From a bacterium (lineage in GTDB: Bacteria > Patescibacteriota > Minisyncoccia > UBA6257 > 2-01-FULL-56-20): DNA of 54,187 nt. The notes under the pieces were generated by a model. It saw only the letters and a list, made by a program, of their open reading frames with translations, searched no databases and had not been told where the DNA came from. The stretch is taken from the NCBI GenBank assembly GCA_027310625.1, contig DAIDAM010000009.1, positions 1 to 54,187 on the forward strand. Reading direction: 5' to 3'. Below, in pieces: positions 1-54,187 of the stretch; positions within the stretch are counted from its first letter, which is position 1; each line of letters starts with the position of its first letter. Position numbers and translations under genes: made by a program.

Positions 1-2
1 AA

Positions 3-134
3 ACTGTCAACGATCTCAACAAAGCGCTTGCCGAATACATCCCTTACTACAACGGGAAACGGCTGCATTCTGGCCTAGGTTTGCGTACGCCGCTACAGGC
101 ATTATCAACAAAGTGTTTCCAAGGTATTGATTAG
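3..134 (+). mobile_element. 3' end of an integrase-core (DDE, IS3/IS481-like) transposase, truncated by the window edge
   Basis: Frame from base 3 reads TVNDLNKALAEYIPYYNGKRLHSGLGLRTPLQALSTKCFQGID*. The YN..R.H..L...TP motif is typical of the rve-type integrase C-terminus. Confidence 0.75.
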
Positions 135-150
135 AAGACGAGTTCAGTTG

Positions 151-222
151 TGGACCGTAGCGGATTTGAACCGCTGACCCCTTCATTGCAAATGAAGTGC
201 TCTGCCACTGAGCTAACGGCCC
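151..222 (-). tRNA. tRNA-Ala(TGC)
   Basis: Cloverleaf GGGCCGT...ACGGTCC-A with G3:U70. Anticodon arm CTTCA-TTTGCAA-TGAAG. No encoded CCA. Confidence 0.95.
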
Positions 223-978
223 TTATTTGCCCATTCTCCTTTCGGTTCTTGCGTAATTCTGTATCGCTTTTTGAAATTCCGCAACAGAGAAATCGGGATA
301 AAGCGTGTCCGTGAAATAAAGTTGGCTGTCGGCGACGTCCCACATCATCATCCCGCTCGACAAGTGCGGCTCGCCGCCCGTCCTGATGACCAAATCCACC
401 GGAGGCAAATTTTTCGTCCAGAGATTTTGCTTTATCAAATCGCCGTCAATCTCGAGTTTCGAGTTTCGAGATTTTCCGCCCGAGGCGCCACGCCCGCCGT
501 CGGGCAGGGATCCGCCTTTGGCGGATAGTTTAACAATATTTCGGATTGCGCTTGTCATCTCGTCCATTCCGCTGTAAGCAAGAAGAACAGTAAGTTCGCA
601 CTTGTTGTATTTTCTTGTTTTGTCTATTGCTGACTGGATCGCTTTTTTCGCGGACGGCGAAAACATTTCTTTCCATCTGCCGAAAACGTTTATTCTGACT
701 CCGTTTTCATGCACGTACTTGCTTTTGGCCAATTTCTTGAAATAAATCTCGAATACTTTCAGAAGAAATTTAACTTCCTGCGGGGAACGCTTGGCGATGT
801 TGTCAACCGACGAGCCCCAGAATGTGAAATTTTCTATGCCCAAATCCAGCGCGGCTTTGAGTATTTTTTCCGTATTTTTCGCTCCCTCACGGTGCCCCAA
901 AAACGACGGCAGGCCTTTCTTTTTAGCCCACCGCCTGTTGCCGTCGGGAATCAAAACGATATGCCTTGGTAAATTCAT
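223..978 (-). CDS. uppS: Undecaprenyl/polyprenyl diphosphate synthase (cis-prenyltransferase) with an in-frame repeat-derived insertion
   Basis: Motifs HIVLIPDGNRRWA, GHREG, DLVIRTGGE, YFTDTLYPDF and ERRMGK. Confidence 0.95.
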   Translation of the reverse strand: MNLPRHIVLIPDGNRRWAKKKGLPSFLGHREGAKNTEKILKAALDLGIENFTFWGSSVDNIAKRSPQEVKFLLKVFEIYFKKLAKSKYVHENGVRINVFGRWKEMFSPSAKKAIQSAIDKTRKYNKCELTVLLAYSGMDEMTSAIRNIVKLSAKGGSLPDGGRGASGGKSRNSKLEIDGDLIKQNLWTKNLPPVDLVIRTGGEPHLSSGMMMWDVADSQLYFTDTLYPDFSVAEFQKAIQNYARTERRMGK

Positions 979-1099
979 CCCGTTAGAGACAGGTTGTCTT
1001 TAGACAACCGCAACGCGCGGCCACTTGGAAAAAATCTTCATTTTTTTCTGCTTGTAATTATTTCCGCGAAATTGTTGGAGTGTTTGTCTCTAACGGGAT
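977..1099. mobile_element. MITE-like inverted-repeat element (TIR ATCCCGTTAGAGACA) at the uppS start codon
   Basis: 15-bp TIRs at 977-991 and 1085-1099. ATGAA is repeated on both sides on the gene strand. Homologous copies at 25693 and 33257. Confidence 0.75.
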
Positions 1100-1104
1100 T
1101 CATC

Positions 1105-1419
1105 TCAATATCTCGTCAAAAGGAAAACGGCGACTGAGAGCGCGAACAAAACCAGCCAGCCGAGCGTCGAAAACAAAAGAACGAAAGATTTTTTTTTAAG
1201 GCCGCCGAGGTAAAGGTGAATCGGTTTTCCCAAAACCAACATTCCGGTTATCAGCGCTGAGATTACAAAAAGAAGCAAAACGAAAAGCGGCATCAGAAAA
1301 GTCGGCTGCTTGCCGAAAATATTCTGGCTGTTGAATCCCAGCCAGGCGACGGCGCCGACGTAAATGAAAACTCCGGCTGCGCTCAAAAAACTTTTCAAAA
1401 TGTATTCGGATTTTTTCAT
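1105..1419 (-). CDS. Small hypothetical membrane protein (3 TM)
   Basis: 104-aa ORF with three hydrophobic segments and an ATG start. Confidence 0.75.
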   Translation of the reverse strand: MKKSEYILKSFLSAAGVFIYVGAVAWLGFNSQNIFGKQPTFLMPLFVLLLFVISALITGMLVLGKPIHLYLGGLKKKSFVLLFSTLGWLVLFALSVAVFLLTRY

Positions 1420-1445
1420 TTGATTTGTGTCGCAGATGCAGCGTG

Positions 1446-1516
1446 TGGACCTACGGGGAATCGAACCCCGACCTTATCCATGCCATGGATACGTTCTACC
1501 GTTATACTATAGGCCC
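1446..1516 (-). tRNA. tRNA-Ala(GGC)
   Basis: GGGCCTA...TAGGTCC-A with G3:U70. Anticodon arm TATCC-ATGGCAT-GGATA. T-loop GTTCGATT. Confidence 0.93.
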
Positions 1517-1588
1517 GGTTTTCCTTGCAGTAGAATGCTTAATGAGATATCATTTTAATCTGCCGTCAAAGTTTTTTCAAATAATCAC

Positions 1589-1660
1589 GCCGCGGTAGCT
1601 CAGTGGTAGAGCGCAGCCCTGAAGAGGCTGGCGTCGGGGGTTCAATTCCCTCCCGCGGCA
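1589..1660 (+). tRNA. tRNA-Phe(GAA)
   Basis: GCCGCGG...CCGCGGC-A. Anticodon arm CAGCC-CTGAAGA-GGCTG. Confidence 0.96.
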
Positions 1661-1667
1661 CATAAAT

Positions 1668-1853
1668 GCCCCCGTAGTTCAACGGATAGAACAGATCCGT
1701 CCTACCTGCCCGACTTGCCTGACGTCCCCGTAGCTCAATGGATAGAGCTATTCCGTCCTAAGGAAGAGATGCGGGTTCAACTCCTGCCGGGGACACAAAT
1801 GCAAGTCAGGCGGGCGGGAGGATAAAATGGGAGTTCGATTCTTCCCGAGGGCA
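1668..1853 (+). tRNA. Interrupted tRNA-Arg(CCT): halves 1668-1704 and 1819-1853, separated by a 114-nt insertion at 37/38 (intron-containing gene or pseudogene)
   Basis: Joining the halves gives a full cloverleaf: GCCCCCG TA GTTC AACGGATA GAAC A GATCC GTCCTA^A GGATA AAAT GGGAG TTCGATT CTTCC CGAGGGC A. There is one C:A mismatch in the acceptor stem. Confidence 0.8.
1724..1795 (+). tRNA. Intact tRNA-Arg(CCT) nested inside the insertion of the outer tRNA-Arg
   Basis: Perfect acceptor stem GTCCCCG...CGGGGAC-A, D-stem GCTC/GAGC, A20, anticodon loop GTCCTAA, T-arm GCGGG-TTCAACT-CCTGC. Confidence 0.93.
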
Positions 1854-1876
1854 CACGTCCGCCGATGGCGAGACAC

Positions 1877-1912
1877 GGTGGGTTGGCAGAGTGGCCGAAA
1901 GCGCCCGACTCG
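1877..1912 (+). pseudogene. 5' half of a tRNA-Ser(CGA), broken in the anticodon
   Basis: GGTGGGTTGGCAGAGTGGCCGAAAGCGCCCGACTCG. The first 18 nt are identical to the intact tRNA-Ser at 2235. It is followed by a palindromic insert. Confidence 0.8.
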
Positions 1913-1948
1913 CCCGCCGGAGGCGGGTCCGCCTCGGGCGGAAAATGC
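1908..1948 (+). repeat. Direct repeat copy 1 (anticodon + double-hairpin insert + AAAATGC); copy 2 at 2343-2383, partial copy 3 at 3593-3612
   Basis: ACTCGCCCGCCGGAGGCGGGTCCGCCTCGGGCGGAAAATGC versus ACTCGCCCGCCAGAGACGAGTCCGCCCCGGGCGGAAAATGC (4 mismatches). Confidence 0.85.
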
Positions 1949-1954
1949 TAAAAA

Positions 1955-2212
1955 ATGGCTATAGTTTATATTTTATTCAGCCCGAGATTAAAGAAGTTTT
2001 ATGTAGGTTCCTCGCGTGAAAATACTCCGGATGTTCGTCTTGCGCATCACAACAATGGTTCGGTGAAATCTACGAAATCAGGTCGGCCATGGACAATAAT
2101 TGAAACAGAAAGGTTTGATAGTTATACTGGTGCCAGAAAAAGAGAGTTATTTTAAAAATCAGGGGTCGGAAGAAAACAAATCAGGAACAGATTCGGATAT
2201 TTAAAAAACTAA
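1955..2212 (+). pseudogene. Small GIY-YIG nuclease (UPF0213/YhbQ-like) with an in-frame TAA at 2153-2155
   Basis: VYILFS...FYVGSS...RLAHHN...KSTKSGRPW...ARKRELF*KSGVGRKQIRNRFGYLKN*. The expected C-terminal 'E..LKSG.GR' motif continues in the same frame after the stop, consistent with TTA>TAA. Confidence 0.85.
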
Positions 2213-2234
2213 TTGCTATAAGAGAATGCAGAGC

Positions 2235-2321
2235 GGTGGGTTGGCAGAGTGGTCTAACGCGCCGCACTCGAAATGCGGTTTCCCGGAAACGGGATCGGAG
2301 GTTCGAATCCTCCACCCACCG
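2235..2321 (+). tRNA. tRNA-Ser(CGA), intact, flanked by a 19-bp perfect inverted repeat
   Basis: GGTGGGT...ACCCACC-G. Anticodon arm CCGCA-CTCGAAA-TGCGG, long variable arm TCCCG-GAAA-CGGGA. Flanks CTATAAGAGAATGCAGAGC (2216-2234) and GCTCTGCATTCTCTTATAG (2321-2339). Confidence 0.96.
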
Positions 2322-2340
2322 CTCTGCATTCTCTTATAGG

Positions 2341-2532
2341 GCACTCGCCCGCCAGAGACGAGTCCGCCCCGGGCGGAAAATGCGGTTTCCCGGAAACGGG
2401 ATCGGAGGTTCGAACGTGAAAGGGGTCGGGAAAACGGAAGTTTTCCCGATGCGGAAGCAGCTCGTCCGCCCTGGGCGGACAGCGTTGAAACCGCTGGGTT
2501 TCAATCAAGTGAGATTCCTCCACCCACCGCCA
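2341..2532 (+). pseudogene. 3' part of a tRNA-Ser(CGA) with an anticodon insert (2348-2377) and a ~100-nt T-loop insert (2415-2515), ending in CCA
   Basis: GCACTCG^AAATGCGGTTTCCCGGAAACGGGATCGGAGGTTCGAA^TCCTCCACCCACCGCCA is identical to the intact copy once the inserts are removed. Confidence 0.85.
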
Positions 2533-2610
2533 GATGGGATTTTTCAAGCGAAGGAGCAAAAGAAATTTTTTCATTCTGATTTTTTCCAAGAAGCGGCTCA
2601 ACGCCGCTCT

Positions 2611-2639
2611 TTGACTTTTTGTAGGAATAATGTTAAATT
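2611..2639 (+). promoter_or_regulatory. Putative sigma70 promoter of the 2703 gene
   Basis: TTGACT-17 nt-TAAATT, with a strong SD (AGGAG) before the ATG at 2703. Confidence 0.4.
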
Positions 2640-2702
2640 GGCGTTCCGTGGCTTCGGAAGTACCTCGGAAGTACCATTGAAATCAGAGGAAAGGAGATAG
2701 TT

Positions 2703-3308
2703 ATGGGCGAAATGGCTGGCGCGTTCCTTGCGATTATGATCATGATCAGTGTCATTTTTCGGATTGAAGCGATGCTGAGAATGGGAGAGGAGTTGAACGC
2801 GGAATGGAAGAGGCGTTGGGATTCACTCACCGAAGGTAAACGGCGCGAAGAAGCCGGGGCCGACTTCGAGGGCTCCAAAACCATGAGTGCCGCTGGGCTG
2901 AATGCCGCGAACCTTGTGGGTATCATCGGCGTATCGTTTGTGGTCTTCGTTGTGGGAGACCTCACAGCGACATCTGATGTCCTGGCGCCGGAAGTGGAGA
3001 CCGCTTTTCGGTGGATTCGTGTGATCTTCGCGGCTTTGGTTCTATTCCTTGGAATCATGCCGTGGCTCGCGATCTACTACAATGACACGGCTCGTCGGGC
3101 AAAGCATTACGGCGTTTTCAACATGGGACGCCGTGGACGCTTTCTCGACCTCGGGTTCGCTGCGGTGGCGTTGAGCAGCTTGTTACTCGCGATCCCGGCT
3201 CTCCGCGAGTGGTTTCTGCTCATTCCGTACTTCGCTCTCGCCGGTGTCTCGCTGTACATTTTCAATGCGTGGCTGTTCTTCAATAGACCGCCGCGAGAAG
3301 CGACGTGA
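2703..3308 (+). CDS. Hypothetical multi-pass membrane protein (cargo gene)
   Basis: 201-aa ORF with about 5 hydrophobic segments, preceded by an SD. Confidence 0.75.
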   Translation: MGEMAGAFLAIMIMISVIFRIEAMLRMGEELNAEWKRRWDSLTEGKRREEAGADFEGSKTMSAAGLNAANLVGIIGVSFVVFVVGDLTATSDVLAPEVETAFRWIRVIFAALVLFLGIMPWLAIYYNDTARRAKHYGVFNMGRRGRFLDLGFAAVALSSLLLAIPALREWFLLIPYFALAGVSLYIFNAWLFFNRPPREAT

Positions 3309-3632
3309 ACGAACATGGGTTTGCCAGTTGTCCCGAACAACTGGCACTTTCTTTTTCTGAATTCAAAGAGCGAGAATTTGCCGCCAAAGACAAATAATTT
3401 TTTCATCAATTTCAAATTGAAAAATTGTCTGAATTGAGGTATGCTTAACTTAATAAAAACTTGAAATTGTTAATCTTCATTCGAAAATTCATTTTGCCCG
3501 TCCGCCCCATCCGAGTCCCGCGAAGCGGGACGAGGACAGAATTCCGTTCGAGCTATTTTTAAAATACACCGCGTAGAACTTTAACACAGCATCGCACTCG
3601 CCCGCCGGAGGCATATCCACTCTGAACAGACG

Positions 3633-3691
3633 AGCGTTGAAACCACTGGGTTTCAATCAAGTGAGATTCCTCCACCCACCGCCAGATGGGA
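3633..3691 (+). repeat. 59-bp direct repeat of 2481-2539 (end of T-loop insert + tRNA-Ser 3' end + CCA); att-like
   Basis: AGCGTTGAAACC(G/A)CTGGGTTTCAATCAAGTGAGATTCCTCCACCCACCGCCAGATGGGA, one mismatch between copies. Confidence 0.9.
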
Positions 3692-3820
3692 AATGGCTTG
3701 CCCGCTACGCGGGCTCGCCGGTCGGTTTTTGCCAAAAATTCAAGCCATTTTGAATTCAGGCGAAATCAAATAACGGCAGAAATCCTTAAAATCTTCATCA
3801 TTTCCATTTGAGTATTTGCT

Positions 3821-4681
3821 ATGAACAGCGACCAGCAAAAAGTAGTGAAATACTACACACGCCTCGAAACAAAATGGGGTTTCGATCATATCCTCTGGGG
3901 TTCAAAACATTTCGGTTTTTATCCGACCGGAAAACCGGATATACCAGAGAAAGAAGCACAAATTTTGCTTCAAGATTTAGTTGCAAAAAATTTAGATCTC
4001 AAAGGAGATCAAATCATTTTAGATGCCGGTTGCGGGCAAGGCGTGGTGTCCGCCTACCTTGCGAAAAAATACGGCCCGAAAATTTTTGGCATAACGATTG
4101 TCCCATTTGAGGTTAAACGGGCGCAGGAGCTGGCCGAAAACGCAAGCGTTCAGGACAAAACCAATTACCAGCTAATGGATTATTCAGCAACCACTTTTGC
4201 GGATAACTATTTTGATGCGATTTATACCACCGAAACACTTTCTCACTCACCCGACATCCGAAAAACACTGAAGGAATTTTTTAGGATTTTGAAGCCCGGC
4301 GGCAAGATTGCCTTCTTTGAATACACTCTTGCGCCCGATGAAAAATTTTCGCCGTGGGAGAAGAAGATGCTTGACGTTGTAATAGAAGGTTCGGCAATGA
4401 TGGGCTTGAAAGATTTCCGGCATGATCAATTTACAGGAGTTATAAGAAGCATCGGGTTTGAAAATGTAAAAGAGCAGAATATAACCGAAAATATCCGCCC
4501 GTCATTTTATCGGCTGCACAAACTATCAATTTGGCCGTACAAGCTCGTAAAGTTTTTCGGGTTACAAAAATTTTTCATCAACACTACCGCTGGCTACGAA
4601 TACTATAAAATGGCCAAGAAAGGATTGTTACGATATTGCATCTTTACAGGAAACAAAACAAAAGAATTTGCCGCCAGCTGA
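3821..4681 (+). CDS. Class I SAM-dependent methyltransferase (sterol/tocopherol C-methyltransferase-like)
   Basis: Motifs HFGFY, ILDAGCGQG (motif I), FDAIYTTETLSHSPD and RILKPGG. Confidence 0.88.
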   Translation: MNSDQQKVVKYYTRLETKWGFDHILWGSKHFGFYPTGKPDIPEKEAQILLQDLVAKNLDLKGDQIILDAGCGQGVVSAYLAKKYGPKIFGITIVPFEVKRAQELAENASVQDKTNYQLMDYSATTFADNYFDAIYTTETLSHSPDIRKTLKEFFRILKPGGKIAFFEYTLAPDEKFSPWEKKMLDVVIEGSAMMGLKDFRHDQFTGVIRSIGFENVKEQNITENIRPSFYRLHKLSIWPYKLVKFFGLQKFFINTTAGYEYYKMAKKGLLRYCIFTGNKTKEFAAS

Positions 4682-4776
4682 AGCATCGGCGCAGGCGGTG
4701 CCGGCGGTTCTGGTAAAAACGTTTTCAATTTCAAACAGACGCCGCTAAATCATTCCCCTCCGTGTAATAACCGATT

Positions 4777-5364
4777 TTATTTTAGACTGCTGTCCAACCA
4801 GGCGTCGGCTTCAACGGATTTTTTCGAAACGGGGCTTTGGAAAAAAATTCCGAGACGAAATTTTCTTGAAAGCGCGGAGATAAGTTCAAAACTTCCGAAA
4901 AGAATTGCGGTATAAGCAATGTCGCCGAGAAGCATGTTCCTGAAGAACGGGAGCGCGAGCGTGTACGATTCCATCAGGCCGGCGAAAGAACGTTCATACA
5001 TTGCCCCGAATTGCCACACCGCCCAGTTTGTGAGAAGAAAGAAAAACACCGAAGACGACGCGGCGCCGAGAAGAATCGTCAGCGGATTTTTGTATTTCTT
5101 AATCAAAACGCCAATCAAAGCCGCGACGGCGAATCCGGTATAAACCGAGAGCATAATCCGCCAGTCGTAAAAACCGAGAAATAAATCTGAGATAAGCATC
5201 GTCGCGGCGACTATCAAAAGAGAATAACGAATTCCCAAATAGACCGACGAAAAAAGCGCGATTGCCGTAATCGGCGTCATGTTCCAGGAGTGCGGGATAA
5301 ACCTTCCCAAAACGCCGGCGGCAACGAGAAGAAGCGAGAGAAAGATTAAGAATTTTTTTGACAT
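4777..5364 (-). CDS. DUF6580-like membrane transporter (ECF S-component-like, putative cobalamin uptake)
   Basis: RFIPHSWNMTPITAIALF, ISDLFLGFY, FFLLTNWAVW and ALPFFRNMLLGD motifs; multi-TM; third gene downstream of the cobalamin riboswitch. Confidence 0.75.
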   Translation of the reverse strand: MSKKFLIFLSLLLVAAGVLGRFIPHSWNMTPITAIALFSSVYLGIRYSLLIVAATMLISDLFLGFYDWRIMLSVYTGFAVAALIGVLIKKYKNPLTILLGAASSSVFFFLLTNWAVWQFGAMYERSFAGLMESYTLALPFFRNMLLGDIAYTAILFGSFELISALSRKFRLGIFFQSPVSKKSVEADAWLDSSLK

Positions 5365-5473
5365 TTATTTAATGCTCCTCATTTTATTTTATTCCGACGA
5401 ACGAGGATGCAAAGTGAAAGTTTTTCATTTTGTCCGAGCGCTGTCTGAACAAGATAAAAAATGTTGACATCTT

Positions 5474-7795
5474 TTATCTTACCAAACCGAAGACCGAAAA
5501 CAAGCCGGAGAAGAATGAACTTACGGCGCCGGCGACAAATCCGAGAATTTTTCCTCCCAAAGAAGAAACATTCGCGAGCGCCGAGGTATTTTTCCCTTTT
5601 TTAGGTCCAAGGGCACCGCTCGCGGCGAGCGTGGAGGAATTCGATTCTTCGGCAAGTTTGAGGGCGGGCGTTTTAGTTTTTTCGGCGTTTTTCTTCGCGA
5701 TTACCTTCGCTTTTGAAGAACTCGCTGTTGTTGTCGAAAAAGACGGCGAAGAAATTTCGGAAATCGGCGAAGAAGAAGCAGCTGACGTTTTCGCCGACGA
5801 CGATTCATTTTGCGCGGAAATTTCCGACAATGAGGAACTCGCCGTACTCGTCGAGTTCGCGGCGGAGTAGCCGCCGGTTCCGCCGCCCGCAACAGAATTT
5901 GCCGACGAAGGTTTGGGAAATTGCTTCAAGACGGCGTACCAGGTTTTCCCGAGCACGGCCGGAATCGCGTATGACGTCGCCCAGATACGCGAATTCGTAT
6001 CGGTTGAAGTGCTTTCAATTCCCCCATCATCTGCCTGAAGGGAAAAAAGATAATCATTGGGATTTTTGTTGTTTTGAAGCCACGCTGTCGGCGAACCGTT
6101 GATTGATAAAATCGCCTGAATCGCCCAGCTGGTGGAATAACTGGAACCGAAGCCCCCGTCGGAGTTTTGATGCGAAGAAAGGTAGGACTGCGCTTTCGTC
6201 AGCGCCTCTGAAACGCCGTTCGAACCGACAAAAACCGACAGCGCCTGAATCGCGGCGGCGGTCAAGTCGACACTTCCCTCCCATGAACCGTCGCTTTTTT
6301 GTTTTCCGAGAATGAAGGAAATGATTTTTTGAATCATCTCGTCGTTTTTGGAATAGCCGGCGTTAATAAGCGGAAAGAGTGAAAAAATGTCGTCGTTCAC
6401 GAGCGATACGTCGCCGATTTGCGCGCCGTCGAATTTGTCCACTATCTTTTGGATGAAATCGGTTGAGGCGCCGTTGTAAGGATTAATTCCCAAGGCCATC
6501 AGCGCCATTGCGTGCCTTTCGTAGTCCGTCGCGGAAGAAAAACCGCTTACGTCAGCCGATTTGAGATAGGAAGATATTTTTTCTGTCGGTCCTCCGGACG
6601 CCGCGAGCGCGATTGCCGCCCAATCCGTGTAAAGAAGCTGACCGAAAGAGCCGTCGGCGAGTTGCTTAGAAAGAAGGAATTGAACCGCTTTATTGACGTC
6701 AATTGTCTGGTGGATTATCCATAATGCTCCCCCGCCGCCTCCGGTTTCGGATGAAGACGTTCCGGACGAGGCCGGAGAAACATCAACAGTCACATTCGGG
6801 AAATAACCGCTGTCTTTTATGCCGACGCTGTAGGTGCCGGTGGCGTTGAGCGCAAGTTGCGCCTGACCGCCTGAATCCGTGGTTGACGTCGCAAACTCAG
6901 TGGCGTTAAAGAAAGCGTCGAATTGAACCGCGCCGACGGTTGTTCCCGTTGCCGGAACGTAACTTCCCGACGAAGCGTCGTATTTCTGGGCGGTAACGGT
7001 GAATGATTCGCCCGTTGAAACGGAACTCTTGTCGGTTAAAACGTTCCAGGAAGAACCAAAGAAAACATAAACGACGTCGCCGTTTTGAAGATTGTAATAA
7101 TCCATGCCGAACGAAGGGAAAACGCCGTTGACCGCATAAGTCCAGTTGTAGCAGTCGGGGCTCGCCGACGCCGAGGGAACATAAACGCAGTTGACCAAAA
7201 ACGAACTGAAGGAGCTGAAATACTGGAGGTCGGTGATGTCAAATTCCGAATGCGAAACGTCAAGCGAAGACAGAATCGCAAGAACGCTTCCTTCGGCAAC
7301 GGGATAAGTAGTCGTTGAACCGGTCGGTGAAATTTCAACCGTTGACGTGCTTGAATCGGGCAGATTGGCGGTGTAAGGACCGAGGAGAACCGAGCCGTCG
7401 CGGATGTAAATTGTCGCGGTTGACGTCGGCGTTGACGATACTTCGCTCACCGTCACATCGGCGGTGCTCGAAACCGCACTTGTGCTGTCGTCTGCGAAAA
7501 TGCTTACCGTTGAGGTTCCCGCAGAAACCGCCGTCAAAAGGCCGTTCGAATCTAGCGTTGCGACAGAAGTGTCGTCGGATGACCAGGTAATTGTCGTCGT
7601 GGCGGAGTAAGCCGCGCCGTTTTCATCAAAAAGCGAAGCGGTGAACTGCGTTGTGGAACCGACCGTGAGTGAAACCGATGACGGGTTAATTGAAACCGAC
7701 GTCAATGTTTGCGCAAAGGCAACCGCCGCGGTCAGCGCGAATGCGGCCACTGAAAATACTACTGTTTGCTTTTTGATTTTGTTCATGATTTTCAT
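5474..7795 (-). CDS. Secreted protein: signal peptide, Ig-like (Big_2) domain, DUF4430-like domain, alpha/alpha-barrel (prenyltransferase/squalene-cyclase-like repeats), Ser-rich tail
   Basis: Ig-like SVSLTVGSTTQFTA...ITWSSDDTSVATLDSNGLLTAVSAGT; DUF4430-like WTYAVNG...YNLQNGDVV; repeated FLLSKQLADGSFG / FILGKQKSDGSWE / YLSSHQNSDGGFG / YLFSLQADDGGIE. Confidence 0.85.
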   Translation of the reverse strand: MKIMNKIKKQTVVFSVAAFALTAAVAFAQTLTSVSINPSSVSLTVGSTTQFTASLFDENGAAYSATTTITWSSDDTSVATLDSNGLLTAVSAGTSTVSIFADDSTSAVSSTADVTVSEVSSTPTSTATIYIRDGSVLLGPYTANLPDSSTSTVEISPTGSTTTYPVAEGSVLAILSSLDVSHSEFDITDLQYFSSFSSFLVNCVYVPSASASPDCYNWTYAVNGVFPSFGMDYYNLQNGDVVYVFFGSSWNVLTDKSSVSTGESFTVTAQKYDASSGSYVPATGTTVGAVQFDAFFNATEFATSTTDSGGQAQLALNATGTYSVGIKDSGYFPNVTVDVSPASSGTSSSETGGGGGALWIIHQTIDVNKAVQFLLSKQLADGSFGQLLYTDWAAIALAASGGPTEKISSYLKSADVSGFSSATDYERHAMALMALGINPYNGASTDFIQKIVDKFDGAQIGDVSLVNDDIFSLFPLINAGYSKNDEMIQKIISFILGKQKSDGSWEGSVDLTAAAIQALSVFVGSNGVSEALTKAQSYLSSHQNSDGGFGSSYSTSWAIQAILSINGSPTAWLQNNKNPNDYLFSLQADDGGIESTSTDTNSRIWATSYAIPAVLGKTWYAVLKQFPKPSSANSVAGGGTGGYSAANSTSTASSSLSEISAQNESSSAKTSAASSSPISEISSPSFSTTTASSSKAKVIAKKNAEKTKTPALKLAEESNSSTLAASGALGPKKGKNTSALANVSSLGGKILGFVAGAVSSFFSGLFSVFGLVR

Positions 7796-8346
7796 TGTTT
7801 TTCATATTTCCATTCGACCTCATCCTTGTCCCGAAGCGCGTACTGCGACGCTCCGATGTTGGAATATTTTCCGTTCACGTAAAGCGTCCAGTAATAGCCG
7901 TTCTGATTCGGCTTGCCGTTGATTTCCTCGATGAAATATCCGAGGCCGGAAAAATATTCGCCTTTGAATCTGAAATCTGTCGTCGAGGCAAGCGCTGTCA
8001 TCGCGTCGTAGGCCGTCGAACTTGCGGGAACGTTCGCGGAATAACGCGAATCGCCAGCGACCAAATCTATTTTTATTATTCCCGTTTCGGAAGAAACACT
8101 CGAAGATGCCTGAGGCGCAACCGCTTCTTTATTCGCGGCGTCATCGGCGTAACTCGCCGGAAGCGCGGCGACCGTTTTTGCGGCGGAAGGTTTTTCGTTC
8201 GCGGATATTTTCCCGGCTTCCGTTGTCGCCGTTTCCGCCGGAGAATTTTTAAAACCGACGGGAACACGGCTCTCCGAAAAAGCGAGGAAGAAAACAATAA
8301 GCGCAACCGCGCCCGCCGCCGAAATGTAAATTATTTTTTTATTCAT
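7792..8346 (-). CDS. Membrane-anchored DUF4430 (transcobalamin C-terminal-like) domain protein
   Basis: N-terminal TM after MNKKII; TAYDAM...GLGYFIEEING...YYWTLYVNGKYSNIGASQYALRDKDEVEWKY; ATGA overlap with the next gene. Start reassigned to the ATG at 8346. Confidence 0.85.
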   Translation of the reverse strand: MNKKIIYISAAGAVALIVFFLAFSESRVPVGFKNSPAETATTEAGKISANEKPSAAKTVAALPASYADDAANKEAVAPQASSSVSSETGIIKIDLVAGDSRYSANVPASSTAYDAMTALASTTDFRFKGEYFSGLGYFIEEINGKPNQNGYYWTLYVNGKYSNIGASQYALRDKDEVEWKYEKQ

Positions 8347-8347
8347 A

Positions 8348-8477
8348 CCCCGTAGGAAATCAAATATTTTTTTCAACTTATGAAAAGACCTTTGAACTCC
8401 TGGAAATGTATTCATGATTGCATAACTTAGATTCATTTCAAAAATATTCGACTATTTTTTCGCTGTTTCCTGCGGGG
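8348..8477. mobile_element. 130-bp MITE-like element (TIR CCCCGTAGGAAA) at the DUF4430 start codon
   Basis: CCCCGTAGGAAA at 8348-8359 and TTTCCTGCGGGG at 8466-8477, with an ATG beside each end on the gene strand. Confidence 0.65.
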
Positions 8478-8488
8478 CATAAGCCCTT

Positions 8489-8518
8489 AAAAACAAAAAA
8501 TCCCGCCGCGAGCGGAAG
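8489..8518 (-). terminator. Intrinsic terminator of the riboswitch expression platform
   Basis: Minus strand TTCCGC-TCGCG-GCGGGA-TTTTTTGTTTTT. Upstream GAGCAGGAAGT can pair with ACTTCCGCTC as an antiterminator. Confidence 0.7.
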
Positions 8519-8585
8519 TTATTTTGTATCGATGCGCCTGCGCGCACTTCCTGCTCGGGAACGCAAACTTCATTTGGAAGTTTGG

Positions 8586-8709
8586 GCTATTTGACGTCCG
8601 GACTCGTTCCTCGGATTTCTCCGGGACTTTACCGTTGCGGCACAGTGGAGGAATTTAACCTCTCTTCCTGTCCATATTTGGACCCGGGTTTTACAACCCG
8701 GCAAATAGC
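8586..8709 (-). promoter_or_regulatory. Cobalamin riboswitch (compact form)
   Basis: Minus strand: closing helix GCTATTTG/CAAATAGC, GGAA-GAGAGGTTAAATTCCTC, ACTGTGCCGCAACGGTAA and B12-box-like GAGTCCGGAC. It lies upstream of transcobalamin-like genes. Confidence 0.8.
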
Positions 8710-8769
8710 ACTAAGCGCAATTTAATATGCGGAGCAAAATGTTGTCAACGGAGGGGTTGTGGAAAACTT

Positions 8770-9201
8770 TCAGAACAAATTTCTGAACCACTTTCCGCGC
8801 TCCGTTTTGGCGGAGTAATAAAGCGCTATAACGAAAAGAAAGGCGATGAGCTGGTTTGTCCAAAAATACCAAATTTCCGTGGAGTAAAACCCGTAAGCCG
8901 ACAACGCCTCCGATTCAAAAAAGTATATTCCGTAAATGGAAATCGCCATATCCATTATTCCTACCCATCTGTGATCGGGATTGGTAAAGCCGGCAACAAT
9001 CAGAAGAAGCGTCATCGCTACCACGTAGTAAAAAGCAGGAATATGGATAAAATCCCTGAAAAACGGGAGGGTGATTATCGTAATGGCGGCAACGGCGACA
9101 AAAAGCTTTCTGACGCTGTCGCCGTAGTAATGAGCGAGACGGGGAGGTCTCCTTTTCATTTCCGACCCGCGGTCCGCGTCGGAAATATCTCCGTTTGCCA
9201 T
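8770..9201 (-). CDS. Hypothetical 4-TM membrane protein
   Basis: 143-aa ORF with four hydrophobic helices. Confidence 0.75.
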   Translation of the reverse strand: MANGDISDADRGSEMKRRPPRLAHYYGDSVRKLFVAVAAITIITLPFFRDFIHIPAFYYVVAMTLLLIVAGFTNPDHRWVGIMDMAISIYGIYFFESEALSAYGFYSTEIWYFWTNQLIAFLFVIALYYSAKTERGKWFRNLF

Positions 9202-9482
9202 GAATCAATTATAGCAGGTAGTGAAAATTCGACAATTACAATTCCACACAAAAGAGATGTACAAATAGCACGATGTTTATATAAACAGTTTTGGCTAAAA
9301 ACGATAAATAAAATCAAGTCGAATTTCCCGGTCTGAGGCAGGCAGGTACTACTTGGTGTATCACGTTTGCAAAAATTTGCCTTAACTGGTATTTTTTGGG
9401 CGTCAAGCCGGAATATCCTCCCGGCAAGGACTAGCAAATTGGCAAGTAAAAACCCCTGAATGAAACATACTGAGAGGTGCTT

Positions 9483-10802
9483 ATGAGCAGAAAGATTCTC
9501 GTAGTCGGCAATGGTGCACGCGAACACGCGCTCGTTTGGGCGCTGACTAAAAACAGCGGCAATGAAGTGCACTGCGCACCCGGCAACGGCGGCATCTGCG
9601 AGGTAGCCGTTTGTCATCGGGAAGTAAAAGCAAATTACTTCCCGGCAATTCTCGCGCTCTGCAAAAAGCTCGGCGTCGACCTCGTGGTCGTTGGCCCAGA
9701 GGAACCGCTGGTGAACGGAGTGACAGATTTCTTGTCTGCCAACGGCGTCGCGGTTTTCGGCCCCACGAAGGCAGCGGCACGCCTCGAAGGCAGCAAGGTT
9801 TCCGCCAAGCAGTTCATGGAACGCAGCCTTATCCCGACACCGGAATGGTGCTACTTCCGTAGCTTCCGAAGGGCGGCGGCATACATCCGCGGCCACAAAG
9901 GGCAGTTGGTGGTCAAAGCCGACGGGCTCTGTGGAGGGAAAGGCGTCACGGTCGAAAAGGAAATTGGCGACAAAAAGAAAAGTAAGGAAGCGCTCGTGGC
10001 GGCGGCAAAAGAACTGATGGTCGGCAAAAGATTCGGCGCCGCAGGAGAATCCATCGTCGTCGAAGAAAAACTCGTGGGTAAAGAATGTTCTTTCGTCGTC
10101 CAAACCGACGGCACTAATGTCATGCCGCTTAAACCGGCAACCGACTACAAGCGCCGTTACGACGGAGACGATGGGCCGAACACCGGTGGCATGGGCTGCT
10201 ATGCTCCGGTGCCGAGGTTCACGCCGGACATCGAGGAAGAAGTGATGGAACGCATCGTCATGCCGACCATCCGCGGAATGGCTGCGGAGGGTAACACCTA
10301 TCGCGGCTTCCTTTACTTCGGCTTGATGTTGACGAGGAAGGGTCCGTTCGTTCTCGAGTACAACGTGAGACCGGGCGACCCGGAAACATCCGTGCAGCTG
10401 CCGTTACTGAAGTCGGACCTGTCGGAACTGCTTTTTGCAGGCGTCAACGGCGGACTTGCCGGCGTCAAAGCGGAGTTGTCCGACGAAGCCGCGGTTTGCG
10501 TGGTTGTCGTTACCGAAAACTACCCGGACAAAGGAGGAAGCTCCGGCGAACACATCACGGGTATTGACTACGCAAAGGAATGCGGCGCGCTTGTCTTCCA
10601 CGCCGGCACGGCAAAAACACCGCTGGGCAGCACGGTAACAGCCGGCGGGCGCATCTTCAATGTCGTCGGCGTCGGCGACAACTTCTCCGATGCTCGCGAT
10701 GTCGCTTACCGGGGCACAATGAAAATCAAATTCGGAACGAGCGACTACCGACGGGATATAGCTCTCGAACCTGCGTTCAGTCCCCCCTGGGGAACGCGCT
10801 AA
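9483..10802 (+). CDS. purD: Phosphoribosylamine--glycine ligase
   Basis: [69 protein letters not shown] and VFHAGT. Confidence 0.96.
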
Positions 10803-10840
10803 GTTCCGGCGAGTATTCGTTTCGGTTCAACAATTCGGCG

Positions 10841-10868
10841 GCGGGGCTTTCACGGCCCCGCTTTTTTT
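10841..10868 (+). terminator. Intrinsic terminator after purD
   Basis: GCGGGGC-TTTCACG-GCCCCGC followed by T7. Confidence 0.8.
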
Positions 10869-10875
10869 CGTTTAA

Positions 10876-11853
10876 CTAATAATTGTATTCCGCTACGAGC
10901 AAACTCTGTCTGTCAAAAAGAAGCAGGCGGTCGTGCTGATAGTCCAAAAACTGGCTTCCTGTCCAGGCCGTCCAGCGATTGTTGAAAAAGTCATAATCGT
11001 TCCTGTGCTTGGAGAAACAGCCGCCGTAATTAATTTTGTTCAAATATGCCTGACAAGCATAGTCGTTGAAAGGAACGGGTGGATTCGGCGCGGGCATCTG
11101 ACAGGAGTTGAGCGACAGAATGTAGTTCTGGCACTGGCCGGTGAAATTTATTATTTCCGAGCGGTTCACGACGGGGCAGTTGAGCGGCAGGGGCGGAATG
11201 AAAACGTTCGCGTTGGAAAGATATCCGATGCATTTGTTGAGGTGAAGATTGACCCCGATTCCGCTGTACGTTGAATAAATATCAAGCGTGTCGCCGTTTT
11301 TGAGATAAATGTCGGTTTGGGGGGTGAGGCCGCTCGGGTCATAAAGGTCCACGGCTTGAGGAACATATTGACTTCCCCTGTTTCCCCGGAGGAGCCAGCC
11401 GGTGACGTTAAGCGAGCCGCCGGATGTCGGGAGATTAACATTGAGTGTTATCCTGCTGTAATAGCCAGGAGACCCCGGCGAAGCGGAAAGGCGTATCAAA
11501 CCGAAGTAAGGCGATATGTCGCGGATGGAAAATCCCGAAGGAATGTCCGAAGGATTAATGTTCAGGCGGCCGTAGTAGTTCGGAACCACAGGATAAGAAG
11601 CGTCGGTCCGTTGCGGCGTGTAGCCGCTGGGTGATGCGCTCGGAGAATAATTTGTCTTGGTGGAAACCTGTTGCGGCGCCTGAATGGTCGAGCCCGTGCC
11701 CGATTGCGTTCCCGTGTAGCTCGGAGCGTTTCTTTGGGTCGAGGTAACGCCGAGTCCGAGGTTGAAATTCTGGGGCAGTCCGCCTTGAATCATCGCGTAA
11801 GCGGCGATGACGATAATGACAATAACGAAAAAGATGAATCCTATGTGCTGCAT
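10876..11853 (-). CDS. Hypothetical membrane-anchored exported protein with a Cys-rich C-terminal domain
   Basis: N-terminal TM, S/T/P-rich linker and six Cys in the C-terminal half. Confidence 0.8.
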   Translation of the reverse strand: MQHIGFIFFVIVIIVIAAYAMIQGGLPQNFNLGLGVTSTQRNAPSYTGTQSGTGSTIQAPQQVSTKTNYSPSASPSGYTPQRTDASYPVVPNYYGRLNINPSDIPSGFSIRDISPYFGLIRLSASPGSPGYYSRITLNVNLPTSGGSLNVTGWLLRGNRGSQYVPQAVDLYDPSGLTPQTDIYLKNGDTLDIYSTYSGIGVNLHLNKCIGYLSNANVFIPPLPLNCPVVNRSEIINFTGQCQNYILSLNSCQMPAPNPPVPFNDYACQAYLNKINYGGCFSKHRNDYDFFNNRWTAWTGSQFLDYQHDRLLLFDRQSLLVAEYNY

Positions 11854-12090
11854 CCCCGTAGGAAATTAAGTATTTTCTATCAATATCTGGGGCGACCTTG
11901 CAATGTTTGAAGGCAATTTCATGTATACATCAACTTGATTTCAGCTCGAAAATACTAATTTTCTCGCCCCGTACGAAGTCAGTTAGTAAAGTCGGTTTAG
12001 CGTAATTCATGATACTTATTGAAAAAACATTATTCGCCAAGCATTATCCTTTTGTCTGATTTCGTACGGGGCTCGCAGTTTCCTACGGGG
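11854..12090. mobile_element. Nested MITE-like elements: outer TIR CCCCGTAGGAAA, inner element 11966-12072 with TIR GCCCCGTACGAARTCAG
   Basis: Outer TIRs at 11854-11865 and 12079-12090; inner TIRs at 11966-11982 and 12056-12072. Outer minus inner is 130 bp, the same size as the 8348 copy. Confidence 0.7.
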
Positions 12091-12094
12091 CATG

Positions 12095-15000
12095 CTAGAT
12101 GACTATGTTTACTAGGCGGTTCGGCACATAAATGACTTTTTTGACGGCGCCGGGCTTGACGATATTTTTAATCTTTTCGCTCCCGAGAGCAAGTTTTTCG
12201 GCTTCGGTTTTGCTTATGCCGGCGGGCGCTTCAACGGTGTCGCGCACTTTGCCGTTCACCTGAATAACGAGCGTGAATGTTTCGCTTTTTATCAGTTTTT
12301 CGTCGTAAGACGGCCAATTTTCCAAATGAATACTCCTAAACGCTGATTTGCGCTGATTTCTATCGGCGCGGATCTGCACGGATGTATCTGCGTTTATCTT
12401 CGTTCTTTGCCACAATTCTTCTGCAAGATACGGCGCGAAAGGAGCGAGAATTTTCAAAAACATTTCCCGAAGCTCCCTGGAAAGTTTTTCACCCTCTATT
12501 TCGTTCATGCAAATCATCAGAGCGGAAACGGCGGTGTTGAATTTTACTGACCGGATGTCTTCACCGACTTTTTTAACGGCGCGGTGAATGACCTGTTCCG
12601 TTTTGCCTGAACTTTTTTCTGCGGCGGGCTCACAGAATTTTTTGTAAACCCGCTCCAGAAAGCGGCTGATGCCGAGGATGCCCTGGGAATTCCAACTGAC
12701 CGTGGCCTCATGGGGACCGAGAAAAAGTTCGTACATCCTCAAACAATCGGCGCCGAATTTTTTAATTACGGAATCCGGGCTGACGACATTGCCGCGGCTC
12801 TTGGACATTTTTTCGTTGTCCGGACCAAGAATGATTCCGTGCGGGATTCTTCTTGTGTAGGGCTCGGGAGACGGCACGAGTTTTTTATCGTGAAGGAACA
12901 AGTGCCAAAAACGCGAATAAAGAAGATGAAGCGTGGTGTGCTCCAAGCCGCCGAAATAAACATCCACCGGCAGCCAGCGCTTCATAAGTTTTTGGCCGGA
13001 GAATTCTTTTTTGTTGTTCGGGTCGCAGTAGCGGAGATAATACCAGGAACTTCCCGCCCACTGCGGCATTGTGTTTGTTTCACGCTTTGCCGCGCCGCCG
13101 CATTTCGGGCATTTGACGCTGACCCAGGATTTTATCGCGGCAAGCGGCGATTCTCCCGTGCCGGTCGGCTTGTATTTTTTCACCGGCGGCAATTTAACGG
13201 GAAGATTCTCTTCGGAAACCGCAATCCATCCAGGATTTTCAATTTCTCCTTTGGAGAACGCTGACTCACGCTGACTTGACGCTGACTTACGCGGAAACTT
13301 TTCTGCGCTATTCTGCGTGTAGTCCGCGCGATTCTGCGCTCGTTTTTTGCATGTCTCGCAAAAAACAAGCGGAATCGGCTCGCCCCAATAGCGTTGCCGT
13401 GAAAAAACCCAGTCGCGCAGGCGGTATTGCGTTTTTCTTTTCCCGCCGACGAATTTCGTTATTTCCCATTTCGCTTTTTCGGACGGCATTCCGTCGAATT
13501 TATCGGAATTTATAAGCAAGCCGTCGCCCGTATAGACGTATTCGCCGCGCTTTAAAAACTCAATCATAAAATCAAGTTCTGAAACCGGCGTAAATTTATG
13601 AATATCTTTGAGCGGAAGCCACTCCACATCATAATTCGCACGCTCTTCAGAAGAAACCGCGCCTCTTTTTTCATCAACCAACTCAAAGAAAAGAAAATCG
13701 CAAAGCGTTAAGCGATTCACGCTTTTGTGGGCCGCATAAAATTCCGCAAACACCTTAAACGGCAAACGTTTCACAAATCGGAAGTTTTTATATCCTGTTT
13801 CCTCTTTTATTTCCCGCGCCGCGGCGGCAATCGCGCTTTCTCCTTTCTCTATCCCCCCAGTTATCGGCGTAAGCCAGGGAAACTTTCGATGGCGGAGCGC
13901 TATAACTTTGTCCTCCGTCGGATGTTTCAATAAAACATGCACAACGTTGCGTTTTGTGTTCTCCTTGCCCTTTTGCGGCATATGTTCTTTATCAATTAAA
14001 TGCGGGGCAATCACTTGTTGCACGGGCAGTTTATATTTTTTCGCAAACTCGAAGTCGCGTTCATCGTGCGCCGGCACGGCCATAATCGCTCCCGTGCCGT
14101 AACCGGTCAGAACGTAATCGGCAATCCAAACCGGAATTTCTTTTCCGTTAGCCGGATTGATTGCTTTGATTCCTTTCAACTCCACGCCGGTTTTCTCTTT
14201 TCCCTCGGCGATTCGCTCTTCGTCTGACTTTTTCACTGCCTTCTTAAGGTATAATTCAACTTCTTTCGAGTTTATGATTCGTGATTTCAGGTTCGAGATT
14301 AACTGGTGTTCGGGAGCTAAAACCATGTATGTCGCTCCGAAAAGCGTGTCGGGGCGTGTCGTGAAAACTTTTATTAACGGCGAAAGTTTTTCTAAAACCG
14401 CCGGTTCACGTTTGCCGCTTAAATGCGGCTCTTTGCCTGCTACCGTATTGAGAGGAACTTTTAATTTTTTTGAAAAAGTTTCACCGTCGGAAAGCGGCAC
14501 AACATAATCGGTTGTGTCGTAAAGCAAATCAAAACTTGTTTTCCCGGCTAAAATTTTTTTGAAGTTGAATCCTTTCCTGCAGGCCCGAGTAACCGATGCT
14601 CTAACCTTATTGTCCAAAAATTTTCCGAAAAATGGCGTACAGAGCAAAACTACTTTTTGAGCTTTAATCCCTTTCTCCAATAGACGCAAAGCAACGATAC
14701 CGCCAAACGAATGGCCGACTATAACCGTATTCTTATCAAGTTTGCATTTCTTCAAAACAAATTGTGTTTGTTCTTCATCGTCCGGTTCATCGGTATTAGG
14801 CAAAAACGGCGCCTGAACTTTGTAACCCTTCTTTTCTAATTCTGATTTCAACCAAGGAAATAAGTGGCTTTTTGGCGAGCCATTGCGCCCGTGCAAAATA
14901 AGAAAGTTTGGCTTTTCCTTTGTTTTCACCTCAAAATCAATTTCCACTCCTTCCGATTTTCCTATCCAGTTCTCCTGCTGGATTTTTATTTTTTCCGGCC

Positions 15001-15628
15001 AGTCGAGTTTTTTTAAGCCGTTCAAAAGTTTTTCCGCGTAAGCGGTGATTTTGAGATACCATTGGCGCATCTCCTTTTTCTCAACCTTCGCGCCGCAGCG
15101 TTCGCAACAGCCGTTAATGACTTCTTCATTGGCAAGTCCGGTTTTGTCCTTCGGACACCAGTTAATCATCCCCTTCGCCTCGTACGCCAAGCCGGCTTTG
15201 AAAAGTTGGAGGAAAATCCACTGCGTCCATTTGTAGTAATTCGGGTCGGTTGTATTAATCTCCCGCGACCAGTCAAAACCAATGCCCCAGCTCCGCAGCT
15301 GTTTTTTGGCATTGGCGATGTTTTTGGCTGTGGAAATGGAAGGATGAACGCCGTGTTTAATGGCGTAATTTTCCGCCGGCAAGCCGAAAGCGTCCCAGCC
15401 GATGGGATACATCACCTCCGAGCCGTTCATCTTGAGAAAGCGGCTGTAAACATCGCCGGCGGTATAAGGACGGAGATGCCCCATATGCAGCCCTTCGCCC
15501 GAAGGATAAGGAAATTCAATCAGAATGTATTTTTTCTTTCTGCGCGATTTGTCGTCGGCGAAATAAGTCCGCTTCTCTTCCCAAAACTTCTGCCACTTCT
15601 TTTCGATTTTCTTGAAGTCGTATTTCAT
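12095..15628 (-). CDS. leuS: Leucine--tRNA ligase with inserted alpha/beta-hydrolase and NUDIX domains
   Basis: FPYPSGEGLHMGH, FTTRPDT, GTGAIMAVPAHDERD, DWVFSRQRYWGEPIP and KMSKS. Start reassigned to MKYDF. Confidence 0.96.
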   Translation of the reverse strand: MKYDFKKIEKKWQKFWEEKRTYFADDKSRRKKKYILIEFPYPSGEGLHMGHLRPYTAGDVYSRFLKMNGSEVMYPIGWDAFGLPAENYAIKHGVHPSISTAKNIANAKKQLRSWGIGFDWSREINTTDPNYYKWTQWIFLQLFKAGLAYEAKGMINWCPKDKTGLANEEVINGCCERCGAKVEKKEMRQWYLKITAYAEKLLNGLKKLDWPEKIKIQQENWIGKSEGVEIDFEVKTKEKPNFLILHGRNGSPKSHLFPWLKSELEKKGYKVQAPFLPNTDEPDDEEQTQFVLKKCKLDKNTVIVGHSFGGIVALRLLEKGIKAQKVVLLCTPFFGKFLDNKVRASVTRACRKGFNFKKILAGKTSFDLLYDTTDYVVPLSDGETFSKKLKVPLNTVAGKEPHLSGKREPAVLEKLSPLIKVFTTRPDTLFGATYMVLAPEHQLISNLKSRIINSKEVELYLKKAVKKSDEERIAEGKEKTGVELKGIKAINPANGKEIPVWIADYVLTGYGTGAIMAVPAHDERDFEFAKKYKLPVQQVIAPHLIDKEHMPQKGKENTKRNVVHVLLKHPTEDKVIALRHRKFPWLTPITGGIEKGESAIAAAAREIKEETGYKNFRFVKRLPFKVFAEFYAAHKSVNRLTLCDFLFFELVDEKRGAVSSEERANYDVEWLPLKDIHKFTPVSELDFMIEFLKRGEYVYTGDGLLINSDKFDGMPSEKAKWEITKFVGGKRKTQYRLRDWVFSRQRYWGEPIPLVFCETCKKRAQNRADYTQNSAEKFPRKSASSQRESAFSKGEIENPGWIAVSEENLPVKLPPVKKYKPTGTGESPLAAIKSWVSVKCPKCGGAAKRETNTMPQWAGSSWYYLRYCDPNNKKEFSGQKLMKRWLPVDVYFGGLEHTTLHLLYSRFWHLFLHDKKLVPSPEPYTRRIPHGIILGPDNEKMSKSRGNVVSPDSVIKKFGADCLRMYELFLGPHEATVSWNSQGILGISRFLERVYKKFCEPAAEKSSGKTEQVIHRAVKKVGEDIRSVKFNTAVSALMICMNEIEGEKLSRELREMFLKILAPFAPYLAEELWQRTKINADTSVQIRADRNQRKSAFRSIHLENWPSYDEKLIKSETFTLVIQVNGKVRDTVEAPAGISKTEAEKLALGSEKIKNIVKPGAVKKVIYVPNRLVNIVI

Positions 15629-15661
15629 CGAGAAGTCAATGGAAACATCATAATCCAAAGA

Positions 15662-16621
15662 TTAAATTTTGAAAACCCTCTTTGCGTTTTCAGAAATTTT
15701 TTCCGCCATTTCTTCAACTGGGATGCTTTTTATTTCGGCGAGTTTTTTAACGACTTCGACAACGTAAGCCGGTTCGTTCCGTTTGCCGCGATACGGCACG
15801 GGCGTGACATACGGCGCGTCCGTTTCGCTTAAAATCCTGTCGAGCGGAATAAATTTGATTACTCCGTCGTAATCGCCGGCGGATTTGTCCGCCTTGGGCG
15901 GGAATGTAATCACGCCGCCAAACGTAAACGAGAATCCGAGTTCCAAAAGTTTTTCTGCATCGTCAATCGTGCCGCTGAAGAAGTGAACGACGCCCGGATT
16001 AGTGACCAGAGACCGGCGACAAGAGACCAGAATGTCTATCAAATCGGTGAAGGCATTTCTGCAGTGAATCATCAACGGTTTGTTTACTTCTTTTGAAAGT
16101 TCAATTTGTTTGATAAAAACGTCTTTCTGTTTTTTTCTGGTCGCTGATCTCTGGTCTCTCTGATCGCTGGTCACTCGATAGTAGTCCAGCCCGCACTCAC
16201 CTATCGCCACAACTTTCGGGTCAAGCGCGAGCTTTCTGTAGTAGTCGTAGTCAAAGATTTCTCCGTCTCTGGTCTCTGGTCTCTGGTCGCTTTCACTCAA
16301 TTCCTGTTCATCGTGATACGCCTTTCCCGTGTGTATCGGATGCAAACCAACACTGGCGTAAACCCCCGCGTTTGCATTAATTCTGGCACTGTCTTGCTGC
16401 GCGTCGTCCTCATTCCACCATTCGCGCGAATGGTGGAATGGATGGCGGGGTGATAAATTTTCAAATTCATGCGCCAGCCGAACCGCTGCCGCCGAAGTGT
16501 TTGCCTGCGTGCCTACATTGAGCATCGAAACGCCGGCTTTTAGCGCTCGCTCCATCACTTCTTTTCTGTCGGCATCGTAAGCCGCAAACTGAACGTGAGT
16601 ATGGGCGTCGAAAAATCTCAT
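15662..16621 (-). CDS. tatD: TatD-family hydrolase with several in-frame repeat insertions
   Basis: DAHTH, VGLHP, AIGECGLDY, IHCR, VHFFSG, SETDAPY and RGKRNEPAYV. Confidence 0.93.
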   Translation of the reverse strand: MRFFDAHTHVQFAAYDADRKEVMERALKAGVSMLNVGTQANTSAAAVRLAHEFENLSPRHPFHHSREWWNEDDAQQDSARINANAGVYASVGLHPIHTGKAYHDEQELSESDQRPETRDGEIFDYDYYRKLALDPKVVAIGECGLDYYRVTSDQRDQRSATRKKQKDVFIKQIELSKEVNKPLMIHCRNAFTDLIDILVSCRRSLVTNPGVVHFFSGTIDDAEKLLELGFSFTFGGVITFPPKADKSAGDYDGVIKFIPLDRILSETDAPYVTPVPYRGKRNEPAYVVEVVKKLAEIKSIPVEEMAEKISENAKRVFKI

Positions 16622-16675
16622 GAAACAAGTTTAAAATTGATTAAAACAAAAACCAACCGGGGATTGCAACTCGCA

Positions 16676-16699
16676 AGCGCTATGACTAGTCATAGCGCT
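16676..16699. repeat. 24-bp perfect palindrome
   Basis: AGCGCTATGACTAGTCATAGCGCT; a related palindrome CTATGCTATAGCATAG is at 27628-27643. Confidence 0.7.
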
Positions 16700-16705
16700 A
16701 TTCGT

Positions 16706-17245
16706 TTATCTTATGTGAACCGGAGGCAAGTTCAGCACTTTTTGCTTGGCGTAAAAATTAAGCGTGTGCATAAATCCCGTCGTCCATTTCATCGGCTCAT
16801 TGAGCATCGATTTTGCAATTTCCTTCAGCGTCATGGGGATTAAATTCATAACCTCGTCCTTGGATAAAACCATATTGTCCAAATCCTTTTCGCTTGGTTT
16901 GGCTTCATACAACCCGAAATAATGCACTATTCGTGATTCTCTCGTTGGAACTCGTTCATCGGCATAGAACAAGCCGATTTTATTCAAGGGAACTTCCAAT
17001 CCGAGTTCTTTTTCAAGTTCCCGAACGGCGGATTCATCGTATCCCTCCCCTTGGCGTATATGACCGGCGGCAGAATGATCCAAAAGGCCGTCTTTCTTCC
17101 TATGCTACACAAATATTCTGCCCTCACTATCAAAAACGAAAACAACCGCAACTCTGTGCGCGTACCCTTTTTTGTGCGCTTCCTCTTTTGTAGTCGTTCC
17201 TATGACTTCGTCTTTTTCGTTTACTCTATCCAACAATTCTTCCAT
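16706..17245 (-). pseudogene. NUDIX / IDI type 1-like hydrolase with an in-frame TAG at 17105-17107
   Basis: MEELLDRVNEKDEVIGTTTKEEAHKKGYAHRVAVVFVFDSEGRIFV*HRKKDGLLDHSAAGHIRQGEGYDESAVRELEKELG, all in one frame. Confidence 0.8.
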
Positions 17246-17439
17246 TTGCATTTTTATTTTCGCGAAAAAAATAAGTTACTATCACTACAATCGGCAGCGA
17301 GGAGCAAAGTGAAAAACCTATTTTCATTTTGTCTGAGCGAACCAATTGAATGATAGTAATTGAAGATTACTATCATTATATCACAATTGTGATTATATTA
17401 TAGTAGCTGCGGGATTTGCTGCAAAACTTTCAAAGGTTT

Positions 17440-18897
17440 TCACTTGCGCGGGAAAAGGGGTTGCGGTTTTTTATTTTTCAGAACGGCTTCTTTTATTGCG
17501 GAACTTGTGGCGGGCATAAACGGATTTAATAATCGTGTAATTGAATAAAGCTCCGTAACAAATTCTTTCATAAGAATCTGTCCTCTTTCTTGTTTATCCT
17601 TCAATAAGTTGAATGGTTTGGTTTCATCTATTTTCTTGTCCAATGTTCCAACTTTTCTCCAAATAAATTCTGTTGCTCCCTTGAAATCGTAATTTTCCAG
17701 AGCCGAAGTGTATTCTTTTGGGAAACTTTCTTTATCCGGACGCGATAGGGGCTTTGGAAAATATTCTTCCGCAAGAGCCATTATTCTTGAAACCAAATTC
17801 CCAAGACCATCTGCAAGGTCAGAATTGTAAACCTCCTTGAATCTCTCCCAGGTGAAATCGCCGTCGTCAAAGGTGTTTATTTCGCGCGCGAGCCAGTAGC
17901 GGAGCGCGTCCGTGCCGTATTTCTGAACGACTTCGTAGGGGTCAATGACGTTGCCCAAGCTTTTGGACATTTTTTGCCCGCCGCTCGTAATAAAACCGTG
18001 AATCAGAATTTGTTTTGAATTCGGCAGTCCGGCGGACATAAGCATCGCCTGCCACATTGCCGCCTGTTGGCGAATCTGGTCTTTGCCGGCAATTTGAATG
18101 GCGTTCGGCTTATCTTTTGTTCCCCAAAATTCTTTGAATAAATCGGGTTTGCCCTGAGCCGCGTCGAAGGGCCAGCCGAGCGCGGAAATGTAGTTTATTA
18201 GCGCGTCGAACCAAACGTACATCACATGCTCATCATCGCCAGGAACGGGCACACCCCACGGCATTTTCTCTTTCAGCCGCGAAATGCTGAAGTCCTTGAG
18301 ACCTTCCTTTACAAAATTTTTTATCTCATTGAAGCGGCCTTGGGGCAGAACGAATTCCAGATTTTTCTCGTAGAATTCCAACAGCGGTTTTTGATATCTT
18401 TTAAAATTAAAAAAATAGTTTTCCTCCTCGATTATTTCTATTTCCAGGGTCGGATGAATCGGACATTTCCCGTCAACGAATTCCGAGTCGGTTTTTTCAA
18501 GTTCGCAGCCGACGCAGTATTTTGTTTTGTAGGTTCCTTTGTAGATGTCGCCGTTTTTGTCGCAGAGTTTCCAAAACTCCTGCGCCGCTTTTTTGTGATG
18601 CTCATCAGTAGTCCTTATGAAATGCAAGTCGTCGCTCAAGTTGAGCGCTTTTTTGAGGTTTCTGAATTTTTCGGCGTATTCGTCAACATACTTTTGCGGG
18701 TCTTTTCCTTCTTCAAGCGCCTTTCTGTAAATTTTCAAGCCATGTTCGTCCGTGCCGGTGTTGAAAAAAACATCGTCGCCCAAAAGTTTATGGTAACGGG
18801 CGATTATATCCGCCTGCACAATTTCAAGCGCGAAGCCGATATGCGGCTCCGCGTTGACGTACGGCAGAGTGGTGGTGATGTAAAATTTTGGGTTCAT
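17440..18897 (-). CDS. metG: Methionine--tRNA ligase (short form)
   Basis: [33 protein letters not shown] and KMSKSLGN. Confidence 0.96.
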
Positions 18898-19925
18898 CCT
18901 TTGGCTTTGACGGTGCTCCTCGCCAATCTGTCCCTTTCCCAGTCCTCCCCTATTTCCTGGAAAATTGCCGACACGGGAACCGCTATCAGGGCGCCGATGA
19001 AACCGCCGATCTCCAAACCGATTAAAATAGAAATTATTACAAGAACGGGGTGTAGCCCGACGGCGCGGTTCATCAAAAATGGGACGAGAATGTTTGATTC
19101 AAATTGCTGAATCGCGAGAAACACGACCAAAGTGTAAATAGCAAGAACGCTGGAAACGGAAAGGGCGACCAAAACGGCAAGCGCGCCCGCTATTATCGGC
19201 CCGACAAACGGAATCAGCTCAAGTATTCCGGCGATGACGCCGAGAAGAAGAGGATAAGGAACGCCGAGAATCGAAAGAGCCGCCCAAACCATAATGGTCA
19301 CTATCAAACTCAAGATGAACTGCGCGCGGAACCACAGCCCCATTCTCCTCCGGGAATGCTCAAATATTCTCAGAATCGTTTCTTCATACTCCGCAGGAGA
19401 AATGATTCTGATGAATTTTTCAATCGCATCCCTTCTCACGCTCAAATAAAAGGAAAGTATGAAAACGGAAATTGTTAAGCTCACGCCTCCGAAAACCTGA
19501 GAAACCGAAGCGAACGGCGACGAGCCGCCCGAAATGAAGCTGTCGACCACTCTTGTCATAAAGTCGTTGATGGTTTTTGAGGCCTTGATGTTGAAAAGCG
19601 GCTGCCACCATGTGCCCTGCGACGCTTTTTGGAGATTAAAGACGGCGTCATTCAAATTGATTATCACGAGCGGAACAACGGCGTAGAGGAAAACGACGAT
19701 TGCGAACACAATAAGGACAAACACGGCCATAGCGCTGAGCGTCCGCGGTATTTTCCTTTTCTCAAGAATGTCAAGCGGCACTTCAAGTCCGGAAGCGATT
19801 ACAATGGCAAGGAACAACCCGAAAACTATGTTTTTGGCAGAGAAAAGAATCACCACGAACAAAAAGAAAACCAGCACCTTCCAAAGGGCTGCCCAAGAAA
19901 ATTCTAAAACCCTTTTTTCTTCCAT
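18894..19925 (-). CDS. AI-2E (PerM) family transporter
   Basis: Multi-TM with [24 protein letters not shown] and GALIAVP motifs. Start reassigned to MEEKR. Confidence 0.9.
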
Positions 19926-19959
19926 TAACCGAGTTTTTTCGCGATTGTTATTATATTCA

Positions 19960-21231
19960 TTAGGTAAAACGCAATATCCTCCTGAAAGTTTCGGAGCGCT
20001 TGTAGGGGCCGATGAGCGCAAGATTGAGTTTGTCGTTTCTGAAAATCTGTCTTGCAATTCCCCTTACATCCTCCGGGCTTACTCCCTGAATTTTATCTAT
20101 AACTTCCGACGGTTTCAATAGTTTGCCTGCGATGATCTCCTGCATTCCGTAAAAACCGGCGAGTTCGTCGGAGGTCTCAAGCCCCAGTATAAAGTTGCCG
20201 ACGATGTGGTCTTTGGATTTTTTCATTTCGTCCGAACCGACGAGTTCGTCGGCGAGCCGTTTGAGTTCTTCCAAAACGGCTTTTATGACCGATTCCAGTT
20301 TTTTGTGGTCAACACCCGCCGAAACGGAGAAGTAGCCGTGGTCAAGCAGAAGCTCGCTGCCGGCGCGGATGTAATACGCCGCGCCCATTTCCCCCCGCAC
20401 GCGCTTGAAAAGCCGCGAACTCATTCCTCCCCCCAAAATGTCTCCGAGAACCTGCAGGACATATTTCCGCCTGTCAAAAACGTCAAAAGCGCGGGTGCCG
20501 AGAACAAGATGGGTTTGGTCGGACTCCTTGAATTTCACGACAACGGCAGGTTTGGATTGTCTTTCTGTCGTTTTTTTCTTGGGAACTTTGGATTTTCTCT
20601 TCATGCCGCCGAAAAGCTTTTTCACCAGCTGAAAAATTTTCTTTTCGTCAAAATCGCCGGCGACAACGACGGCGGTATTCGGGGCAACGTAGCGTTTGCT
20701 GCGATAAGAAATCAAATCCTCGCGCTTTATCTTGAGAATTATTTCTTTTTTCCCCGCGATATCCCACCCCGCCGGCTGGTCGCCGTAAAGAAGGGTCGTA
20801 AAAATATCATGAACTTGTCTCATTGGGGTATCCTCAAACATATTTATCTCTTCAATGACGACGCCGCGCTCCTTATCTATCTCCTCGCGGTTGAAAATCG
20901 GGTTGAGATACAAATCGGAGACGGTCTCAACAATCTGCGGGAGTTTGTCTTTTCGCGCCTTTGCCCAATAACCGGTGTATTCCTCCCCGGTAAAAGCGTT
21001 ATATTCCGCTCCGAGAGCATCGAGTTCCTCGGCAATGGCGCCCGGTCGCGGGCGATTGACCGTTCCCTTGAACATCAAATGTTCGAGAAAGTGAGAGAGT
21101 CCGTTTATTTTTTTGGTTTCGTACTCCGAGCCGGCTTCAACCAAAACCAGGGCCGTCGCCGCGGACGACTTTTGGGGAACCAGAACAACTCTCAGGCCGT
21201 TTTTAAGGATTTTCTTTTTGAAATTTTCCAT
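19960..21231 (-). CDS. M16 (pitrilysin-family) zinc peptidase
   Basis: GLSHFLEHLMFKGT (HXXEH), YNAFT and GGGMSSRLF. Confidence 0.93.
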   Translation of the reverse strand: MENFKKKILKNGLRVVLVPQKSSAATALVLVEAGSEYETKKINGLSHFLEHLMFKGTVNRPRPGAIAEELDALGAEYNAFTGEEYTGYWAKARKDKLPQIVETVSDLYLNPIFNREEIDKERGVVIEEINMFEDTPMRQVHDIFTTLLYGDQPAGWDIAGKKEIILKIKREDLISYRSKRYVAPNTAVVVAGDFDEKKIFQLVKKLFGGMKRKSKVPKKKTTERQSKPAVVVKFKESDQTHLVLGTRAFDVFDRRKYVLQVLGDILGGGMSSRLFKRVRGEMGAAYYIRAGSELLLDHGYFSVSAGVDHKKLESVIKAVLEELKRLADELVGSDEMKKSKDHIVGNFILGLETSDELAGFYGMQEIIAGKLLKPSEVIDKIQGVSPEDVRGIARQIFRNDKLNLALIGPYKRSETFRRILRFT

Positions 21232-21237
21232 TAGTTG

Positions 21238-21280
21238 CTAGTCATTAGTCATTAGTCATTAGTCATTAGTCATCAGTAAT
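21238..21280. repeat. Heptamer tandem repeat (TAGTCAT) x5
   Basis: Read directly between the M16 peptidase start and the transglycosylase stop. Confidence 0.85.
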
Positions 21281-22737
21281 CAACCCGTTATCTCGTTTAT
21301 ATCTCTATCAAATTTTTCGGCAAGATTGACCACCGCCTGCCCATAAGTCCAAAGGTAGCTTCTCCATCTGCCGCCCGCGTAATATTTCGCCGCCGCTATC
21401 CTTTCCTCCGAAACGGAAGAATTCCCGGAAGCTCCGGCGTCCTTGAGATAGAGCGCGGTGGCGACGAAAGCGTCGGCGTTGTTCCACGGATTCGCCGGAT
21501 TCCTGCCGGTTATTCTGGAAATCCTGTCCGCGTAAATATTCCATGTGGAAGGGATAAATTGCGCCGGACCCATTGCGCCGCCGTAAGCGCCGTCCTGGTT
21601 CGCGCAGGAAACGGTAACCGACTCCGGATTGATGTTCAGCGCCCTTGTAAGTTCAAGAAAAAGAGGAGTGTCTCTCGCGGGGTTCATAGCCGTTCTGCCG
21701 GTCCGCGAGCTTACCTGATTGTACACGCATCTCCCGACATTCTGTCCGAGGGCCGATTCCCTGTCCAGTACCGCTAAAATCAGCGCCGGCCTCACTCCAG
21801 TTGCGTCTCCGGCGAGCTTCGCGTAGGAATACGCCTGCTCAAAGCTCAACTGACCTCCGCCGAGGAGCTGGAAAATCCTGCTCCTTATCTGCGCCGCCGT
21901 CTCCTTCGTCTGCTTCAAAAGCGATTGGTATTTTGATTCCTGCCCCTTGGTCACGGACAAAAGGTTGTTTTTCTCGCTTTTAACATCTTCGGCCTGATTT
22001 TTTGTGGCGACCTGATATTCTCTCGCCGAAGCGGCGTCGGTTCTCGCAAGGGCGAGTTGTTCCTGCTGGTCTTTAAGTACTTCCTGAAGGTCGCGGATTT
22101 TGAGTATCGTAAGCCGCAGGTTGTCTTGCAGGTTATTGATGCTGTTCACGTCGCTGAAGAAGTCGGACAATCTCGGATTTTTAAGGAAAATGTTAAGAAG
22201 GCTTTCGCGCTCGTTTGCGTAAAGTTCGCGTATAAGAACGGCAAGCGCGTTTTTGTTGCTCTCAATCGTGCTTTCGGTTGACTTTATTTTACTCGCGGTA
22301 TCCGAAATCTTTGAATCAAGCTGGCCGATTGTCAGGTTGATGAATTTTATCTGCAAGTTTATCTGGGAGATTCTTGTATTAAGCTGGTTTATCTCGCTCT
22401 TCAGAGAATTTCCCTGTTTCTGATATCCGGATATCTGACTCTGATAGTTTTCCATCTGGTTTTCCAGGTTTTTAAGCTGTTCTTCAAGCGCCTTTCGTTC
22501 TTCCGCGGAGGAAGAATCCACGGTTTGGGCAAGAGTATTGGTGACTATCGGAGCGGAAGCGGAGCGCACGAAAAGGAAAACAAAAGAAAACCCGACGGCC
22601 GCCAACTTCAAAAAATGCCCCAACGGCAAACTGCGGCGGGGACGATAATTGAGGTTGATGCGGCGGTTCAGGTTGTCAAAAACGCCCTTCTTCGGCGTTT
22701 GGATATCGCTTAAGTTTTTTGGCTTAAGGAGATGCAT
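21280..22737 (-). CDS. Coiled-coil protein with a C-terminal lytic murein transglycosylase domain
   Basis: TM, long heptad coiled coil, then ILAVLDRES, GGAMGPAQFIPSTW, PWNNADA and ALYL. Confidence 0.88.
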   Translation of the reverse strand: MHLLKPKNLSDIQTPKKGVFDNLNRRINLNYRPRRSLPLGHFLKLAAVGFSFVFLFVRSASAPIVTNTLAQTVDSSSAEERKALEEQLKNLENQMENYQSQISGYQKQGNSLKSEINQLNTRISQINLQIKFINLTIGQLDSKISDTASKIKSTESTIESNKNALAVLIRELYANERESLLNIFLKNPRLSDFFSDVNSINNLQDNLRLTILKIRDLQEVLKDQQEQLALARTDAASAREYQVATKNQAEDVKSEKNNLLSVTKGQESKYQSLLKQTKETAAQIRSRIFQLLGGGQLSFEQAYSYAKLAGDATGVRPALILAVLDRESALGQNVGRCVYNQVSSRTGRTAMNPARDTPLFLELTRALNINPESVTVSCANQDGAYGGAMGPAQFIPSTWNIYADRISRITGRNPANPWNNADAFVATALYLKDAGASGNSSVSEERIAAAKYYAGGRWRSYLWTYGQAVVNLAEKFDRDINEITG

Positions 22738-22834
22738 AGAGTAATCGCTAATAACGCAAATTAATAATATCAAATAACACGAACATTTAGGAAGTTAATT
22801 CGCGTTATTTCGCCTGCGTTCGCGATATTCGCGA

Positions 22835-23506
22835 CTATTCCTTTTTTTCTTCTCCTTTCTCCGTTTTTTCTTTCTCTTTGACGCGCTCCGCCACTTTCTC
22901 CTCTGTCTCAACTTTCACAGCTGTAACGTCCGCGGCCGGCGCCTCTTCAACTTTTTCTTCCTCTGCCGGCGGTGTAACCGTTGCAATGACCGTTTTCGGC
23001 TCCACCATAATTTTCACGCCCTTCGGAATCTTCAAGTCGCTCGCGTAAAAACTCTGGTTGAGTTCCTTCAGTCCCGAAACGTCAACCTCAAAATTCCGCG
23101 GCAGGTCTCCCGGCAGCGCTTCCACTTCTATTTCCGAAATTGTTTTGTTCAAAACGCCTCCCAACTCCTTTACGGCCGGCGCCTCGCCGACAAACTCCAG
23201 CGGGACACGCGCCTTGATTTTTTCATCCATCCTGACCTGATAAAAATCAATGTGAACGACTTCTCCCGTCAAATAATCCCTTTGAATATCGTGCACCAAA
23301 GCCGGCCGTCTCTCGTCGTTGAGCAAAAGGTTTATAACGGTGCTCTCACCTGCCTCTTTGAAGGCCTCCGCAAAATCTTTTTGGTCTACGGCAATGTGAA
23401 CATTCCTCAGCCCGCGCCCGTAGAGCTCGGCGGGAATATAGCCCTCCTTTCTGATAAATCTGACGTCTTTGCCGAATTTTTCTCTCTCTTTAACGGATAA
23501 ATCCAT
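22835..23506 (-). CDS. rplY: 50S ribosomal protein L25/CTC
   Basis: IPAELYG, HIDFYQV, VPLEFVGEAPAVK and EVEALP. Confidence 0.95.
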   Translation of the reverse strand: MDLSVKEREKFGKDVRFIRKEGYIPAELYGRGLRNVHIAVDQKDFAEAFKEAGESTVINLLLNDERRPALVHDIQRDYLTGEVVHIDFYQVRMDEKIKARVPLEFVGEAPAVKELGGVLNKTISEIEVEALPGDLPRNFEVDVSGLKELNQSFYASDLKIPKGVKIMVEPKTVIATVTPPAEEEKVEEAPAADVTAVKVETEEKVAERVKEKEKTEKGEEKKE

Positions 23507-23560
23507 GATGACTTACAAAGATAGCAAAATGCGCCGGAAAAAGCAACAAAAAAACTAAAC

Positions 23561-24229
23561 CTACCCAGCCACCTCTTTATCAAGATGCATCCTCGGCAGC
23601 ATCATCTCGGGGTGCCACTTTTCCTTAAGCTCTTCCAGCTCGCTCGAAATCTGGTATTTTCCTTTTTCGTCCACATAGTCCCCGCCGAGCGGTTCCACTT
23701 CGTAAAAAACCATTTGGGCGATTCTTCTGCCGACGACAAGGGGAATGGAAAAATTTTTGGAGTTGTTGGTGACTTCCATCGTCCAGCGGTTGAAGTAACC
23801 GATGTCGCCCCAGCCGGCGTCCTTGCAAACCTCGATGAAGTTTCTGCCCAGCGAAGAGCGCGCGTACATCTTTGCGACGCAGATTTTTCTGCCGCCGATG
23901 AACTCATTAGTATGGGCGAGAATCGTCTCGCCGGGACCAAGAAGAATTATTTTTGCGCCGTCGGGAATGTTTTCCAGTTTAACGCCGGTCCTTTGCTGAA
24001 GATCGCTTGCAAGTTCGGCGCGAAGCGGTCCTTCCCACACTTTCTCCGTGGAATTCTTGTCGTACATATTGTGAATGGTGTGCCGGCCGCCGGGGCTGTT
24101 TTCCTTCCAATACCATTCGCCGAGCGTGACATCGTAGCTCGTTGTCTTCAAATTGAAATCCTCAAACGGGTCGATGATTATCGTCCCGTTCTTCATATGG
24201 CGGAGTATGCCGGTGCGCGACAAGAGCAT
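23561..24229 (-). CDS. dcd: dCTP deaminase
   Basis: SYDVTLG, ARSSLGR, AGWGDIGY, TMEV.N and RIAQMVF. Confidence 0.9.
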   Translation of the reverse strand: MLLSRTGILRHMKNGTIIIDPFEDFNLKTTSYDVTLGEWYWKENSPGGRHTIHNMYDKNSTEKVWEGPLRAELASDLQQRTGVKLENIPDGAKIILLGPGETILAHTNEFIGGRKICVAKMYARSSLGRNFIEVCKDAGWGDIGYFNRWTMEVTNNSKNFSIPLVVGRRIAQMVFYEVEPLGGDYVDEKGKYQISSELEELKEKWHPEMMLPRMHLDKEVAG

Positions 24230-24237
24230 AGTGAAAC

Positions 24238-24266
24238 GATTTTATAGCCAGCAAAGAAGTTTTGCA
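24238..24266 (-). promoter_or_regulatory. Putative sigma70 promoter of dcd (near-leaderless)
   Basis: Minus strand TTGCAA-17 nt-TAAAAT, a few nt before the ATG. Confidence 0.5.
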
Positions 24267-24276
24267 AGAAATTATG

Positions 24277-24431
24277 TACGTGAGAGCGGATGTATTCTCG
24301 GAACCGCGGTCAGTTTGCTCCAGCGGCAAACTGCCGCTGCATCTCGCTCCGACTGGTCGCCCCCGGCGACACCAAGCCAGTCGGAGCTCCGATAGCTTCC
24401 TCAAACACATCCGCTAACATACACTCACGTA
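24277..24431 (-). ncRNA. Candidate structured RNA of unknown family between ftsZ and dcd
   Basis: Nested helices TACGTGAG/CTCACGTA, AGCGGATGTGTTT/GAATACATCCGCT, GCTCCGACTGG/CCAGTCGGAGC and CAGTTTGC/GCAAACTG. G-U pairs form only on the minus strand. Confidence 0.5.
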
Positions 24432-24449
24432 ATGTCTCGTGCCGCGGAT

Positions 24450-25694
24450 TTATCTCTTTTTCCGCCGCAAAAAAGTGGGTATTTCCCAAATTTCGCTTTC
24501 TTTGCCTGTCTGCGCAGACAGGTCGGGCTTTATTGTTTTCTTTTTCGAATCGTCGCCCTCGTCCTTAAAGTCGGAACGGGGAATTTCCCTGTCTTTTTCC
24601 TGCCTGAACGGAGAAAGCGGTTTTTCCGCAGATTTATTATCGGCAAACTTTTTTTCCTCCTCCGCCAAACCGCGCTTCATATAGGAACTGAAAAGGGAGT
24701 TGGCCTGCGCTATGCCGTTGATGCCCGTCGCTATGAGCGTAACCTTTATCTGATGGGGGCGGAGTTTCTTGTCGCGATACGCCCCGAAAATTATTTTCGC
24801 TCCCGGGTCTACGGATTGCGAAACCAATCTTGCCGCTTCGTTTATCTCGCTCATTTTCATGTCGCTGCCGCCGGAAATCCCGAGGAGTATACCTTTCGCC
24901 CCCTCTGCGCTCGTTTCCAGAAGCGGGGAATTTATCGCCTGCTTTACCGCCTCCGCGGCCCTTTCCTGTCCGCTCGCTATGCCCAGACCTATGACCGCCA
25001 CGCCCGCTCCGTCCATAACGGCTCTCACGTCCGCGAAGTCAAGATTTATTATTCCCGGAGAAACTATCACCTCTACGATTCCCTCGAGCGCGTTCCTCAA
25101 AACATCGTCAATGGCCGCAAACGCCTTAAGAAGCGGCGTGTCCTTTGAAATCACGCTGAAGATGCGGTCGTTGGGAACGACCATCAGCGCGTCAACTTTG
25201 TCGCGGAGTTTTACAACCCCCTCCTGCGCGATTCTGTCGCGCTGGCTGCCTTCAAAAGAAAACGGCTTGGTGACGAACGCAATTGTGAGCGCGCCGGCCT
25301 GCTTTGCGATTTCGGCGACGACCGGCGCGGCGCCCGTTCCCGTCCCGCCGCCCAAACCCGCCGCTATAAAAATAAGGTCTGCGCCATGAAGGACTTCCGC
25401 TATTTCGGAACGATTCTCCTCCGCCGCCTGCCGGCCGATTTCGGGATTCATCCCCGTGCCCAGTCCCCTTGTTAAGTTTCTCCCTATGTAAATTTTTCTC
25501 CTTACGGAAGCGTGGTCCAAATCCTGATGGTCTGTGTTTATGGCTATAAATTCAACTCCTTTTATGAAATTGCGTCCCATGCGCGAAACGGCGTTAGTCC
25601 CCCCGCCGCCGATGCCGACGACTTTTATGTCAATGTCCGAATTTATTTTTCCGCCTCTGACTTTTTTTGAGATGCGGCGGGATTTCCTCTTCAT
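24450..25694 (-). CDS. ftsZ: Cell division protein FtsZ
   Basis: IKVVGIGGGG, GGGTGTG tubulin signature, INLDFADV and C-terminal EIPTFLRR. Confidence 0.98.
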   Translation of the reverse strand: MKRKSRRISKKVRGGKINSDIDIKVVGIGGGGTNAVSRMGRNFIKGVEFIAINTDHQDLDHASVRRKIYIGRNLTRGLGTGMNPEIGRQAAEENRSEIAEVLHGADLIFIAAGLGGGTGTGAAPVVAEIAKQAGALTIAFVTKPFSFEGSQRDRIAQEGVVKLRDKVDALMVVPNDRIFSVISKDTPLLKAFAAIDDVLRNALEGIVEVIVSPGIINLDFADVRAVMDGAGVAVIGLGIASGQERAAEAVKQAINSPLLETSAEGAKGILLGISGGSDMKMSEINEAARLVSQSVDPGAKIIFGAYRDKKLRPHQIKVTLIATGINGIAQANSLFSSYMKRGLAEEEKKFADNKSAEKPLSPFRQEKDREIPRSDFKDEGDDSKKKTIKPDLSAQTGKESEIWEIPTFLRRKKR

Positions 25695-25812
25695 CCCGTT
25701 AGAGACAGGTCGCCTAAGGCGACCGTGATGTCGCGGTCAAATTCCGCTTTGACGACTTTTTGCAATCTTACGGTAAGCGTCATCATAAAATTTGTGTTGT
25801 CTCTAACGGGAT
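25693..25812. mobile_element. MITE-like element (TIR ATCCCGTTAGAGACA) at the ftsZ start codon
   Basis: TIRs at both ends, internal hairpin GGTCGCC-TAA-GGCGACC and ATGAA repeated at both sides. Confidence 0.75.
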
Positions 25813-25823
25813 TCATTACATTA

Positions 25824-27047
25824 TTACGGAACGAAATACTTTAGAACGTTCTTGAAACTGAAACCGGAAACCGAAGACGGATGCCTGCGTTTCTCTCCGT
25901 CATAAGCCCAAAGGATGAGACCGAGGCAGTTGACGAATTCCGGGTCCTCAAACACATCCGCGAAATCTTCCCCTTCATTGCCCCATTCCTCGCGAAGGGT
26001 CATGCCTATCTGGCTTGTGAGTTTCAATTCTTGTTTTACAAGCTCCGCAAGTCCCGGGATTTTCGCTCCGCCGCCGACAAGAACCGCGCCGCCGGCAAGC
26101 TTTCCCGATTTCCCGAGCGCTTTCAGTTCATTATCAACCAGCTCCAGAATTTCGGCAAGACGGGCTTCTATTATTTCTGCGACGAACCGCCGCGACGCCG
26201 TCCCGCGTTCCTGCGGGGAAAACTTTTTGAGTTCTATAATTTCTTTCGAACTCACCTCTTTGGGGAATGCATGCCCGTAGTGAAGCTTAAGATTTTCGGC
26301 GGCGGCGACGGGAATTTTCAAACCGACAGCTATGTCGTTCGTTACGTTTCCCGCCCCAAAGGGAATGATTCCTGACGAGATGAGTTTATTATCCTCAAAG
26401 GCCGCGTATCCCGTCGTTCCGAAACCGATGTCTATGAGAACAACGCCGAGATTTTTTTCCATCTTCGTGAGAGCGCTTCTGCCCGCTATCAGAGGATTAA
26501 AAACCAATCCTCCTATCCTCCCGCCCGCTATCTCAATGGACCTTATAACGCTCCTTACGTGAGGGGCAAAAGCGTCGATTATCACCGAGTTCACTTCCAA
26601 GCGGCTGCCGCTCAAACCAACCGGTTCCATAATGTCGCCGACGCCGTCAACGACGAATTCGCGCGTAACGTTATGGATAATAAGCCTGTTTGTCGCCATG
26701 CTTACCGCTTGGCTTGAACTCACGACTTTTTCCACGTCTTCGCTGTATATTTCGCTGTCGGCTCTTGATATCGGAACTATGCCGCGCGAATTTTGCACCC
26801 GGATTTGCGGCGTGCCTATGTTCACGAAAACGGATTTCAATCCGCTCTTGTAATTCTTTTTCACTTCGCTGAAAAGACGCCCCACGGCGGGCGATGCCTC
26901 GCCCATCTCAATTACAACGCCCTTCCTTAAACCGGAAGACGGTTCTTTGAAGACCGAGCGCAAAACGGGCTTGCCGCCGCGGACTTCAGCCACGGCTGCC
27001 TTCAGAAGCGACGTCCCGATATCGAGCCCGACGATGAAGTTTGACAT
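25824..27047 (-). CDS. ftsA: Cell division protein FtsA
   Basis: VGLDIGTS, LIDIGFGTT, VTNDIA and VLVGGGAKI; directly upstream of ftsZ. Confidence 0.95.
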   Translation of the reverse strand: MSNFIVGLDIGTSLLKAAVAEVRGGKPVLRSVFKEPSSGLRKGVVIEMGEASPAVGRLFSEVKKNYKSGLKSVFVNIGTPQIRVQNSRGIVPISRADSEIYSEDVEKVVSSSQAVSMATNRLIIHNVTREFVVDGVGDIMEPVGLSGSRLEVNSVIIDAFAPHVRSVIRSIEIAGGRIGGLVFNPLIAGRSALTKMEKNLGVVLIDIGFGTTGYAAFEDNKLISSGIIPFGAGNVTNDIAVGLKIPVAAAENLKLHYGHAFPKEVSSKEIIELKKFSPQERGTASRRFVAEIIEARLAEILELVDNELKALGKSGKLAGGAVLVGGGAKIPGLAELVKQELKLTSQIGMTLREEWGNEGEDFADVFEDPEFVNCLGLILWAYDGEKRRHPSSVSGFSFKNVLKYFVP

Positions 27048-27084
27048 GTTAAAAAGTAATCAGTTATCAGTAAGATTCTGATGT

Positions 27085-27525
27085 CTAGTGTCTGATGTCT
27101 AGTGTCTCTAATACTTTCCTTTCCAGCTTCTCCATTTTCATCCTATCACTTTTTTTCTTGTGGTCATAGCCCAAAATGTGAAGAATGCCGTGGATAAGCA
27201 GAGGAATCAGGTTTTTGGTTTTGCCGCCAGTCAGGTCGGCGTTGAGATAAATTTCGCCGAGACGGCGCTTGCCTTTCTCGGGATGGGGCCAGCTAGCCGG
27301 TTCGCCGAAAGAAAGCACGTTTGCCGGCCCTTTTTCCCGCGGCAGAAATTTCTTTTTCAGGCGCCGCATCTCTTCGTCGCTAAGTAAAAAAATTTCCGCC
27401 CTGCCCCTCACCTTTTGGCATAAAAGGTGACGGTAAGTGCGGTTCTTTGTTTCAGAATGCGCTATTTTTATTACCTTTTTCCCAAGCCGCTCCAAATTTA
27501 ATAGAAGAACGCTTTTTTTTCTCAT
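27085..27525 (-). CDS. ybeY: rRNA maturation endoribonuclease YbeY
   Basis: NVLSF, LGEIY and HGILHILGYDH. Start reassigned to MRKKS. Confidence 0.92.
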   Translation of the reverse strand: MRKKSVLLLNLERLGKKVIKIAHSETKNRTYRHLLCQKVRGRAEIFLLSDEEMRRLKKKFLPREKGPANVLSFGEPASWPHPEKGKRRLGEIYLNADLTGGKTKNLIPLLIHGILHILGYDHKKKSDRMKMEKLERKVLETLDIRH

Positions 27526-27748
27526 TCCGGGTGGTACCTGCCTGCCGCAGGCAGGGAAATTCAACTTATCAATAATTATTTACAATACATTTGCAATTGC
27601 AATAAGCCGGCGGGCGAAAATCAGCCGCTATGCTATAGCATAGTGCTGTGCTTCAGCACGGCAATTGGATTTTTCCGCCAGAGGTGCCCATCTGCCGCCT
27701 GCCCGCCGGCAGAGCAGGGACGGGCAGGGACCTGCTTCAGGTACGACG

Positions 27749-28207
27749 CTACCCGGCATTCAGGGCGTTTCTAACGATCTCGCTTACAAGTTTGCCGTCC
27801 GCCCTTCCCTTTGTGACTTTTACCGCTTCTTTCATAAGAGAACCAAAATCATTAAGCCCTTTTGACTTGAGCTCCGAGACCAAAGCTTCTATTTCTCCTT
27901 TCGTCATTTGCGGCGGCAGGTAAGAATTTATGAAAGAGAGCTCTTTTATTTCTTTTTCCGCAAGGTCGTTGCGTCCGCCTTTTTTGAAAAGCTCCACGGC
28001 TTCGTTTCTCTTTTTGACTTCGCGCTGGATAACTTCAATCACTTCTTCGTCTGTCAAAACCGGCGCCTGCCCCGTGCTCCTTTTTTCTATTTCGCGATTG
28101 TGAATCAAAGAAAGAAGAAAGCGAAGAACATTCGCTTTATCCTTTTCGCCCTTCAAAAGCGAATTTTTCAAATCCGCTTCAAGTTTTTCTTTTAGACCGT
28201 TATCCAT
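27749..28207 (-). CDS. GatB/YqeY domain protein
   Basis: REVKKRNEAVELFKKGGRNDLAEKE, YLPPQM and KGRADGK. Confidence 0.92.
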   Translation of the reverse strand: MDNGLKEKLEADLKNSLLKGEKDKANVLRFLLSLIHNREIEKRSTGQAPVLTDEEVIEVIQREVKKRNEAVELFKKGGRNDLAEKEIKELSFINSYLPPQMTKGEIEALVSELKSKGLNDFGSLMKEAVKVTKGRADGKLVSEIVRNALNAG

Positions 28208-28209
28208 TT

Positions 28210-28291
28210 TTATCCGTATCAATCAGCTTTATCCGCATTTATCAGCGGTGCGACGTCTTGATATGTTATCGGAGTTTACAACGCTGATTTA
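28210..28291. repeat. 82-bp direct repeat, copy 1 (copy 2 at 29087-29168)
   Basis: Shared core ATTTATCAGCGGTGCGACGTCTTGATATGTTATCGRAGTTTACAACGCTGATTTA; 4 mismatches over 82 bp. Confidence 0.9.
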
Positions 28292-28370
28292 CCTGCCCGC
28301 CGAAGCCTCGGTGCAGGCGGATGCTGATTTCTGCGCCTGCCTGCCGCAGGCAGGGATTCATGCCGATGGG

Positions 28371-28589
28371 CTACAGCAAACCGAGTTTTCTCATTCTCTC
28401 CAGTTCCGCTCTTTTGTTTTCCCGGTGGATGGCGGAAAGGCGGCGCTGGCGTTTGCCGTGTGTCCTTTCGTGAAACTTTCTTTTGCGGAACTCCTTTATG
28501 ACCCCGCTCTGCTTCACCTTTTTGGAAAAACGATAAAGGAGGGCGCTTGCCGATTCGCCTCCTCTTTTTCTTACTCCTACCGATGGCAT
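28371..28589 (-). CDS. rpsU: 30S ribosomal protein S21
   Basis: V.VRK..GES...LLYRFSKKVKQSGVIKEFRKRKFHE; upstream of yqeY, the conserved context for rpsU. Confidence 0.8.
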   Translation of the reverse strand: MPSVGVRKRGGESASALLYRFSKKVKQSGVIKEFRKRKFHERTHGKRQRRLSAIHRENKRAELERMRKLGLL

Positions 28590-28656
28590 GTTAGTTTGAA
28601 TTATGAATACAGAATAATGAATAATGGACTTTTATTACAAAGATTTTTTGCATCAT

Positions 28657-29079
28657 TCATAATTCACTATTTTTTATTCTTCTTATTTTTTCTGCGACCT
28701 CTTTGACCGACCCGCCCGATTTATTGTCCACCACGGAGTGAATGGAACCGCCCTCATCGTCAAGGAATCTCGGAATGATGTGGATGTGAAGATGGTCGAT
28801 CACCTGCCCGCTCGCCTTCCCGTGATTTATCCCTATCGTAAAGCCGTCTGGTTTAAGCGCTTTCAGAAGAAGCGACGTCGTTTTTTTCACTGCCGAAAAA
28901 AGCGGCTGGAGTTCGTTATCCGGAACGTCAAGAATCGTTTCCGAGTGATTCTTGGGCACCACCATCGTGTGTCCGGGGGCGCGGGGATTGATGTCCAGAA
29001 TAGCGATATTCCCTTCGTCTTCGTAAATTGTTTCAGCCCCTATTTCCTTTCTGCATATTTTGCAAAAAAGACAATCCAT
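28657..29079 (-). CDS. HIT family nucleotide hydrolase
   Basis: DCLFCKI, DINPRAPGHTMVVPK and GQVIDHLHIHIIPR. Confidence 0.95.
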   Translation of the reverse strand: MDCLFCKICRKEIGAETIYEDEGNIAILDINPRAPGHTMVVPKNHSETILDVPDNELQPLFSAVKKTTSLLLKALKPDGFTIGINHGKASGQVIDHLHIHIIPRFLDDEGGSIHSVVDNKSGGSVKEVAEKIRRIKNSEL

Positions 29080-29086
29080 TGGTTTA

Positions 29087-29168
29087 TTATCCGCATCAAT
29101 CAGCTTCATCAGCATTTATCAGCGGTGCGACGTCTTGATATGTTATCGAAGTTTACAACGCTGATTTA
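29087..29168. repeat. 82-bp direct repeat, copy 2
   Basis: Matches 28210-28291. Confidence 0.9.
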
Positions 29169-29197
29169 TGCTGATTTTGGCGGATTTGTGCTGATTG

Positions 29198-30514
29198 CTA
29201 CTTATTTTTTCTCGCCAAGCGCTTTTTCACTTCCTCCACGATTGTATCCATTGGAACGCTTTCCTGCAAGTGCGTCTCCAAATCGCGGACAATTATGCTG
29301 TTCTCAAATATTTCTTTCTGGCCGAATATAAGAGCAAGTTTCACCCCTTCCCTGTCGGCCAGGCGCATCTGCGATTTCAAAGAATCGCGGCCGAGCGCTT
29401 CAGTCGCGGAGATTCCGGCGGAGCGGAGTTTCTCCAAAATGTTGAGAGATTTTTTCTTGGCCATTTCGCCGACATGCATCACGAAAACTTTTTTCGCAGA
29501 CCTGCGCGGTTGTTCAACGTCCTGCGCTTTCATTACTGCTATAAGCCGCTCAATGCCTGCCGCTCCGCCGACCGCGGGGGTCATCCTGCCTCCGAGCATT
29601 TCAATGAGGTAATCGTACCGCCCGCCGGCAGGAAGTGCGCCCACATCTGCCCCTGCGCCCTCGGTGAAAAATTCAAAGACGGTGCGGCTGTAGTAATCAA
29701 GGCCCCGCACCAAGGCGTTGTCTACCATGTAGGGAATTTTAAGTTCATCGAGATACTCAAAAACGCCTTTCAGGTGCGAAGTGCATGCGGCACAAAGCTT
29801 GTCCAAAAAATTCGGCGCGGACGCCTTGAGCTTGACGCAGTTCTCATTTTTGCAGTCAAGAAGGCGCAAAGGATTTATTTTTATTCTTTTTTGGCAATCG
29901 GGGCAGAGTTTTTTGTCTTTGTAATAGGACAGAAGCTGCTTTTTGTATATCGGCCTGCAAACTTTGCAGCCGATTGAATTTACTTTGAGAACTATGTTCT
30001 TGATTTTGAGTTTTTCAAGAAGGCGCTGGAATATAAGAATCACCTCCGCGTCGTATATCGGGTCGTTGCTGCCGCCGATTACCTCAAAACCCGCCTGATT
30101 GAATTGCCTGAATCGCCCCAGCTGCGGGCGTTCGTGCCTGAAAGCGGACCCCTTGTAAAAAAATTTCTGGAGCGAAGCGGAGCGCCCGAGATGGTGTTCT
30201 ATATATGCTCTCGCCACGGGCGCTGTCATTTCCGGCCTCAAAACAAGTTTATCCCCGTTCCTTCCTTTCACGAAATACATTTCTTTTCCGACGATGTCGG
30301 TATCCGTCCCCACTCCGCGTTCAAAAAGCTCCGCCCGCTCAAGAATGGGGGTTTCTATTCTGCTGAAATTGTAAAAATCGGCGAGCTCGTTCACCACGGA
30401 ATATATTTTTTCGTACCAGGGCCATTCCGACGGCAAAATGTCGTGCATTCCCTTCGGCGCCCGAAGCCCGTCTTTAATATTTTCTTTCTTTTTTTCTGAT
30501 TTTTTATTTTTCAT
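29198..30514 (-). CDS. hisS: Histidine--tRNA ligase
   Basis: PKGMHD, LRPEMTA, FRHERPQLGRFRQFNQ, LVRGLDYY and GGRYDYL. Confidence 0.97.
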   Translation of the reverse strand: MKNKKSEKKKENIKDGLRAPKGMHDILPSEWPWYEKIYSVVNELADFYNFSRIETPILERAELFERGVGTDTDIVGKEMYFVKGRNGDKLVLRPEMTAPVARAYIEHHLGRSASLQKFFYKGSAFRHERPQLGRFRQFNQAGFEVIGGSNDPIYDAEVILIFQRLLEKLKIKNIVLKVNSIGCKVCRPIYKKQLLSYYKDKKLCPDCQKRIKINPLRLLDCKNENCVKLKASAPNFLDKLCAACTSHLKGVFEYLDELKIPYMVDNALVRGLDYYSRTVFEFFTEGAGADVGALPAGGRYDYLIEMLGGRMTPAVGGAAGIERLIAVMKAQDVEQPRRSAKKVFVMHVGEMAKKKSLNILEKLRSAGISATEALGRDSLKSQMRLADREGVKLALIFGQKEIFENSIIVRDLETHLQESVPMDTIVEEVKKRLARKNK

Positions 30515-30558
30515 AAGAAAAACTTCTGATGTCTGATTTCTGATATCTGATGTCTTGA

Positions 30559-31107
30559 TTAATACGACGGAGCCGCAAAAACCTTTAACGAAACAGGCGG
30601 CCAAAGGCGGATTTGCACCAGCCCCACTATATCGTTCTTCGGAAGCACGCCCCAGTTTCTGGAATCAAAGCTGTAGGAACGGTTGTCCCCCAAAACGAAG
30701 TATGAGTTATCCGGAACCGTGAATGTGCCGCTTCCGATTATCGGATAACTCTTTGAAACATATCCTTCGTCAAGCGCGAATCCTTCTGTGTTGGAATCGT
30801 TGAAAATAGTTATTTTATTTTCCTTTACTTGCACCTTTTCGCCGGGAAGCCCGATGATTCTCTTTATGAAGTAAACGGACTCGTCTTTCGGATAACGGAA
30901 AACGACGACCTCTCCTCTTTCGGGAACTCTGAAGCGGTAAGTAAGCTCGTCAATCAAAAGATAGTCCCCGTCGGAAAAAGTCGGAACCATGCTTGAACCG
31001 CTCACCAGAAACGGCTGAACGACGTAACTCCTTATCAAAAAAACGGCCACGAAAGCGACTGCCGTAATTTCGACTATCTCAAGAATCGAGGAAAAGAAAT
31101 TTTTCAT
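30559..31107 (-). CDS. lepB: Signal peptidase I
   Basis: VSGSSMVPT, FIKRIIGLPGE and GDNRSYSFDSRNWG. Confidence 0.96.
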   Translation of the reverse strand: MKNFFSSILEIVEITAVAFVAVFLIRSYVVQPFLVSGSSMVPTFSDGDYLLIDELTYRFRVPERGEVVVFRYPKDESVYFIKRIIGLPGEKVQVKENKITIFNDSNTEGFALDEGYVSKSYPIIGSGTFTVPDNSYFVLGDNRSYSFDSRNWGVLPKNDIVGLVQIRLWPPVSLKVFAAPSY

Positions 31108-31189
31108 TTTTATTGTTGCGTAGGCGGTATTATAATGTGATAATTCTCCAACATCAAGTCGCCGTAAATTTTGCCGAAAACGCGCCGGA

Positions 31190-31753
31190 ATGGAAAAAAA
31201 TTTTTCCGAAAAAATGATAATCGGCCTCGGGAACCCGGGGCAAAAATACAAACACACTTACCACAATGCCGGGGCAATGATGGTTGATTTCCTTTCAAAA
31301 AAACTTGCTGGTGAATCGGGTCTTAAAAAAAGCAAGCGGAACGCGCTTTTTGAGGGCAAAGAAATTTCCGGGCTCGCCTTGGTAGCGCCCCTCACTTACA
31401 TGAACGAAAGCGGAAAAGCGGTGAAAATGGCGATAAAATCGTTCAAAATCAAGCCGCAGTCAATCATGGTCGCGCACGATGACAGCGACATAGCGCTCGG
31501 CGACTACAAAATGTCGTTCGGAAAAAATTCCGCCGGCCACCGCGGGGTGGAATCGGTGATTCAGAGTTTAGGTACGAAGGATTTTTGGCGGCTAAGAATA
31601 GGAGTTAGGCCGGAAGCGAGCAGAGACCAGAGACGAGGGACCAGAAAGAAAGCTGGTGAATTCGTCCTAAGAAAAATATCTTCTGGAGACAGGAAAATTT
31701 TAAACTCCGTTTTTGAGAGAGCTTCGGAGGAAATATTCGAGAGAATAATTTAG
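31190..31753 (+). CDS. pth: Peptidyl-tRNA hydrolase
   Basis: IGLGNPG..Y..TYHNAG, TYMNESG, HDDSD, AGHRGV and RLRIGV. Confidence 0.95.
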   Translation: MEKNFSEKMIIGLGNPGQKYKHTYHNAGAMMVDFLSKKLAGESGLKKSKRNALFEGKEISGLALVAPLTYMNESGKAVKMAIKSFKIKPQSIMVAHDDSDIALGDYKMSFGKNSAGHRGVESVIQSLGTKDFWRLRIGVRPEASRDQRRGTRKKAGEFVLRKISSGDRKILNSVFERASEEIFERII

Positions 31754-33258
31754 CGCTTCAGGGAAAAAGTTATCGTGAAAGAAAATCCTCTTTCGCTCTG
31801 CTTTATGTCCGAAAGATTGAGATTCACGGAAGTGAACGCGGGATTTTGAGAAAGGGCGTTTTTGAAACTAAGAATCTTTTCCTGGGATTCCGCTTCGCCG
31901 CTGAAGTCAATCGGCTGTTCTTCCGACTGAAAATACACTCTGTTGGCAACAATGCCGTTGATGTTCATCATCAGCGTAAGTTTATCTATAATGTCAGTTT
32001 TCGGCTTCATTGAACCTTGAATTTTTGAAAGAAGAGAAACAGATTTATTGAATTCTTTTATTTTTGACGAAATTGAAGCTATTTCAGCCGCCTGCTGCGG
32101 GTTCAAGCGCAAAGAGGACTGCGATTCCAGCGATTTACTCATGCTGCCCAAGAAAAGACGGGTGATGAACAAAAATACAACCAATATCGCAAGCGAAGAG
32201 GGAATAAGAATTCTCCAGAATCCGACAAAATCCATAATTCTTTGCTGGTAGAACTCTTCCTGAACAGTCATCCCGAAAAGATTTATGTCTTCGTCTTCCT
32301 CGCGCGGAGTTTCTCCGCGGACGGCGCTTCCCGCGACCTCATACCACTCCCTTTGAAGGGGCTGACCGAGATTAAACCTCAGTTCCGAGACGTTTACGGA
32401 AAAATTCTCGCTTATCGCCTTTGAAATTTCATTGACCAAAGTGCTGGAAGCAATAACAACCTCAGTGAGCGGTTCCGGCCAGTGGCTGCCGTAAAAATTA
32501 AGAACCTGGTGCAAATTTCTTTTTATCTCCTCTTCGAAGTTTTCCCAAGAAATCTCCTTTTCGTCGCCCTGAATGTCCTTCCACGACTGGAAATATTCAA
32601 AATGGAGATAGCCGAGGCGTATAACCATGAATCTCAATCCTCTGTCGTCAATGCTCAAAACCAAGAACGGTTTGTCCGTTCTGAAGTTCAATCCGTGTTC
32701 TCTTATAAGCCTCGTGAAAGAGAGTCCGCCGGACTCGACGGCAATCGCAAAAAACCCGGCCTCATTGAGCGCGTTCCGCAACATGTCAACGAACGCTTTC
32801 TGCGCAAAGGCGCTCAAAATTTCTATTTTGAGCTCGTTCTTGTTCTGGTTTATGAGCTGCCATCCGGCGTAGGCCTGCGACAAATCAAGCGGAGAAACCA
32901 TCTTAATGTTCAGCTGAATCGCCTCCTTCAGGTCCTTTTCTTCAACGAGCGGCAAACTGAAAACCTGCGTGTAAATGCGCACCGAACCGAGGGTCACTAT
33001 GACATCAATGATTTTTTTGTTTCCGAAATCCGCAGGTATCAGGCCTCGCAACTTTTGAAGCGCTTCCACCAGGAGTCCGTAATTTTTTATTTCTCCGTTT
33101 TCAATTATTCCGGTGGGCAGTCGGAGCGAGAGCGTTTTCAGTGAACCGCCTGCGAAATAAGCGAATCTGACGGCGGAATCGGAAATTTCCAATCCTCCTA
33201 TTTTGCTCTGCACGCGGAGAAAGGAAAGAATTTTTGTGAGCGCGTTTTTTAAGTTCAT
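31750..33258 (-). CDS. Type IV pilus assembly PilM-like (actin fold) fused to a PilN-like domain
   Basis: GGLEISDSAVRF, GIIENGEI, EDINL followed by a TM and a coiled-coil/ferredoxin-like C-terminus; in the pilus cluster. Confidence 0.75.
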   Translation of the reverse strand: MNLKNALTKILSFLRVQSKIGGLEISDSAVRFAYFAGGSLKTLSLRLPTGIIENGEIKNYGLLVEALQKLRGLIPADFGNKKIIDVIVTLGSVRIYTQVFSLPLVEEKDLKEAIQLNIKMVSPLDLSQAYAGWQLINQNKNELKIEILSAFAQKAFVDMLRNALNEAGFFAIAVESGGLSFTRLIREHGLNFRTDKPFLVLSIDDRGLRFMVIRLGYLHFEYFQSWKDIQGDEKEISWENFEEEIKRNLHQVLNFYGSHWPEPLTEVVIASSTLVNEISKAISENFSVNVSELRFNLGQPLQREWYEVAGSAVRGETPREEDEDINLFGMTVQEEFYQQRIMDFVGFWRILIPSSLAILVVFLFITRLFLGSMSKSLESQSSLRLNPQQAAEIASISSKIKEFNKSVSLLSKIQGSMKPKTDIIDKLTLMMNINGIVANRVYFQSEEQPIDFSGEAESQEKILSFKNALSQNPAFTSVNLNLSDIKQSERGFSFTITFSLKR

Positions 33259-33379
33259 CCCGTTAGAAACAGGGCGCCTTGGGCGACCGTAAACTTGCCG
33301 CTTCTGCGGTTATACGACTTTCTTTGCGAAATTATGAACATTTTTGCTGAAATCATGGTTAGGGCGTCTCTAACGGGAT
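33257..33379. mobile_element. MITE-like element (TIR ATCCCGTTAGA) at the pilM-like start codon
   Basis: ATCCCGTTAGAAAC...GTCTCTAACGGGAT, 123 bp, with the same internal hairpin position as the other copies. Confidence 0.75.
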
Positions 33380-33395
33380 TCGTATTTCGTAGCCA

Positions 33396-33830
33396 TCATA
33401 GCGTAAGAAGCTGCCAGGATAATACGCTTATCTCGCTCGTGGAACTGTTCACAGCAACGACAACCTGTATTTTTCTTTGCTGAAAAAAAACTGTCGCATT
33501 TGATATTATTTTTGCCTGCCCCGAGGACGGCGAATTCTGGGTAATGGTCACGCCCGCGGAATAGTTCCCGATGGGAACGGAATAAGTTGAAGCAAGGTCC
33601 TTGTTTCTTGCAAGACGCATAAGCGCGTCCTCGGCGCCGGCTGTCGCGACAGCCAGGGCGGCATTCGAAAACTGGAACCCGTAGCCGGAATTGAGAAAGC
33701 TTATCGCAATCACTGCAACGGCGACCCCGATGGAAAGCATTATCGTCCCGATAATGAAGACGAAAGAAATGGCGGTTTGTCCATTACGGGCGACCAGCGA
33801 CCAGTGACTAGTAAAAAGCTGTACTTCCAT
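33396..33830 (-). CDS. Minor pilin, PilX-like
   Basis: Class III-like signal RNG|QTAISFVFIIG, hydrophobic helix and A..GAEDALMRL motif. Confidence 0.7.
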   Translation of the reverse strand: MEVQLFTSHWSLVARNGQTAISFVFIIGTIMLSIGVAVAVIAISFLNSGYGFQFSNAALAVATAGAEDALMRLARNKDLASTYSVPIGNYSAGVTITQNSPSSGQAKIISNATVFFQQRKIQVVVAVNSSTSEISVLSWQLLTL

Positions 33831-33905
33831 AGAATTGTTGGTATCACAATTATACAACGAAAGAGATTTTCTGGTCTCTGGTCTCTGGTCTCTAAATTCT
33901 GTTGT

Positions 33906-34766
33906 TCACGGGCTCCAGTTCACAATCACGTCGTCCACTCTAGGACTTAAGCGCTGTGCCTGGTCGGAAACGAGAAAAATCCTGTAGCGGAAGTAGCGGG
34001 AGTTGTTGAAAAGCAAGTAATCAAGCCTGAGCGACGCGTCCGGTCCCGTGTTGTAGTAAGTGTTGCTCGTTCCATCCGTTCCCATATAGTTCCACGGCCC
34101 ACTTGAAGAATTGCTCACGGCGAACTGGAATCTCACCGCCGTGCCGGACGGAAGATCGCCGTGCCACAAAACGGAGTTGAGCTGGGCGCCGGTTATCACC
34201 CCTGTGTCGTAAGCCGTTGAGTCAAGCGTCATCACCGCGGAAGTTGCAACCCACGAAGTAAGAACTTTGTAGTTTGAAGTGCCGCAGCCGCCATTGTTGT
34301 CGCAGTTGAAACTTATCCAGCCGACCTGGTCGTTCCAGGCATAATTGTGGAAATTGCCGCTGCCGTCTATATAGACGCGGTAGTTTGACTGCGCGCAGCC
34401 GCCGTTATTGTTGCAGTCAAAGCTTATCCAGCCGTAAGTGTCGTTCCACCCCCAGCCGGTAAGGCTGCCCGAGCCGTCGTTCGTCACCCGGTAGTTGCTC
34501 TGGGAGCAAATGTTGCCCGCGGAAGTCGTGTGACAATCAAGTGAAATGTCGCCGGCGGAAGAGCTCGCGTATCCCGTCAAACCCTGCGAACTCACCGTTA
34601 TAGTGTTTGTGTTGTAAAAGTCCATCCAGCCGACGATGTCGTTCCACGCCCAGTGGCTGCTCGTATCGGAGCTGATATTCGTTGCCGCCTCGGCAAGAAA
34701 AACAAAAAGAAAAACATTCAGCCCGACGGCGAGAAAAAAAAGGGCTATCTTTTTAAAATCAAGCAT
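33906..34766 (-). CDS. Secreted pilus-associated protein with repeated (G/Y)WAWN..VGWISF motifs
   Basis: Signal peptide, internal repeats with Cys pairs and a C-terminal RYFRYR beta domain. Confidence 0.8.
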   Translation of the reverse strand: MLDFKKIALFFLAVGLNVFLFVFLAEAATNISSDTSSHWAWNDIVGWMDFYNTNTITVSSQGLTGYASSSAGDISLDCHTTSAGNICSQSNYRVTNDGSGSLTGWGWNDTYGWISFDCNNNGGCAQSNYRVYIDGSGNFHNYAWNDQVGWISFNCDNNGGCGTSNYKVLTSWVATSAVMTLDSTAYDTGVITGAQLNSVLWHGDLPSGTAVRFQFAVSNSSSGPWNYMGTDGTSNTYYNTGPDASLRLDYLLFNNSRYFRYRIFLVSDQAQRLSPRVDDVIVNWSP

Positions 34767-34819
34767 TTTAATTCAATTCGGGCTTGTCATTTGTTATTGT
34801 CAATTGTCGCCCGTTTTTC

Positions 34820-36106
34820 TTACTCAAATTCTATCATTATGGATCCCGTGGTGGTGGAATAATTTATCCCGGTGGAGGTGGAGAATTTGCTGTTGGTCGT
34901 CGTCGCCGGCCCATTCTGCCCCGGTCCGCCCGACCAGTCGGTTTGGATAAACGCCCTGTTCGCGAACCGCGAAAGATAAGTTGAAAAGGAACTCGTCGGC
35001 CCACCGAGCCAGCCGTAGACAACGGTTATTTTCTTCGTGGAAGGGTCATCGCTCCCGCCGCTTGACTGGAGAACATCGCTTCCGCTACGCCCGACGTTAT
35101 CAACGTAAAAATATCTCGTGTAGACGCCGGATTTGTAAATCCGATTGATTTCGGAAGCGGAAAGCGCGCGGTTGTAGATGCGGACGTCGTCGAGCAAACC
35201 GTTATCCTGCGTCATCATGTCAAGAGAATAATTGTTGCTCCCGAGAGTAACGCCGGAACTTGAAGAGGTGGCGTTGAGGACACCGTTTTTGTAGGTGTAA
35301 ACCACAGAGCCATCAAATACGCCCGCGAGAAAATACCACTGACTCTGCGTCAGCGTTCCGAAAGATGCAAAGTACTGCGCGGAACAGCCGGTGCTGTTAT
35401 TTACTCCGAAGCCGTAATATCGGTGCATAAGCCAACCCATAGAAGAGCACCATCCCCTGTTTATAATCCGGTCGTCGCCGGTGTCGCCATTCCATTTGTA
35501 CCAAGTCGTAACCGTTACCTGACTGCTCGTGGGAACAGAACTCGGAACAGTCAGATAGGCGTAGTAAGTTGTGGTTGCCTGAAAATTGAGCGCTCCGCCA
35601 GCAATTCCTGTAGTCGATAACGGCAAGTAACATCCTCCGCCTGAGCAATTGAGGGTGGCATTGTTCCCGTTCCCCGAAAAATCGTAAGCAGCCGTTCCAG
35701 TAGATTCATCGAATTTCCAATACCCGACCAAACTCGACGTCGCCGTCAAGCCGTCAGCGGCAATTCCTTCGGTGCCCGTCACGGCAATGAATGGAGAGCG
35801 AACGGTAACCAAAAAATACTTGTTCGCCGAACTCGTCGCTAAGTTGCTAATGTTGTGCCAGTCGGCTTCGGCGAATGCCCGCGCGTTTTCCAAAAGTTCC
35901 TTTCCGAGTGCAGATGAAACCTGCACCCTGTCCGCGTTCGTGTTCGCGCGGAGCGCCGGAATTATTATCGTCACCGAGCCGGCGATTAAAACGATACCGA
36001 CTGTCAAGGCGATGAGAATCTCAAAAAGCGACTGACCGCGTTTACCAGAGACCAGAGACCAGAGACCAGAAAATAGAATTTTTTTTGTCGATTTTGTTGA
36101 AATCAT
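34820..36106 (-). CDS. Minor pilin with an inserted LamG/concanavalin-A-like domain
   Basis: KRG|QSLFEILIAL prepilin motif; LVGYWKFDE..GT.AYDFSGNGN...LDDVRIYNRALSASEI. Start uncertain (36106 or 36157). Confidence 0.85.
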   Translation of the reverse strand: MISTKSTKKILFSGLWSLVSGKRGQSLFEILIALTVGIVLIAGSVTIIIPALRANTNADRVQVSSALGKELLENARAFAEADWHNISNLATSSANKYFLVTVRSPFIAVTGTEGIAADGLTATSSLVGYWKFDESTGTAAYDFSGNGNNATLNCSGGGCYLPLSTTGIAGGALNFQATTTYYAYLTVPSSVPTSSQVTVTTWYKWNGDTGDDRIINRGWCSSMGWLMHRYYGFGVNNSTGCSAQYFASFGTLTQSQWYFLAGVFDGSVVYTYKNGVLNATSSSSGVTLGSNNYSLDMMTQDNGLLDDVRIYNRALSASEINRIYKSGVYTRYFYVDNVGRSGSDVLQSSGGSDDPSTKKITVVYGWLGGPTSSFSTYLSRFANRAFIQTDWSGGPGQNGPATTTNSKFSTSTGINYSTTTGSIMIEFE

Positions 36107-36204
36107 TTGAATGAATTTCTTATTTATTCCGGTCTCTGGTCGCTTGTCCCTGATCACTTGTCTCTGGTCACTGGTCGCTCGTCTCTGGTTTCTGGTCTCT
36201 AAAG

Positions 36205-36699
36205 TTAAAAGCTCACCGCTCCCGACGAAGCGATATTTATCGTTGAAGAGGAATAAACTGTTCCTCCGCGGTAGGAATAAAGCGTTACTGAAGTTGAGAC
36301 GGAGGCAAGACCGCTCAACTGCGAAAATGTTATATCAAGCGAGGAAGCAGAAGGAACGCTCGCCGTCGCGTAAATGACCGATGGCGGCAGGCGATAATAG
36401 CTGATAGTCGTCGTTTGGGCGTAAGTGGACGAATAAAAAAGCGCGTAGAACGAGCTTGACGTGTTTCCGAAATGCACGCCCCAGGAAGTGCTTGAGGTTT
36501 GCGAGACGGAGCGCGACCTTGCTTCGCGAAGAAGGGACGCCGCCTGCTGAGTCGCGCTGGTGAGCTCCGTCTGCCCCGTCCTTCCGAATAAACTGACGAA
36601 GGCGACGGCGCCAAGGACCGCGATTATCAAAATCACAACCATCAATTCAAAAAGCGTCGTCCCTTTTTCGTTAAAAAACAGCTTCTTCATTTTTCCCAA
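36205..36699 (-). CDS. Minor pilin, FimT/GspH-like
   Basis: KG|TTLFELMVVILII prepilin motif, LREARSRS and WGVHF. Confidence 0.85.
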   Translation of the reverse strand: MGKMKKLFFNEKGTTLFELMVVILIIAVLGAVAFVSLFGRTGQTELTSATQQAASLLREARSRSVSQTSSTSWGVHFGNTSSSFYALFYSSTYAQTTTISYYRLPPSVIYATASVPSASSLDITFSQLSGLASVSTSVTLYSYRGGTVYSSSTINIASSGAVSF

Positions 36700-36722
36700 G
36701 TTCTAAGTCCTAAGTCCTATCT

Positions 36723-37931
36723 TCAGAACTGCGTCGTCAGCTGATAAATCGGGACGATTATCGCCAGCGCTATCGCGCCGACGATAATTCCCATAATTAA
36801 AAGAATCGCCGGTTCCAAAAGCGAAACCAGCGTTTTTATTCCCGCTTCCACATTTGTTTCGTAAAACTCGGCGATGGTCTTCAAAACTTCGTCCAAGTGG
36901 CCCGCTTTTTCGGAAATCGCTATCAGATTGACAACGACGTTCGGGAAAACATGTTCGCGTTTGAAAGCGTCGCCCATCGTCATACCCTTGGCAAGCCCTT
37001 CGTTTGCAATTCTTTTCAAACTTATTTTGAAGCTGTCCGCCTGCACAACTTCCGCCGTTATATTCATTGACTGAATTATCGGCAGGCCCGCTCCCATGAG
37101 CGAACTCAAGGTGTAGGCGAAGCTCTGTATCGCCATACTCCTGTAAATGTTTCTTACAAGCGGGAGATGTTCAAGGAGGCGGCTGAATATCGCACGGCCG
37201 ATCGGGTTTCTCCAGAAAAACCATAAAAAAAATGAAACTATGGAAACAAGAAGAATTGAGATGACAATAATGTTGTTGCCTATGAAAAGCCCGATTCCGA
37301 AAACTATCCTTGAGAACGTCGGCGGCTTTATACCCGCTTCAGTGAAAGAACCGGATATTTTCGGCAAAGCAAAAGTAACAAGAAAACCGACTATGACAAC
37401 GGCCATTACCGAAAGAATTATGGGGTAAATCAGGACGGAGCGTATTTTGCTTCTCAATTCCGCCTCGCGCTGAAGAGACACGCTCAAGTCCTCAAATGTC
37501 TTTTGGAGATTTCCCGAGACCTCAGCCGCTTTGATCAAATTTATAAAAACAACCGAGAAACCCCTTGGATACCTCGCAAACGCCTGGTAAAACGGCAGCC
37601 CCTTGCTCAAATTTTCCCTCACCTCTATCAAAAAATTTCTCATCGCCGGCTTTTCAAAGTCGGCTATCAAAATGTTTATCGCCGAAAGAAGGTCGGTGCC
37701 GACCTTGAGCATAAGCGACAGGTACTTCGTCAAAAAAAGTTTATCGGACAAGGTTATTCTTCCGCCCAAAAGGCCGAAAAACTTCGCTTTCACTTCCTTT
37801 ATCGGTTTAACGGAAAGGGGTTTCAGTTCCTTCTGCGAAAGAAAAGCGAGTACCTGCTGAAGATTATCCGCCTCCATTTCTGAGCGGATTATTTTCCCGT
37901 ATTTGTCCGCGGCGGAGTATTCGTAAAGCAT
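36723..37931 (-). CDS. pilC: Type IV pilus inner-membrane platform protein (GspF/PilC)
   Basis: AAEVSGNL, LIYP, SEKAGHLDEVL, LLEP and IIVPIY. Confidence 0.92.
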   Translation of the reverse strand: MLYEYSAADKYGKIIRSEMEADNLQQVLAFLSQKELKPLSVKPIKEVKAKFFGLLGGRITLSDKLFLTKYLSLMLKVGTDLLSAINILIADFEKPAMRNFLIEVRENLSKGLPFYQAFARYPRGFSVVFINLIKAAEVSGNLQKTFEDLSVSLQREAELRSKIRSVLIYPIILSVMAVVIVGFLVTFALPKISGSFTEAGIKPPTFSRIVFGIGLFIGNNIIVISILLVSIVSFFLWFFWRNPIGRAIFSRLLEHLPLVRNIYRSMAIQSFAYTLSSLMGAGLPIIQSMNITAEVVQADSFKISLKRIANEGLAKGMTMGDAFKREHVFPNVVVNLIAISEKAGHLDEVLKTIAEFYETNVEAGIKTLVSLLEPAILLIMGIIVGAIALAIIVPIYQLTTQF

Positions 37932-38042
37932 GGATTTATCAACGAATATCTAATCTCATTGCGAATCTACGAATTTATTATAAGTTAATTTCATAAATTT
38001 ATCATTCGCACATTCGTAATTAAATTCGCTATTCGCTGATGA

Positions 38043-39752
38043 TTACTCGCGTATGACGCGCAGCACTTCCTCAATCGTGGTTTTTCCGAGCTGGACCTTG
38101 TATAACCCGTCTTCAAACATCGTTTTAAATCCTTTTTTGCTGATTTCTCTTCTTACGTTGTCTAAACTGAAATCCGCGCTGACTATCAGGTGCTTAACGT
38201 CTTCACCTACTTCCAAGACCTCAAAAATTCCCGTTCGCCCGCGATACCCCGACATATTGCACGCTTGACACCCCTTGCCCTTGTAAATGACATCGGGAAT
38301 TTCCGTACCCTCCGCATTCAATTCCTTAAGCTGTTTTTTTATGAGTTCTCTCACCTCGGGCGGGGTATCGTAGGAGTAAACGCACTGCTCGCAGATTTTT
38401 CTCACAAGCCGCTGGGCGATGATGAGATTAAGAACCGCCGCGACAAGGAAGGGCGGGACTTCCAGGTCAAAAAGACGGGGAATTGCCGTCGGCGCGTCGT
38501 TGGTGTGAAGCGAAGAAAGAATCAGGTGACCCGTGAGAGACGATTGAACGGCGATTCCCGCTGTCTCGCTGTCCCTGATTTCGCCGACCATGATGATGTT
38601 CGGGTCCTGACGAAGAATGGAGCGGAGGCCGCTCGCGAAAGTGATTCCAGCCGCCGGATTTATCTGCGTTTGGTTGACATACCTGATGTTGTACTCTATC
38701 GGGTCTTCAATCGTCGTGATATTGACCGTCGGTTTGTTGAGAATTCCCATCATTGCATAAAGCGTGGTCGTTTTTCCGGAACCCGTAGGGCCGCATGAAA
38801 CTATCATTCCGTATGATTTTTTGAGGTTCTCCGCGACAATCTTCGCGGTTTGCTCCGTCATTCCGAGCTCTTCCAGGGAGAGAGGTTTCTGTGTGGACTC
38901 CAAAAGACGCAATTCAAGCTTCTCGCCGTAAAAAGTCGGTATCACGGAAACGCGGATGTCTATGAATTGATTTGGAAGCGGATAGCGGAATCTTCCGTCC
39001 TGCGGTTTGTAGTGTTCGTCAATCTTCAATCCGGAAAGAATTTTCAGGCGCGCGGTGAGCGCGGAGTGGACTTCCTTCGGGATTCTTAAAATCTCGTAGA
39101 GTATTCCGTCTATTCTGTATCTTATAAGCGTGTCCTTCTCAAGAATTTCTATATGAATGTCGGAAGCGCGGAGGGAAACGGCGTAGGAAATCAGATTGTC
39201 CACAATGGAAATTATCGGGACCTGAAGAGACGCTTCTTCAAGAGTCCGGCTCGCGCTTTTCAAGGACGCCTGGACGTTTTCCTCTATTATCTTTTTGAAG
39301 TCAAGCGTCAGCCTTTCTCCGTAGACGGAAAAAACGCGGTCCATATCCTCTTCGCTCGCGAGGTACGGTTTTATCTTTCCGTTAAGTCGTCCTTCCAAAA
39401 ATTCAATCGTTTCAAGGTCGTTCGGGTCGGCCATGGCGACGTCAAAAGTTCCGTCGGGCTCCTTCATAAAGGCGACCGCCTGCCTTTGGCGGGCTATTTC
39501 CTCGGGCAGTATTCTCACGACTTTTTCGTCCACGTTCATCACGGAAAAGTCGGCTATACCGACCCCGAGTGTCTCCGCTATGAACTGATTGAGGAAGCTC
39601 CGCTTTACAAACCCCTCGGAGATGAGTTTGTCTATCACGTCTTCGCCTTTCCGCTTCGCCTCCGTAGCCAAAGAGTCAAACTCGCCTTCGGAAATGAGAT
39701 TTTCCTGAACGAGTTTTCTTTTGAGCTGGTCTATTGATACGGGAAGACTCAT
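38043..39752 (-). CDS. pilB: Type IV pilus assembly ATPase (GspE/PilB)
   Basis: ASDIHIE, PQDGR, GPTGSGKTTTLY, TIEDPIEY, LRQDPNIIMVGEIRD, SSLHTN and two CxxC motifs. Confidence 0.95.
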   Translation of the reverse strand: MSLPVSIDQLKRKLVQENLISEGEFDSLATEAKRKGEDVIDKLISEGFVKRSFLNQFIAETLGVGIADFSVMNVDEKVVRILPEEIARQRQAVAFMKEPDGTFDVAMADPNDLETIEFLEGRLNGKIKPYLASEEDMDRVFSVYGERLTLDFKKIIEENVQASLKSASRTLEEASLQVPIISIVDNLISYAVSLRASDIHIEILEKDTLIRYRIDGILYEILRIPKEVHSALTARLKILSGLKIDEHYKPQDGRFRYPLPNQFIDIRVSVIPTFYGEKLELRLLESTQKPLSLEELGMTEQTAKIVAENLKKSYGMIVSCGPTGSGKTTTLYAMMGILNKPTVNITTIEDPIEYNIRYVNQTQINPAAGITFASGLRSILRQDPNIIMVGEIRDSETAGIAVQSSLTGHLILSSLHTNDAPTAIPRLFDLEVPPFLVAAVLNLIIAQRLVRKICEQCVYSYDTPPEVRELIKKQLKELNAEGTEIPDVIYKGKGCQACNMSGYRGRTGIFEVLEVGEDVKHLIVSADFSLDNVRREISKKGFKTMFEDGLYKVQLGKTTIEEVLRVIRE

Positions 39753-39873
39753 AAAAGTAAAATCATAAATAATGAATCTGAAATTCTAAATAAATCACAA
39801 ACTACAAAAAGTTTGGGATTTTGAATTTTATGCTTCGAATTTCCGCTGCCGCGCATATCTCGCGACAAAATCC

Positions 39874-40446
39874 CTAAATAACGAACATATTCAGAATAGA
39901 CAGAGGCACAAAACTCTTAACCAGTATAGCAAAAACGGCAACGGGCAGCCATAAATAAAAAAGAGGCGCGCGCCCCTTTTTCAAAAGCGAGTAAGCGAGC
40001 GCGAGTGAAACTCCCGAAACGAGCACAAGCGGGATGTAAATGAAAAGTCCGGGATAGCCCGACAAAAAAACTCCGAGCGCAAAAAGCCATCCTTCCTCTT
40101 TTTCAAAAAACCTTTCACCGGAACGGCGGTTCAAAAATTCGGAGGCATATTTCAAAAAAATCGCGGAAACGAAGGCGACGACTATCGGCAGGAAAATTCT
40201 CACGCCGACGTAGGAAAGAAAATAATTCCAGTTCGCGTGTGGCGGGAGAAGGTAAGCGGAAAGTTCGTTCACTCTCCATACGTTGTATTGCGCATACGAA
40301 AGAAAAATAGATGTTGAAAGCTCCGCCGCCACCGCGGAGAAAAAAATTGTCTTTACGTATTTTTTGAAAAACGCGCGGCCGCTGAAAACTTGCGCTGACG
40401 CCGCAAAAAAGAGGAGTAGGATGCCGAATTTGTCAGCGACAGCCAT
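39874..40446 (-). CDS. Hypothetical membrane protein in the pilus cluster (possibly a divergent A24 prepilin-peptidase C-terminal-like protein)
   Basis: Multi-TM 190-aa ORF between the pilins and pilB; no clear catalytic Asp motif. Confidence 0.6.
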   Translation of the reverse strand: MAVADKFGILLLFFAASAQVFSGRAFFKKYVKTIFFSAVAAELSTSIFLSYAQYNVWRVNELSAYLLPPHANWNYFLSYVGVRIFLPIVVAFVSAIFLKYASEFLNRRSGERFFEKEEGWLFALGVFLSGYPGLFIYIPLVLVSGVSLALAYSLLKKGRAPLFYLWLPVAVFAILVKSFVPLSILNMFVI

Positions 40447-40449
40447 AAA

Positions 40450-41052
40450 TCAAAGTGAGAGATTTGTGCCTACCTCGTATACAGTATTATTCGTTCCGCC
40501 GTCGGTTGATTCCACGTCCGCCGTGCCGCTCGCCGAATATTTCGTGCTTTCCATCTTGGCGTCGATTTCGAACTGCAAGCTTGTGGACGTGTTCGTCGCG
40601 TAGCTGTAAAAGTAGGTGGCGTTGTTAATGGGATCAACCGGTTCTTTTCCAAGCGGCGTTCCGGTGCCGATGGCATTGAAGTTGACGGGTATCCAGCCCG
40701 TGCCGTTGACCGCCGTCGAACTCGCGACGGTCGTCGTTACCACGCTTGTGTCGCTCCCTGACATCCTGCCGCAACCGAGAGTGTTCGGGGTCGCCGGCGC
40801 GGAACCGTAACAGACGTTGGCGTTGCCCAAACTTGGCGAGCTGACGTCCTGAAGGTAAAACGAGATGGCGCTCCGGAGAGTGTCGAGGTCTGTGAGGCGT
40901 TGCGAGTCCCTCGCCTGCTTCAGTATCTGCGCCGGATTGAGCGTGATAACGGAAATCACCGCGAGAATCGCGAGAATTGCGACAACTATCAGGAGCTCAA
41001 TGAGCGTGAATCCCTTTTGCACGGAATTCTTAGAATCTCCAACTGTCTTCAT
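40450..41052 (-). CDS. Type IV pilin (paralogue 2)
   Basis: KG|FTLIELLIVVAILAIL, QARDSQRLTDL and PVDPIN. Confidence 0.92.
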   Translation of the reverse strand: MKTVGDSKNSVQKGFTLIELLIVVAILAILAVISVITLNPAQILKQARDSQRLTDLDTLRSAISFYLQDVSSPSLGNANVCYGSAPATPNTLGCGRMSGSDTSVVTTTVASSTAVNGTGWIPVNFNAIGTGTPLGKEPVDPINNATYFYSYATNTSTSLQFEIDAKMESTKYSASGTADVESTDGGTNNTVYEVGTNLSL

Positions 41053-41152
41053 TCAGAAAATTATAACAAATTGCGATATATCTTTCCCGTGAAACAAGGG
41101 AAAGCGCTTTTGTGAAAAGCTAAACGGCACGAAAAAGGTTTTTGTACAAAAA

Positions 41153-41743
41153 TCAGAGTGCGAGGTCCGTACCCACTTCGTACACACCCACGTTATCTCC
41201 TCCGTCAGTTGATTCAACATCACTGGGCCCACTTGAAGCGTACCTCGTGCTTTCCATATCGGCGTCTATCTCGAACTGAAAATTAGGATAGGCGTTGGTC
41301 GCGTAGCTGTAAAAATAAGTGGCGTTATTTACCGGGTCAATCGGCAGAGTGCCGAAGGGCGCGCCGGTGCTTATCGCCGAAAAATTCGTCTTTATCCACC
41401 CCGTACCGTCAACTTTGTTAGCATTCGCTGCCGTCGTGCTGACAATCGTCGTGTCGCCGGAAGCCATTCTACCGCACCCTGCGGTTGTCGTACCGACGCC
41501 GGGCGCAGTAGAGATGTAACACGTGCTTGAGTTGCCGAGCGCGTTCTGTGCGGGGCTTAAAACATCAGAAAGGTAGAAGCTTAACGCAGTTCTTATAGTC
41601 CCTAAATCGCTTATCCTCTGGGAATCTCTCGCCTGCCTGAGTATCTGCGCGGGGTTTATCGTAATAATCACAACCACAGAAAGAACGACGATAATCGCTA
41701 TGACTATCAGGAGTTCGATGAGGGTAAAACCTTTTTTCTCCAT
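41153..41743 (-). CDS. Type IV pilin (paralogue 1)
   Basis: KKG|FTLIELLIVIAII, QARDSQRISDL and LPIDPVN. Confidence 0.92.
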   Translation of the reverse strand: MEKKGFTLIELLIVIAIIVVLSVVVIITINPAQILRQARDSQRISDLGTIRTALSFYLSDVLSPAQNALGNSSTCYISTAPGVGTTTAGCGRMASGDTTIVSTTAANANKVDGTGWIKTNFSAISTGAPFGTLPIDPVNNATYFYSYATNAYPNFQFEIDADMESTRYASSGPSDVESTDGGDNVGVYEVGTDLAL

Positions 41744-41768
41744 TTTTGGTTATTTTTTACTTGGCGTA

Positions 41769-41801
41769 ATTATAACAAATCGTTTTTTTTTTTTTTTTTT
41801 T
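41769..41801 (-). promoter_or_regulatory. Pilin promoter: extended -10 (TGTTATAAT) preceded by an A19 tract
   Basis: Minus strand A19-CGATTTGTTATAAT. The same TTTGTTATAATT lies upstream of the second pilin (41059-41070). Confidence 0.6.
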
Positions 41802-41834
41802 ACTTACCTGTGGAAAAGTAAAAAAAACGAGAAA

Positions 41835-42611
41835 TTACAGCGTAAAATCGCTTTCCGGCTCCGCTTCCAGCTTGACTCTTGCGCCCTGCGCGAGGCCCGC
41901 TTTGTCGGGCAGGGAAAACTCAAGAGAATAAGCGTGGAGCATCAAGCGTTTGGCGAAGTGGTTTTCTTTTCTTCTTCCGTATAAGTCGTCGCCGACGACA
42001 GGGTGGCCAATGGACGCCAAATGGACTCTTATCTGGTGCGTTCTTCCCGTCAGCGGACGGACTTCAAGAAGCGAAAACTCATTTCCGTCGCGCGTGAAAG
42101 TTTTTTTTACCTCGTATTCCGTCACGGCGCTTTTTATCATTTTCTCCGAATGAACGCTTCTTTTTACCGAGCCGTTTTTGATTCCGATCGCTTTTTCTAT
42201 TCTCCCTTTTTTCTCTTTTGGGGTTCTGAAAACAACCGCAAGATAAGTTTTTCTAATCTTTCTTTCTTTAAAAAGCGATTTTATGTATTCGAAAAATTTT
42301 TGGTTTCGCGGGATAATCATTACTCCCGAAGTTTCTTTGTCGAGGCGGTGGACGATTCCGGGACGCATCGCCGGGTCGTCACCGATATTTCTTACCTCCG
42401 GATATCTTTTCAACAACCAGTCAACTAACGTCGCGGATGCACGCGGATAGCTACGCAGATTCTCGCGGACAACATCCGCGTTTATCCGCGCTTTATCATC
42501 TGCGCTTATCCGCCCGTTATCTGCGTTAGTCCGCGTTTTGTGAACGAGCATCCCCGCCGGCTTGGAAACCGCGACGAAATCCTTGTCCTCGTAAATTACC
42601 TTGGGCGCCAT
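41835..42611 (-). CDS. RluA-family pseudouridine synthase with in-frame repeat insertions
   Basis: KPAGMLVH, GIVHRLDKETSG, TGRTHQIRVH, GHPVVGDDLYG and LMLHA. Confidence 0.94.
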   Translation of the reverse strand: MAPKVIYEDKDFVAVSKPAGMLVHKTRTNADNGRISADDKARINADVVRENLRSYPRASATLVDWLLKRYPEVRNIGDDPAMRPGIVHRLDKETSGVMIIPRNQKFFEYIKSLFKERKIRKTYLAVVFRTPKEKKGRIEKAIGIKNGSVKRSVHSEKMIKSAVTEYEVKKTFTRDGNEFSLLEVRPLTGRTHQIRVHLASIGHPVVGDDLYGRRKENHFAKRLMLHAYSLEFSLPDKAGLAQGARVKLEAEPESDFTL

Positions 42612-42700
42612 TGGAAAGTTAAAATGTTCGAAGTTTGAGTTGTTCGAAGTTTACGAGTGCGCCTTTTTTATTTCAATTCGAACAATTCGAACCCCAAACA

Positions 42701-43840
42701 CTAAAACAGATTAACCACGTCTCTCACGGTTATTATCACCATCAAAAACAAAAGCAGCGCGAACCCAAAGCTATTGATGAGCGACTGCGTTTTGACGGAA
42801 ACCGGAGAACCTTTGAGCTTCTCGATGATTATCAAAAACAGCCGTCCGCCGTCGAGCGCCGGGAAGGGGATGAGATTAAGGACGGCAAGGTTGAGGGAAA
42901 TAAAAGCGATGAGCTGAAAAAGATAAATTATCCCCAGCTCTCCGGTTTTTTGCGCAATGGCAAAAATCCCCACCGGGCCGACGACGCCTGCAAGCAACGA
43001 CCCGCGCAAAATCAAATTCTTCAAAAGCTCGTAGAACGCCGCGAATGTCGCACCGCTAATGTAAATTGACTCTTTGAAGCCGGCAACAAGCGCCGAGAAA
43101 AACCCCAGCGGCTTGATTCCCGACTCGGAAAATTCTACTCCCAGCGCTCCTTCGCCTTGTTTAGTGGAAACCCGCGGCACCGCCTTGAACTCCAGTTCTT
43201 TTCCGCCGCGGATTATTTGGAGATTGATTTCTTGCCCGCGGTTCTTATTCACAAAATTGCGGAAGTTGTCGGCGGTGGAATAATTTTTTATGATGTCGCC
43301 CGCGGCAATCCCAGCTTTTTCAGCCGGCGAGCCAACCTGAACGCCGCCGACCACTATCGCCGAGGAGGGCGCGCCGAGCATGAAAACTACCGAGAGTAGA
43401 AACCAGCCAATGGCAAAATTAACCGAAACGCCGCTCGCGATTACGACAAAACGCTTCCAAGCCGGCTGAAAAAGGAAGTATTTTTTCTTTTCTTCGGGAG
43501 AAAGTTCTCCGAGTTTTTCGGGACTGGTTATTTGTTCCTCCTCGCCGGCGATTTTCACGAATCCGCCGAAAGGTAAAAAATTGAAGCTATACTCGGTCTC
43601 GTCCTCCCAAGTTTCGCCACTTGCCCCACTAAATTTGCTTGGCAAATTTTTAGGGGTGAACGAAATTTGGGAGGACAAACCCTTTTTGCGCTTAAATCGC
43701 CATGCTTTTATCCGCGGCGGGAAGCCAAAGCCGAACTCGCTTACCTTGATACCGAAGAATTTAGCCGCAAAAAAATGTCCGGCCTCGTGCCCGAGAATCA
43801 GAATTGATAAACTGATGATGACAATAAAGGCGATGAGCAT
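42701..43840 (-). CDS. rseP: Site-2 (M50) metalloprotease with PDZ domain, RseP-like
   Basis: HEAGH, LPFGGFV, GSPAEKAGI and NLIPFPALDGG. Confidence 0.92.
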   Translation of the reverse strand: MLIAFIVIISLSILILGHEAGHFFAAKFFGIKVSEFGFGFPPRIKAWRFKRKKGLSSQISFTPKNLPSKFSGASGETWEDETEYSFNFLPFGGFVKIAGEEEQITSPEKLGELSPEEKKKYFLFQPAWKRFVVIASGVSVNFAIGWFLLSVVFMLGAPSSAIVVGGVQVGSPAEKAGIAAGDIIKNYSTADNFRNFVNKNRGQEINLQIIRGGKELEFKAVPRVSTKQGEGALGVEFSESGIKPLGFFSALVAGFKESIYISGATFAAFYELLKNLILRGSLLAGVVGPVGIFAIAQKTGELGIIYLFQLIAFISLNLAVLNLIPFPALDGGRLFLIIIEKLKGSPVSVKTQSLINSFGFALLLFLMVIITVRDVVNLF

Positions 43841-43964
43841 GATTTCAATCTTACGAAATTACGAAACGGCGCGAAAGTACGAAAATCGAATATAAAACGG
43901 AAAACTTGTTAATCCAATGCTATAATTTCGTATTTTCGTATTATTTCGTACTTTCGTAAGTGAA

Positions 43965-44519
43965 CTATTCCTCAATTTCCTTAATCTTGTCCTTCAGCGC
44001 ATCTTCAACTTTTTTGTTCGTTTCGTCAACCAATTTTTGAATTTTATCCTTCGCTTTGAAAAGCTCGTCTTCAGTTATTTCTCCTTTTTCCTCCGAGGTT
44101 TTCAATCTTTTTATGCACTCGTCGCGGTGGCTGCGGAGTTTTATTCTGAACGCCTCCGCCGCCTTTCCTGCAAGCTTCACAAGTTCTTTTCTCCTTTCAT
44201 CGGTGAGAACGGGCAGCGAGGCGCGTATCACGCTCCCTTCCGTTGAAACGCTGAATCCCGATTTCGCGTCATCAATCGCCTTCGCCACGTGCTGAACCGC
44301 GTTCTTATCCCAAACGTGTATTTCAATTTCGCGCGGCGGGCGGAGGTTGAGAGAACCGAGTTGCTTTACGCTCATCGCCTGCCCGTAATATTCAACTTTC
44401 ACATTTTCAAGAAACTCAACCGAGGGACGATTGCCGCGAACCGCCCCCAGTTCTTCCTTAAACAAATCGAAGGACTTATTGAGAATTGATTCCAAATCTT
44501 TGAGTGTTTTATCAAACAT
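43965..44519 (-). CDS. frr: Ribosome recycling factor
   Basis: VRGNRPS, VEYYG, P.LTDERRKELVK and GEITEDE. Confidence 0.93.
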   Translation of the reverse strand: MFDKTLKDLESILNKSFDLFKEELGAVRGNRPSVEFLENVKVEYYGQAMSVKQLGSLNLRPPREIEIHVWDKNAVQHVAKAIDDAKSGFSVSTEGSVIRASLPVLTDERRKELVKLAGKAAEAFRIKLRSHRDECIKRLKTSEEKGEITEDELFKAKDKIQKLVDETNKKVEDALKDKIKEIEE

Positions 44520-44599
44520 TGAATTTAATTAAGACACTAGTCATCAGACATCAGTAATCAGTAGTTGAAGTATTTTAATGTCTAGTGTCTGATGTCTGA

Positions 44600-45514
44600 T
44601 TACTGATTACTCATCAGCGCTTCCAGTTGCAGTCGCGGATTCACATTATAGCGCGTCGCGTCGCGTCGCAAGGCGGAAATTTTATGCCAAAGCTCCCTAT
44701 TTTCCTCCGAAGACGGACTTTTTGAAACAATCATAAGCATCGCTTCCAAAAATTTATCCAGGTTAAAATTGTCGTTGTCCAAAAGCGGTTTCAAAAAGTT
44801 TCTCCTCTCCCAAAATCCGGATTTCAAAAATTCTTCGGCATTTTCGCAAAGGAGCTTGAAATCGGCGTCCTTTGCGAGCATAAAAGCGAGCCCCGGCTGT
44901 CCGAAAGATGAATTGGCGAAAATCTTTGCTTCTTTTGCGGCGGAAACCCTAGTTTTTACAAGCCAATTTTCAATGATATCAATCCCAATCGGCGGAAAAT
45001 AAACGCTTTGCAAGCGCGAACTAAGCGTAGGCCACAAACTTTCCGAATCCGAAGCAACGAGAATTAAAAGAGACGATTCCGGCGGCTCCTCGGCGATTTT
45101 TAAAATCGCGTTCTGCGCCTCGCCGGTCATTGCCTCAGCGTCGTTTACAACCGCGGTCCGCCGCCGGCTTACAGTCGGCTTCTGCCACAAAAAATTTCTG
45201 AGCATGCGGACTTGGTCAATGCCGATAGTTCCTTTACCCTCCTTAATTTCATCGCGCGAAATTCGGGAGGATGAATCCGGCTCGATAAACAAGAAATCGG
45301 TCAAAATTTTTTTTGGCCTGCCCGCCCAAGTTTCGCCCTGCGAAATTTGGGAGGGTGAAGAAAATTCCCCTGTTTCGAGATAATTCGCAAGGCAAGCCGC
45401 AAAAAGTTTCTTGCCGACGCGCGGCTCGCCGAAAAAAATGTAGCCATGGCCAAGATTGCCGCTTTCGGCAAGATTTTTGAAATCGTCAATGAGCTTTTGG
45501 TGACCGATTAACAT
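44600..45514 (-). CDS. holB: DNA polymerase III delta' subunit-like clamp loader
   Basis: IGHQ, HGYIFFGEPRVGK, IGIDQVR, MTGEAQNAILKIAEEPP and PTLSSRL. Confidence 0.85.
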   Translation of the reverse strand: MLIGHQKLIDDFKNLAESGNLGHGYIFFGEPRVGKKLFAACLANYLETGEFSSPSQISQGETWAGRPKKILTDFLFIEPDSSSRISRDEIKEGKGTIGIDQVRMLRNFLWQKPTVSRRRTAVVNDAEAMTGEAQNAILKIAEEPPESSLLILVASDSESLWPTLSSRLQSVYFPPIGIDIIENWLVKTRVSAAKEAKIFANSSFGQPGLAFMLAKDADFKLLCENAEEFLKSGFWERRNFLKPLLDNDNFNLDKFLEAMLMIVSKSPSSEENRELWHKISALRRDATRYNVNPRLQLEALMSNQ

Positions 45515-45613
45515 AACTTCTAAACTATAAGTATCAACAAATTTCAATTAGTATCAATTAGTTTCAAGTGATACTTATAGAAATCGATAGAAACTGATAG
45601 ATATTTATTGTTA

Positions 45614-46621
45614 TCACCGTTTGTTTAACAAGGTTTGCTTGTACTTGTCCAAATGGTCGAGAATTATCCCCGTTCCCTTGGCAACGCAGAAAAGCGGGTC
45701 TTCGGCGACGTAGGTTGAGACGCCAAGGAAACGCTCGAAAAATTCCGGCAGATAATGGAGCTGGGCGCTCCCGCCGGAAAGTATTATCCCTTTTTCCATC
45801 ACATCGGCGACGAGCTCGGGAGGGGTGACGTTAAAAACGTTTTGCACCGAGCCGGCAATTTCCGTCAGATGAGGATTGAGCGCGTCCGCTATCTCGTTGC
45901 TGTTTATCATCAAATCTTTCGGTAATCCGTTTATGAGGTTTCTTCCCCGGAATTCGTACTCCATCCTGTCTTTGGATGGAAGCGCGGCGCCGATTTCAAT
46001 TTTTATCTGTTCCGCCGTTTGCTCGCCTATCGCAAGCGAATATTTTTTCTTTACATAGTCGGCTAGCGCCTGGTCAAATCTGTTTCCGGCAACGCGCATG
46101 CTCGTCCAGGAAACTATGCTCCCGAGGGCGATGACGGCGACCTCCGAAGTTCCTCCACCCATATTAACTATCATATGACCGCTTCTTGCATTTATAGGTA
46201 TGCCGGCACCCAATGCCGCTAAAACCGGTTCGCGGACGATGAAAGCGCTCCTCGCTCCCGCTTCTTTCGCGGCGCCGATGACCGCCCTCCGTTCCGTTTG
46301 CGTTATTCCCGCCGGAACGGAAATAATAACGTCCGGTTTGAAAAAGTTCAGATTGCCGACGGCTTTGGAAATAAAATAAGTGAGGAGCGCTTTTGTTATG
46401 TAGTAATCGGCGATGACGCCGTCTTTCAGCGGCCGGTAGGCGACGATTTCCTCCGGCGTTCGGCCAATCATTTCTTTCGCCTCCGCGCCGACGGCAAGAA
46501 CGGAATTGTCAGGCTTCCGAAGCGCGACAATCGTCGGCTCGTTTATTATGAATCCTTTTCCGGGAACGAAGACGACGGTGTTTGCGGTGCCTAAGTCAAT
46601 CCCGATTTTTCTCGTGAACAT
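45614..46621 (-). CDS. mreB: Rod shape-determining protein MreB
   Basis: IGIDLGTANT, PLKDGVIAD, GGGTSE, AEQIKI, LSGG and CVAKGTG. Confidence 0.96.
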   Translation of the reverse strand: MFTRKIGIDLGTANTVVFVPGKGFIINEPTIVALRKPDNSVLAVGAEAKEMIGRTPEEIVAYRPLKDGVIADYYITKALLTYFISKAVGNLNFFKPDVIISVPAGITQTERRAVIGAAKEAGARSAFIVREPVLAALGAGIPINARSGHMIVNMGGGTSEVAVIALGSIVSWTSMRVAGNRFDQALADYVKKKYSLAIGEQTAEQIKIEIGAALPSKDRMEYEFRGRNLINGLPKDLMINSNEIADALNPHLTEIAGSVQNVFNVTPPELVADVMEKGIILSGGSAQLHYLPEFFERFLGVSTYVAEDPLFCVAKGTGIILDHLDKYKQTLLNKR

Positions 46622-46659
46622 TGTTAAGGTATTAAAATGTAAAAACGACCCAGCGTCAA

Positions 46660-46745
46660 ACCCCGCACCTTTCAGCGTAATTCGCACACGACTCATTTTG
46701 ATTTCAAGTCGAGCACCGCAATTCGAAAACTGAAAGGTGCGGGGT
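46660..46745. mobile_element. 86-bp inverted-repeat element (TIR ACCCCGCACCTTTCAG)
   Basis: 16-bp perfect TIRs at 46660-46675 and 46730-46745; GTCAAAC repeated across both junctions. Confidence 0.7.
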
Positions 46746-46774
46746 CAAACACGTTATTCGTTATTCTCTATTCG

Positions 46775-48076
46775 CTATTCAATCCTCTCTATCTCCGCTC
46801 CGATTTTTTTCAGACGCTCGTCGATTTTTTCGTAGCCGCGGTCTATTTCTTCAACGCCGTTTATTTCGGACTCGCCGTCGGCGGCGAGCGCGGCGATAAG
46901 ATTGACGATTCCGGAGCGGAGGTCGCGGACGGTTGTTTTACCTCCGCGAAGTTTTGCCGGACCGAAAATTTTTGCCGTGTGATTGAAACCCTTGCCGTCG
47001 TAATGACATTCGGAATCCGGCGGGCATTCGGTTGAGACCTCGATGCGCGCGCCCATAGAGTTCAAATCCTTGGCGTAGCCGAAGCGGTCTTCGTAAATCG
47101 TTTCGTGAATCACGGAAGCGCCGTTGGCCTGCGTCAAAACGACGGCGAGCGGCTGCTGCCAGTCGGTCATAAATCCAGGATGAACCGCGGTTTCTATTTC
47201 AAGTGGTTTCAAGCCGCCGGCGGTCGGCCTCCAAAACGCGATTCCTTCGCGCGAAACTTCGTATTCCGCGCCGAGACGCCTCACTACGTTCAAAAAAGTT
47301 ATGAGGTGGTCCTGAACGGCGTCGAGAAGCATCATTCTTCCGTTGGTCGCAATCGCAAGGCAGGCGAGCGAAACAGCTTCGTTCCTGTCGGCGATAACTT
47401 TATGCCGTGCTCCGCGAAGTTTGGAAACGCCTTCGATGTAAAAATCGCGGTTGGCGCCGAGTTCAATGATGGCGCCCATTTTCTGAAGCATCTTCACCAA
47501 GCTCATTATTTCCGGCTCAAGCGCGGCGTTTCGCAAAATCGTTTTTCCTTTCGCAAGAACGGCGGCGAGAATCGTGTTTTCCGTCGCGCCGACAGAAGGA
47601 AAATCGAGAAAAATCTCGGCTCCGTGAAGGCCGCGAGGAGCTTTCGCCCTGTAACTGCTGTCGGTAATTTCTATCTCGGCGCCGAGCGCCTCCAGCGCTT
47701 TTACGTGAAGATTCACGGGACGGGCGCCTATTTTGTCGCCGCCCAAAAACGGAATTTCGGCTTCGCCGGTGCGCGCAAGAAGCGGGCCGAGGGCGAGTAT
47801 CGGAATTCTGTTTCGTCGGCTCAACTCAAAGACGCGGTTATTTTTTATTTTCGGAGTCGTAATCCGCGCGACCGAGCCCTTTACTTCGACTTCGCTGCCG
47901 ATGAGACGCAAAAGTTCCGCCGTGATGGCGGTGTCGCCGATATTCGGAAAATTGTCCAGCGTGCAGGTATCGCCCGTAAGAAGCGACGCAATCATCAGCT
48001 TCGGCGCGCTCATCTTCGCGCCGGCAAGTTTAATCCCGCCTTCCAGTTTCTTTCCGCCGCGAACAATAAATTTCAT
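46775..48076 (-). CDS. murA: UDP-N-acetylglucosamine 1-carboxyvinyltransferase
   Basis: GGDKIGARP, PSVGATEN, NAALEPE, HPGFMTDWQ, ETIYEDRF, DLRSG and IDRGYE. Confidence 0.95.
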   Translation of the reverse strand: MKFIVRGGKKLEGGIKLAGAKMSAPKLMIASLLTGDTCTLDNFPNIGDTAITAELLRLIGSEVEVKGSVARITTPKIKNNRVFELSRRNRIPILALGPLLARTGEAEIPFLGGDKIGARPVNLHVKALEALGAEIEITDSSYRAKAPRGLHGAEIFLDFPSVGATENTILAAVLAKGKTILRNAALEPEIMSLVKMLQKMGAIIELGANRDFYIEGVSKLRGARHKVIADRNEAVSLACLAIATNGRMMLLDAVQDHLITFLNVVRRLGAEYEVSREGIAFWRPTAGGLKPLEIETAVHPGFMTDWQQPLAVVLTQANGASVIHETIYEDRFGYAKDLNSMGARIEVSTECPPDSECHYDGKGFNHTAKIFGPAKLRGGKTTVRDLRSGIVNLIAALAADGESEINGVEEIDRGYEKIDERLKKIGAEIERIE

Positions 48077-48139
48077 GCTCTCAATTTTCGTTCAGTCGCT
48101 TACTATAATTAAATAACAATTGTGATATAATGATAGTAA

Positions 48140-49576
48140 TCAGCGTTCTAACTTGGAATTTAGTGTTTCTGAAAGCTTCTTAATCGGGATACGCTCCTGT
48201 TTTGCCGTGTCGCGAACGCGGACGGTAACGTCTTCCTTTTCCAAACTTTCAAAATCAACGGTAATGCAAAACGGCGTGCCGATTTCGTCCTGCGAATAAT
48301 AACGCTTGCCGATATTTCCCCGGTCGTCCCAGGCGACCGTAAATTTCTGCCGCAAGTCGTCATAAATTTTCCGGGCGAGTTTCACCAGCTCCGGCTTGTT
48401 CGCCAAAAGCGGGAATACTGCGGCTTTGTAGGGCGCTAGTTTCGGCGGCAATTTCAAAACAACCCTGTCTTTGTCTTCATGATACGCTTCAAGAAGCGTA
48501 ACCAAAACCGAACGGTCGATGCCGAACGTCGGCTCGATGACATGCGGAAAAAATTCTTTTCCGGTATCCGGGTCGCGGTACGGTGCATCTTTAAAGTGAT
48601 TTTTCAAATCGAAATCCGTGCGATAAGCAAGTCCGTATAATTCTTTTTGCCCGAAAGGATATTCGTATTCAAAGTCAATCGTTCTTTTGGAATAATGCGC
48701 GCGCTCTTCGGGAGAAATTTCCACTTCGTGCACTTTTTTGTAATTGACACCGAGGTCTTTCGTGAGCCATTCCTTCATTTCCTTCCGCCAGTATTCAAAC
48801 CACTTTTCCCAGTCCTTTTCTTCGATGAAGTATTCAAATTCCATCAGATTGAACTCCCGCGTGCGGAAAATGAAATTTCCCGGCGTGATTTCGTTCCGGA
48901 ACGATTTCCCCTGTGAAGCGATGCCGAACGGCAGCTTTTTCCGCATCGTTTCCTGAATCAGTTTGAAATTGACAAACATCGCCTGGGCGATTTCGGGACG
49001 GAAGTAAACTTTGTTGGCTTTTTCTTCGGTGGGACCAAGATGGGCTCTGAGCATTAAATTGAATTGCCTTTCTTCAGTAAAGTCCTTTGGGTTTTTGTTA
49101 TTACACTTGATGCAACCTTTTTCGCTTATTCTTTTTTCAAGAATTTCATTCATCCGAGCAGCGACTTCATTCATAAAGCCTGCGGAAAGTGGCTTGCTTT
49201 TAGGAGGTTGCTTTTGCAAATCTTTCCTCAAATTAGTTAAATCGTTGGGTTCGTAAAAATCAGAGTCTCGATATCTTGAGTGACATTTTTTACATTCAAT
49301 AAGTGGGTCGGTGAAATTTTCTAAATGCCCGCTCGCTTCCCAAACTTTGGGATTCATTATTACTGCCGCGTCCACACCGACCATATCGTCGCGCCGATGG
49401 ACAAATCTGTCCCACCACAGCTGTTCAATATTTCTTTTCAATTCCACCCCCAGCGGCCCGTAATCATAACTATTAGAAAGACCACCATAAATTTCTGAAC
49501 CAGGAAAAACAAAACCTCGGCGTTTTGCCAAACTGACAATTTTATCCATCAAGTTGTTATCCTTTTTTGTGTTCAT
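48140..49576 (-). CDS. glyQS: Glycine--tRNA ligase, alpha2 type
   Basis: KRRGFVFPGSEIYGG, WEASGH, FRPEIAQ, FRNEITP, FRTREF, IEPTFG and IGKRY..QDEIGTP. Confidence 0.95.
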   Translation of the reverse strand: MNTKKDNNLMDKIVSLAKRRGFVFPGSEIYGGLSNSYDYGPLGVELKRNIEQLWWDRFVHRRDDMVGVDAAVIMNPKVWEASGHLENFTDPLIECKKCHSRYRDSDFYEPNDLTNLRKDLQKQPPKSKPLSAGFMNEVAARMNEILEKRISEKGCIKCNNKNPKDFTEERQFNLMLRAHLGPTEEKANKVYFRPEIAQAMFVNFKLIQETMRKKLPFGIASQGKSFRNEITPGNFIFRTREFNLMEFEYFIEEKDWEKWFEYWRKEMKEWLTKDLGVNYKKVHEVEISPEERAHYSKRTIDFEYEYPFGQKELYGLAYRTDFDLKNHFKDAPYRDPDTGKEFFPHVIEPTFGIDRSVLVTLLEAYHEDKDRVVLKLPPKLAPYKAAVFPLLANKPELVKLARKIYDDLRQKFTVAWDDRGNIGKRYYSQDEIGTPFCITVDFESLEKEDVTVRVRDTAKQERIPIKKLSETLNSKLER

Positions 49577-49634
49577 ATATACGAATTAGTAATATTCGTA
49601 TCATTCGCATGTATTCGTATATTGGTATCGCGCT

Positions 49635-51464
49635 TCATTTCTGCACCGCTCTGTCCACAGAACCGCTTATCGTCGTATCGTCCGGCAAAAGCGTCGTCAT
49701 CTCGCGATAAGAATTAGAAAGCTTGGTTCCCGTGAAATTGTCGTCTGCTTCTATCCCGGTGCTTCCGAGGAAAGTGACGTATTGCCCGACCTGGTTCGGC
49801 GCGGGCGTTAGTTCAACCTGAAAAATTGCTTCCGGCGGCGTGCTTACCACCCCCTTCGTCGCCATTATTGTTCCCAATTCCCATGTGACTTTTCCCGTCG
49901 TTTGATCGTAGACCGGCTGACTGCTTGCGTTTGATTTTACTTTGCCCGTCCAGCGCGCCCCGGATTGAAGAAAAGCGGAAACAACGGCGTTGGAAACATC
50001 CGTGGAGTAATTGTAAACAATCCAGTGAATTGTGTATTGCGTGGGTGAGCCGACGCGGGGCGGATAGTAACCGCCGTTCAAAATTCCCGAAGCGGCGTCG
50101 CGCCAGAACGCCTTTGCAGCCACTTCAATTTTGCCCATAACCTTGGTCTCCAGCGCGGCGACGGACATCGTCTTCGTGGCGCTCGTTCCCGGCGGAACGG
50201 TCGGCGATTCTATCTGAACATCAAGTTTCAGGACATAGTTTTTGTCGCTTATCCGCCGTATCGGAAAATTTTCCTTAAGACGTACGTCAAGCGTCAGCGT
50301 TCCCTCGCCGCCAGGCAATACCTGCGAAAGAGCGGACGTGTTCGCCGTTATCCACGTGAAAGTGTTGCTGCGCGCGTCAAAAAATGCGTCTGTTTTCACG
50401 GTTGAAAAATCAAACATCTCGCTGCTGAGTTTCGCTCTCACGACGACGTTATTCATCGCCGCCGACGAGCCGTTTTTGTAGCGGAGATTGTAAATAATTT
50501 CCTCGCCCGCGCGCGCGACGTAATCCGGCGAGCCGTTCACCGAAGGAGAAACGGAAAGCGGCGACTCGGAAATGGAGACATTTGCCGTTTGCTCCGCTAT
50601 TGAAAAGTTCTGCCCTTTGAAAACGGTGGATACGATTCCACTGAAATCGAAAGAGGAATTGCTCGCGCCGACGAGATTCCCCGTTATCGTAATGGAGCCA
50701 GTGGCGTTCTTCGGCAGTTTCCCCAAATCCCACGTGTCATTTCCCGGGGACCCCGCCTGCACAGGCAGGTTTTCGGCGCTCGCTTTCACGAAATTGAAAC
50801 TCTGCGGGTAGTTCATTTTCAAAACGGCGCTGCTCTGAAAGTCCTGTCTGGTGTTATTTTGATATTTCACAACCATATCGAAATTGATGCCGCTGAAAAC
50901 GCCCTGTGGAACATCGAAACTCAAACCGATGGCTTGTTCCTCGAAAGAGAAATCAAAACTTTTTCTCGTCTCAAACTCCGCCGTTGAACCGCCGAGCCGA
51001 TAGGAGAGCCGCGCCTCAATACGCTTCACGAACTGGCCGGAACTGACCGCTATTATGTTGTAGACGTTCGGGTTTATGCTCCCGGGACCGACATCGCCGA
51101 CATTCGTCTCAATCACGCGCTGACTGCCGGAGCCGTCAAGATAAGAAACGCCCTCGGGAAGATAAACCGAGAGGACGGCGTTTTTGAGAACCTGCTCGGA
51201 ATTGTTGGAAAACGAAACAGTAACTCTGAAGGGCTGGCCGGAAAGGATTCTGCCGGGATCGGAAAATTCCACGGAAACGTCCGCCCCCGCCGTGCGCATA
51301 AAAAAGTAGTAATAACCGAAGCCGGCAAGCGCAATCACCAAAACAAAAACGAAAATTTTAGAAAAAGCGGACATTTTTGATGTTTCGGTTGGCGGTTCAT
51401 TTTCTCCGAATCCGCCGATGTTTTTGTCTTCGGCCCAAGGCGATTTAATTCTTCCCTCATCCAT
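49635..51464 (-). CDS. Membrane-anchored exported protein with tandem Ig/DUF11-like beta domains
   Basis: N-terminal TM and repeated beta-sandwich motifs (V.LPEGVSY, WDLGKL, FTW, VTWELG). Confidence 0.8.
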   Translation of the reverse strand: MDEGRIKSPWAEDKNIGGFGENEPPTETSKMSAFSKIFVFVLVIALAGFGYYYFFMRTAGADVSVEFSDPGRILSGQPFRVTVSFSNNSEQVLKNAVLSVYLPEGVSYLDGSGSQRVIETNVGDVGPGSINPNVYNIIAVSSGQFVKRIEARLSYRLGGSTAEFETRKSFDFSFEEQAIGLSFDVPQGVFSGINFDMVVKYQNNTRQDFQSSAVLKMNYPQSFNFVKASAENLPVQAGSPGNDTWDLGKLPKNATGSITITGNLVGASNSSFDFSGIVSTVFKGQNFSIAEQTANVSISESPLSVSPSVNGSPDYVARAGEEIIYNLRYKNGSSAAMNNVVVRAKLSSEMFDFSTVKTDAFFDARSNTFTWITANTSALSQVLPGGEGTLTLDVRLKENFPIRRISDKNYVLKLDVQIESPTVPPGTSATKTMSVAALETKVMGKIEVAAKAFWRDAASGILNGGYYPPRVGSPTQYTIHWIVYNYSTDVSNAVVSAFLQSGARWTGKVKSNASSQPVYDQTTGKVTWELGTIMATKGVVSTPPEAIFQVELTPAPNQVGQYVTFLGSTGIEADDNFTGTKLSNSYREMTTLLPDDTTISGSVDRAVQK

Positions 51465-51999
51465 TATCTATAAATAATATCTCGCCCGCCCGAAGTTTTG
51501 AAGCGCAGCTTTTGCAGAAAAATTCCTGCGTCTTCGGCTTGAACGAATGCGGTTTTGCGCCGCACTCCGAGCAGGAAGCGAAACTCGCGTCCCAGCCGAG
51601 AACTTTTAATGTCTCTTTCCAAGGAAACATCAGCCAATCGCCGGCTCGCCCACCCAAATTTTGCCTAACATAATTTGGGCGGGTAAACATCTCCCAAATA
51701 TGAACATCCGGCTCAAGTTCCGCAAGAAGTTCGCCGAGAAAGGCGAGTTCCCGCGGAGAAAATCCGGATTTCGACTTTTTGAGCGCGTCCACCACCTGCA
51801 GGTCGTTTTTCTCCACGAGACGTATTTGTACAAGATTTCCCGGCTGGAGATGCCCGGAAAGTTTGGAAGTCATTTTTTTGACGCTTTTCGCTTTGGCGAC
51901 AATTTTCCCGAAGCGTTTCGTCAAAAAAACGACGCGCTCGTCCAAGTCGCCGTTCGGCAACCGGTCCAAAACAACGGCTTCGCTTGAGTATTCGTACAT
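51457..51999 (-). CDS. recO: DNA repair protein RecO (short form)
   Basis: EAVVL...GDLD..V.FLTKRFGKI.A.AKSVKKMTSKL.GHL OB-fold; C-terminal CSEC...CKSC zinc finger. Confidence 0.85.
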   Translation of the reverse strand: MYEYSSEAVVLDRLPNGDLDERVVFLTKRFGKIVAKAKSVKKMTSKLSGHLQPGNLVQIRLVEKNDLQVVDALKKSKSGFSPRELAFLGELLAELEPDVHIWEMFTRPNYVRQNLGGRAGDWLMFPWKETLKVLGWDASFASCSECGAKPHSFKPKTQEFFCKSCASKLRAGEILFIDNG

Positions 52000-52026
52000 T
52001 AGGTAGATTTTAACAAAATCATCGTG

Positions 52027-52110
52027 TGCCGCGGGAGAGAATCGAACTCTCATGAGGTTGCCCTCGCAGGATTTTGAGTCCTGTGCGTCTGCCAGTTCCG
52101 CCACCGCGGC
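52027..52110 (-). tRNA. tRNA-Leu(CAA)
   Basis: GCCGCGG...CCGCGGC-A. Anticodon arm CAGGA-CTCAAAA-TCCTG, long variable arm. Confidence 0.96.
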
Positions 52111-52213
52111 AAATCTAATAAATTCAACCCGATTTCGTTGCTAAAATCAAGAAAAATCTGTATCGTTAAACTATATTCTAGATTCTAGCTTCTAGATTCT
52201 AAATTCTATCTCT

Positions 52214-53032
52214 ATGGCTCGCGTTATCGCAATCTGCAACGCAAAAGGCGGCGTCGGTAAAACGACAACGGCGGTGAACTTGGGCGCGTATCTCGCGTCA
52301 ATGGGACGGCGCGTTCTTCTCGTTGATTTCGACCCGCAGGCGAACGCCAGTTCCGCGCTCGGCAGCGACCCGCTCAAAACCGACAAAAGCATTTATCACG
52401 GAATAATAAAGGAAGCGCATCCCGAGCACATCGTCAAGCCGACGATGCTTTTCAATTTTCATTTCATTCCGTCGGCGCCACATCTTGCCGGCATTCTCGT
52501 GGAGTTCGTGAATCTTCCAGAGCGCGAGCATTTTTTGAGAAAGTTTTTACATTCCCTAAGGCATCAGTACGATTACATAATTATTGACCTCCCGCCGAGC
52601 TTGAGTTTGCTGACAATCAACGGCCTGATTGCCGCCGACGAAGTGCTCATTCCCGTGCAAACGGAATACTACAGTTTGGAGGGCATCGGCCAGTTGCTCG
52701 AAATCATCGGCTTGATAAGAAAAAATCTCGGACACGATTTGAAAGTGAGCGGCGCGCTTCTGACGATGTACGACAAGCGCGAGCACTTGAGCCGCGAAGT
52801 AGCCAAAAACCTCCGTTCCCATTTCCCCCACCGCGTTTTTGAAACCGAAATTCCGCGGAGCGTGGCGCTTGCCGAAGCGCCGAGTTTTTCAAAACCGATA
52901 ATCCTCTACCGCCCCGACTCCAGCGGCGCGGAGGCCTACAAGCGGCTCGCCGACGAAATAATTTCACAGGAAGCGCCAAAAATTGAGCAATCAATTTCAA
53001 CTCCTGACTTTGGTAATTTCAACATTGTATAA
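52214..53032 (+). CDS. parA: Chromosome partitioning ATPase ParA/Soj
   Basis: KGGVGKTTT, DFDPQANAS, IIDLPPSL, IPVQTEYY and IPRSVALAEAPS. Confidence 0.96.
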   Translation: MARVIAICNAKGGVGKTTTAVNLGAYLASMGRRVLLVDFDPQANASSALGSDPLKTDKSIYHGIIKEAHPEHIVKPTMLFNFHFIPSAPHLAGILVEFVNLPEREHFLRKFLHSLRHQYDYIIIDLPPSLSLLTINGLIAADEVLIPVQTEYYSLEGIGQLLEIIGLIRKNLGHDLKVSGALLTMYDKREHLSREVAKNLRSHFPHRVFETEIPRSVALAEAPSFSKPIILYRPDSSGAEAYKRLADEIISQEAPKIEQSISTPDFGNFNIV

Positions 53033-53086
53033 AATTAAGGAGAATTATGCATAAAATCGCCTTGTTTCCTGTGGGGATAATTACTA

Positions 53087-53116
53087 TTGACAAATGCAAA
53101 AGGTCTCAAGTACAAT
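53087..53116 (+). promoter_or_regulatory. Putative sigma70 promoter
   Basis: TTGACA-18 nt-TACAAT. Confidence 0.6.
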
Positions 53117-53122
53117 GCATTT

Positions 53123-53195
53123 AAAGAAATCCTTATCGTATGCTTCGGCGACGATAAGCAACGGAAGGGGGCGAAAGTCCCCTTCTGTTTTTTTT
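53123..53195 (+). ncRNA. Candidate small RNA/leader: UUCG hairpin plus GAAA-capped terminator hairpin
   Basis: CTTATCGT..GCTTCGGC..ACGATAAG (53132-53158); ACGGAAGGGGGC-GAAA-GTCCCCTTCTGT (53161-53188) followed by a T-run. Confidence 0.55.
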
Positions 53196-53211
53196 GTGTA
53201 TAATTTAAAGC

Positions 53212-53784
53212 ATGAGCAGGGTATCTGTATTCATAGATAATAGCAACGTATTCAAAAACATAAAAGCGATTAGAGATTACGGAGATAAAAGGTGGGTACA
53301 ATTGTATGATCCTCTAAAACTCGCGCAGAAACTTGCCGGGAACAGACAACTTGTGAAAGTTCATTTTTATTGTGTCCCGCCGCCGCCATGGCTTTTAACA
53401 GAAGGAGAAGAGAGCAAAAAAAGACATCTTATCGCTTCGAAGTATTATTCAGAGATAGCAAAGCTACAGAATGTAGAACTCAAATACGGATATTTACAGG
53501 GAGACAAAAAAGGTCCCCACGAAAAGAATATTGATACACAACTCGGAACCGATATGGTTGCAGATGCAGCTTTGGGTTTATATGATACCGCGATACTTGT
53601 TTCGAACGACGGCGATTACTCAAGTGCAATCGCGAACACAAAAAGATTAGGTAAAAAGGTAGAACTGTTATTTTTCAAAGGGTACATTTCTGGCTCTCTT
53701 GTAATGAGTTGCGATGTAAGAAGGAGGGCGCGGATGTCTTTTTTTGAAAGGTTGGATTTAGATTTAAATAATTTTGTGGAATAA
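53212..53784 (+). CDS. NYN (LabA/DUF88, PIN-like) domain ribonuclease
   Basis: VFIDNSN, EKNIDTQLGTDM, AILVSNDGDY and GKKVE; AT-rich relative to its neighbours. Confidence 0.9.
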   Translation: MSRVSVFIDNSNVFKNIKAIRDYGDKRWVQLYDPLKLAQKLAGNRQLVKVHFYCVPPPPWLLTEGEESKKRHLIASKYYSEIAKLQNVELKYGYLQGDKKGPHEKNIDTQLGTDMVADAALGLYDTAILVSNDGDYSSAIANTKRLGKKVELLFFKGYISGSLVMSCDVRRRARMSFFERLDLDLNNFVE

Positions 53785-53792
53785 TTTTTATT

Positions 53793-54187
53793 ATGTTGGG
53801 CAAAGGACTGGAATCCTTAATACCGCCGACCGATAAGCAACAAGTGACAGGTAACCAGGGGCAAGACAAAGCAGACGCAGCACAGGAAAAAATAGGTGGA
53901 GAAAATTTTTCTTCCGAAACTCCGCAGCAGGCTGAGCATGGTCCGTCGTTTTCAGGCCCGCGAAGCGGGACGCCGACGGTCGGCCAGCGAGGACAAGCAA
54001 GCGAGTCGCTGGACGAGCGAAGCGGGTTGAAGAAAGAAAAATTTTCTCCAAGAAAACCGGCGGCGAGCGACGCGGTTTTCCACATTGAGGTTGAAAAAAT
54101 AAAACCGAACCCGCATCAGCCGCGGAGAAATTTTGACGAAGAAACGCTTAAAGAACTCGCCGCCTCCATAAGAGAGTTCGGCATGCT
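53793..54187 (+). CDS. parB: ParB/Spo0J, 5' part (runs off the window)
   Basis: Open frame from ATG 53793: MLGKGLESLIP ... AVFHIEVEKIKPNPHQPRRNFDEETLKELAASIREFGM. Confidence 0.92.
   Translation, partial: MLGKGLESLIPPTDKQQVTGNQGQDKADAAQEKIGGENFSSETPQQAEHGPSFSGPRSGTPTVGQRGQASESLDERSGLKKEKFSPRKPAASDAVFHIEVEKIKPNPHQPRRNFDEETLKELAASIREFGM

What the first reader, a model, noticed from the sequence alone, without database searches (positions are those of the whole stretch)
1668..1853. A tRNA inside a tRNA: intact tRNA-Arg(CCT) nested at position 37/38 of a second tRNA-Arg(CCT)
Seen: the halves 1668-1704 and 1819-1853 join into a complete Arg(CCT) cloverleaf. The 114-nt insert sits one base 3' of the anticodon. 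Its ends pair (CCTGCCCGACTTGC / GCAAGTCAGGCGGG, 13 of 14 bp) and it encloses a full second tRNA-Arg(CCT) at 1724-1795. The two tRNAs differ by compensatory changes (D-stem GTTC/GAAC vs GCTC/GAGC, different T- and acceptor stems), so the inner one is not a fresh duplicate of the outer one. The insert ends (CCTGCCCGAC...GGCGGGCG) match the 20-bp element nested in uppS (489-508, minus strand). Established: 37/38 is the canonical archaeal/eukaryal tRNA intron site, whereas described bacterial tRNA introns are self-splicing group I introns; no group I core is visible here. Inference: either a mobile hairpin that disrupts a tRNA while delivering an isoacceptor replacement, or a new intron type whose excision yields two tRNAs.
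Basis: partly seen in the sequence, partly recalled or inferred. Interest (0 to 1): 0.92.

Follow-up and report, generated by a model that had tools for sequence, protein, structure and literature searches.

The report
Mobile tRNA cassette nested in tRNA
A small hairpin-ended piece of mobile DNA carrying its own working arginine tRNA gene sits inside the resident copy of the same gene, and it is one case of a widespread, apparently undescribed way in which tiny bacteria get their tRNA genes overwritten.

Summary
At 1668-1853 an intact tRNA-Arg(CCT) (1724-1795) lies in a 114-nt insert. The insert's ends pair, and it splits a second tRNA-Arg(CCT) exactly at 37/38.

The split outer gene is the resident one. 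Relatives carry it uninterrupted: 69 of 72 identical in a same-genus genome, with the 3' half identical. The inner gene is foreign (54 of 72 to the outer).

The same insert, with the same ends at the same site, occurs in a genome of another family, between that lineage's own tRNA halves.

Two end-sequence families flank many different tRNAs across the phylum. In 45 of 45 cassettes inspected, the cassette lies inside relic pieces of a tRNA gene. The relic's anticodon equals the cargo's in all 34 where it is legible. Insertions are always in loops, with no target duplication.

This genome alone has at least ten such nests. It has no splicing endonuclease and no RtcB, and the insert has no group I core. 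Older outer copies are riddled with further insertions.

Best reading: a non-autonomous mobile cassette that overwrites a tRNA gene while supplying its replacement. It is not an intron. The enzyme and the basis of cognate targeting are unknown. I found no published description.

The parts
1668..1704 (+). Outer (resident) tRNA-Arg(CCT), 5' half: positions 1-37, ending one base after the anticodon
   Evidence: Joined to 1819-1853 it gives a tRNA-Arg(CCT) (ARAGORN on a script-made deletion). It is 34 of 37 identical to the 5' half of the uninterrupted gene of same-genus G003. Only C5, which makes a C5.A68 mismatch, is seen in no relative.
1705..1723 (+). Left arm of the cassette (CCTGCCCGACTTGC, 1705-1718) plus a 5-nt leader
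   Evidence: Pairs with 1801-1814. This 19-nt arm averages 93% pairwise identity among 8 cassettes of the subfamily, against 72% for their tRNA cargo.
1724..1795 (+). Inner (cargo) tRNA-Arg(CCT). All stems are paired. It is the only intact tRNA-Arg(CCT) gene in the assembly.
   Evidence: ARAGORN. Rfam 58.2 bits. Genome-wide tRNA list of 48 genes. 54 of 72 identical to the outer; best match elsewhere is 65 of 72.
1796..1818 (+). 5-nt trailer, right arm (GCAAGTCAGGCGGG, 1801-1814) and terminal CGGG
   Evidence: Pairs with the left arm. The end GTCAGGCGGGCGGG recurs almost unchanged in G259, G646, G767, G479 and G616.
1819..1853 (+). Outer tRNA-Arg(CCT), 3' half: positions 38-72 plus the discriminator base
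   Evidence: 35 of 35 identical to the 3' half of G003's uninterrupted gene.
1877..2530 (+). Neighbouring second nest. Intact tRNA-Ser(CGA) (2235-2322, inside a perfect 26-bp inverted repeat 2216-2241 / 2314-2339) and a GIY-YIG ORF (1955-2155) lie between pieces of an older tRNA-Ser(CGA). The pieces are: 5' part 1877-1912; middle part 2343-2403; 3' end 2513-2530. G+C-rich hairpin pairs are at 1913-1941 and 2348-2376. A 109-nt T-loop insertion is at 2404-2512.
   Evidence: Repeat families D1-D3, D6 and inverted repeat I2. Sequence. Pfam GIY-YIG 40.1 bits. The same architecture is in G018 of another genus.
471..530 (-). Cargo-less copy of the same ends (CCTGCCCGAC directly followed by GGCGGGCG) between two other G+C-rich hairpins. 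It is inserted in frame in uppS.
   Evidence: 14 exact CCTGCCCGAC sites in the genome, 8 of them in this roughly 52-nt three-hairpin unit; a 17-residue gap-free insertion relative to the same-genus G004 UppS.

Best explanation
The 114-nt insert is a non-autonomous mobile cassette. Two conserved, imperfectly complementary G+C-rich ends (CCTGCCCG.. and ..CAGGCGGG) enclose a complete, foreign tRNA-Arg(CCT) gene. The cassette was inserted precisely into the anticodon loop (37/38) of the resident tRNA-Arg(CCT) gene, without duplicating the target.

The resident gene is thereby destroyed and its two halves remain as a young relic. The cassette's own tRNA takes over. It is probably transcribed with the Phe-Arg-Ser cluster and cut out by the ordinary tRNA end-processing enzymes.

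Shown:
- the anatomy;
- that the outer is the resident gene and the inner is foreign;
- that the same cassette sits at the same site in other lineages;
- that cassettes with these ends are always found inside tRNA genes of the same kind.

Inferred:
- that only the inner tRNA works;
- that insertion happens at the DNA level on a folded or single-stranded tRNA gene, because all insertion points lie in loops;
- that the cargo itself helps to find the target;
- that an enzyme supplied in trans recognises the conserved ends. That enzyme is not identified.
For: (1) Resident versus foreign.
- The spliced outer is 69 of 72 identical to G003's uninterrupted gene, with the 3' half 35 of 35.
- It is 64-67 of 72 identical to uninterrupted genes in loci of seven further relatives.
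- The inner is 54 of 72 to the outer. Its best match anywhere is 65 of 72.
- Contigs of an unrelated groundwater run join 1704 to 1819 exactly (2 contigs). These are uninterrupted genes of other organisms.

(2) Mobility.
- G259 (another family of the order) has the same arms at the same 37/38 site, GTCCTA|..|AGG. They lie between outer halves with a different, self-consistent anticodon stem and an extra 40-nt hairpin in the D loop.
- G151 and G160 also carry a cassette at 37/38 of Arg(CCT).

(3) A class, not a one-off.
- The pattern for end family A plus a T loop gave 21 matches in 18 of 401 genomes of the order, and 26 matches in 21 of 401 genomes of the phylum sample. The reversed-pattern control gave 0.
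- The pattern for end family B gave 11 matches in 10 of 401 genomes, control 0.
- Forty-six matches were inspected. One was a false hit. The other 45 all lie inside relic pieces of a tRNA gene.
- By my reading of the printed flanks, the relic's anticodon is legible in 34 and equals the cargo's in all 34.
- ARAGORN rebuilt an outer tRNA with the cargo's anticodon in 19 of 43. In 8 of these (D- or T-loop insertions) the result does not depend on the junction chosen.

(4) Ends under selection.
- The 5' arm averages 93% identity against 72% for the cargo.
- Stem changes are compensatory: ACTTG/CAAGT here, ACTCG/CGAGT elsewhere.

(5) Against splicing.
- No PF01974 and no PF01139 in a 97%-complete genome, with controls positive.
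- No intron family in the region at E <= 0.1, while the same search finds a group I intron in this genome's tRNA-His.
- Many outer copies carry extra hairpins, deletions or second insertions. G256 has a three-layer nest.

(6) At least ten nests in this genome: Arg CCT, TCG and CCG; Ser CGA and GGA; Glu TTC; Lys TTT; Val GAC; Leu CAG; Ile TAT.
Against: - No enzyme is identified. The cassette has no ORF.
- The genome's single Y1 transposase is flanked by a different palindrome. There is one tyrosine recombinase, one reverse transcriptase and no TnpB.
- No filled/empty polymorphism was seen within the source sample, so movement is inferred from comparison only.
- This particular outer copy is almost intact, with one C.A mismatch. 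With no RNA data, an unknown way of rejoining it cannot be excluded here.
- Cognate targeting is unexplained.
- The count of 34 legible anticodons rests on my reading of flanks. Two automated checks were weaker: 19 of 43 rebuilt, 4 rebuilt only with another anticodon and 20 not rebuilt; and flanks resembled the element's own cargo more than any other-isotype cargo in only 23 of 43.
- Ten of the 24 non-G000 phylum matches were not inspected.
- The genomes are samples of their groups, and relatives are not independent.
Confidence: 0.8

Rival explanations
1. A new kind of tRNA intron. The transcript is processed so that the inner tRNA is released and the two outer halves, held together by the 14-bp stem, are rejoined. 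One locus then yields two tRNA-Arg(CCT) molecules.
For: - The position is 37/38, the canonical protein-spliced intron site.
- The ends pair next to the anticodon stem.
- The outer still folds, with one mismatch.
- All insertion points in the class are in loops, as archaeal introns are. That comparison is recalled, not tested.
Against: - Only 2 of the 4 central-helix pairs of a bulge-helix-bulge can form (sequence).
- No splicing endonuclease and no RtcB.
- No ribozyme family.
- Two identical-anticodon tRNAs from one locus have no evident use.
- In other nests the outer carries further hairpins, T-loop insertions or deletions.
- Same-genus relatives lack the insert.
Confidence: 0.05
2. The same cassette, but moved by homing. 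A GIY-YIG endonuclease supplied in trans cuts the intact tRNA gene, and repair copies the cassette in from a filled allele.
For: - Small GIY-YIG ORFs lie inside the Ser and Val nests and 68 nt from tRNA-Gln, so 3 of the 4 small ones in the genome are beside tRNAs.
- tblastn found homologues in tRNA-cluster loci of 7 other genomes among 70 loci (171 kb) fetched around tRNAs.
- Phage T4 SegB is a GIY-YIG enzyme that acts in a tRNA gene cluster (PMC2330249, search listing and abstract start only).
Against: - The Arg cassette has no ORF.
- The same end family is found with more than 15 different cargo and target tRNAs and at several sites. A sequence-specific endonuclease would not cover these.
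- No co-conversion of the outer anticodon stems next to the junction.
- Most nests have no GIY-YIG ORF nearby.
Confidence: 0.15
3. The footprint of an integrase-type element. A circular element recombined with the tRNA gene, as phages and islands do, and carried tRNA sequence that restores the gene.
For: - Other loci in this genome do look like that. tRNA-Tyr, tRNA-Arg(TCT) and tRNA-Ile(GAT) are followed by an insert and a duplicated tRNA 3' end.
- The Ser nest has a 41-nt direct repeat around the ORF and the inner tRNA.
Against: - At the Arg nest there is no direct repeat of tRNA sequence.
- The cargo is a whole tRNA between inverted, not direct, ends.
- 114 nt cannot encode a recombinase.
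- The genome has one PF00589 hit, far away on another contig.
Confidence: 0.04
4. A local accident. The resident gene was duplicated and rearranged, and the copies then diverged. No mobile element is involved.
For: - Inner and outer share 54 of 72 positions.
- In the Lys nest the insert carries about 28 nt of leader that resembles the outer's leader.
Against: - The outer 3' half is still identical to that of a same-genus relative, while the inner differs at 18 positions. The two cannot be a recent local pair.
- The same arms flank other tRNAs in many families.
- Reciprocal cases exist. The cargo type of G018 and G004 is the resident type of G320, and the reverse.
Confidence: 0.02

Closest known systems
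Integrative elements (phages, islands, archaeal plasmids) that insert into tRNA genes and carry a replacement piece of the tRNA. Example: the tRNA-Thr disruption model in Caldiarchaeum (PMC3293823, abstract read).
   Same: They target tRNA genes, keep the host alive by bringing tRNA sequence, and leave displaced tRNA fragments behind.
   Different: Those elements encode a recombinase, restore only the part 3' (or 5') of the crossover, and leave direct repeats. Here a whole tRNA lies between inverted ends, nested in a loop, in an element of about 110 nt with no gene.
MITEs and REP/REPIN elements moved in trans by a transposase (REPIN and RAYT work recalled, not read here)
   Same: Short, non-autonomous, hairpin-forming inverted ends, many copies, cargo-less copies scattered in the genome, ends more conserved than the middle.
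   Different: - There is no target-site duplication, as a DDE-type MITE would leave.
- The one Y1 transposase is flanked by another palindrome.
- No known MITE or REPIN carries a tRNA gene and lands only in the matching tRNA gene, as far as my searches and memory go.
Protein-spliced tRNA introns of archaea and eukaryotes at 37/38 and at non-canonical loop positions (reviews seen only as search listings)
   Same: The position is 37/38. Other members of the class sit in D and T loops. The ends pair next to the anticodon stem.
   Different: The genome is bacterial (tmRNA). There is no bulge-helix-bulge, no endonuclease and no RtcB. The interrupted copies decay.
Group I introns in bacterial tRNA anticodon loops (PMC3984707, search listing only; an intron in tRNA-Arg(CCU) of alpha-proteobacteria is recalled)
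   Same: An intervening sequence in the anticodon loop of a bacterial tRNA. The same genome has a true one in tRNA-His.
   Different: The insert is 114 nt with no catalytic core. Function is restored by a spare gene, not by splicing.
Free-standing homing endonuclease genes that bring a copy of the host gene's end, such as T4 segB in the tRNA cluster (PMC2330249, listing only), and mitochondrial cases such as Allomyces atp6 (recalled)
   Same: A selfish insertion made harmless by carrying a substitute for what it breaks. GIY-YIG ORFs lie in two of this genome's nests.
   Different: The Arg cassette has no endonuclease gene. The flanks show no co-conversion. One end family serves many different targets.
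Rickettsia palindromic elements inserted in frame in protein genes and in RNA genes (recalled)
   Same: The cargo-less G+C-rich hairpin units here also sit in frame in a protein gene (uppS) and in tRNA relics.
   Different: Those elements carry no gene and are not tied to one kind of target.

Membership tests
Protein-spliced (archaeal/eukaryal type) tRNA intron | Intron one base 3' of the anticodon (37/38) | tested here: met
   The break lies between A37 (1704) and A38 (1819).
Protein-spliced (archaeal/eukaryal type) tRNA intron | Bulge-helix-bulge at the exon-intron junctions: two 3-nt bulges around a 4-bp helix (definition recalled) | tested here: not met
   Positions 32-35 (GTCC) can pair with only 2 of the 4 required intron bases. 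The fold shows a nearly continuous helix instead.
Protein-spliced (archaeal/eukaryal type) tRNA intron | Splicing endonuclease and RNA ligase encoded by the organism | tested here: not met
   PF01974: 0 hits; the control rings in 4 archaea. PF01139 RtcB: 0 hits; the control rings in 10 genomes. The genome is 96.9% complete, so absence is not proven.
Protein-spliced (archaeal/eukaryal type) tRNA intron | Spliced outer tRNA present as RNA | not testable with these tools
   No RNA run holds the stretch beyond a small unlaid share.
Group I intron in a bacterial tRNA | Group I catalytic core | tested here: not met
   Rfam at E <= 0.1 over window 1-4040 gives only tRNAs. RF00028 does hit the tRNA-His insert of the same genome at 51.1 bits.
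tRNA-targeting integrative element (tyrosine recombinase) | Recombinase gene in the element, and direct repeats of the tRNA segment at its two ends | tested here: not met
   No element gene: the only ORF of 40 aa or more overlapping 1705-1818 (1748-1876, minus strand, 42 aa) lies antisense across the tRNA and runs past the insert. No direct repeat of tRNA sequence around the insert. The single PF00589 hit is on another contig.
MITE (DDE-transposon derivative) | Terminal inverted repeats | tested here: met
   13 of 14 positions pair. The ends are conserved across genomes.
MITE (DDE-transposon derivative) | Target-site duplication | tested here: not met
   The outer tRNA is restored exactly by deleting 1705-1818. 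The same holds in the other anticodon-loop nests. One possible 4-nt repeat (TTCA) is at the Leu(CAG) nest only.
REP/REPIN with its RAYT | A single-copy Y1 transposase flanked by the same palindromes | tested here: not met
   One PF01797 hit. Its ORF is flanked, and interrupted in frame, by a different palindrome with core GGAAGTCGGACTTCC.
IS200/IS605-type single-strand transposon | Insertion 3' of one fixed short target word | tested here: not met
   The bases 5' of the insertion differ among cassettes with the same ends..CCTA..CTTC..CTGA..TTTG..GGATA..GAGTTC.
Homing-endonuclease element | Endonuclease ORF inside the element | tested here: not met
   There is none in the Arg cassette. GIY-YIG ORFs are present in the Ser and Val nests.
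Homing-endonuclease element | Co-conversion of flanking exon sequence | tested here: not met
   Each outer keeps its own lineage's anticodon stem right up to the loop. For Arg CCT: G000 GATCC/GGATA, G259 ATCCC/GGGAA. The five Arg(TCG) nests likewise.

The most novel reading that the evidence does not exclude
The tRNA cargo is the address. One transposition machinery recognises the conserved ends, and the element is led to its landing place by the likeness between the tRNA it carries and the resident gene. A change of cargo would then retarget the element.

This would be a natural, cargo-guided gene-replacement element that spreads tRNA genes horizontally and overwrites resident ones across a whole phylum. 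It inserts into loops of the folded gene, with no target duplication and no co-conversion.
Probability: 0.3. Interest if true: 0.95.

Novelty: categorically new. Interest (0 to 1): 0.9.

Why it matters
If this holds, tRNA genes in these minimal-genome bacteria are not stable heirlooms. They are repeatedly overwritten by selfish cassettes that pay their way by bringing a working substitute.

- It offers a third way, beside self-splicing and protein splicing, for an insertion in an essential gene to be harmless.
- It would explain sharply different tRNA sequences between close relatives. For example, same-genus G001 has an Arg(CCT) gene only 52 of 72 identical to the outer.
- It would explain layered tRNA relics, and possibly some of the odd tRNA identities reported in this group.
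- The strict match of cargo and target under shared ends points to a targeting principle that is not known. If it is guided by homology, it could be of practical interest.
- It warns annotators that tRNA finders with intron modes make chimeric calls at such loci.
- It bears on the old question of how tRNA genes come to be interrupted.

Tried and rejected
Assembly artefact. Rejected for the bin: separately assembled contigs of three runs bridge both junctions with no difference. They are one sample, probably the source. No listed piece spans the whole 1400-2700 stretch, which I do not read as evidence of anything.

RNA evidence. Six RNA runs were listed with 0.04-0.07 of the sampled words.

ARAGORN intron mode. 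On the native sequence it gave a chimeric call (outer 5' half joined to inner 3' half). Genome-wide with overlaps allowed it gave many false long-intron calls. I used it only to locate candidate outer boundaries.

Automatic nest scan by deleting each tRNA with variable flanks. It is noisy, finds only well-preserved outers, and missed the G259 and G004 nests.

Similarity of flanks to the element's own cargo. Only 23 of 43 beat all other-isotype cargos. The test is weak because the cargo is foreign and tRNA D and T arms are generic.

ARAGORN rebuilding of the outer. Nineteen of 43 with the cargo's anticodon, 4 only with another, 20 none. For anticodon-loop insertions the call depends on the junction offset.

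'Three private substitutions show decay of the outer.' Withdrawn. Two of the three variants (AACGG, CAGATCC) occur in other lineages' genes. Only C5 is private.

RAYT as the mover. Its own flanking palindrome is different.

Homologous-recombination spread using the outer halves as arms. Unlikely, because the outer anticodon stems stay lineage-specific up to the loop.

tRNA-Asn. A regex search found no tRNA-Asn, and none of the fetched loci held one to use as a query.

Literature. Seven searches of the held open-access library found no description of tRNA genes nested in cognate tRNA genes or of tRNA-carrying inverted-repeat elements.
Full report
WHAT IS THERE

The window is contig C12 of a 766-kb, 47.9% G+C assembly of 21 contigs. 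It has a tmRNA and 48 tRNA genes, so it is a very small bacterial genome. Positions 1440-2540 hold a tRNA cluster: Ala(GGC) on the minus strand, then Phe, Arg(CCT) and Ser(CGA).

The finding's anatomy is exact:
- 1668-1704 and 1819-1853 are positions 1-37 and 38-73 of a tRNA-Arg(CCT).
- The 114 nt between them begin with CCTGCCCGACTTGC and end with GCAAGTCAGGCGGG plus CGGG. These pair at 13 of 14 positions.
- Five bases inside each arm lies an intact tRNA-Arg(CCT), 1724-1795 (ARAGORN; Rfam 58.2 bits).

A script-made deletion of the insert is called as tRNA-Arg(CCT) by ARAGORN. The native RNA folds as a cloverleaf on a long stem within the outer anticodon stem (-82 kcal/mol, z = -4.5).

Contigs assembled separately from three runs of one sample bridge both junctions without a difference. 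That sample is probably the source, so this excludes a binning or scaffolding artefact but is not independent of the sample.

WHICH COPY IS THE RESIDENT

A search of 40 relatives and inspection of their loci show uninterrupted tRNA-Arg(CCT) genes that match the outer, not the inner.
- Same-genus G003: 69 of 72, with the 3' half 35 of 35.
- G004, G002, G008, G016, G023, G039 and G367: 64-67 of 72.

The inner is 54 of 72 to the outer. Its best match among the 40 Arg(CCT) genes in hand is 65 of 72.

An unrelated groundwater run has two contigs that join 1704 to 1819 exactly. At 90% likeness these are other organisms' uninterrupted genes.

So the insert is a recent, lineage-specific arrival in the resident gene, and its tRNA is foreign. 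The relic is young. Only C5, which makes a C5.A68 mismatch, is private. Two other differences from G003 occur in other lineages too.

Same-genus G001 has an uninterrupted Arg(CCT) only 52 of 72 identical to the outer. That fits frequent replacement.

THE SAME CASSETTE ELSEWHERE

A search with the 114 nt in 400 genomes of the order found a full-length match (83%) in G259, a different family.

There the arms are almost identical: GCCCGACTTGCCTGAC on the left and CAAATACAAGTCAGGCGGGCGGG on the right. The site is again GTCCTA|..|AGG. The outer halves, however, are G259's own, with anticodon stem ATCCC/GGGAA against GATCC/GGATA here. They also carry a 40-nt hairpin in the D loop. The cargo has yet another anticodon stem.

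G151 and G160 also have cassettes at 37/38 of Arg(CCT).

Shared ancestry of the insertion is excluded by the empty same-genus sites. These are independent insertions of one kind of element at one site.

A CLASS OF ELEMENTS

This genome has many more nests:
- Ser(CGA), next door at 1877-2530, with a GIY-YIG ORF;
- Arg(TCG), Glu(TTC), Arg(CCG), Lys(TTT) and Val(GAC) (the last with a GIY-YIG ORF and a third relic);
- Leu(CAG), Ile(TAT) and Ser(GGA);
- probable relics at Glu(CTC) and Gly(CCC).

Sister genome G004 has tRNA-Ala(TGC) inside tRNA-Ala(TGC).

Two families of ends recur:
- A: CCTGCCCG(A/C)C ... CAGGCGGG.
- B: CCCCGCAC(C/T)AAA ... (A/G)GTGCGGGG.

I searched for each as a pattern that specifies only the two ends and a T loop. 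The pattern is therefore blind to what lies outside the cassette.
- Family A gave 21 matches in 18 of 401 genomes of the order.
- Family A gave 26 matches in 21 of 401 genomes sampled across the phylum.
- Family B gave 11 matches in 10 of 401 genomes of the order.
- The reversed-pattern control gave 0 in all three.

I inspected 46 matches:
- all 21;
- 14 of the 24 non-G000 matches;
- all 11.

One of the 46 is a false hit: a tRNA-Phe with a group I intron and a terminator.

The other 45 carry tRNAs of at least 22 anticodons:
- Arg CCT, TCT, TCG, CCG, GCG;
- Ala CGC;
- Thr CGT, TGT, GGT;
- Cys; Leu TAG, CAA; Ile GAT;
- Pro TGG, GGG, CGG;
- Gly CCC; Val CAC; Lys CTT; Asp GTC;
- Glu TTC, CTC.

Every one lies between pieces of a tRNA gene.

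By my reading of the flanks, the relic's anticodon is legible in 34 and equals the cargo's in all 34. In 11 the relic is truncated or further disrupted. None is outside a tRNA gene or in a legibly different one.

Automated support is partial.
- ARAGORN rebuilt an outer tRNA with the cargo's anticodon in 19 of 43. Eight of these are D- or T-loop insertions, where the anticodon arm is untouched.
- It rebuilt only another anticodon in 4, and nothing in 20.
- A similarity test scored 23 of 43.

Insertion points are all in loops: 31/32 to 37/38, 21/22 in the D loop, and the T loop. No target duplication is seen, apart from a possible TTCA at one nest.

G256 holds three layers of Arg(TCG).

The cargo type of G018 and G004 (acceptor GTCCCCG..) is the resident type in G320. 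The cargo of G320 is the resident type of G018 and G000. Cargos are therefore other lineages' native tRNAs.

In the subfamily to which this cassette belongs, the left arm is far better conserved than the cargo (93% against 72%, 8 members). Stem changes are compensatory.

Cargo-less copies of the ends exist:
- in a roughly 52-nt three-hairpin unit, which accounts for 8 of the 14 CCTGCCCGAC sites;
- one of those in frame in uppS;
- a solo hairpin between two convergent ORFs on C9.

WHY NOT AN INTRON

- Only two of the four central pairs of a bulge-helix-bulge can form.
- The genome (96.9% complete) has no splicing endonuclease and no RtcB, with positive controls.
- Rfam finds no intron family in the region, although it finds a group I intron in this genome's tRNA-His.
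- Across the class, outer copies accumulate hairpins, second insertions and deletions.

For this young relic alone, rejoining by an unknown route cannot be excluded without RNA data. No RNA run holds the stretch.

HOW IT MOST LIKELY WORKS

Shown:
- precise, loop-directed insertion without duplication;
- no co-conversion of the neighbouring stem;
- conserved imperfect inverted ends;
- variable cargo, always cognate to the target.

Inferred:
- The cassette is non-autonomous and is moved by a protein that recognises the ends, acting on a folded or single-stranded tRNA gene.
- The inner tRNA is expressed with the cluster and matured by the ordinary enzymes.
- The relic has no function.

Why the target is always cognate is open. 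Lethality of non-cognate hits is not a sufficient filter. Many targets are C34 isoacceptors that a U34 partner could probably cover (established wobble rules; inference), yet no non-cognate nest was seen. This points to the cargo itself guiding the choice.

Candidate enzymes are weak:
- four small GIY-YIG ORFs, three beside tRNAs and two inside nests, with homologues near tRNA clusters in seven other genomes;
- one Y1 transposase with a different palindrome;
- one tyrosine recombinase, one reverse transcriptase and no TnpB.

COMPARISON AND NOVELTY

The element shares something with each of four known kinds:
- with tRNA-targeting integrative elements, the trick of bringing tRNA sequence;
- with MITEs and REPINs, the small hairpin-ended, trans-mobilised form;
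- with archaeal introns, the positions;
- with homing elements, site fidelity.

It fails a defining test of each (see Membership tests).

Seven full-text searches found no description. I read only the abstract of PMC3293823 and saw search listings of the others. Other comparisons are recalled. Subscription literature and supplements were out of reach.

I rate it categorically new with that caveat, and of high interest.

Noticed in passing
window 1877-2530 and 3596-3692: A second, more complex nest. An intact tRNA-Ser(CGA) sits in a perfect 26-bp inverted repeat, next to a GIY-YIG ORF whose Pfam match runs past its TAA stop. Both lie between pieces of an older tRNA-Ser. That older gene also carries G+C hairpin pairs in the anticodon loop, a 41-nt direct repeat and a 109-nt T-loop insertion. 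A further copy of the tRNA-Ser 3' end lies 1.1 kb downstream, bracketing a 201-aa membrane-like ORF. G018 has the same architecture.
   Followed up: partly
window 471-530 (minus strand, in uppS 223-978): A roughly 51-nt three-hairpin G+C-rich unit is inserted in frame in uppS. It adds 17 residues (SAKGGSLPDGGRGASGG) that are absent from the same-genus orthologue. Blastn with the uppS unit finds at least nine copies of the same unit elsewhere in the genome.
   Followed up: partly
G000:C6:39147-39461 (L022): A tRNA-His(GTG) is interrupted by a 219-nt group I intron (Rfam RF00028, 51.1 bits). A second, intact tRNA-His(GTG) is on C10. Split tRNA-Phe matches about 200-230 nt apart in G009, G017 and G028 suggest similar introns there.
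   Followed up: partly
G000:C10:71016-71278, C18:3155-3418, C3:121793-122054 (L026, L024, L025): tRNA-Tyr, tRNA-Arg(TCT) and tRNA-Ile(GAT) are each followed by an insert and a duplicated tRNA 3' end, as if hit in the T loop. The Arg(TCT) and Ile inserts share a conserved element of about 125 nt with no Rfam match. The Tyr insert shares a repeat with the T-loop insertion in the outer tRNA-Ser and with sites beside tRNA-Gln and tRNA-Asp.
   Followed up: partly
G000:C10:105155-105865: The single Y1 (IS200/RAYT-like) transposase ORF is flanked by copies of a palindrome with core GGAAGTCGGACTTCC. One copy lies inside its own reading frame without breaking it.
   Followed up: partly
L065 (G256:C6), L096 (G781:C1): G256 has three layers of tRNA-Arg(TCG), each split at 35/36 by the next cassette. 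In G781 the outer Arg(CCT) relic has a cassette in the D loop and also a small cargo-less hairpin at exactly 37/38.
   Followed up: partly
L002 about 2440-2700 (G004:C45): In the sister genome, tRNA-Ala(TGC) is nested in tRNA-Ala(TGC) after position 35, with a 12-bp flanking stem. A separate 20-nt palindrome (CCTGCCTGCCGGCAGGCAGG) lies in the outer copy. That palindrome recurs in several other relics.
   Followed up: partly
whole assembly G000: No tRNA-Asn(GTT) was found by ARAGORN or by a regex scan. It may be unassembled or disrupted beyond recognition.
   Followed up: partly
window 52026-52110 and G000:C18:812-897, C18:1776-1851: tRNA-Leu(CAA), tRNA-Ser(TGA) and tRNA-Val(TAC) have 10-12 pairing positions in leader-trailer stems next to the acceptor stem. 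The last two have family-B-like ends. No outer relic was recognised around them.
   Followed up: no
window 3-131: The window opens with the C-terminal end of an rve-type integrase/transposase (Pfam rve_2, rve_3) beside tRNA-Ala(TGC).
   Followed up: no

What the first reader, a model, noticed from the sequence alone, without database searches (positions are those of the whole stretch)
1877..2532. GIY-YIG nuclease plus hairpin-clamped replacement tRNA-Ser inserted in the anticodon of tRNA-Ser(CGA)
Seen, in order: tRNA-Ser 5' half ending at CTCG; 41-bp repeat; GIY-YIG gene; intact tRNA-Ser whose acceptor stem is extended by a perfect 19-bp inverted repeat; second copy of the 41-bp repeat; tRNA-Ser 3' half ending in CCA. 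This repeats the logic of the adjacent Arg locus (intact isoacceptor inside a hairpin inside a broken copy), here with a candidate enzyme. Established: GIY-YIG domains act as homing endonucleases and structure-specific nucleases. Inference: a minimal tRNA-targeting mobile unit (nuclease + rescue tRNA) bounded by direct repeats. Caveats: the nuclease has a nonsense codon, and the outer 5' half (CCCGA) pairs poorly with the outer 3' half (TGCGG), so the outer gene is probably a dead chimera.
Basis: partly seen in the sequence, partly recalled or inferred. Interest (0 to 1): 0.87.

Follow-up and report, generated by a model that had tools for sequence, protein, structure and literature searches.

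The report
Nuclease-plus-tRNA cassette nested in tRNA
A tiny nuclease gene and a full spare serine tRNA sit inside the wreck of an older copy of that tRNA gene, and the same layout recurs beside many tRNA genes in related bacteria, which points to an undescribed family of selfish elements that live in tRNA genes.

Summary
In order, the window carries an old tRNA-Ser(CGA) 5' part, a 41-nt repeat, an 85-codon GIY-YIG gene with one TAA nonsense codon, an intact tRNA-Ser(CGA) in a perfect 26-bp stem, the repeat again, and the old 3' part ending in CCA.

The repeat is a 30-nt GC-rich double hairpin lying in the anticodon loop. The nuclease-tRNA block starts 6 nt beyond that hairpin. The old 3' part carries a separate 101-nt T-loop element, and a third fragment follows 1.1 kb downstream.

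The layout recurs. A same-strand tRNA follows the small GIY-YIG gene in 24 of 31, 50 of 66 and 20 of 39 loci. A copy of that tRNA's 5' part lies upstream in 16 of 24, 33 of 50 and 13 of 20 (the sets overlap). Nuclease clades track tRNA identity.

The protein is a minimal SLX1/UPF0213-type nuclease, not an I-TevI-type one. The stem "clamp" is a trait of this genome's tRNA-Ser genes, not of the cassette.

Best reading: a decaying member of an undescribed selfish nuclease-plus-tRNA cassette family. Mobility and enzymology are inferred, not shown.

The parts
1877..1912 (+). Old (outer) tRNA-Ser(CGA) 5' part, tRNA positions 1-35, ending CTCG in the anticodon
   Evidence: 86% identical over 37 nt to the start of the intact gene (D5). 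Its D-loop is of the type seen in the plain tRNA-Ser(CGA) of G001 and in the outer pieces of G003 and L074.
1913..1942 (+). GC-rich double hairpin (two 15-nt hairpins), copy 1, inserted between anticodon positions 35 and 36
   Evidence: Read. It belongs to a genome-wide family: 43 TCCGCC-type hairpins and 11 tandem pairs in this genome, against 0 pairs in a shuffle. A hairpin of this kind lies within 95 nt upstream of the start in 70 of 94 GIY loci, against 92 of 2070 background windows.
1943..1948 (+). Six more nt of the old tRNA (positions 36-41, AAATGC), then the junction with the nuclease block
   Evidence: Read. The same hairpin-plus-6-nt geometry is seen in L011, L074, L021, L040, L016, L019 and L020.
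1955..2212 (+). Small GIY-YIG (SLX1/UPF0213-type) nuclease gene of 85 codons, broken by TAA at 2153-2155. The 66-aa product keeps the GIY, YIG, Arg, His and Glu positions but loses the C-terminal helices.
   Evidence: Pfam PF01541, E 2.1e-10. Orthologues L011 (62% identity) and L074 (70%) have Leu codons TTG and TTA at that position. Invariant residues; model pLDDT 96.4.
2100..2128 (+). Promoter-like site inside the nuclease ORF, upstream of the intact tRNA
   Evidence: TTGAAA, 17-nt spacer, TATACT; 10 of 12 consensus positions. This is a consensus match only.
2216..2234 (+). Left arm of the stem that extends the acceptor stem
   Evidence: 26-nt arms, 100% complementary (I1).
2235..2321 (+). 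Intact (inner) tRNA-Ser(CGA), the only tRNA-Ser(CGA) found in the genome
   Evidence: ARAGORN; Rfam RF00005, 54.8 bits. Its first 36 nt are identical to those of the plain tRNA-Ser(CGA) genes of G010 and G022.
2321..2339 (+). Right arm of the stem
   Evidence: I1.
2341..2383 (+). Second copy of the repeat: GCACTCG, double hairpin copy 2 (2348-2377), then AAATGC
   Evidence: D1: 90% identity. All four differences lie in the first hairpin.
2378..2414 (+). Old tRNA-Ser 3' part, first stretch: anticodon loop 3' side, AC stem 3' strand, variable arm, T stem 5' strand and TTCGAA
   Evidence: 37 nt, 100% identical to 2271-2307 of the intact gene.
2415..2515 (+). 101-nt T-loop element inserted at tRNA position 59/60 of the old gene. 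It belongs to a separate, widespread element family.
   Evidence: Found in 57 of 201 genomes of the order. There are 38 invariant alignment columns, most of them in one conserved block of about 40 nt, over 19 copies; hairpin covariation; no Rfam match.
2516..2532 (+). Old tRNA-Ser 3' end: T60, T stem 3' strand, acceptor 3' strand, G73 and CCA
   Evidence: Read, D4.
3594..3684 (+). Third, internally deleted copy of the old 3' part. It holds GCACTCG, the start of the hairpin, the end of the T-loop element and the tRNA 3' end.
   Evidence: D1 third copy (63%) and D2 (59 nt, 98% identical to 2481-2539).

Best explanation
The locus is a decaying member of a family of small selfish cassettes that live in tRNA genes.

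A cassette consists of one or two GC-rich hairpins, an ~85-aa SLX1/UPF0213-type GIY-YIG nuclease gene, and directly behind it a complete tRNA of the same anticodon as the gene it interrupts.

What the sequences show:
- The order of parts recurs at many tRNA identities and in many genomes.
- The hairpin sits in a loop of the old tRNA (D, anticodon or T loop), and the cassette junction lies about 6 nt further on.
- The old 5' piece remains upstream, and sometimes the old 3' piece remains downstream.
- Target sequence is duplicated around the cassette: 41-43 nt here and about 40 nt at the Val locus.
- Each nuclease clade keeps to one tRNA identity and one insertion site.

What I infer:
- The nuclease is structure-selective like SLX1. 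It nicks or cuts tRNA-gene DNA at hairpin-forming sequence.
- The break is repaired by copying from, or recombining with, a cassette-bearing copy, using the tRNA sequence itself as the homology.
- Because a whole tRNA comes with the cassette, or is regenerated by it, the cell keeps the tRNA and the insertion is tolerated.
- The old tRNA promoter, and here perhaps an internal one, drives both the ORF and the tRNA.

In this window the nuclease has been knocked out by a TTA-to-TAA change. The old 3' half was later hit by a T-loop element and by a further 1.1-kb insertion. The outer gene is dead, and the inner tRNA is the working tRNA-Ser(CGA).
For: Anatomy.

Second case in the same genome: C3 has the old tRNA-Val(GAC) 5' part with a hairpin in place of its anticodon arm, then GIY-YIG, then an intact tRNA-Val(GAC), then the old 3' part. 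The acceptor strands of the two outer pieces pair.

Orthologous loci with an intact gene: G018/L011 and L074.

Census:
- A same-strand tRNA lies within -40 to +150 nt of the ORF stop in 24 of 31 loci, 50 of 66 and 20 of 39 (consecutive ranks 31-70). The sets overlap. My estimate of the chance expectation is about 0.6%, from 46 tRNAs in 766 kb.
- A 5' copy lies upstream in 16 of 24, 33 of 50 and 13 of 20, mostly 100% identical and starting at tRNA position 1.
- A hairpin lies upstream of the start in 70 of 94 loci, against 92 of 2070 background windows.

Signs of activity and turnover:
- A tandem array with a 328-nt unit in L020.
- Copies with internal stop codons in other genomes.
- Patchy, multi-copy distribution: 130 of 201 genomes of the order.

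Clade structure: tRNA identity needs 15 changes on the nuclease tree, against 26-30 in 200 label shuffles. The Cys clade has support 100 and the Glu clade 98.

Protein: invariant GIY, YIG, Arg, His and Glu positions. The profile hits UPF0213 (1zg2, E 1e-15) and SLX1 (7cq2, E 2e-10) far better than I-TevI (E 7e-4). The model has pLDDT 96.4 and SLX1 is its top fold match.

Presence or absence of the 267-nt gene block between the same junction motifs: G010 has AAAATGC joined directly to the leader of the tRNA, and G003 has the old 5' half plus hairpin plus inner tRNA with no ORF.

Link to hairpins in general: the other two small GIY-YIG genes of this genome lie between 15-nt inverted repeats.
Against: - No cleavage, movement or transcript has been observed.
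- No allele of this organism without the cassette was seen in the reads.
- The protein has no DNA-binding domain, so it is unclear how one tRNA gene would be chosen.
- The clade-to-tRNA correlation and the conserved sites could also come from old insertions inherited vertically and lost patchily. Dunin-Horkawicz et al. 2006 (PMC1564403, passages read) judged bacterial SLX1-like proteins to be mostly vertically inherited.
- tRNA-in-tRNA nests exist without any nuclease gene: Arg(CCT) at 1668-1857 and Lys(TTT) on C14. The hairpins are spread over the whole genome. General recombination at hairpins might therefore suffice.
- 14 of 39, 16 of 66 and 7 of 31 loci have no tRNA behind the gene.
- No relative was found in 50,697 phage records or 72,556 plasmid records with one query, so no vector is known.
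- The locus sets overlap, were drawn with Ser/Glu-type queries, and kin are not independent.
Confidence: 0.6

Rival explanations
1. The locus is a recombination scar with a passenger gene. The tRNA fragments come from integrase-type elements or from RecA or slippage events at the abundant palindromic hairpins. The small GIY-YIG gene merely rides behind tRNA promoters and plays no part in its own spread.
For: - tRNA genes are classic integration sites. An archaeal case with a tRNA 5' fragment, a 1.8-kb recombinase element and a full tRNA is in print (PMC3293823, abstract read).
- The window has a 1.1-kb insert bounded by a 59-nt repeat of the tRNA 3' end.
- Nests occur without a nuclease at Arg and Lys.
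- 9 of 46 tRNAs of this genome have partial copies nearby.
- Hairpins of this type occur in 157 of 201 genomes.
- The genome holds one tyrosine recombinase and one Y1-transposase-like gene elsewhere.
Against: - No recombinase gene lies in or beside the cassettes examined.
- The unit is only 435 nt here and 328 nt in L020.
- A passenger would not be expected to show clade-by-clade fidelity to one tRNA identity and one insertion site.
- A passenger would not be expected to keep its catalytic residues invariant across 28 diverse copies.
- The fixed hairpin-6-nt-junction geometry points to a defined cut or join.
Confidence: 0.17
2. The nuclease is a host-serving factor. It is a housekeeping or locus-maintenance enzyme, for example processing the co-transcribed pre-tRNA or resolving secondary structures at tRNA genes, and is encoded next to its substrate. 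The duplications are by-products.
For: - The family is very large: 33,235 representative clusters at E<=0.001.
- Catalytic residues are conserved.
- The ORF often ends inside the tRNA (stop offsets of -9 to -36 nt), which implies co-transcription.
- A TrmH fusion led Dunin-Horkawicz et al. 2006 to suggest a role in RNA metabolism (PMC1564403, passage read).
Against: - 71 of 201 genomes of the order have none at E<=1e-5, while others have up to 8 copies, each at a different tRNA.
- Nonsense copies exist, such as this one.
- Tandem arrays occur.
- Every insertion destroys a tRNA gene copy.
Confidence: 0.1
3. The pair is a toxin-antidote system acting on RNA. The nuclease cuts the cell's ordinary tRNA of that identity, and the linked tRNA is a resistant version, so cells become addicted to the cassette.
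For: - The nuclease is always paired with a tRNA of one identity.
- In the neighbouring Arg nest, which has no nuclease gene, the inner copy is a different allele from the outer one: window inner Arg is close to the G018 type and outer Arg is close to the G004 type. The Ser inner and outer copies differ at 5 of 36 positions.
Against: - All solved relatives matched are DNA enzymes.
- In most loci the upstream piece is 100% identical to the inner tRNA, so there is no resistant variant.
- There is no second, sensitive gene copy in this genome.
Confidence: 0.06
4. The insert is an intron. The outer tRNA-Ser is still functional, and everything between its halves is spliced out of the RNA.
For: The hairpin sits in the anticodon loop, where tRNA introns lie. 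Relatives seem to carry inserts of ~200-230 nt in tRNA-Phe.
Against: - There is no Rfam intron match in 1-6000 at E<=1.
- No tRNA-splicing endonuclease domain was found in this 96.9%-complete genome.
- The outer AC-stem halves do not pair.
- The outer 3' half carries a further 101-nt insert.
- Most related loci have no 3' partner for the 5' piece (36 of 50).
Confidence: 0.03

Closest known systems
Free-standing GIY-YIG homing endonuclease genes, in particular T4 SegB in the phage tRNA gene cluster (PMC2330249; abstract seen in the search listing)
   Same: A GIY-YIG nuclease gene lies among tRNA genes and is thought to spread itself and its flanks by cutting DNA that lacks it. Presence/absence variation occurs between relatives.
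   Different: Seg and I-TevI enzymes have a DNA-binding domain and a defined site. This protein is the bare 85-aa domain and matches SLX1/UPF0213 far better than I-TevI (E 1e-15 and 2e-10 against 7e-4). Here the gene sits inside a cellular tRNA gene together with a full replacement copy. No relative was found in the phage collection.
Integrative elements that target tRNA genes and carry a tRNA part to restore the gene (archaeal case: Sugahara et al. 2012, PMC3293823, abstract read; the general rule is recalled)
   Same: The tRNA gene is the target, the gene is regenerated by element-borne sequence, a displaced tRNA fragment is left at one end, and the flanking direct repeats are made of tRNA sequence.
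   Different: There is no integrase or recombinase in the unit, and the unit is 0.3-0.45 kb. The displaced piece is usually the 5' part. A hairpin marks the junction. In the window a whole tRNA lies inside, not just a part.
SLX1 and bacterial UPF0213 stand-alone GIY-YIG proteins (Dunin-Horkawicz et al. 2006, PMC1564403, passages read; PDB 1zg2, 1ywl, 7cq2, 4xlg)
   Same: Same fold and catalytic residues. It is the minimal domain, as described for the prokaryotic members.
   Different: SLX1 proper has a RING domain and the partner SLX4. The bacterial members have no assigned function, and the passages I read do not mention linkage to tRNA genes.
Non-intron insertion sequences in rRNA genes of CPR bacteria, some encoding GIY-YIG proteins (Tsurumaki et al. 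2024, PMC11270868, passages read)
   Same: Same group of organisms. GIY-YIG ORFs sit in inserts that are neither group I nor group II introns, placed at the top or base of stem-loops of a structured-RNA gene.
   Different: Those are in rRNA genes and carry no replacement gene copy. That paper has no occurrence of the word tRNA in its main text.
Free-standing GIY-YIG genes in fungal mitochondria that bring a duplicated end of the host gene (recalled; only titles seen)
   Same: The logic of a nuclease gene plus a replacement piece of the gene it splits.
   Different: The targets are protein-coding genes in organelles, and the enzymes are of the I-TevI-like type. I did not examine any of these here.

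Membership tests
GIY-YIG nuclease superfamily (Pfam PF01541) | Profile match above the curated cut-off | tested here: met
   41.2 bits against a cut-off of 22.6, E 2.1e-10, reading the TAA as X. Genome search gives 40.4 bits.
GIY-YIG nuclease superfamily (Pfam PF01541) | Catalytic residues: Tyr of GIY, Tyr-x-Gly of YIG, Arg, His and Glu | tested here: met
   Y5 (at least 90% of sequences) and Y16, G18, R28, H32 and E64 (all invariant) in 28 relatives. All are present in the window's frame before the TAA. The invariant K68 and the last helices lie after the TAA.
SLX1 / UPF0213 branch | Closer in sequence and fold to SLX1 and UPF0213 than to the UvrC/I-TevI branch | tested here: met
   1zg2 E 1.1e-15, 1ywl 8.4e-15, SLX1 7cq2 2.3e-10, I-TevI 7.3e-4. 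The Foldseek top hits are Slx1 chains and UPF0213.
SLX1 proper (eukaryotic) | C-terminal RING/PHD zinc domain and the SLX4 partner | tested here: not met
   The protein is 85 aa with a single domain.
Site-specific homing endonuclease (I-TevI / Seg type) | Separate DNA-binding domain that gives site specificity | tested here: not met
   There is no extra domain. NCBIfam group I intron endonuclease TIGR01453 matches only the N-terminal ~30 residues of two relatives, at 15.9-24.8 bits against a cut-off of 56.
Site-specific homing endonuclease (I-TevI / Seg type) | Cuts the allele that lacks it, and the gene is copied into the break | not testable with these tools
   Indirect evidence only: presence or absence of the gene block between the same junction motifs, a tandem array and site fidelity per clade.
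tRNA-targeting integrative element (recombinase type) | Integrase or recombinase gene within the element | tested here: not met
   No other ORF with a family match lies in 1877-2532. The genome's only PF00589 match is on C14.
tRNA-targeting integrative element (recombinase type) | Direct repeats of tRNA sequence at both ends, and a functional tRNA regenerated | tested here: met
   41-nt repeat at 90% identity; intact tRNA inside.
Group I intron in a bacterial tRNA anticodon loop | Match to the group I ribozyme model between the tRNA halves | tested here: not met
   The Rfam E-value search of 1-6000 lists only tRNA and chance-level hits.
Archaeal-type (bulge-helix-bulge) tRNA intron | Splicing endonuclease encoded by the genome | tested here: not met
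   PF01974 is not found in the 96.9%-complete genome, while the 4 archaeal controls are positive. I did not model the bulge-helix-bulge fold itself.

The most novel reading that the evidence does not exclude
The stand-alone bacterial SLX1/UPF0213 nucleases number tens of thousands of protein clusters and have no assigned function. On this reading they are largely the engines of a class of minimal selfish elements made of a hairpin, a nuclease and a gene part or whole tRNA. These elements colonise the hairpin loops of structured-RNA genes and other palindromes. They choose targets by DNA shape plus homology rather than by a DNA-binding domain. They drive continual replacement of tRNA genes in small-genome bacteria and beyond.
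Probability: 0.35. Interest if true: 0.88.

Novelty: new variant of a known kind. Interest (0 to 1): 0.78.

Why it matters
If the reading is right, four things follow.

1. It gives a first biological context to a very large family of function-unknown mini-nucleases: 33,235 representative clusters at E<=0.001.
2. It describes a selfish element that solves the problem of landing in an essential single-copy gene by bringing or regenerating that gene.
3. It explains why tRNA genes in these reduced genomes are littered with fragments (9 of 46 in this genome), and why alleles of one isoacceptor differ so much between species of one genus.
4. It offers a testable case of target choice by DNA structure.

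It also warns annotators that tRNA halves next to small GIY-YIG ORFs are relics, not split genes.

Seven full-text searches found no paper that describes this arrangement. Subscription journals and supplementary files were not searchable.

Tried and rejected
**Intron readings.** The Rfam E-value search of 1-6000 found no intron or ribozyme family. No tRNA-splicing endonuclease domain was found in the genome.

**TAA as a sense codon.** Rejected. The two closest orthologues have the Leu codons TTG and TTA at that place, and the same ORF ends at a TAA.

**The stem as terminal inverted repeats of a mobile tRNA.** Weakened. Stems of 8 bp or more occur at 3 of the 4 tRNA-Ser genes of this genome and at none of the other 42 tRNAs. 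They occur at only 9 of 70 nuclease-linked tRNAs.

**T-loop element as a TnpB guide RNA (scaffold plus flank-derived guide).** No TnpB domain was found in the genome. One Y1-transposase-like ORF (C10:105364-105600) and one reverse transcriptase (C3) exist, but I did not follow them.

**Vectors.** tblastn of the G018 protein found nothing in the phage or plasmid collections. One viral-contig locus (L184) had no tRNA.

**NCBIfam.** No family reached its cut-off.

**Expression.** No RNA holder was listed.

**Laid contigs of X1-X4.** No joint of this organism skips the cassette. The low-depth joints listed have short sides and extra letters, and look like other organisms' tRNAs.

**Hairpin count against nuclease presence across genomes.** I compared only the listed rows by eye. 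Of the 20 nuclease-negative genomes listed, 13 have at most 1 hairpin. Of the first 20 positives, 3 do. No statistic was computed, and kin are not independent.

Supplementary files of papers were not opened.
Full report
**What is there**

The window is contig C12 of a 766-kb, 21-contig genome with 46 tRNA genes. Relatives' records are labelled as Candidate Phyla Radiation groups.

Between 1877 and 2532 the + strand reads as follows:
- tRNA-Ser(CGA) positions 1-35 (1877-1912, ending CTCG);
- a 30-nt pair of GC-rich hairpins (1913-1942);
- six more tRNA letters, AAATGC (1943-1948), and a 6-nt linker;
- an 85-codon GIY-YIG ORF (1955-2212), stopped early by TAA at 2153-2155;
- a 19-nt arm (2216-2234), an intact tRNA-Ser(CGA) (2235-2321), and the complementary 19-nt arm (2321-2339);
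- GCACTCG, the hairpin pair again and AAATGC (2341-2383);
- the rest of the old tRNA up to TTCGAA of the T loop (to 2414), which is 100% identical over 37 nt to the inner gene;
- a 101-nt insert (2415-2515);
- the old T-stem and acceptor 3' strands with CCA (2516-2532).

A third, internally deleted copy of the old 3' part lies at 3594-3684. It sits behind a 1.1-kb insert bounded by a 59-nt, 98%-identical repeat, and that insert holds a 201-aa ORF with no Pfam match.

Unitigs of four runs of one sample, possibly the source, cross all junctions without a difference.

**The protein**

Pfam GIY-YIG matches at E 2e-10. A profile of 28 relatives hits the UPF0213 proteins 1zg2 and 1ywl (E 1e-15 and 8e-15) and SLX1 (E 2e-10 to 9e-7). 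It hits I-TevI only at E 7e-4.

The AlphaFold model of the G018 orthologue has pLDDT 96.4. Its best fold matches are Slx1 chains, then UPF0213, then I-TevI. The GIY, YIG, Arg, His and Glu positions are invariant or nearly so.

The closest relatives are L074 (70% identity) and G018/L011 (62%). They have Leu codons where the window has TAA. The window's gene therefore carries a single nonsense change.

**Recurrence in the same genome**

Six GIY-YIG domains are present, four of them small.
- One, on C3, lies between an old tRNA-Val(GAC) 5' part and an intact tRNA-Val(GAC). A single hairpin replaces the anticodon arm of that old part. The old 3' part follows the intact gene, and the acceptor strands of the two outer pieces pair.
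- The other two small genes lie between 15-nt inverted repeats. One of those repeat pairs also occurs in the window at 977-991 and 1085-1099, without an ORF.
- 9 of 46 tRNAs have same-strand partial copies within 700 nt. These include nests without a nuclease at Arg(CCT) (window 1668-1857) and Lys(TTT) (C14).

**Recurrence elsewhere**

The G018 protein finds relatives in 130 of 201 sampled genomes of the order, often several per genome.

| Locus set | Same-strand tRNA at -40 to +150 nt of the ORF stop | 5' copy of that tRNA upstream |
|---|---|---|
| Best 30 loci plus G018 | 24 of 31 | 16 of 24 (one weak) |
| Ranks 31-70, taken without picking | 20 of 39 | 13 of 20 |
| Species-representative genome collection | 50 of 66 | 33 of 50 |

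- In the ranks 31-70 set, one of the 40 regions gave no hit, and about 8 more loci have a tRNA just upstream instead.
- In the genome-collection set, 14 of 50 also have a downstream 3' piece.
- By record label, the genome-collection loci include Pseudomonadota (5 of 5 with a downstream tRNA), Planctomycetota (2 of 3), Spirochaetota (1 of 1) and Bacteroidota (2 of 6), besides CPR groups. These are labels of metagenome bins, and I could not check them.
- The three sets share some loci. The third was found with a Ser/Glu-type pattern.
- My estimate of the chance of such adjacency is about 0.6%, from 46 tRNAs in 766 kb.

**Fine structure**

- A perfect GC-rich 6-bp hairpin lies within 95 nt upstream of the start codon in 70 of 94 loci, against 92 of 2070 background windows, and in 21 of 39 loci.
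- The hairpins sit in a loop of the old tRNA piece: D loop 13/14 in the Ser(GGA/GCT)/Tyr clade, anticodon loop 34-36 in the Cys, Glu and Ser(TGA/CGA) clades, and T loop in some Gln loci. About 6 more tRNA letters follow, then a short linker and ATG.
- Stems differ between loci but stay complementary.
- The ORF often ends inside the tRNA.
- Where the old 3' piece survives, the cassette is flanked by a duplication that contains the hairpin: the window, own Val, L024 and L032 and L131.
- L020 holds two perfect 328-nt units (tRNA 1-35, hairpins, positions 36-42, linker, ORF) before the full tRNA.
- The hairpin family is genome-wide: 43 hairpins and 11 tandem pairs here, against 0 pairs in a shuffle. 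It occurs in 157 of 201 genomes, with reversed-pattern controls of 0-2 per genome.

**Clades**

On a tree of 89 proteins, the identity of the downstream tRNA needs 15 changes, against 26-30 in 200 label shuffles. The Cys clade has support 100 and the Glu clade 98. Ser falls in two clades, and the window lies in the Ser(TGA/CGA) one. The tree has few columns and many unresolved forks.

**This locus in relatives**

- G018 and L074 have the same order of parts with an intact gene.
- G003 (same genus) has the old 5' half, hairpin, AAATGC, 31 nt and the inner tRNA, with no ORF. G001 has a plain tRNA-Ser(CGA).
- G010 has AAAATGC joined directly to a leader like the window's left arm. These are the window's junctions without the 267-nt gene block.
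- The inner tRNA's first 36 nt equal those of the plain genes of G010 and G022. The outer piece differs at 5 of 36 positions and shares its D-loop type with G001 and with the outer pieces of G003 and L074.
- At the Arg nest, the outer copy matches the plain gene of G004 and the inner copy matches that of G018. The inner gene is therefore a different allele that replaced the resident one.

**The stem**

Leader/trailer stems of 8 bp or more occur at 9 of 70 nuclease-linked tRNAs (8 Ser, 1 Lys). In this genome they occur at 3 of 46 tRNAs, all tRNA-Ser (CGA 19 bp, GGA 14, TGA 12). The Ser(GGA) gene on C15 is also nested, with no nuclease. The stem is therefore a tRNA-Ser trait here, not a defining part of the cassette.

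**The T-loop element**

- The 101-nt insert belongs to a family found in 57 of 201 genomes.
- In 28 of 33 instances it follows an intact same-strand tRNA by 9-86 nt. In 24 of those 28, the 15 nt after it match that tRNA's last 15 nt at 12 or more positions. At least 14 tRNA identities are involved.
- Its left flank is a short strand complementary to the T-stem 3' strand, plus TCGAA.
- 38 alignment columns are invariant over 19 copies, most of them in one conserved block of about 40 nt. One hairpin shows compensatory changes at four pairs.
- There is no Rfam match.
- I cannot explain it, and I treat it as a later, separate hit on the dead outer gene.

**How it most likely works**

Shown: the architecture, its recurrence, the hairpin geometry, the duplications, the clade fidelity, the presence or absence of the gene block, and the decay of this copy.

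Inferred:
- An SLX1-like, structure-selective nuclease cuts hairpin-forming tRNA-gene DNA.
- The break is repaired from a cassette-bearing copy, with tRNA sequence as the homology. Alternatively, a small circle made by recombination between the repeats re-enters by homology.
- The complete tRNA keeps the cell viable.
- Recombination between inner and outer parts then deletes either the old 3' piece or the gene. This yields the forms seen: 5' piece, gene and tRNA in one case, and tRNA plus 3' piece in the other.

Rivals are given with their evidence in the Rival explanations section. The strongest is that hairpin-mediated or recombinase-mediated rearrangement makes the nests and the nuclease gene is a passenger.

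**Comparison with print**

- Dunin-Horkawicz et al. 2006 (passages read) describe the stand-alone bacterial SLX1-like proteins as minimal and mostly vertically inherited. They ask whether further GIY-YIG members are molecular parasites. The three occurrences of the word tRNA in that text concern a methyltransferase fusion and two items of the reference list.
- Tsurumaki et al. 2024 (passages read) report GIY-YIG ORFs in non-intron inserts of CPR rRNA genes, at stem-loop tips or bases.
- Sugahara et al. 2012 (abstract read) report an archaeal tRNA 5' fragment, a recombinase element and a full tRNA.
- T4 SegB is known to me here only from the abstract in the search listing.
- Seven searches gave no description of a small GIY-YIG gene nested with a replacement tRNA. 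Supplements and subscription journals were not covered.

**Limits**

- No experiment, no RNA data and no empty allele of this organism are available.
- The locus sets overlap, and kin are not independent.
- Taxon labels of bins are unverified.

Noticed in passing
window 2415-2515; also G000 C10:71027-71140 (-) and C7:13013-13083 (-): A conserved ~100-nt T-loop element. It follows an intact tRNA and its terminator, sits between a short strand complementary to the T-stem 3' strand plus TCGAA and a copy of that tRNA's last ~15-18 nt (sometimes with the trailer too). 38 alignment columns are invariant over 19 copies, most of them in one conserved block of about 40 nt. It occurs in 57 of 201 genomes of the order, next to at least 14 tRNA identities, and has no Rfam match. 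Its nature (RNA gene, DNA site or mobile element) is unexplained.
   Followed up: partly
G000 C18 about 3270-3420 (after tRNA-Arg TCT) and C3 about 121850-121950 (after tRNA-Ile GAT): A second, unrelated core sequence occupies the same kind of place: between a TCGAA-like left flank and a copy of the tRNA 3' end.
   Followed up: no
window 1668-1857: tRNA-Arg(CCT) nest. An intact gene (1724-1796) with imperfect inverted flanks lies at position 37/38 of a second tRNA-Arg(CCT). The outer copy matches the plain gene of same-genus G004 and the inner copy matches that of G018. No nuclease gene is present.
   Followed up: partly
window 2533-3693: A 1.1-kb insert behind the old tRNA-Ser 3' end, bounded by a 59-nt, 98%-identical repeat. 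It holds a 201-aa ORF (2703-3308) with hydrophobic stretches and no Pfam match. Part of 3347-3575 recurs in other genomes and on C10:135845-135966.
   Followed up: no
whole genome G000, e.g. C3:2827-2856, C10:131729-131758, C14:54519-54548: A genome-wide family of 15-nt GC-rich hairpins (TCCGCC, 3-4 nt, GGCGGA and variants), often as 30-nt tandem pairs. This genome has 43 hairpins and 11 pairs. The pattern occurs in 157 of 201 genomes of the order, at 0-64 per genome.
   Followed up: partly
window 977-991 / 1085-1099 and G000 C10:48226-48504: The same perfect 15-nt inverted repeat pair encloses 93 nt without an ORF in the window. On C10 it encloses a small GIY-YIG gene. A third small GIY-YIG gene (C3:33461-33694) is enclosed by another 15-nt inverted repeat.
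   Followed up: partly
G000 C14:54700-55080 and C15:39150-39560: tRNA-Lys(TTT) and tRNA-Ser(GGA) are also nested, with no nuclease gene. Old 5' pieces with hairpins lie upstream, the inner gene has a leader/trailer stem, and old 3' pieces with hairpins in the T loop lie downstream.
   Followed up: partly
L020 (G201:C8) 1090-1814; also G139:C12:12779-13336: Tandem arrays of the unit tRNA 5' part, hairpins, then GIY-YIG ORF, ahead of the full tRNA. The L020 array has two units of 328 nt, nearly identical. For G139:C12 only the two ORF matches, spaced 330 nt apart, were seen.
   Followed up: partly
L005 (G001:C4), reverse strand, about 315-720 of the oriented print: Same-genus relative G001 has a tRNA-Arg 5' fragment, then a ~300-nt insert with a small ORF that looks like a helix-turn-helix protein by eye, then an intact tRNA-Arg(CCT). 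The ORF was not scanned.
   Followed up: no
G009:C18:8188-8479, G028:C16:16626-16935, G017:C72:2914-3192: In three relatives, the two halves of tRNA-Phe(GAA) match about 200-230 nt apart. These may be introns in the anticodon loop.
   Followed up: no
G000 C6:39147-39461 (-) and C3:3021-3924 (+): ARAGORN in intron mode calls a tRNA-His with a 219-nt insert and a tRNA-Val(GAC) with an 808-nt insert. No tRNA-Asn was found in any contig.
   Followed up: no
window 3-131: C-terminal end of an integrase-core (rve) transposase at the contig start (Pfam rve_2 and rve_3, E about 1e-5).
   Followed up: no
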